Part shown: positions 1 through 25,102 of the stretch, piece after piece | Position numbering within the stretch: the stretch's first letter is position 1 | How the letters are laid out: every line of letters starts with the position of its first letter | From: a virus | Taxonomy: Duplodnaviria > Caudoviricetes | DNA: 25,102 nucleotides | Virus record (IMG/VR): IMGVR_UViG_3300025007_000005 | Location: 1 to 25,102 of that record | Direction: 5' to 3' (one strand) | The notes under the pieces: generated by a model | Database searches by the model: none | Told to the model about the DNA's origin: nothing | What the model saw: only the letters and a program-made list of their open reading frames with translations | Position numbers and translations under genes: made by a program

Positions 1-110
1 GAACGGCGTGTGGTTGGGCAGCATGATCCCGCCCGAACCGATGAGGATGGTCGAGGTGGCATTGCCGATATGTGCGAGCACGACCGAGGTCGCGCCGCCT
101 GCAATCCCGG
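1..110 (-). pseudogene. Host LLM-class flavin-dependent oxidoreductase (luciferase-like, YhbW-type); fragment interrupted by the prophage
   Basis: The minus strand reads GIAGGATSVVLAHIGNATSTILIGSGGIMLPNHTPF, matching the luciferase-like monooxygenase signature (GIA..ATSV...IGSGGIMLPNH). The resemblance stops at ~110, where the upstream EHH motif and N-terminus are missing. Confidence 0.8.
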
Positions 111-500
111 TGTTAGGTGACAGGAGGTATTAGAGTGCTGGCTGGGCGGGAATATCCGGGATTTGGCGGGGACTGATGGGATCGAAACCCCAGAATTCCG
201 CCATTCCGGGCAAAATCGGCTGGACGCGCGGGATTGGGTTCAGTGTCTAGAGTCACCGGCCATTTAGACAGTAAATTGACAAGAGCGACTAGAGTCTGCG
301 GTTTTGAGAAGGCACCGTTCAGAATGGGCAGAAAGCCTTCTAAACCGCCATTCAGAGGGCGGTGCGGGCCGAAAATCGGCCGGTCGAGCGGCGCGAGAAG
401 AGTAACAGAACTGCGGCATAACTGGGCGTTTGGGCCGAAATCGGCCGGAAACTGGGCACCTATTGAAATATAAGGGGAAATTCGGACCGTTTGGGCAGCA
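111..500. repeat. Prophage left-end region with degenerate repeats (candidate transposase-binding or pac elements)
   Basis: Non-coding. GGGC(CG)AAA(A)TCGGCYGG-like units at 208-223, 366-383 and 432-448; CTAGAGTC at 247 and 289; CCGCCATTC at 198 and 345. Confidence 0.55.
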
Positions 501-504
501 GAGC

Positions 505-696
505 CTAATCCCCCTCCCCATTAACTGGGACATAAATCAGGCCGCCTTCGGCATGCGGATCTTCGATCAGGCGCACCAGCTGGAAGCCGGGCTGCCACCA
601 TTCTTGCGCTTCCTCGATCGTGTCGAACGCCACGGGCACACCGCCCAGGGGATCTGTCATCGGCGCGCCGGAGGGATGAAGCAGACCAAAGGGCAT
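505..696 (-). CDS. Small hypothetical protein (63 aa), last gene of the leftward lysogeny operon
   Basis: Protein-like composition. The ATG lies 3 nt after the stop of the upstream ORF. Confidence 0.6.
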   Translation of the reverse strand: MPFGLLHPSGAPMTDPLGGVPVAFDTIEEAQEWWQPGFQLVRLIEDPHAEGGLIYVPVNGEGD

Positions 697-699
697 CGA

Positions 700-882
700 T
701 CAGTTGGCGTAGCCCTGCCGATCCTGTTCGCTGTCGAGCACCATGCAGCCTTCGCCGGCCGCAGCCTCCAGCTCGCGCAGGACAGCCTGATAGTCAGATC
801 GCGAGCTGCAGCGAGCGAGATAGCGGCGCGAGCCAGGGATTTCCTTGCCGCTTTCGTCAGCCACGTAGAGATAGCCTTTCAC
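700..882 (-). CDS. Small hypothetical protein (~60 aa, MKGYLYVAD...)
   Basis: The GTG at 882 overlaps the upstream stop (GTGA). The ORF track gives a longer 700..951 version. Confidence 0.6.
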   Translation of the reverse strand: MKGYLYVADESGKEIPGSRRYLARCSSRSDYQAVLRELEAAAGEGCMVLDSEQDRQGYAN

Positions 883-1001
883 AGCACCACGCCGAGCGCC
901 AGGGAGAGGACGCCAATGGCCAGCAAAACGGCGAACTCGCAACGCATCCACCTACGCTCAGTCGGAGGAGAGTCGTTGTCAGACCATTCACGCAAAGCCA
1001 T
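879..1001 (-). CDS. Small membrane peptide (~40 aa, C-terminal TM helix)
   Basis: MALREWSDNDSPPTERRWMRCEFAVLLAIGVLSLALGVVL. GAGGGA lies upstream and the stop is coupled to the next GTG. Confidence 0.5.
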   Translation of the reverse strand: MALREWSDNDSPPTERRWMRCEFAVLLAIGVLSLALGVVL

Positions 1002-1014
1002 CACTTTCCGTCCC

Positions 1015-1365
1015 TCAGGCGCAGTCGCGAAAACGGTTACGCCACTTCCCGGATAGTATTGATCCGCCCCAGCGCATTTCGGCCCGCGTCGGTTCCGTCT
1101 CGTAGATCGTGATTGTCCACATGGTGAGGCCGCCGTTGTTGAAGTCCATGATGCGCCGCCCATCGCCGCGAATTACGTTGGGTGTACCTGCGCTCGACAA
1201 AGCAATGGAGATGCATTCCTCCAGTTGGGCAGGCGTTTTGGCTGTTTCATAAGTGATCTTTGCCGGTTGTTTGTCTAAATCGCCGACCGTGGCGCACCCG
1301 CCCAATCCAGCTGCCGCCAGCGAGACGATAAGCGCAGCACTGCTCATTTTGGGCAACATCGACAA
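1015..1365 (-). CDS. Lipoprotein, candidate superinfection-exclusion or lysogenic-conversion protein
   Basis: Signal peptide with lipobox LGGC and two further Cys. GGAG RBS upstream. Directly downstream of the repressor. Confidence 0.8.
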   Translation of the reverse strand: MSMLPKMSSAALIVSLAAAGLGGCATVGDLDKQPAKITYETAKTPAQLEECISIALSSAGTPNVIRGDGRRIMDFNNGGLTMWTITIYETEPTRAEMRWGGSILSGKWRNRFRDCA

Positions 1366-1384
1366 TCTCCCATCCTACTCCTGC

Positions 1385-2086
1385 TCATATCCGGCGCACT
1401 ACGGCCACCACGCGGCCGATGATCTGCAGTTCGTCATCGCCGGGATCGTAATCTGGCACGTTCTCATTGTCCGACAGCAGCGTGATCTTGCCCCCGCCCA
1501 TGCGGACGCGCTTTACCATGCCGATGCCGCCGACCGATAGCACCCAGATCTGATCATTCACGCTGATTGTGTCGCGGCTGCGGTCGATAAGCAGCACATC
1601 GCGATCGCCGATGGTCGGATACATGCTGTCGCCAATTCCGTGGGAGAAGCACAGCAGCTGCTCCGGCGCCTTGGTGAACATGCGCACGAATGAACGCGGG
1701 AAATGTTCGATGACCTCACCGGGATCGATCCCGTCGAGAAAGGTGCCGCCCATACCATAGCCCAACTCGAGCATCGGGATGGCGAGGCTGTCGCCACCAA
1801 TGGCCAAGGCCGCAGGCTGGTGCGTAAAGTCGCGCTGGCGATCCGCGAGCCCACCCGGGAATTCGTCTTCTCCGTGAAGGTAGGCATCCCACCCAGGGAA
1901 AGCTGGGAATGCGAGGCGTAGTTTCTCGATCGTCGGCTGGCTGAGCCGATGAGAAGAAGTCCCGCTGTACGGTCGATTGATGGTGGTGACGGCCACACCA
2001 GCCCGCTTCGCAAGTGCAGCGGGCGTTAGCCCATCATGCTTGGCGATTGCCTGCAACAGGGCCGTATCTCGTTCAGTGCCGTCCAT
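1385..2086 (-). CDS. Phage repressor, CI/LexA-type (N-terminal HTH plus S24 peptidase)
   Basis: HTH LTPAALAKRAGVAVTTINR. S24 motifs GDSMYPTI..GDRDVLLID, VKRV, LLSDN and IIGRVV. Confidence 0.93.
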   Translation of the reverse strand: MDGTERDTALLQAIAKHDGLTPAALAKRAGVAVTTINRPYSGTSSHRLSQPTIEKLRLAFPAFPGWDAYLHGEDEFPGGLADRQRDFTHQPAALAIGGDSLAIPMLELGYGMGGTFLDGIDPGEVIEHFPRSFVRMFTKAPEQLLCFSHGIGDSMYPTIGDRDVLLIDRSRDTISVNDQIWVLSVGGIGMVKRVRMGGGKITLLSDNENVPDYDPGDDELQIIGRVVAVVRRI

Positions 2087-2171
2087 GGGCGCACGCTAAG
2101 CAAATCAGCCGAATAGCGCTGTTAGCATTTTCGCTATTGCATGTTAGCTTTATCGCTAATACCATAGCGCT
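2087..2171. promoter_or_regulatory. Divergent immunity switch: two operator-like TAGC-N6-GCTA palindromes and two promoters
   Basis: TGTTAGC-N6-GCTA at 2120-2136 and 2142-2158 (22-bp spacing). Rightward TTGCAT(2137)-N17-TACCAT(2160). Leftward -10-like TAGCGT at 2098-2093. Confidence 0.75.
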
Positions 2172-2414
2172 ATGGATCAACAGGCAGTCATTGCTGACAT
2201 CGAGCAGCGCGCATACGAGGAGCGGGTTTCGATCCGTTTTCTCTGCCAGCGTGCAGGTGTTCATCCGACCACCTTCAGCAGGTGGAAAAAGTCGGACGAT
2301 AACTCTGAGCCCATGGGCGCGAACTACGCGTCTCTGCAGAAGCTTTGGAACGCCCTCGACGACATCGCTGCCGAGAATAAGCGCCGCCGCGCGCGCAAGG
2401 CGGTGGCGGCATGA
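2172..2414 (+). CDS. Cro/Ner-like HTH regulator
   Basis: Short HTH (SIRFLCQRAGVHPTTFSRWK), divergent from the repressor. Confidence 0.85.
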   Translation: MDQQAVIADIEQRAYEERVSIRFLCQRAGVHPTTFSRWKKSDDNSEPMGANYASLQKLWNALDDIAAENKRRRARKAVAA

Positions 2415-3076
2415 CGCATCCGCACGATGCCGTTCGCGTGGCCCCGGTGGGGATCGATGCCGAGGGGCAGATCGAAGTGTTCGGCCTGAAATTCTGGTCG
2501 GAAGAGGCGACCAGGCATGCGCGCCGCATCGTGGCGCTGTGCGTGGCCCATGCGCCGCACCAGCGGGCTGCGGTGCTTTCGCTGAAAGGCGAGTTGCTGT
2601 GCCATGTCGAGCTGATCGATGATGGCGGGCTGACCGAACGGCGAGAGCAACGCCGCGCCGAGGCGCAGGAGCTGATCGACGAAGCGCAGCACGAGGCGCG
2701 CGATATCGAGGCGGATGCGCGCGCATTAATCGTTCGCGGGCAGGCCGAGCTGTTGATCGATCTCATCGATAAGCGCATCGAGCATGCCCGCCTCCGCCAC
2801 CGCATCGGCGCATTCTGCCGACAGCTTGCGCCGGGCCATGGCGAAGGTTTCCTGCGCCGAGCCCGGGCAGTGCTGTTCCAGCGTATGGACGTGCGAGGTG
2901 AGCAGCGCCCACATCGCCATGTACCTGGCTTCGAAATTGCCAAGGCGATTTTCGAACATCCGCATGCGATCCTGGGTGGTCATGGCCATCGGGAGACTTC
3001 CTTTTCTGTTGGCGATGGGAAGGAGGCTAAGCGCGCTGCCGAGGCCGGTCACTGTCTAAGTGAGGTGGCGAAATGA
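2411..3076 (+). CDS. Hypothetical early protein; its 3' half overlaps an antisense gene
   Basis: ATGA coupling to cro at the start and to the ParB-like gene at the end. The first ~105 aa look protein-like. Confidence 0.5.
   Translation: MTHPHDAVRVAPVGIDAEGQIEVFGLKFWSEEATRHARRIVALCVAHAPHQRAAVLSLKGELLCHVELIDDGGLTERREQRRAEAQELIDEAQHEARDIEADARALIVRGQAELLIDLIDKRIEHARLRHRIGAFCRQLAPGHGEGFLRRARAVLFQRMDVRGEQRPHRHVPGFEIAKAIFEHPHAILGGHGHRETSFSVGDGKEAKRAAEAGHCLSEVAK
2726..2989 (-). CDS. Antisense hypothetical helical protein (87 aa)
   Basis: MAMTTQDRMRMFENRL... with AAAGGAAG RBS and a candidate promoter GTGACC(3052)-N17-TAGCCT(3029). Confidence 0.65.
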   Translation of the reverse strand: MAMTTQDRMRMFENRLGNFEARYMAMWALLTSHVHTLEQHCPGSAQETFAMARRKLSAECADAVAEAGMLDALIDEIDQQLGLPAND

Positions 3077-4086
3077 GCAGCCACCAATCGCTGTTGTCGA
3101 GCGCCGAAATCATCGCGCTGAATCCGGCCGACATTTTCGTGCCTAGTCGCATCGGCTTTTACCACGAGGACAAGGCAACCGCGCTTGGCCGCCTGATCGC
3201 GGTGGATGGCCAGCGCGATCCGATCAAGGTGAAGGCTCGCAGCCAGGGCGATCAGGCCTGGGAGCTGATCACCGGACTTCACCGATTGCGCGGCTGCGCA
3301 AACGAGCAAATCAGCGTCTTCGCGCTGGTGGTGGATGGCGAGGCTGAAGACTTCGCCGATCTGGAAGCCAGCGAGAACCTGCACCGCCGCCCGCTGGGGC
3401 CGATCGAGCGCGCGAAATTCACCGCCGCATTGGTCCAGGCCGCGCAGGATCGCATCGCGCGGGAGCATGGCGATCTGAAGCAGCACCAGCTTGGAGCGAA
3501 GGCGCGATGGCAGCGTGTAAAAGATAAAGAGACTACTGCCGACCAAGTGCTTCAGCAGGAGGCTGACGATGCTGCGGACAAGATGTCCGCAGCATACAGT
3601 TGGCAGGAATCGGTTGCCGACGCGCTTGGCTTAGACCGCCGAACAATCCGGCGTGATCTTTCGCTGTTTCGCCTTCTGATCGAGCCGTTCCCCGACCTGA
3701 TCGAGGCGCTGGCGAAGCACCCAGTCGTCGGTGAGAACGCCAGCCAGCTGAAAAAGATCTGCGCAGTGCCGGACGAACTGCATCGGCGCACTGTGATCGA
3801 GGCGCTGCTGGCGGACAGCGAGCTGAGCGCGGACGAGGCGCGGGTGCAGGCCGGGATCGATCGGCCCGAGGGGCCTGCGCCTGCGACGCACCAAAAGTTC
3901 TACGACCAGGTCAAGGGCGGGTGGTCACGACTTGGCCGCGCCGAACGAAAGCGCCTGCTGCCGGAACTCTACAAGCAATTCACCCACGAAGAACGCGCCG
4001 TTCTGCGCGAGCTGCTGGAGGGCGATGATGCCTCTCAGTTCGAGCCCGGCACGCTCGCTTATCGCATGGCGAGAGGTGAACTGTGA
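3073..4086 (+). CDS. ParB/Srx N-terminal domain protein with HTH
   Basis: GQRDPIKV, LITGLHRLRG and EASENLHRRPLGPIERA motifs. HTH SVADALGLDRRTIRRDL. Confidence 0.88.
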   Translation: MSSHQSLLSSAEIIALNPADIFVPSRIGFYHEDKATALGRLIAVDGQRDPIKVKARSQGDQAWELITGLHRLRGCANEQISVFALVVDGEAEDFADLEASENLHRRPLGPIERAKFTAALVQAAQDRIAREHGDLKQHQLGAKARWQRVKDKETTADQVLQQEADDAADKMSAAYSWQESVADALGLDRRTIRRDLSLFRLLIEPFPDLIEALAKHPVVGENASQLKKICAVPDELHRRTVIEALLADSELSADEARVQAGIDRPEGPAPATHQKFYDQVKGGWSRLGRAERKRLLPELYKQFTHEERAVLRELLEGDDASQFEPGTLAYRMARGEL

Positions 4087-4097
4087 TGCGCGCCCGA

Positions 4098-4376
4098 TCA
4101 GCAGAGCGGGTTGTTTCGATCAGCCCGCGGATCGTCGGGAAACGGCGTCTTGGTGTCCAGCTGAATGCTCTTCAGAGCAGAGAGGAGGAACATTGCCTGC
4201 ACGAAATCCATCTGGACCTCGCGGAAACCCGAGGTCGTCGCAAACTGGATCGCAACCTGATCAGGTCGCCCCTGGCCATCGAGTTCAATGCGGCATCCCA
4301 GTATATGATCCGCGCGTTCCGCACGAACGTCGGGACCGATAACGAACTCGCCGTACATCCTGGTATTCTCGGACAC
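4098..4376 (-). CDS. Antisense hypothetical protein (92 aa)
   Basis: GTG start with AGGAG RBS. Candidate promoter TTGACG(4434)-N16-CATCCT(4412). Globular-looking sequence. Confidence 0.7.
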   Translation of the reverse strand: MSENTRMYGEFVIGPDVRAERADHILGCRIELDGQGRPDQVAIQFATTSGFREVQMDFVQAMFLLSALKSIQLDTKTPFPDDPRADRNNPLC

Positions 4377-4455
4377 ATCAGCTCTCCTGCAGCACCAAGC
4401 CCCTGCAGGATGACCGAAGCGGCCGGGGCGTCAAGCCCCGGCTGTGGAGGTGCCC

Positions 4456-5145
4456 ATGCGCGGTGAGATTTCATCTGGCCGGCACGCCAAGCGGCATCCG
4501 CTGGACTGGTATGTCGACGAAATCTGGTGCGCGCGGCAGCTGGCCGCAGCCCTTGGTGATTTCAACCGTGAGAGAGCTTTGGGCCACAGCGTGTGGGACC
4601 CGAGCTGCGGCTTCGGCAACACGCTGCAGGCAGCCTGGGAGCTGGGCGTGCAGACGCACGGTTCGGACCTGGTCGATAATTTCGCCTGGGAGCAGTTCGA
4701 CGCTTGTCCGGATCTGCCGCGTCCGCGCTGGTTCAGCGGCAATTTCCTCGACCAGCGCAGCGCACCAGGCCCCTGCAGCATCGTCTGCAACCCGCCTTAT
4801 AGCTATATCAAAGGGATCGCAGAGGATTTCGCCCGCAAGGCATTGAGCCTTGCCAGCGGGCGCGTGTGCTTCCTCATGCCGAACAAGTGGCTGAGCAGCC
4901 AGGTTCGGTTCCAGCTGTTCGCCGCTGACCATCCCCCGCAGGCCATCCTGCACCTGACCCAGCGGCCGAGCATGCCGCCGGGCGATCGCATCGCAGCGAT
5001 GGGCAATCGCGCCTTTCGTGGCGGAATGATCGATTACTGCTGGGTGGTCTGGGACACCATGCGCCCGACCAAGCCCGGTCATACGCGGACCATCTGGTTG
5101 CCCAAGCTGAGCGAGCCGATCGCACCGATCGAGGGGATCGCGTGA
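4456..5145 (+). CDS. Solitary amino (N6-adenine) DNA methyltransferase
   Basis: SAM-binding WDPSCGFG followed by catalytic NPPY. GGAGG RBS at 4446-4450. Confidence 0.85.
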   Translation: MRGEISSGRHAKRHPLDWYVDEIWCARQLAAALGDFNRERALGHSVWDPSCGFGNTLQAAWELGVQTHGSDLVDNFAWEQFDACPDLPRPRWFSGNFLDQRSAPGPCSIVCNPPYSYIKGIAEDFARKALSLASGRVCFLMPNKWLSSQVRFQLFAADHPPQAILHLTQRPSMPPGDRIAAMGNRAFRGGMIDYCWVVWDTMRPTKPGHTRTIWLPKLSEPIAPIEGIA

Positions 5146-5429
5146 TGGTGGCGCTGACCGCAAAGCAGAGCGCGCTGCTGCGTTTCATCGCCGGGTACCA
5201 AGCGGCCCACGGCTATTCGCCCAGTTATCGCGAGATGCGCGAGGGCGTGGGCGTTCGCAGCAACCAGCGCATTTTCGAGATGGTCGATGCGCTGGAGGAA
5301 CGCGGCGCCATCACACGCCTGCCGCACAAGGCGCGCGCGATTACTATCCGGGTCAACGTTCCCCTGCCCCGCGCGCCCGATGGCGCGCCGCTCCATGCCG
5401 TCCCGATCGGAGGTGAGGCATGGGCCTGA
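5142..5429 (+). CDS. LexA DNA-binding-domain-only protein
   Basis: LTAKQ..LLRFI....GYSPSYREM...G..S......DALEERGAI.R....ARAI matches the LexA winged HTH. No peptidase domain. Confidence 0.85.
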   Translation: MMVALTAKQSALLRFIAGYQAAHGYSPSYREMREGVGVRSNQRIFEMVDALEERGAITRLPHKARAITIRVNVPLPRAPDGAPLHAVPIGGEAWA

Positions 5430-5641
5430 CAACCACCGAGCAAGCAGTGCTGACGCGCAGCGACCAGGGCATGCTGAACGCGACGATCGCGCGCGAGCTG
5501 AAGCTGCGGCCGCGGTACGTCGATACGATCGTCAGCCGGTATTCGATTTCCCTGGCGAGCGATGCCGCACGCGATGCGACGATCCGCAAAGCCACGCGGG
5601 AACTGGGCAAGGCCGTTGCTGCGGCGGGAGGGCACCGATGA
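5420..5641 (+). CDS. Small HTH-like protein
   Basis: GGAGG RBS; HTH-like GMLNATIARELKLRPRYVDTIV. Confidence 0.7.
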   Translation: MGLTTTEQAVLTRSDQGMLNATIARELKLRPRYVDTIVSRYSISLASDAARDATIRKATRELGKAVAAAGGHR

Positions 5642-5874
5642 TGGCCGACCGCGCCGCCCAGCTGCGCCACCACCGCAAATGCTTCGAATATGGGCTGAGG
5701 CACGGGATCACGCCGCGCGAAGCCGATCTGGAAATGAAGCTGCAGGCTGCCCGCGATCGGGCGCGCACGCTGCAGCAACGAATGGCCGAGAAGCACCGCG
5801 CCGAATGCGTGGCGCCCGCGCCGATCGCCACACCCGAAGAACCCAAGAAACCATTCTGGTGGGAGGAAAACTGA
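5638..5874 (+). CDS. Hypothetical protein (78 aa)
   Basis: ATGA overlap and GGAGG RBS. Confidence 0.65.
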   Translation: MMADRAAQLRHHRKCFEYGLRHGITPREADLEMKLQAARDRARTLQQRMAEKHRAECVAPAPIATPEEPKKPFWWEEN

Positions 5875-5876
5875 TC

Positions 5877-6185
5877 ATGGCCGAAACGCCAAACCAATCC
5901 GCATGCGCCGGCCTGCACGGCCTTGGCCTCGAGCGCGATCTACCGATGGGCGCAACTGTGGGCGATCCTGCTGAGTGGGCGAAGATCCTGAACCATTACC
6001 GCCTGGCGAGCCGCGACATGCGCGACGATGCCGGCGAATACCTGGAAGCCGATCCGTATTTTGCCGAAGCGCGGCCGCTGCCTGAAGAAGCGGAGGACGC
6101 CGGGCAGGTGAATGGTGCGTTCACCTGGGCGCTGGTGGCCATCACGATCGAAGCCGCCGCGCTTTGCGCATGGTGGTTAGCATGA
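5877..6185 (+). CDS. Hypothetical protein with C-terminal TM helix (102 aa)
   Basis: GGAGG RBS and hydrophobic C-terminus. Confidence 0.65.
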   Translation: MAETPNQSACAGLHGLGLERDLPMGATVGDPAEWAKILNHYRLASRDMRDDAGEYLEADPYFAEARPLPEEAEDAGQVNGAFTWALVAITIEAAALCAWWLA

Positions 6186-6325
6186 GTGCGGCCCCACAAG
6201 CACGCGCACGCTGCGCCGCGCCCGATACCCAGCGTCGCCCGCGAAAAAGGGCGCTGCAGATCGACCTGAACAAAGTGCCCAGCTCGATGGAGCAACTGGC
6301 CGACACTTGGAAAGGCAATCGGTGA
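6182..6325 (+). CDS. Small hypothetical protein (47 aa; below the ORF-track cutoff)
   Basis: ATGA overlap at the start and GTGA overlap with the next gene. Confidence 0.5.
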   Translation: MSAAPQARARCAAPDTQRRPRKRALQIDLNKVPSSMEQLADTWKGNR

Positions 6326-6543
6326 CGAACCGGGTCGCAACCAAGCCATTCGAGACCATGCGCGCGGACCTGATCGCGCGGGGATTGCTGACTGCCGATC
6401 ATCGGCTGACAGCAGCCGGAAAGGCGCATGTAGCCCTGATCATACTCGGTCTGGCTGCCGGCGAGGCGGACAACGATCCCGATGGCCCATGCGTGGAGTG
6501 GCAGATCGACTTTCGCAGGCGGGGAGTGCCGTATCGTGCCTAA
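6322..6543 (+). CDS. Hypothetical protein
   Basis: Coupled GTG start (alternative ATG at 6358). Overlaps the next start. Confidence 0.6.
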   Translation: MTNRVATKPFETMRADLIARGLLTADHRLTAAGKAHVALIILGLAAGEADNDPDGPCVEWQIDFRRRGVPYRA

Positions 6544-6988
6544 GGCCAAGGCCCATCCCGACCAGATGCCATTCGATTTCGAGGCGCCAGCCCCGCGCAA
6601 GGGCCGTGCCGAACTGGCGGGGCTGGAACGCCGCATCAACGAAACCGTGGGCAGCATGCTGAACAGCGATGATCGACCGCGTGAAGTGATCGCGGCGGAA
6701 ATGAGCGTTCTGCTGGATGAACCAATCAGCCGCGCAATGCTGGATGCCTATTCGAGCCCGGCACGGGTCGAACACCGCGTGCCGATGAGCCGCCTGTTGG
6801 CATTGGCCGTGGTGACCGCCCGTCAGGACCTGCTGCGCCCGATCCTGCGCGAGGTCGGGATGGAAGCCCTGATGGGCAACGAAGTGAAACTGGCCCGCCT
6901 GGGCCAGATCGATGCGCGGATCAGGGAACTGCAGGCGGAGAAACGGGGCCTTTCGAGCACCACGACGCCGATGGAGAGGAATAGTTAG
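6536..6988 (+). CDS. Hypothetical protein immediately upstream of MuA (probable DNA-binding)
   Basis: GTG start with GGGGAG upstream. REVIAAEMS......IS.AMLDAYSS motif. The stop abuts the MuA ATG. Confidence 0.75.
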   Translation: MPKAKAHPDQMPFDFEAPAPRKGRAELAGLERRINETVGSMLNSDDRPREVIAAEMSVLLDEPISRAMLDAYSSPARVEHRVPMSRLLALAVVTARQDLLRPILREVGMEALMGNEVKLARLGQIDARIRELQAEKRGLSSTTTPMERNS

Positions 6989-8965
6989 ATGGGGGCTAGA
7001 TTGGCAGCATCGGATACATCGGCAGATGCCATGGCCCCGTGGTTTTCCGCAGCGGACCTGGCCGAGCTGGCGCTGCCCGGCTTGCCGGGCGACAAGCGAT
7101 CCATCGCGCGGCGCGCGAAGGACGAACGCTGGTTTAGCAAGGCGGATGCCAATGGCGATCTGCTGGTGCGACCGCGCCGCGGCCAAGGCGGAGGCCATGA
7201 ATTCCACGCATCGATCCTGCCCCCTGCAGCTCAGCTTGAGCTGGCGCGGCGCGGCCTGATCGAGACGGCGGGGACAAGCGAGGAACGCGACGAGGATCGT
7301 CATGGCTGGCGCTGGTTCGAACAGCAGACCGCCAAGGTGCGCAACGTGGCCAAGTTCCGCCTGGAGGTTGTGACCGAAATCGAAGTGCTGCTGGCTGCGG
7401 GGACCACGAAAACCGCCGCTATCGCCGAGATCGCGGCGGAGAGATCGATCGGCAAGGCCACGCTGTGGAACTGGCTGCGCGCGGTCGACGGGATCGATGC
7501 AGCCAACCGCCTGCCCGCACTCGCACCGCGCCGAAAGGGAGGCGGTGCAGAGGCGGAGATCGACGAAGGGCTGTGGACCATCTTCAAGAGCGACTGGCTG
7601 CGCCCATCGCAGCCGACGCTGAACAGCTGTTACGATCGCACGGCCAAGATCGCTGCGGAAAGAGGCCTTTCAATGCCTTCTGCGCGCACGTTCAGCAGGC
7701 GGTTGAAGCGCGAGTTGCCCCGTGATGTGGTGAAGCTGAAGCGCGAAGGCCCCGAAGCCCTGCGCCGCGCGCAACCGGCTCAGCGCCGATCGGTTGCGGA
7801 CATGCACGCGCTGGAATGCGTGAACATCGACGGCCACAAGTTCGATGTCTTCGTGCGATCGCCGGAGACGGGCAAGCCGATCCGCCCCATCCTGGTCGCG
7901 ATCCAGGACATCTACAGCCGCAAGGTGGTGGCATGGCGCCTTTCGCTGACCGAAAATGCCGCCGCAGTGCGCCTGGTCTTCGCAGATCTGTTTCGCGAAT
8001 TCGGCATTCCCATGGCCTGCGTGCTGGACAACGGCCGCGGCTTTGCCAGCAAGTGGATCACCGGCGGGGCGAAGAGCCGATTCCGCTTCAAAATCCGCGA
8101 CGAAGATCCCACCGGCCTGCTGACCGGGCTGGGCATCGAGATCCACTGGGCGCTGCCCTATCGCGGCCAGTCCAAGCCGATCGAACGCGCGTTTCGCGAT
8201 ATGTGCGACCGGATCGCCAAGCATCCTGCGATGGAAGGTGCCTATACCGGCAACAGCCCGATGGCGAAGCCCGACAATTACGGCAGCCGGGCGATCGAGT
8301 GGGATGCCTTCGTGGCGCACGTGGAAAACGGGATCCGGGATCACAATGCGCGGCCGAACCGCCGGGGCGGCGTGTGCAATGGGCGCAGTTTCGACCGGAC
8401 CTTTGCCGAAAGCTACGAAATCGCGCCGATCAAGAAGGCTGACGCTGCGCAGCTGCGCATGGCCTTGCTGGCCGCCGACCAGAAGATGGTGAACAGCACC
8501 ACGGGCGAGATCGCGCTGTTCGGTAATCGGTACTGGTCGACCGAGATCGGCGCGCTTGCGGGCGAGAAGGTCACCGTGCGGTTCGATCCGGACAATTTGC
8601 ACAGCGAGATCCACGTTTACGATCGGGAAGGCCGCTTTCTGGGCACTGCACCGGTGATCGCCGATACCGGGTTCTCCGATTCCGATGCCGCAAAGCGCAG
8701 TGCCAAGCGGGAGGCTAACGTCCGCAAGGCCACCAAGGCCGCGATCGAGGCGCAGCAGCTGCTGGATGCAAGCGAGGTGGCCGCCCTGCAGCCCGATGCG
8801 CCGCCGCCGAGCATTCCGCAACCATCGGTGGTGCGGATTGCGCGCCATCGAGGAACGGCGGTCGGCGCGGCCGCCGCACTGAAGCCAAATCACGAGGAAC
8901 AGGAAGAGCGCGAGGCCCGCATCTTCGGCGCAATCGAAATGTGCCTGGTGGTCGACAACGAATGA
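6989..8965 (+). CDS. muA: Mu-type DDE transposase (MuA)
   Basis: Mu HTH N-terminus (WFSAADLAEL.LPGLP). Catalytic NIDGH, LDNG and KPIERAF. C-terminal VRFDPDNL. Confidence 0.96.
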   Translation: MGARLAASDTSADAMAPWFSAADLAELALPGLPGDKRSIARRAKDERWFSKADANGDLLVRPRRGQGGGHEFHASILPPAAQLELARRGLIETAGTSEERDEDRHGWRWFEQQTAKVRNVAKFRLEVVTEIEVLLAAGTTKTAAIAEIAAERSIGKATLWNWLRAVDGIDAANRLPALAPRRKGGGAEAEIDEGLWTIFKSDWLRPSQPTLNSCYDRTAKIAAERGLSMPSARTFSRRLKRELPRDVVKLKREGPEALRRAQPAQRRSVADMHALECVNIDGHKFDVFVRSPETGKPIRPILVAIQDIYSRKVVAWRLSLTENAAAVRLVFADLFREFGIPMACVLDNGRGFASKWITGGAKSRFRFKIRDEDPTGLLTGLGIEIHWALPYRGQSKPIERAFRDMCDRIAKHPAMEGAYTGNSPMAKPDNYGSRAIEWDAFVAHVENGIRDHNARPNRRGGVCNGRSFDRTFAESYEIAPIKKADAAQLRMALLAADQKMVNSTTGEIALFGNRYWSTEIGALAGEKVTVRFDPDNLHSEIHVYDREGRFLGTAPVIADTGFSDSDAAKRSAKREANVRKATKAAIEAQQLLDASEVAALQPDAPPPSIPQPSVVRIARHRGTAVGAAAALKPNHEEQEEREARIFGAIEMCLVVDNE

Positions 8966-8971
8966 CGAGAT

Positions 8972-9012
8972 CGGCGCGCGGCGATCGATTGGAACGCGCC
9001 CGCCGCGCGCCG
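8972..9012 (+). repeat. Perfect 12-bp inverted repeat between muA and muB
   Basis: CGGCGCGCGGCG (8972-8983) and CGCCGCGCGCCG (9001-9012) with a 17-nt loop. Confidence 0.75.
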
Positions 9013-9041
9013 TGCCCAACAAAGGACGGAGAACCGCTAGC

Positions 9042-10001
9042 ATGAACGATCCAAAACTGAAGCATGTCGATGTGGAAGAGCAGCGCGAGTGGCTGAAGAA
9101 ACACAAGACCGAGACCGGCCTGAGCTGGCGCGATCTGGGGGCGCGCCTTGATATCAACGACAAGACGCTGGCCCTGTTCGCGAGCAACAAATACGGCGCA
9201 CCGGGCGACTTTATTGCCGAGGCAATCTTCCGGCATCGCCAGACGCTGGCGGCGCAGGCTGCCATGGCCCTGCGGTCGGTCGAGATCCCGCCATACTATC
9301 CCACGCGCACCAGCCTGGACCTGATCCAGTTGCTGGCCTGGGGGCAGCGCGGTCGGATCGTCATGGCGGCGATGGGGCCGGGGATGAGCAAGACCACCAC
9401 CGCCAAACATTTCAAGGCCTGTAATTCGGGCGTGTTCATGGTGACGATCAGCCCGGCGACATCGGGCATCCGCGCGATGGAACGCGCGGTGCTGCACGCG
9501 ATGGGCGACAGCAGCCCCACGGGCGACATCCAGGGCATGGCCATGCAGATCAAGGATCGCGTGGCCAAGATGCAGAAACCCCTGCTGATCGTGGACGAGG
9601 CGCAGCACCTGACCGTGCAATCGATCGAGGAGCTGCGCCACTGGCACGATGAGACAGGACTGGGGCTGGCCTTGCTGGGCAATCAGCAGGTCCAGCAAAA
9701 GTTGGACGGCGGTGCGCGCGCAGCCGCCTTTGCGCAGCTGTTCAGCCGTCTTGCGAACAAGCTGGATCGGCCCAAGCCGCTGGATGCCGATATCGAGGCG
9801 ATGCTGGATGCTTGGGACGTGAGCGATCCGCGGGTTGCCAAGGAAGTGCATCGTATCGCCGCGCTTCCCGGCGCGCTGCGCGGGGCCACTTTCGCGCTGG
9901 AATTGGCGAGCATGCTGGCGATTTCCCAGAACGAGACCCTTTCGATCAACCACATCAACGATGCGTGGGCGCAGCTTTCACGCCGGGCTGTGGGGGCCTG
10001 A
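9042..10001 (+). CDS. muB: MuB-like AAA+ ATPase (target capture)
   Basis: N-terminal HTH, Walker A-like GPGMSKT, Walker B LLIVDEAQHL, LALLGN and GALR. Follows muA. Confidence 0.93.
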   Translation: MNDPKLKHVDVEEQREWLKKHKTETGLSWRDLGARLDINDKTLALFASNKYGAPGDFIAEAIFRHRQTLAAQAAMALRSVEIPPYYPTRTSLDLIQLLAWGQRGRIVMAAMGPGMSKTTTAKHFKACNSGVFMVTISPATSGIRAMERAVLHAMGDSSPTGDIQGMAMQIKDRVAKMQKPLLIVDEAQHLTVQSIEELRHWHDETGLGLALLGNQQVQQKLDGGARAAAFAQLFSRLANKLDRPKPLDADIEAMLDAWDVSDPRVAKEVHRIAALPGALRGATFALELASMLAISQNETLSINHINDAWAQLSRRAVGA

Positions 10002-10003
10002 CC

Positions 10004-10150
10004 ATGCGTGCCAGCATCCGCCGGGCGATCGCCGATTTCATTGCGCTGGAGGGCCGCGAGGCGGCGCTGCGCGAAGCGATCGCCCTTCCCGCAATCCTTG
10101 CCGCTGCCGCGATCGCACTGGTCGCGCTGGCGGTGATGGTGGAGGCGTGA
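10004..10150 (+). CDS. Small membrane protein (48 aa)
   Basis: Fills the operon gap and has a C-terminal hydrophobic helix. Confidence 0.55.
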   Translation: MRASIRRAIADFIALEGREAALREAIALPAILAAAAIALVALAVMVEA

Positions 10151-10151
10151 T

Positions 10152-10490
10152 GTGACCGAAATCAGCATTCACGAATACTGTCTGGCATCGCAGGCCTTCG
10201 CATACATCGAGCAATCGCTGGGCCTGACCCGGTTCCAGGTCACTTCGGCCAGCAGGGAGCGCCCGCTGGTACGCAGCCGTGCACTGTTCACCTGGATCAT
10301 GCGGAACCACAGCGGCGATCCACCGGCGAGCTATCCGGTGATCGGAAAGCTGGCCGGCGGGCGCGATCATACCACCATGATCCATTCGGCCGACTGGGCA
10401 GAGACGCGGATCGAGCGCGATGCGCGCTTTGCCGAGCTGTGTGCCGGCTTCGCGGCTTTCGAGAAAGAACATGAAGGAGAAGCGGCATGA
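10152..10490 (+). CDS. Stand-alone DnaA C-terminal (domain IV) HTH protein
   Basis: S.SR.RPLVRSR......R......SYPVIGKLAGGRDHTTMIHS matches the DnaA domain IV signature. Confidence 0.85.
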   Translation: MTEISIHEYCLASQAFAYIEQSLGLTRFQVTSASRERPLVRSRALFTWIMRNHSGDPPASYPVIGKLAGGRDHTTMIHSADWAETRIERDARFAELCAGFAAFEKEHEGEAA

Positions 10491-11191
10491 ACGCGGTATC
10501 CGCCCGGCCGGCGACATTCGACCGATCGCAGCAGGCGCGGCGATCGATGCTGGGCAAGATCCACATCGCCAAGAAACAGCTGGCAATGGACGAGGACGAT
10601 TACCGCCAGGTGCTGTTCGAGGTGACGGGCCATGGCAGCGCGGCCGATTGCAGCGCTGCGCAGCTGGCGCGTGTGATCGAGCGGATGAAGACGCTCGGCT
10701 TCAAGCCGTTGCCCAAGGCGGGGAAAAAGTCGGCCGCGCACCCCATGGCGCGCAAGGCCCGCGCGCTGTGGATCAGCCTGCACCACCTGAACGCGGTGCA
10801 GAACCCGGCCGAGGAAGCACTGGAGGCATTCGCTCGGCGCCAGCTGGGTTGCACGAAACTGAGCTGGGCCAACCAGCGCGATTCCTACAAGCTGATCGAG
10901 GCGCTGAAGGCCATGGCCGTGCGCCATGGCTGGCGCCAGACCGCCGCGCATGACGGGCACAAGCTGAGCCCGAAAGAGCTGCAGATGCACCTGTGCGAGG
11001 TGATCCTGGCCAAGCTGAAGGAAGGCGGCCACGTGCCCGCCGACTGGTATCTGGACGTGGCCGCCAAGCGGCTGTGCGGGATCGATACCGCCAATACCGA
11101 AACCGGATACACGGCCGAGGATTACAGCCGCCTGGCGAAAGCTCTGGGCGACAAGCTGCGCGCGCTGGCCAACCCGGTGCCCGAAGCATGA
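10487..11191 (+). CDS. gemA: GemA / Mu gp16 (DUF1018) protein
   Basis: KIHIAKKQLAMDEDDYRQVL..VTG..S and KARALWISL...LIEALKAM. Confidence 0.92.
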   Translation: MNAVSARPATFDRSQQARRSMLGKIHIAKKQLAMDEDDYRQVLFEVTGHGSAADCSAAQLARVIERMKTLGFKPLPKAGKKSAAHPMARKARALWISLHHLNAVQNPAEEALEAFARRQLGCTKLSWANQRDSYKLIEALKAMAVRHGWRQTAAHDGHKLSPKELQMHLCEVILAKLKEGGHVPADWYLDVAAKRLCGIDTANTETGYTAEDYSRLAKALGDKLRALANPVPEA

Positions 11192-11514
11192 ATGCCGAGC
11201 TGACCGAGGCGCTGACCGTGATCGAGCGCAAGGCGATCGCCCCGCTGAAGCGGGTGATGGCCGCGCGGCCGAAGGATTTCAGCCACACGAATCATGCCGC
11301 CTGGGCCGATCGCCTGCGCGAAGTGGAGGCGCAGGCCGCGCAGGCGCTTGGCGCGATTGGCGCGGAAGTGGCCTGGGGCACGGGCCACGGAAAGATCGAA
11401 CTGCTGGGCATCACCGCGCGATCGGGCAGCGGCCTGCTGGCCGCGCTGGAGAGGTGGCGCGGCCACGCAAAGATCAAACTGGAGAAGGAGAACCGCCGTG
11501 TTCGACCGAAATGA
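11188..11514 (+). CDS. Hypothetical protein (108 aa)
   Basis: ATGA overlap and phage-like codon usage. Confidence 0.7.
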   Translation: MNAELTEALTVIERKAIAPLKRVMAARPKDFSHTNHAAWADRLREVEAQAAQALGAIGAEVAWGTGHGKIELLGITARSGSGLLAALERWRGHAKIKLEKENRRVRPK

Positions 11515-11674
11515 CCGCCCACTGAAGCGCGAATACGAGACGCTGGGATGGCTGGATCTGCCCGAGCTTGGCACCAGGAACCGATCGGCAACCCGCCGGC
11601 CCCGGCCCACTGCCCTGATTGCGATCGGCGCATTGCTGGCGGCGCTGGCCATCGCGATCGCGGCCGCAAGCTGA
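11498..11674 (+). CDS. Small protein with C-terminal TM helix (58 aa)
   Basis: GTG start with AAGGAG RBS. Confidence 0.6.
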   Translation: MFDRNDRPLKREYETLGWLDLPELGTRNRSATRRPRPTALIAIGALLAALAIAIAAAS

Positions 11675-11967
11675 TGGCTGGCCCGCACGTAACCGATCAC
11701 GCGATGCTGCGATTCCTCGAGCGCGGGGGCGGGTTCGACATCGAGGAGCTGCGCGCGCGCATGGAATCATCGCTGGCCCGTGCCCATGCCGCCGCACGCA
11801 GCCTAAGCGCATCCGATTACCTGGTCAGGATCGACGGATTGACCTTCCTGGTGCGCGGCGAAGCCGTGGTCACCGTATTCCCGGAAGGCACGCCCGGCAT
11901 GCGCGCTGCAACGATCGCCCGCGCTTGCGACGACACGGCCGACCGGAAGGGCCAAAGCCGCGCATGA
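11674..11967 (+). CDS. Hypothetical phage protein (VTDHAMLRFLER motif)
   Basis: TGATG coupling. The motif is reminiscent of small RelE/DUF4258-like folds (inference). Confidence 0.7.
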   Translation: MAGPHVTDHAMLRFLERGGGFDIEELRARMESSLARAHAAARSLSASDYLVRIDGLTFLVRGEAVVTVFPEGTPGMRAATIARACDDTADRKGQSRA

Positions 11968-12323
11968 GCGAAGAGCTTACAGCCAGCCTGAAGGCCCTGC
12001 TGGGCGAAGAGGGCCTGATCCTGCTTGCCGAGAAATTCGGCGGGCGGCGGCTGTATGTGCCTGGCGATATCAAGGCAGACCACCCAATCGCGATTGCGCT
12101 TGGCCAGGAGCGTGCCGGGAAACTGGCAGGGCTGTATTCGCCGGCGCAAATTCGCGTACCCCTTGCCCGGACGATCCGGGCAAGGCATTACCGCGCCAAC
12201 GGCGATTCCAATGGCGAGATCGCCACGAAGCTGGGCATGACCGAGACGGGCGTCGACAAGATGTTCGAACGGATGGAGAGCCCGCCCGACAAGGGCAGCG
12301 TCCAGCTTTCCTTCCAGATTTGA
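11964..12323 (+). CDS. mor: Mor/C-family late transcription activator
   Basis: LAEKFGGRRLYVP motif plus a C-terminal HTH. Sits before the lysis genes. Confidence 0.87.
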   Translation: MSEELTASLKALLGEEGLILLAEKFGGRRLYVPGDIKADHPIAIALGQERAGKLAGLYSPAQIRVPLARTIRARHYRANGDSNGEIATKLGMTETGVDKMFERMESPPDKGSVQLSFQI

Positions 12324-12329
12324 TGCCGA

Positions 12330-12350
12330 TGCCCGCGCCCGCGGGCATGC
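12330..12350 (+). promoter_or_regulatory. Late-promoter activator site 1 (Plys-like)
   Basis: Palindromic TGCCCGCGCCCGCGGGCATGC, identical to 21936-21956. Starts 55 nt before the endolysin ATG. Confidence 0.75.
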
Positions 12351-12384
12351 TATCGACGGCGCAGCAACCGTACACCCGGTTGCC

Positions 12385-13026
12385 ATGGACGCCGAGAAAT
12401 CACCCCCTGAACCGATCGTGGTCACCGCCTTCAGCGAGCGGTTTGAGCATGCCTTTGCCGACCTGCTGGGGATCGAAGGCGGTTTCGTGGACGATCCGGT
12501 GGATCGCGGCGGCGCGACCAAATACGGCATTTCGCTGCGCTTCCTGAAGGCCGAAGGCCAGATCGACGAGGATCTGGACGGCTACGCCGATTTCGACCTG
12601 GATATGGACGGCGATATCGATGGCGCCGACATTCGCAAACTGACCATTGGCGATGCGAAATCGCTGTACAAGCGCAGCTTCTGGGAAGCGCTGGATTGCG
12701 AGAGCTTCCCCGAACCGATCGGGGAAATGCTGTTCGACCAGGGCGTGAACGGCGGCAACCACGCGGCGAAGAAGCTGCTGCAGCAGGCGATCAACGCCGT
12801 GCTGCGCGCCGGGCGATATCGCACCATAGCGCTGAAGGTCGACGGGCAGATCGGCGAGCGGACCCGCCTTGTCTTCAATTCCATGTGGGAGCGGCATCCC
12901 GACCTGCTGGTGACGGACTACCGCGAAGCGGTGAAGGATCGGTACTTCGCCATCGTGCGGCGTAACCCTAGCCAGGCGAAGTTCCTGCGGGGTTGGCTCA
13001 ATCGTGCAGAGAAGCTGGGCCGATGA
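12385..13026 (+). CDS. Endolysin, glycosyl hydrolase 108 plus PG-binding domain
   Basis: EGGFVDDPVDRGGATKYGIS, FDQGVNGG, VDGQIG..T and KFLRGWLNR. Confidence 0.93.
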   Translation: MDAEKSPPEPIVVTAFSERFEHAFADLLGIEGGFVDDPVDRGGATKYGISLRFLKAEGQIDEDLDGYADFDLDMDGDIDGADIRKLTIGDAKSLYKRSFWEALDCESFPEPIGEMLFDQGVNGGNHAAKKLLQQAINAVLRAGRYRTIALKVDGQIGERTRLVFNSMWERHPDLLVTDYREAVKDRYFAIVRRNPSQAKFLRGWLNRAEKLGR

Positions 13027-13679
13027 TCGGCACGCTTCTGGGATGGGCGATGGACCTGGGCAAGCTGATTGCGCGGATCCTGCGTGCCGTGTTCGATTGG
13101 GTGACCAGCGACTGGCGCCACGCGGCCATCGCCATGCTTGGCGGCATCTGTGCCGTCTATCTGTTCTGGGTGGAGCCCGCGCTGCAGCAGCGGATCGCCA
13201 ATCGCACCGAAGAGCGGAATACCGCCCGCCAGGAGCGCGATGACGAGCGTACCGCCCACCAAAAAACCAAGACCGAATACCGAACCGCCCAGGTCGAGGC
13301 CGCGCGCCTCGAGCAGAAGCGCATCGAGCGCGTGAAGGCCGAACAACAGGAGATCACCGATGCGGTTGAAGCAGATTATCGCCGCCAGCTTGCTGGCCTG
13401 CAGCTGCGTGCTGAGCGGCTGCGCGAAGAGCTACGAGCCGGAGCCGGTGCTGCCGGTGCGGGCCGAGGTGTCGCAATGCCCGGCCTTTCCCCTGCCGCCG
13501 GCGGATCTGCTGAAGCGGCCGGCGATCGTGGACTTCCTGCCCCCTTCGGACGGAGCGCGGCCGGACAGTTAGAGCGCGACGTGATCGCCAGCGAACAGGC
13601 GATCCAGCTGAACGCGCTGATCGACTGGCTGCTGGCCCAGAACGCGATCGATCCCAACGCCCCGCCAGGGGACGAATGA
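13023..13679 (+). CDS. i-spanin (Rz-like)
   Basis: N-terminal TM helix and long coiled coil. Follows the endolysin and contains a nested lipoprotein ORF. Confidence 0.8.
   Translation: MIGTLLGWAMDLGKLIARILRAVFDWVTSDWRHAAIAMLGGICAVYLFWVEPALQQRIANRTEERNTARQERDDERTAHQKTKTEYRTAQVEAARLEQKRIERVKAEQQEITDAVEADYRRQLAGLQLRAERLREELRAGAGAAGAGRGVAMPGLSPAAGGSAEAAGDRGLPAPFGRSAAGQLERDVIASEQAIQLNALIDWLLAQNAIDPNAPPGDE
13360..13572 (+). CDS. o-spanin (Rz1-like) lipoprotein nested in the +1 frame
   Basis: Lipobox LSGC, Pro-rich mature part, AGGAG RBS upstream. Confidence 0.8.
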   Translation: MRLKQIIAASLLACSCVLSGCAKSYEPEPVLPVRAEVSQCPAFPLPPADLLKRPAIVDFLPPSDGARPDS

Positions 13680-13894
13680 TGCAGCACAGTGAGCGGGCGA
13701 TCGAGACCAGCAGCGCCTTTGCCGATGCCGAGCGCGATCGGCAGATCCAGCGCGCACAGGCCAAGCTGGCGCTGGAGGGCGAGGAATACTGTGCGGACTG
13801 CGGCGAAGAAATCCCCGCAGGACGCCGCGCAGCCCTGCCCAGCGCGACGCGGTGCCTGCCCTGCCAGGCTGCCTTCGAAAGGCCCAGGCGATGA
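13676..13894 (+). CDS. TraR/DksA C4 zinc-finger protein
   Basis: CADCGEEIPAGRRAALPSATRCLPCQ. Confidence 0.9.
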   Translation: MMQHSERAIETSSAFADAERDRQIQRAQAKLALEGEEYCADCGEEIPAGRRAALPSATRCLPCQAAFERPRR

Positions 13895-14346
13895 TCGAGG
13901 GACCGGTGGCCATCCACAAGTTCGCTGCCAGCTGGGTGCTGGCTGCCGCGGCCAGCGTACCGCTGGATAAGGCGGCACCGCAGGCCGAAACCGTGCTGCA
14001 TCTTGGCGGTGTGGACGTGCCGATCATCACCGCGGCGCTGGGCCTGCTGGGCGTGGTTTGCGCGCGGTTCCTGGCACTGCCCAAGGAACGATCGCTGGGC
14101 ACGCCGCGGTTCCTGGTGGTGAGCCTGTTGATGGTGGTGGCGGTGCAGCTGTGGATCGTGGAGGCGCGGCCGGGCTGGCTGTTCGCGTTCGTGCTTTCGA
14201 TCGGCCTGGGGTTTTCGGGATACTCGCTGATCGAGCTGCTGGGCGACCAAGTGAAGGAAACGACCAGGGCCGGTTTCGAAGCCGCGCGCGGTGCCTTCGG
14301 CAAATTGTTCAAGACATCGAAAGACGGGGACGCGGACAATGGATAG
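13891..14346 (+). CDS. Multi-pass membrane protein, putative holin
   Basis: Three to four hydrophobic segments and a charged C-terminus, in the lysis region. Confidence 0.6.
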   Translation: MIEGPVAIHKFAASWVLAAAASVPLDKAAPQAETVLHLGGVDVPIITAALGLLGVVCARFLALPKERSLGTPRFLVVSLLMVVAVQLWIVEARPGWLFAFVLSIGLGFSGYSLIELLGDQVKETTRAGFEAARGAFGKLFKTSKDGDADNG

Positions 14347-14872
14347 CGGCGAGCTGCTGGAGCTGGCGATCATCGCCATCATCCTGGCCGGGATAGGCTA
14401 TGTGATCTGGCGCGGGGGCGCTGCAAACCCGGTGGGGACCGGGCACTTGCAGCAACGCTTCAGAACCTTTTCCAGCGACCTTGCCACGATGAGTTCGGGC
14501 ATGAAGACCCTGGGCGACCAGATCAAGGCGCTGGAAAAGGGTGGAGCGTCCGCCCAGGAGGTCAGCCGGCTGCAGGGCGAGTTCGAGGCAGAGAGGGCCC
14601 GGACCGACAAGATCTATGCCACGCTGGAGCGCATCGATGGCGATGTGAAGGGAATGCGCGAGGACCAGGCCGCGCGCAACCAGGTTATCGCATCGCTATC
14701 CGACAGCGTGCGGGCGGTGGCGAACAATCTGGAGCAGCACCGCCGCGACATCACCGAAAAGCAGGGCGCGGTGGCCGAGACATGCGCGGCGACATCGAGC
14801 GACCTGAAACTGATGGGGCGGCAGCTGGACCGCCTTTACGACGTGATCGTGGAAAAGGGGCTGGCGAAATGA
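14339..14872 (+). CDS. Membrane-anchored coiled-coil protein (Mu gp25/DUF2730-like position)
   Basis: N-terminal TM helix and heptad repeats; synteny. Confidence 0.65.
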   Translation: MDSGELLELAIIAIILAGIGYVIWRGGAANPVGTGHLQQRFRTFSSDLATMSSGMKTLGDQIKALEKGGASAQEVSRLQGEFEAERARTDKIYATLERIDGDVKGMREDQAARNQVIASLSDSVRAVANNLEQHRRDITEKQGAVAETCAATSSDLKLMGRQLDRLYDVIVEKGLAK

Positions 14873-15177
14873 GTATCGCACAAGAGCTGAAAGAGCGGCT
14901 TGCCGCCGACGCACGCCTGCAGATCCTGCGCGAGCTTGCAGGGCAGAACGACGGCCGCCTTTCGATCCTGCCGCTGCAGCGCGCGCTGGATGTGTACGGC
15001 ATCAAGCGCGATCGCGACTGGATATCCACCCAGCTGCGAAAGCTGGAGACGCTCGATGCGATCGAGATCCAGTTTGCCGGCGACCTGCCCATTGCCCGGA
15101 TCGCACGTGCAGGCCGCGATCACCTGGAAGAACGCGGCGTGATCGAAGGCGTCACCCGCCCGGCCGAGGCCGAATGA
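14869..15177 (+). CDS. Mu gp26-like winged-helix protein
   Basis: DARLQILREL...L.KLE......IARI...GRDHL.....IEGV.RP; synteny. Confidence 0.78.
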   Translation: MSIAQELKERLAADARLQILRELAGQNDGRLSILPLQRALDVYGIKRDRDWISTQLRKLETLDAIEIQFAGDLPIARIARAGRDHLEERGVIEGVTRPAEAE

Positions 15178-15178
15178 C

Positions 15179-15397
15179 ATGGGCGCTTTCATCGGGACCA
15201 TCGTCTATCTGATCGGCGCAGGCCTGGTTTACCTGCTCGCGCTCGACCTGCTCAATGTGAAGCTGCACCTGCGCAAGTGGGTGGCGCTGGGGATCGCTGC
15301 GATCTGGCCCGCACTGCTGGTGCTGGCCCTAGTGTTTCTGGGCATCGACGCGATCGAACTGGGATGGCGGCGGCACAGCCGGCGGAGGGGCGCATGA
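15179..15397 (+). CDS. Small two-TM membrane protein
   Basis: Two hydrophobic helices and a basic tail. Confidence 0.7.
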   Translation: MGAFIGTIVYLIGAGLVYLLALDLLNVKLHLRKWVALGIAAIWPALLVLALVFLGIDAIELGWRRHSRRRGA

Positions 15398-15672
15398 CCA
15401 TGCCGGCGATGGACGCAATCGAAAGGCTGATTGCCGCGCTGACCTATGACCATATCGAGCATATCGACATAGAGAGCGGTGACACGATAGCCGAAGGCGA
15501 AGGCGTGCCGCTGCTCCAGCGCAGCATCGCCCAGGATCTTCGCCAGATCGAAAGCCGGCTGGGCGCCCACGCCAAGGGGCGCACGATCCTGGGTGCTACA
15601 GCCGATGCTATCGACGAAGCGCTGCTGGCTGCAGCCGAGGCGCAGGCCGAGCTGTCGGGAGGGGGCGCATGA
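15394..15672 (+). CDS. Hypothetical acidic protein (92 aa)
   Basis: ATGA overlaps at both ends and a GGAGG RBS. Confidence 0.65.
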   Translation: MTMPAMDAIERLIAALTYDHIEHIDIESGDTIAEGEGVPLLQRSIAQDLRQIESRLGAHAKGRTILGATADAIDEALLAAAEAQAELSGGGA

Positions 15673-16241
15673 CACGCGAGGCACGCGGCCGAGGGCACCT
15701 GTCGTCGATCGACATGCTGCCCGAAGAGGCAGAGGAAGACATCGTGTGGGCGCTTGACCAGCTGCGCGAGAACAAGCTGCCCCAGACCACGATCCTGGAA
15801 GAGTTCAACCTGCGCCTGGGCGACAAGGGCATCGATCCGATCAGCAAGAGTGCCTTCGGGCGGTATTCGATCCGCAAGGCCCGCCAGTTTCGGCAGCTGG
15901 ACGCCGTGCGCCGGATGAGCGCCGAGCTGGTCGAGACGCTGGGGCCCGAAGGCCCGGATGAAGTGACCGTGATGGTGGCGGAGATGATCAAGACCGCCGC
16001 ATACCAGGCGCTGGAAGGCGGCGAGCTGAAGCCGAAGGAAATCATGGAGCTTTCCCGGTCGCTGCAATCGGCCGTGGGCGCACAGTCCAAATCGGACGAA
16101 TACCGCAAGCAGCTGGAACAGCGCGTTGCTGCCCAGGTCGAAGCAGCCGCCGATCGGGCCGAGCAGGTTGTACGCGAAGCCGGGCTTTCGGCCGAGGCGA
16201 TCGCGCAGATGCGGCGCGAGTTCCTGGGCGTGAAGTCGTGA
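15669..16241 (+). CDS. Mu gp27 / DUF3486 family, putative terminase small subunit
   Basis: GRGHLSSIDMLPEE, ISKSAFGRY and GLSAEAIAQMRREFLGV. Confidence 0.88.
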   Translation: MTREARGRGHLSSIDMLPEEAEEDIVWALDQLRENKLPQTTILEEFNLRLGDKGIDPISKSAFGRYSIRKARQFRQLDAVRRMSAELVETLGPEGPDEVTVMVAEMIKTAAYQALEGGELKPKEIMELSRSLQSAVGAQSKSDEYRKQLEQRVAAQVEAAADRAEQVVREAGLSAEAIAQMRREFLGVKS

Positions 16242-16591
16242 AGAACTTTGTCGCCATAGATTTTGCCTGCAACGATCCCGACAGCGGCCTCTTCGCCGGT
16301 CGCGCGAGCGCGATCACATATGGCGATGCCGAGATCGAGGCTCAGAATATCGATGGGTTCAAGTTCACTTGGCTGGACGGGGCAATCCGCATCCATCGAG
16401 AAGTATTCGCAATCGAAGGGTGCAGCGAATGGGTCGGCAACTGGTGCTGGAACCGGTTCATCTTCAGACGAGACGTCGCGAAGAAGCTGCTTTTCACGCT
16501 CCGTGCCAATGGTTGGCGGGTCACCTGCGGCCCCTCGCTACTCTATAGCTGGTTTAACCGTAGCAATTCCGTTGGGATTTCGACCCCATGA
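16238..16591 (+). CDS. Inserted hypothetical protein (117 aa, Trp/Cys-rich)
   Basis: GTGA/ATGA coupling on both sides. Visibly more AT-rich codons than its neighbours. Confidence 0.7.
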   Translation: MKNFVAIDFACNDPDSGLFAGRASAITYGDAEIEAQNIDGFKFTWLDGAIRIHREVFAIEGCSEWVGNWCWNRFIFRRDVAKKLLFTLRANGWRVTCGPSLLYSWFNRSNSVGISTP

Positions 16592-18282
16592 TCGAGGCGG
16601 ACGCCCTGCCCACGGCCGACCAGGCGCCGCCGCGATCGCCGATCGACGATTGGGTGCCCGGCATGGTGCCGCCAGCCGATCTGGACCCGCTGGCCGATGG
16701 CATCTTGATGGCGCACCAGAAGGCGTGGATCGAGGACACATCGCCGCTGAAGCTGGCCGAAAAGGGGCGACGAACGGGCATCACCTTTGCCGAGGCGCTG
16801 GATACGACGTTGATCGCGGCTGCAGCCAAGAGCGCCGGTGGGGATTCGACCTATTACATCGGCGACACCAAGGACAAAGGGCTGGAATTCATCAGCACCT
16901 GCGCGGGCTTTGCCAAGCATGTGGCCAAAGAATTCCTGGCGATCGACGAATTCCTGTTCGACGACGTCCAACCAGACGGATCGAGTAAACAGATCGCCGC
17001 CTATCGCATCCGCTTTGCATCGGGGCACGTGGTGGTCGCGCTATCCAGCAACCCGGCCAATATCCGCGGCCTGCAGGGGCGCGTGATCATCGACGAGGCG
17101 GCATTCCACCGCAATGTGGCCGCGGTGATCGATGCCTGTAACGCTCTGCTGATCTGGGGCGGCGTGATCCGGATCATTTCGACCCACAACGGCAACCTCA
17201 ACCCGTTCAACGAGCTGATCAAGGAAACGCGCGCCGGCCAGTACGACTATTCGATACACACCATCACCTTCGACGATGCAGTGGAGAACGGCCTTTACGA
17301 GCGCGTGTGCCTGATGCGCGGTTGGGAGCCGAGCCCGGAAGGCAAAGCCGAGTGGTACCGGAAGGTTCGCCGTGCATACGGCAGCCGGGCGGAAGCCATG
17401 CGCGAAGAGCTGGACGCCATCGCGCGTGAGGGCGAAGGCGTATTGCTGCCACTGGCGTGGATCGAGAAGTGCAGCACCGACCGGTACCAGGTGCGGCGCT
17501 GGACATCGCCGGCGAAGGACAGCGCGGTGGGCGAATTCGTCCACTGGCCCGAGCGCGTGCGCCGCGCCGAAATGCTGTTGTGGCTGGAAGAGCAGGTCCG
17601 CCCGGTGCTGAAGGCGCATGCGGGACAGGGCTACACCTGGTTCTTGGGCGAAGATTTCGCCATGCGGCAGGACCGCACCTGCCTGGCACTGGGGTTTACC
17701 GACCAGCAGTTGAAGCGGCACGTGCCGCTGATCATCGAAATGGCGCAATGCCCATACGACCAGCAAAAGCAGGCACTGTTCTGGGCGGTCGACCTGGTGC
17801 AGGATCTGAACCGGTTCGGCGGCGGAATACTGGACGCAAACGGCAATGGCATGGCGCTGGCGCAGGAGGCCGCCCAGCGATACGGACCCGACCGTATCGT
17901 GGAGCTGATGCCATCGGATGCCTGGCGGCGCGAGACCGGGCCCCGGTTCCGCGCGGCATTCGAGGACGGGACGATCCTGATCCCCGCCGATCTGGATATT
18001 CGCGGTGACCTGCGCCAGCTGCAAACGATCGGCGGGGTGGCCAAGATGCCCACCCATATCCGCAACGAAGGCACCGATGGCGGCAAGCGCCACGGCGACG
18101 GCGCGATCGCGCTGTGGAATTTCCACGCCGCCACGATGAACGAGACGATCCCCGAATATGCCTATCGCGCGGTCAAGACCGGCGGTGGGACGGGCCACGA
18201 CAGTGATGACGATGACGATGGCGACGGCCGCAGCTGGTGGCGCCCGCCACTGGGCGCGGGCCGCGGAATGGGCGCGATATGA
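16588..18282 (+). CDS. Terminase large subunit (Mu gp28-like)
   Basis: EKGRRTGIT, NIRGLQGRVIIDEAAFH, ISTHNG, GEDFAM..D and HGDGAIA. Confidence 0.95.
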   Translation: MIEADALPTADQAPPRSPIDDWVPGMVPPADLDPLADGILMAHQKAWIEDTSPLKLAEKGRRTGITFAEALDTTLIAAAAKSAGGDSTYYIGDTKDKGLEFISTCAGFAKHVAKEFLAIDEFLFDDVQPDGSSKQIAAYRIRFASGHVVVALSSNPANIRGLQGRVIIDEAAFHRNVAAVIDACNALLIWGGVIRIISTHNGNLNPFNELIKETRAGQYDYSIHTITFDDAVENGLYERVCLMRGWEPSPEGKAEWYRKVRRAYGSRAEAMREELDAIAREGEGVLLPLAWIEKCSTDRYQVRRWTSPAKDSAVGEFVHWPERVRRAEMLLWLEEQVRPVLKAHAGQGYTWFLGEDFAMRQDRTCLALGFTDQQLKRHVPLIIEMAQCPYDQQKQALFWAVDLVQDLNRFGGGILDANGNGMALAQEAAQRYGPDRIVELMPSDAWRRETGPRFRAAFEDGTILIPADLDIRGDLRQLQTIGGVAKMPTHIRNEGTDGGKRHGDGAIALWNFHAATMNETIPEYAYRAVKTGGGTGHDSDDDDDGDGRSWWRPPLGAGRGMGAI

Positions 18283-18409
18283 GAATTTGCGCGAGAATGG
18301 CCGCTGAAGCCGCCCAAGGCCCCGTGACAGCCAATTTTCCGGCGCCTGCCTTCTCAGGGCCTTTAAAATCGCCGCTACGGGGCATTTCAAACCGAAGGGA
18401 CAATCGAAA
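18283..18409. other. Candidate strong gyrase site (SGS)-like element
   Basis: Intergenic, with A/T and G/C tracts alternating at roughly helical periodicity. About 18.2 kb from the left end. Confidence 0.5.
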
Positions 18410-19981
18410 ATGACGGCGCTGGTCGATCAATGGGGCAATCCGCTGCGCAAGGCAGTGCTGACCCGCGAAGTGGCCGGCCCCACGCTGGCGGGCGTGCGCC
18501 AGCCGATCGCCGGCTACCCGGCCGATGGGCTGAACCCTGTTCGTCTGGCCAATATCCTGCGCGAAGCCGACCAGGGCGAACCGCTGAGCTATTTCGAGCT
18601 GGCCGAGCAGATCGAAGAGCGCGATCCGCATTACGTGGGCGTGCTGGGCACACGCAAGCGCGCGGTCAGCCAGCTGGACATCACCGTGGAACCGGCATCG
18701 GACAGTGCGGAAGATCAGCGCCGTGCGGACATGGTGACCGAATGGCTGAAGCGCGACGAGCTGGCGGACGAGATGTTCGACATACTCGATGCGGTGGGCA
18801 AGGGTATTTCCTTCACCGAGATCATCTGGGAAGTCAGCGAGGGCCAGTATCTCCCTGCCCGACTGGAGCGCTGCGACCCGCGGTTCTTCAAATACGATCG
18901 GGACGGGCGCACGCCGCTGCTGCGCGGGGGTGAGGACGGCAAGGGCCAGGACAGTCCTCTGCCGGCGTTCAAGTTCATCCAGATGCAGATCAAGGCGAAG
19001 AGCGGGCTGCCGATCCGATCGGGACTGGCGCGGATTGCCGCGTGGAGCTGGATGTTCAAGGCCTATACCCAGCGCGACTGGGCGATCTTCACCCAGACCT
19101 ATGGCCAGCCGATCCGCGTGGGCAAGTATCACGCCGGCGCCAGCCAGGACGATCGCGACACGTTGTATCGCGCGGTGGCCAATATCGCGGGTGACTGCGC
19201 GGCGATCATCCCCGAAGGCATGGACATCGATTTCGTCGAGGCACAGAACGTTTCGGCCGGATCGGCGCTCTACGAAAAGCGCGCCGACTGGCTGGACAGG
19301 CAGATCTCGAAAGCCGTGCTGGGCCAGACCAACACCACCGATGCGCAGGCAGGCGGGCTGGGATCGGGCCAGGCAGACGCCCACAACGACGTGCGCGAGG
19401 ATATCGAGAAGGCGGATGGTAAGAGCGCCTCCGCCGTGTTCAACCGCGACCTGGTGCGCCCATGGTGCGATCTCGAGTTCGGGCCGGGCAGTGCCTATCC
19501 CAAGGTGACGATCGCACGGCCGGAGCAGGAAGACCTGAAGCTGCTTTCGGAAAGCCTGAAGGAGATGGTGCCGCTGGGCCTGCGCGTCAGCGCCACCGAG
19601 ATCCGCAGCAAGTTCGGCCTTTCCGATCCGGGCGAGACGGACGAGATCCTGACCGCGCCAGCATCGGCGCCAAACGCATTCGATCCCGCCCGGCCCGGCG
19701 CCGATCGGAACGCGTTGACGCTGCATGCGCGGCAGAGCCCGAAGCATCCGGCCGAGATCATCGCCCTGCAGCTGGCGGACAAGGGCGACACCCATGTGCG
19801 GGAGATGGCGAGCACGATCGAGACGATGCTGCAGCGCGCCGGCGACTTGCATGAATTCCGCGCCATGCTGGCCAGCGCCTTCGGGGACATCGACAGCGCC
19901 GCCTTGGCCGACGTCATCGCGGGCGGGCTGGCGGCCGCGCATGCCGCCGGGCGGAGCGACGTGGCCGACGAGAGCGCCTGA
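18410..19981 (+). CDS. Portal protein (Mu gp29, DUF935)
   Basis: EERDPHY..VLGTRKRAV, DWAIFTQTYGQPIRVGKY and ISKAVLGQT. Confidence 0.95.
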   Translation: MTALVDQWGNPLRKAVLTREVAGPTLAGVRQPIAGYPADGLNPVRLANILREADQGEPLSYFELAEQIEERDPHYVGVLGTRKRAVSQLDITVEPASDSAEDQRRADMVTEWLKRDELADEMFDILDAVGKGISFTEIIWEVSEGQYLPARLERCDPRFFKYDRDGRTPLLRGGEDGKGQDSPLPAFKFIQMQIKAKSGLPIRSGLARIAAWSWMFKAYTQRDWAIFTQTYGQPIRVGKYHAGASQDDRDTLYRAVANIAGDCAAIIPEGMDIDFVEAQNVSAGSALYEKRADWLDRQISKAVLGQTNTTDAQAGGLGSGQADAHNDVREDIEKADGKSASAVFNRDLVRPWCDLEFGPGSAYPKVTIARPEQEDLKLLSESLKEMVPLGLRVSATEIRSKFGLSDPGETDEILTAPASAPNAFDPARPGADRNALTLHARQSPKHPAEIIALQLADKGDTHVREMASTIETMLQRAGDLHEFRAMLASAFGDIDSAALADVIAGGLAAAHAAGRSDVADESA

Positions 19982-21270
19982 TGCCCGAGGATACCGGCCA
20001 GCATCCATCCGGCGTATCGGGCGCGCTGGGGCGGCCATTCACCGAGCAGGTGGCCTTCTTCCGCCGCAAGCTGGGCAACCAAGTGCCGACGCAAAGGTGG
20101 GACGATATCACCGGTGCCGCGCATGACGATGCGTTCATGGTGGCCGGCGCGGTCAAGGCGGATCTGCTATCCGACCTCGCGGCCGCGGTAGACAAGGCGA
20201 TCAGCGAAGGGCGCGGGATCGAGGAGTTCCGCCGCGACTTTCGCGCGATCGTGAAACGCCACGGCTGGACGGGATGGGCCGGTGAAGGCAGCACGGGGGG
20301 CGAGGCCTGGCGGGTGGGCGTGATCTACCGCACCAATTCCTACACCAGCTATGCCGCCGGCCGGTATGCCCAGCTGCAGGCAGGCAATTTCCCCTGGTGG
20401 GTCTATCGTCACGGCGGCAGCCTGGAGCCGAGGCCGCAGCACCTGAGCTGGGACGGCACGCCCCTTCCCCCCGATCACCCGTTCTGGAAAACGCATTACC
20501 CGCCCAGCGACTGGGGCTGTTCCTGCTATGTCGTGGGGGCGCGATCGACGCGCGGCATCAAGCGCGTGGGCGGCGTGCCAGGCAAGCAATTGCCCGATGG
20601 ATGGAATTCACGAGATCCGAAGACCGGGGCGCCGCCCGGCATCGGCAAGGGATGGGATTATGCGCCCGGCGCCAGCGTTTCGGAAACCGTCCAGGCGATG
20701 GCGCGCAAGGTCGGCAGCTGGGAATACCAGATCGGCAAGGCCTTCATGGCCAGCCTTCCGGCAGAGACTGCCGATGCGCTGGCCGACAGCTATCGCGCGC
20801 TGCCCGGCACCGCCACCGACACGCGCCGCTATGCCGCGCAGGTTCTGGAGCCCAAGCAGAACCTGCCGGCACCGCCCGCGCGCACGCTGGGAAGGCTGCG
20901 CAGCGACCAGGCGCGCATCATCGAAGCCGAGCTGGGCCGATCGGTCGAGGGCTTCGATTTCAGCCTGGACCCTTCGGCAGTGGGCCATGTGCGCGGCGAG
21001 CATGGCAACCCGCTGAAGGAATGGCGCAGCCGCCAGCGTGCGGTGACGATTGCCGACTATGCGCAGCTACCGCGTGTCGCCAGTTCGGCCGATCTGGTCC
21101 GGTTACCGCAAAAATCGGATATGGGCGAAGATCTGTTCGAACAGCGCCTGACGATAGGCAACGATACTTTCGTGGCGCGCTGGGTGGCCCGCGGCAGGTT
21201 GCGCCGCACGGTGGCGCTGAAGACCTTGTTCATCGAAGTGGAAGAGCGCGGCCCGAAGCCCACGTCCTGA
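19981..21270 (+). CDS. MuF (gp30) head morphogenesis protein with a C-terminal PBECR-like nuclease extension
   Basis: AFMVAGA, IYRTN, RPQHLSWDG, HPFWKTHYPPSDWGCSC and GWDYAPG. The extension (aa ~301-429) has AVGHVRGEHG, QRAVTIADY..LP.V and VALKTLF. Confidence 0.9.
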   Translation: MPEDTGQHPSGVSGALGRPFTEQVAFFRRKLGNQVPTQRWDDITGAAHDDAFMVAGAVKADLLSDLAAAVDKAISEGRGIEEFRRDFRAIVKRHGWTGWAGEGSTGGEAWRVGVIYRTNSYTSYAAGRYAQLQAGNFPWWVYRHGGSLEPRPQHLSWDGTPLPPDHPFWKTHYPPSDWGCSCYVVGARSTRGIKRVGGVPGKQLPDGWNSRDPKTGAPPGIGKGWDYAPGASVSETVQAMARKVGSWEYQIGKAFMASLPAETADALADSYRALPGTATDTRRYAAQVLEPKQNLPAPPARTLGRLRSDQARIIEAELGRSVEGFDFSLDPSAVGHVRGEHGNPLKEWRSRQRAVTIADYAQLPRVASSADLVRLPQKSDMGEDLFEQRLTIGNDTFVARWVARGRLRRTVALKTLFIEVEERGPKPTS

Positions 21271-21309
21271 TCCGTTCCCGGTTATTGGCCGGGCGGCCCG
21301 ATCCGCGCC
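21245..21309 (-). ncRNA. Predicted structured antisense small RNA over the MuF-toxin 3' end
   Basis: Closing stem GGCGCGG/CCGCGCU, hairpin CCCGG-CCAAUAA-CCGGG and hairpin ACG-N8-CGU. Lies downstream of a TTGAGT-N17-TATATC promoter. Confidence 0.5.
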
Positions 21310-21315
21310 AGGAGA

Positions 21316-21344
21316 GATATAGGCATGTTCGATTATGAACTCAA
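21316..21344 (-). promoter_or_regulatory. Antisense sigma70-like promoter
   Basis: -35 TTGAGT (21344-21339), 17-nt spacer, -10 TATATC (21321-21316) in a GCCTATAT context. Confidence 0.55.
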
Positions 21345-21816
21345 CGGCGAGGCAGCGCGCAAGGCCTTGCGCGAGGCGATGGAGCGCCTGGACGACATGA
21401 CGCCGGTCTATACCGATATCGGCGAATATCTGCTGGAACAGCGCCGCGCGCGGTTCCGCAGCGGGACCGACCCCGATGGCAAGCCCTGGGCACCCAAGCG
21501 ACAATCCACGCTCGATCGCTATAAACGGCTTGGCTACGGCACGCTCAATCGCCCTTTGATAGGCCCTTCAAAGGCGCTTTCACGGCAGATCCAGCGCATC
21601 GTCAGCAAGGATGGCGTGGTGATCGGATCATCGCTGGCCTATGCCCGCACGATGCAGGAAGGCGCTGCCAAGGGTGCTTTCGGCAGCGATGCCCGCGGCA
21701 ACCCGCTGCCCTGGGGCAATATCCCGGCGCGGCGCTGGCTGGATCTGTCCGACGAGGAAGAGCTGGAGATCGTGGCGATCGCCGAAGAGCACCTGGAAGG
21801 ATTGCTCGAGCAATAG
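21325..21816 (+). CDS. Virion morphogenesis protein (Mu gpG/gp31)
   Basis: RFRSGTDPDGKPWAP, IGSSLAYA..MQEG and PWGNIPARRWL. GGAG RBS. Confidence 0.9.
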   Translation: MFDYELNGEAARKALREAMERLDDMTPVYTDIGEYLLEQRRARFRSGTDPDGKPWAPKRQSTLDRYKRLGYGTLNRPLIGPSKALSRQIQRIVSKDGVVIGSSLAYARTMQEGAAKGAFGSDARGNPLPWGNIPARRWLDLSDEEELEIVAIAEEHLEGLLEQ

Positions 21817-21935
21817 GCGTGGCGCACGCCGCATCCGACACAAGCGCATTGCCAGCAACCCCGAAGCTGTGGCAGCCAGATGGCGGCCGCGCGGCGAATC
21901 GCTGCAGGCCGATCCCCCACAATTAATCGTGCTGC

Positions 21936-21956
21936 TGCCCGCGCCCGCGGGCATGC
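21936..21956 (+). promoter_or_regulatory. Late-promoter activator site 2 (PI-like)
   Basis: Identical to 12330-12350. Starts 54 nt before the protease ATG. Confidence 0.75.
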
Positions 21957-21989
21957 CATCGCCGTGCGCGCGGTGCCAATCAGGCTTTC

Positions 21990-23066
21990 ATGACGACGAA
22001 AGCCGCCCTTGCCCTGTGTTCCGCCCTTCCGCTGGGAGACGTGGCGGGCGATTTGGGTGAGACCGAATGGCTGCACCTGCTGCCCGGCGGCGGGCATATC
22101 CGCACCGGTGACGGGCGCGGCCCCTACACGGTCGACGACTACGAAGCGCTTGCTGCTGCCAGCCTGAGCGACGGAGAGCGCCTTGTCCTCGACGAGTGCC
22201 ATTCCACCGATCTGGCTGCGCCCAGGGGACAGGCGGCGCCGGCGCGGGGGTGGATCGTGGAGCTGCAGGCGCGCGCCGATGGCATCTGGGGTCTGGTCGA
22301 ATGGACCGGGACCGGGCGCCAGCTGCGCGCCGACAAGGCCTATCGCGGAATTTCCCCCGTCATCCAGCACACGAAGGCCGGCGTGATCACCGCAATCAAG
22401 CGCGCGAGCCTGGTCAACGATCCCAATCTTCAGGGGCTGACTGCCCTGCACAGCAAGGAAAGCGAAATGGATTTCAAGGCAATGTTGATCGAGCTGCTGA
22501 AGCTCGATGCCGATGCTGATGACGCCGCGATCGAGGCGGCGCTGCGCAAGGCGATGGGCGGCAGCGGCGAAGCCGAAACCGCCGTGCAAAGCGCGCTGGC
22601 CCCGATCCGCAAGCAGCTGGGCCTGGGCGATGACGGCGATATCGCCGGCACGATCACTGCGCTGCAGGCCGCGGGAAATGACGACAAGCAAGCCGAGGTC
22701 ATCACTTCGCTGCAGGGGCAGCTGGCCGATGTCAGCACCCAGCTGACTGCGTTGCAGGCGAAGCAGTCGCTCGATGCCGCCACCGCATTCGTCGACAAGG
22801 CGATCGAGGAGGGCCGCGTGGGCGTGAAGCCGCAGCGCGATGTCTACATCGCCATGCACCAGGAAAATCCGCAGCGCACCGAAACGCTGATCGGCGCCAT
22901 GGCCAAGGTCGGCGGCGGTCCCGCGCTGCACCAGCGCGGCGTGCCCGGCCGCACCGCAGAACTGGACGACGCCGACAACAGCGTGATCGCGCTGATGGGC
23001 CTCGATCCCGATGAATTCAAGAAGACCCGCGCCGCCGAACTGGGCGTGGAACAGGAGGCAATCTGA
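21990..23066 (+). CDS. Mu-like prohead protease I with C-terminal scaffold
   Basis: WLHLLP.G...DGRGP, LDECHST, APARGWI, VEWT, YRGISPV and SLVNDPNL. Confidence 0.93.
   Translation: MTTKAALALCSALPLGDVAGDLGETEWLHLLPGGGHIRTGDGRGPYTVDDYEALAAASLSDGERLVLDECHSTDLAAPRGQAAPARGWIVELQARADGIWGLVEWTGTGRQLRADKAYRGISPVIQHTKAGVITAIKRASLVNDPNLQGLTALHSKESEMDFKAMLIELLKLDADADDAAIEAALRKAMGGSGEAETAVQSALAPIRKQLGLGDDGDIAGTITALQAAGNDDKQAEVITSLQGQLADVSTQLTALQAKQSLDAATAFVDKAIEEGRVGVKPQRDVYIAMHQENPQRTETLIGAMAKVGGGPALHQRGVPGRTAELDDADNSVIALMGLDPDEFKKTRAAELGVEQEAI
22467..23066 (+). CDS. Scaffold protein (Mu gpZ-like) from an internal in-frame start
   Basis: AAGGAAAG precedes an in-frame ATG (MDFKAM...) just after the protease domain, as for Mu I/Z. 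Confidence 0.65.
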   Translation: MDFKAMLIELLKLDADADDAAIEAALRKAMGGSGEAETAVQSALAPIRKQLGLGDDGDIAGTITALQAAGNDDKQAEVITSLQGQLADVSTQLTALQAKQSLDAATAFVDKAIEEGRVGVKPQRDVYIAMHQENPQRTETLIGAMAKVGGGPALHQRGVPGRTAELDDADNSVIALMGLDPDEFKKTRAAELGVEQEAI

Positions 23067-23067
23067 C

Positions 23068-23472
23068 ATGGCCCTTTCCGCCGATCGCAACACGCCGCGC
23101 AAGGAAGGCGATCTTCGCCAGTTCCCTGTGGCGGCCAACGCCAAGATCTTCGCCGGCGCGCTGGTGTGCCTGGATGCAGCGGGCAACGCAACGCCCGGCG
23201 CTGTTGCCACCACGCTGACGGCGGTGGGCCGCGCAGAAGCCCAGGCCGACAACACCGGGGGTGATGCTGGCGATCTGAAGGTGGACGTGCGCAAGGGCAC
23301 GTTCCGCTACGCCAACAGCGCCGCCGCCGACGCCATTGGCCCCGAGGACATCGGCAAGACTGCCTACGTGGTCGACGATGAAACCGTCGCCCTGACCGAT
23401 GGCACGGGCACCCGTTCCGCCGCCGGCACCATCTACGATGTGGACGCCCAGGGCGTCTGGATCACGCACTGA
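23068..23472 (+). CDS. Capsid cement/decoration-like protein
   Basis: AGGAGG RBS. FPVAANAKIFAGALV and DIGKTAYVVDDETV. Lies between the protease and major capsid genes. Confidence 0.8.
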   Translation: MALSADRNTPRKEGDLRQFPVAANAKIFAGALVCLDAAGNATPGAVATTLTAVGRAEAQADNTGGDAGDLKVDVRKGTFRYANSAAADAIGPEDIGKTAYVVDDETVALTDGTGTRSAAGTIYDVDAQGVWITH

Positions 23473-23485
23473 GGGACCCTGAACC

Positions 23486-24385
23486 ATGATCATCAATAGC
23501 GCCAACCTGGCCGCCCTGCGCACCGGCTATTCCACCGCGATGCAAAAGGGCCAGCAGTCGGCCGCCAAGCCGATGGCCCCGCGCATCAGCACCCGCGTGA
23601 AGGCCACCCAGAAGGAACAGAAATACGGGTGGCTGGGCAAGATGCCCGACGTTCGCGAATGGATCGGCGATCGCGTGGTCCAGAACATCGCCGAGCACGA
23701 CTATGCCATCAAGGAAAAGAAGTTCGAGCTGACGCTGGGCGTCGATCGCGACGACATCGAAACCGACAATCTGGGCCATTATGCCCTGCTGTTCGAACAG
23801 ATGGGCGAAAGCACGGTGACCAAGCCCGAACGCCTGATCTGGGAACTGCTGAAGGCCGGCTTCGCCACCGAATGCTACGACGGGCAGTTCTTCTTCGACA
23901 CCGATCACCCGGTGCTGGACGAAAACGGCGAAGAAACTTCGGTTGCCAACACCGATGGCGGTGCCGGCACGCCCTGGTTCCTGCTGGACACCAACCGCGT
24001 GATCAAGCCGATCCTGCTGCAGGTTCGCCGCGATTTCGACCAGCTGGTGGCGAAGGACAAGCCGACCGACGACAACGTGTTCGATCGCAACGAGTACGTT
24101 TACGGCACCGATGCCCGCATGAACGTGGGCTACGGCTTCTGGCAGCAGGCCTGGGGGTCGAAGCAGGCGCTCGATGCCGCCAGCTACGCTGCGGCGCGCG
24201 CTGCGCTTTCCAGCATGAAGGGCGATTACGGCCGCCCGCTGGGCATCATGCCCAACCTGCTGGTGGTGCCGCCCAGCCTGGAAAGCGCCGGCCGCAAGAT
24301 CCTGAACAGCGAAAACGCCGCCGCCGGCGAGACCAACGAATGGAAGGGCACGGCCGAGCTCATGGTCGTCCCCTGGCTCGCGTAA
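23486..24385 (+). CDS. Major capsid protein (Mu gpT-like)
   Basis: YGWLGKMPDVREWIGDR, CYDGQFFFDTDHPV, YGTDARMNVGYGFWQ and GRPLGIMPNLLVVPP. Confidence 0.96.
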   Translation: MIINSANLAALRTGYSTAMQKGQQSAAKPMAPRISTRVKATQKEQKYGWLGKMPDVREWIGDRVVQNIAEHDYAIKEKKFELTLGVDRDDIETDNLGHYALLFEQMGESTVTKPERLIWELLKAGFATECYDGQFFFDTDHPVLDENGEETSVANTDGGAGTPWFLLDTNRVIKPILLQVRRDFDQLVAKDKPTDDNVFDRNEYVYGTDARMNVGYGFWQQAWGSKQALDAASYAAARAALSSMKGDYGRPLGIMPNLLVVPPSLESAGRKILNSENAAAGETNEWKGTAELMVVPWLA

Positions 24386-24410
24386 CCGGCGCGCCAGCGC
24401 GCCAGAGACG

Positions 24411-24439
24411 GCCCGCCGCTTTCGGGCGGCGGGTCTTTT
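24411..24439 (+). terminator. Intrinsic terminator after the major capsid gene
   Basis: GCCCGCCGC-TTTCGG-GCGGCGGGT followed by CTTTT. Confidence 0.7.
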
Positions 24440-24490
24440 CGAAAGGGGCAGCAAGCCCGCCCCTTCCGAAAGGACCCGAAGGAGACCACG

Positions 24491-25096
24491 ATGGGCAATC
24501 CCGCAACGCTTACCGATATCGACGGCATCGGCCCGGCCACGGCAAAGAAGCTGGAAGCCGCCGGCATCAAGACGGTTGCCGATCTGGCCGGTGCCGAGGC
24601 CGACATGCTCGAGCAGCTGGACGGCATGCCGCCGGGCGCAAAGTTCGCCGAATGGATCGCCGCTGCCAAGCCCGCACCGGTCGAGAAGAAACCCGAGGCA
24701 GCGCCCAAGGCACCCAAGGCCAAGGCACAGCCTGCCGCAAAACCGGTGGCCAAGGCCGCCAAGGCCGCACCCGCAAACGAAATCGCGGCAGGTCCGATGA
24801 TCGTGGTCACGGGGCCGAAGAAGGGCTTCCGCCGCGCCGGCTTCCGCTTCGATCGCCAGCCGCGCGCCATCCCGCTGACCGAATTCGGCGACGACATCGA
24901 TGGCCTGCGCCGCGTGCTATCGATCCTCAACGAAGATCGCCTGAGCGTGGTGTGCCCCGATCCCGACGGCGTAGAGCACACGCCCGATCGCGATGCGGTG
25001 GAAGAGCTGACCGCGCTGATGGCAGCCGGCGGGAAACGCGAAGTAGATCCCGAAGATCTGCACGCGCTGGTCGCGCGCGTCTTCGGCGGCATCTGA
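24491..25096 (+). CDS. Mu gp35-like protein with N-terminal helix-hairpin-helix domain and Ala/Pro/Lys linker
   Basis: LTDIDGIGPATAKKLEAAGIKTVADLA (HhH) and GFRRAGFRF motif. AAGGAG RBS. Confidence 0.8.
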   Translation: MGNPATLTDIDGIGPATAKKLEAAGIKTVADLAGAEADMLEQLDGMPPGAKFAEWIAAAKPAPVEKKPEAAPKAPKAKAQPAAKPVAKAAKAAPANEIAAGPMIVVTGPKKGFRRAGFRFDRQPRAIPLTEFGDDIDGLRRVLSILNEDRLSVVCPDPDGVEHTPDRDAVEELTALMAAGGKREVDPEDLHALVARVFGGI

Positions 25097-25102
25097 TCCA
25101 TG

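Follow-up and report, generated by a model that had tools for sequence, protein, structure and literature searches.

Comparison of a Mu-like phage with its relatives points to a small structured RNA on the strand opposite to the gene of the MuF minor head protein, at the 3' end of this gene. We propose that this RNA of ~65 nt, made from a host-type promoter, is probably an antitoxin which binds and blocks a predicted tRNA-cutting nuclease of the virion and thus replaces an immunity protein. The antisense element as such is very probably real. Sequence comparison gives a covarying fold, its strand, a promoter-like motif, a tie to the nuclease domain and the absence of the element where a histidine of that domain is lost. 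The evidence that goes beyond chance comes from the relatives and not from the copy with which the analysis is concerned.

The MuF locus and its predicted nuclease domain

The window, i.e. the whole stretch of DNA examined, comprises 25,102 nt (positions 1-25,102 of the IMG/VR record IMGVR_UViG_3300025007_000005, a Caudoviricetes virus). The record is a Mu-like phage, and the genes around MuF match Portal_Mu, Phage_tail_S, Mu-like_Pro and gpT in a Pfam search. The closest named relatives are found in Sphingomonadales genomes. The protein-coding features of interest are:

19981..21270, plus strand: MuF minor head protein gene, 429 aa (PF04233 at aa 67-184, E 5e-12), with the portal gene on one side and the gpG-like gene on the other
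20881..21240, plus strand: PBECR3-like predicted RNase domain, aa ~301-420 of MuF (H336, H341, Q352, D359, T415), assigned by a PF18812 match below the cutoff, invariant residues and a structure model
21325..21816, plus strand: gpG-like virion morphogenesis gene (PF05069, E 2e-22; from the ORF list)

The MuF gene shows the architecture of MuF polymorphic toxins, a MuF domain followed by a C-terminal extension and adjoining the portal gene. The gpG-like gene starts 54 nt past the MuF stop and sits where an immunity gene would be expected. Elsewhere in the window a 173-nt gap (21817-21989) separates the gpG-like gene from the protease gene, and a 564-aa ORF at the terminase position (16588-18282) has no Pfam match at E 0.1.

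The C-terminal domain of the window protein matches PF18812 (PBECR3) with E 3e-4 and 21.2 bits, below the curated cutoff of 30. Several relatives pass this cutoff, among them the nearer relatives L019 and L021 with 52 and 44 bits. In the domain model (pLDDT 86) a helix is followed by strands, and the closest solved folds are BECR toxins with modest scores (BrnT as the best, Z 6.6; CdiA toxin 5.7; RelE 5.6); a Foldseek search with the model gave no match at E 0.001. Active PBECRs are described as having a histidine and a C-terminal Ser/Thr, and the domain of phage Mu was called inactive (Iyer 2017, PMC5512222). The window domain retains H336, H341 and T415, that is, the histidine and Ser/Thr signature. 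The same paper considers that PBECRs may spare tRNA and favours mRNA or CRISPR RNA as targets; the part of its text examined names no RNA partner, and 'noncoding RNA' has 0 occurrences there. A representative-protein search yielded 198 matches, which come without DNA context.

A predicted structured RNA on the minus strand

The predicted RNA was followed with model R1, which was built from the aligned copies described below and covers two hairpins only. The parts of the RNA in the window are:

21245..21309, minus strand: predicted small RNA body, 65 nt, with a terminal stem, an internal loop, an inner stem and a three-way junction; the only R1 match in the window, and itself a training member of R1
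21277..21293, minus strand: anticodon-like arm, a 5-bp stem with the 7-nt loop CCAAUAA, identical to the initiator tRNA-Met arm at 14 of 21 positions
21262..21275, minus strand: core hairpin CG..CGU, imperfect in the window copy and common to both RNA forms; across the aligned copies the first pair is C-G in 60/61 and the second G-C in 61/61, and the third covaries

The three-way fold drawn in the preliminary description is indeed the minimum-energy structure of 21309-21239. Its overlap with MuF exists as well, but it covers 26 nt (8 codons and the stop, for the body 21309-21245) and not ~9 codons. Taken alone, the window copy is within chance (z -0.48; 58 of 200 shuffles fold as well), and its folding energy was rejected as support since it is not significant. 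Structures were predicted and counted as nested only.

Several other identities were considered. Rfam at the gathering score had no match at the window element and 0 in 20 loci, and in 16 loci it had a single match, of the tRNA model to an RNA of a different class. A hammerhead or other known ribozyme was rejected for want of an Rfam match, and ARAGORN called no tRNA at the element. The RNA of AbiF contains abiF motifs, an Rfam family; no match of that type was found at the window element or in the loci scanned. An antisense ORF of 68 codons (21263-21057) was rejected because its GTG start is absent from the eight close relatives.

The conservation of the element is visible already at short distance. 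When the window is compared with eight close relatives, the element has 2 variable columns out of 65, and the flanking coding DNA has 19/95 and 18/73 (pooled flanks 37/168; Fisher p 3e-4). At larger distance, 301 MuF loci were gathered by protein only, and the 280 with a complete 3' end form 170 clusters at 85% identity, 76 with a PBECR3-like domain and 94 without it. The loci were collected via the N-terminal motifs of MuF, as alignments of the domain only were too diverse, and were ranked by likeness to the window protein, because of which the clade of the window is enriched. An antisense element of ~70 nt is present in 71 of the 76 PBECR3-like clusters: 61 copies share the architecture of the window copy and were aligned, 2 were found by R1 and 8 are permuted and were judged by eye. 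R1 misses most permuted copies (10 matches in 47 sources; none in L481-L483). A loose regular expression for the core was too permissive (26 of 94 controls) and was left out of the final counts.

The 61 aligned copies are diverged, with a median length of 72 nt, and of 482 cells across the two arms 90.5% are paired. Covariation, the check which the preliminary description had proposed for its fold, is provided by 94 two-sided compensatory cells; none of 500 shuffles pairs as highly, and slid controls reach 29-49%. The shuffle control ignores relatedness and the structure comes from the same alignment, so this result is strong, yet it is not a probability. All five pairs of the anticodon-like arm show two-sided changes within the family. 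The terminal stem was tested apart and gives -25.6 kcal/mol with its own partner versus -15.4 with others; the own partner ranks first in 32 of the 61 copies and third or better in 46. In 48/61 copies the fold on the minus strand is better than that on the plus strand, and a U-rich tail follows the element in 20/61. The overlap with coding sequence is at most 3 nt in 23/61, 4-15 nt in 22 and larger in 16, and a read-through mRNA is still overlapped. Type I (antisense) antitoxins are marked by extended complementarity to the leader or coding region of the toxin mRNA.

The predicted promoter

Two hexamers upstream of the RNA body make up the promoter-like motif, which is sigma70-like:

21339..21344, minus strand: predicted -35 hexamer, TTGAGT; it shares positions with codons 5-7 of the gpG-like gene (TTGA at 16-18 nt in 37/61 copies)
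21316..21321, minus strand: predicted -10 hexamer, TATATC; it overlaps the RBS-ATG spacer of the gpG-like gene (58/61 copies have a TA hexamer 2-12 nt ahead of the stem)

The letters TTGAGT-N17-TATATC read earlier on the minus strand are there (21344-21339, a 17-nt spacer, 21321-21316). Across the relatives the -10/-35 motif keeps the same register, which agrees with that reading: in the 61 aligned copies the distance from the TA hexamer to the stem has its mode at 6-7 nt, and the TTGA found 16-18 nt above the TA hexamer peaks at 17, while shifted windows give 1/61, 0/61 and 0/30. A scan for consensus promoters and terminators between 19500 and 23000 returned 0 matches; it finds no promoter because the -10 of the window is without its final T. 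This T is absent in most alphaproteobacterial promoters (PMC8407463). On the minus strand of the whole window, 4 places fit the looser pattern TTGA-16..18-TA: the one described here and those at 19443, 15255 and 2180.

In the window's form the conservation of the promoter is confounded, because the motif overlaps the gpG start. An independent set was obtained by a DNA-only motif search in which the -35 was not a selection criterion; 120 of ~190 stretches were examined, 40 with short flanks. With near-copies collapsed, a -35 match is present at 23 of 32 domain loci in this set versus 7 of 33 others (p 6e-5). Therefore, the doubt over the overlap with the gpG start is mostly removed. Several copies from this search lie inside long ORFs and carry an exact TTGACA at 17 nt, and strong promoter matches also occur without any overlapping gene start.

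Likeness of one arm to initiator tRNA-Met

The preliminary description saw the geometry of an anticodon arm with AAU as the middle triplet. The geometry holds for the family (usually 5 bp and a 7-nt loop) but the triplet does not, the commonest one being CAU. In the 61 copies the seven loop columns are C/U in 55, U/C in 51, C in 33, A in 43, U in 47, A/G in 57 and C/A in 46. Six copies have no 7-nt loop and were dropped; the remaining 55 arms were compared over 21 positions with the 43 distinct arms of one Novosphingobium genome. Initiator tRNA-Met is the best match for 33.3 of the 55 arms (ties shared), with a mean of 12.7/21 against 9.5 for the next tRNA, and no tRNA stands out in the reverse-complement control. 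The likeness of the flagged arm to an anticodon arm is thus real in this structural class. The window arm itself matches initiator tRNA-Met at 14/21 and the next best at 11; the 14 is not high in absolute terms, as host tRNA arms match one another at 15.3 on average.

The likeness has clear bounds. Approximately 12/55 loops deviate from that of the initiator at four or more positions, and 0/55 are identical to a loop of that Novosphingobium genome. U33 together with A38 occurs in 1/55 copies versus 29/43 host arms; instead, 23 copies have U33 with C38 and 16 have C33 with A38. These changes at 33 and 38 amount to few events, because they largely follow two clades. Colicin D cuts between positions 38 and 39. 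All six loops with G36 also carry G37, and several resemble tRNA-Pro; Pro-like copies include L207, L210 and L382. For the AAU and GAU loops the tRNA that is imitated may be Ile, since the host set stems from one genome and is without tRNA-Ile(GAU). The element has the anticodon arm in common with bacterial initiator tRNA-Met but has no D-arm, no canonical T-loop and no CCA end. The CCA with which the RNA ends in the preliminary description is lost in 5 of the 8 close relatives, and only 4/61 copies have a CCA no more than 2 nt from the stem; a tRNA-like CCA end was rejected. Between L266 and the tRNA-Met of the same genome the arms are identical except for 1 of 17 bases, and the L266 element lies ~20 kb from the tRNA-Met gene with that anticodon arm (G004:C9:52356 and 72609).

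The permuted form and other RNA classes

In the permuted form a closing stem stands where the anticodon-like arm would be, while the core hairpin and the G-rich/CAU internal loop are kept. The arm is therefore not the universal core, and any mimicry is not universal either. Since the permuted form does without the arm, the core hairpin and the internal loop are likely the protein-binding core and the arm an added contact. At L084, L089, L091, L098, L105, L132, L135, L148 and L481 long ORFs contain the whole of the permuted RNA together with its promoter, on the opposite strand of the linker that follows the PBECR3 domain.

Many of the 94 other clusters (with nuclease-like tails of the MuF_C, PBECR2 or unassigned type) have, as judged by eye, antisense stem-closed elements of their own with -10-like motifs; peptidase-like tails have longer gaps with space for an ORF. 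A second class is a highly conserved antisense multi-arm element of ~105 nt on the minus strand past the MuF stop, behind tails with an SFRR-like motif. It occurs, mostly in Rhodobacterales, at L219, L221, L223-L225, L234, L235, L244, L248, L259, L268, L310, L317, L397, L399, L400, L410, L427 and L068; some tails with an altered SFRR-like motif (L227, L228, L237) are without it. A third class, also past the MuF stop on the minus strand, is a near-complete cloverleaf with a tRNA-type T-arm (L023, L027, L042, L236, L269, L272, L286), of which L286:1577-1650 exceeds the Rfam tRNA cutoff with 33.3 bits; its nuclease tail has no Pfam match. Further distinct antisense elements stand behind MuF_C-like, unassigned and PBECR2 tails (L026, L261, L270, L334, L340, L408; L050, L055, L064, L066, L070, L071; L045, L047, L404).

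Association of the RNA with an intact nuclease domain

The histidine equivalent to H341 is kept in 71/71 of the element-bearing domains and in 0/5 of the element-less ones, and the one equivalent to H336 in 67/71. On the domain tree, the 5 element-less domains and 2 further decayed ones require 3 changes, of which 2 or more are forced; this tree is a quick one with the decayed rows on long branches, and the rows without RNA are neither significantly clustered nor dispersed on it (49 of 500 shuffles as low). Six of the seven decayed-domain loci abut gpG (gap -3 to 4 nt) and the median gap with the RNA is ~82 nt. Most short MuFs abut gpG too (median gap -3, 15/18 measured), and in phage Mu the MuF gene overlaps gpG by 4 nt. 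Gaps reach 150 nt at 3 of the 71 element-bearing loci; these gaps, and the 54 nt found here, leave no space for a downstream gene of protein immunity.

Only 2 of the 94 other MuF loci have R1 matches, and both are PBECR3 remnants, one frameshifted and one a cassette swap. In the swap (L416:2730-2990) a different MuF tail and a small ORF are inserted, and the last ~20 PBECR3 codons and the RNA remain before gpG. The RNA persists beside deleted or frameshifted domains at L416, L249, L159 and L196; it can outlast the domain, as the remnants in L416, L159 and L196 keep it.

The DNA-only search approached the same tie from the other side. Among its 86 distinct loci, 39 have the domain just upstream on the same strand, and 37 of these lie within 17-56 nt. 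The RNA tracks the domain across MuF, portal, solo and long-protein contexts. Three named phage records (a portal fusion, a solo gene and an unannotated one) were found by protein alone and missed by R1; by eye they show the core hairpin, the closing stem and the promoter-like motif. Rhodobacter phage RC1 carries the element as well. At L080, L127 and L131 the core hairpin and the promoter stand behind domains outside the PBECR3-like profile, which are perhaps more distant nuclease families.

Proposed role of the RNA

An RNA antitoxin is the likeliest role because the gaps have no space for an immunity protein, the RNA is lost together with the histidine and the conserved loops imply recognition by a protein. 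We suggest that the predicted RNase domain is active, is carried in the head and is delivered on infection. The RNA would be produced at any time when intact phage DNA is being transcribed, that is, in the lysogen and early after entry, and it would bind the nuclease via the core hairpin and the internal loop that both forms share. In the window's form the extra arm may mimic the substrate, for which initiator tRNA-Met is the likeliest candidate; the loop of the arm, with its change at 33 or 38, would allow the RNA to be bound but poorly cut. That initiator tRNA-Met is the target of the nuclease is put forward tentatively, on the likeness of the arms.

As an alternative, the RNA could protect the phage independently of MuF, serving as a decoy for anticodon nucleases of the host or for tRNA-fMet toxins. 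The initiator-like arm and the survival of the RNA next to domain remnants fit this idea, VapC is known to target tRNA-fMet (PMC7180214), and defence tRNases are reportedly evaded by phage tRNAs (PMC11555353). However, a general decoy is hard to reconcile with an RNA that tracks one domain across four protein contexts and is absent where the histidine is lost, or with the different RNAs behind other MuF tails; we consider it unlikely. A cofactor, guide or packaging partner needed for the action or loading of the nuclease would be lost jointly with it just as an inhibitor would, and the invariant core nucleotides imply protein recognition in this case too. No variable guide segment is seen, however, and self-protection would be left unexplained where an immunity gene fits no gap (3/71 reach 150 nt), which makes such a partner improbable.

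The RNA could also silence MuF, either by antisense pairing, which the preliminary description offered as an option, or through transcriptional collision with late read-through. The convergent orientation, the 26-nt overlap of the window copy and the copies inside long ORFs speak for it, but an overlap of no more than 3 nt in 23/61 copies does not suit pairing as the main mechanism, and pairing needs neither conserved loop identity nor a fold. This explanation is therefore quite improbable. The structure could also act in the plus-strand late mRNA, in processing or in the control of gpG translation, with the promoter match as a by-product of the gpG start: the stem stops just ahead of the gpG ribosome-binding site, and both -10 and -35 overlap the gpG start. 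The better minus-strand fold of 48/61 copies, a tRNA likeness confined to that strand, strong promoter matches free of any overlapping gene start and the dispensability of the structure in short MuFs all count against it, and we regard it as very improbable. A chance fold in GC-rich DNA, which the z of -0.48 of the window copy would allow, is contradicted by the covariation (90.5% pairing, 0/500 shuffles), the conservation and the linkage to the domain and can practically be dismissed.

Relation to known systems

An RNA antitoxin would resemble the type III systems ToxIN, CptIN and AbiQ (PMC5086642), in which an endoribonuclease has an adjacent structured non-coding RNA; here such an RNA is predicted to hold it. 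The type III RNA is described there as an array of tandem repeats that precedes the toxin within the same operon, with a terminator between the two, whereas the RNA found here is single-copy, downstream, convergent on the opposite strand and under its own predicted promoter. Type III RNAs are also pseudoknotted, and they neutralise their toxin through direct binding. Furthermore, the putative toxin here is predicted to be BECR-like (PBECR3 by Pfam; fold matches Z <=6.6) rather than of the ToxN/CptN/AbiQ type and is fused to a head protein, and the predicted RNA is a three-way junction. AbiF and its RCd22 RNA (PMC12373285) offer a second parallel, a type III-like system with a prophage toxin and an adjacent non-coding RNA that binds it directly; AbiF is Cas13-related and is described there with no virion fusion. 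The working mode would therefore resemble type III and AbiF, with a gene layout that differs from type III.

The protein side follows the MuF polymorphic toxins (Jamet 2017, PMC5576092), where MuF and a variable, toxin-like C-terminal domain come directly after the portal gene, and the cassette exchange at L416 belongs to the same likeness; the small downstream ORF for protein immunity reported for those toxins is missing here. The domain is of the same class as the PBECR of polyvalent proteins, with the histidine, the C-terminal Ser/Thr and the fusion to MuF or portal (Iyer 2017, PMC5512222). Several unrelated RNA folds tied to one protein domain in either orientation are known from the DUF3800 RNA motifs (Weinberg 2017, PMC5737381); the protein is different here, and these loci have no Rfam match. 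In the literature search, which covered main texts without supplements and few subscription papers, no description of the RNA was found.

A wider scheme, doubtful as a whole, would have temperate phages carry a family of virion-delivered tRNases with tRNA-mimic RNA immunity, one RNA class for each nuclease family, retargeted via the arm that is mimicked, which would be that of initiator Met here and Pro-like elsewhere. With the antidote read from the incoming DNA by the host polymerase, a genome that is destroyed or silenced would leave a free nuclease, so that resistance would meet a penalty delivered at entry and lysogens would be immune.

Head proteins and polyvalent proteins of phages often carry PBECR domains, for which the portions of the literature examined give only predicted targets and name no self-protection. 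The finding offers a candidate antidote and a predicted substrate, initiator tRNA-Met. If true, RNA antitoxins would act not only on toxins of the ToxN and AbiF types but also on BECR nucleases, a tRNA look-alike that mimics the substrate would be added as a mode of inhibition, and polymorphic toxins could use RNA immunity. Several uncatalogued candidate RNA families are added as well, some of them hidden within coding sequence.
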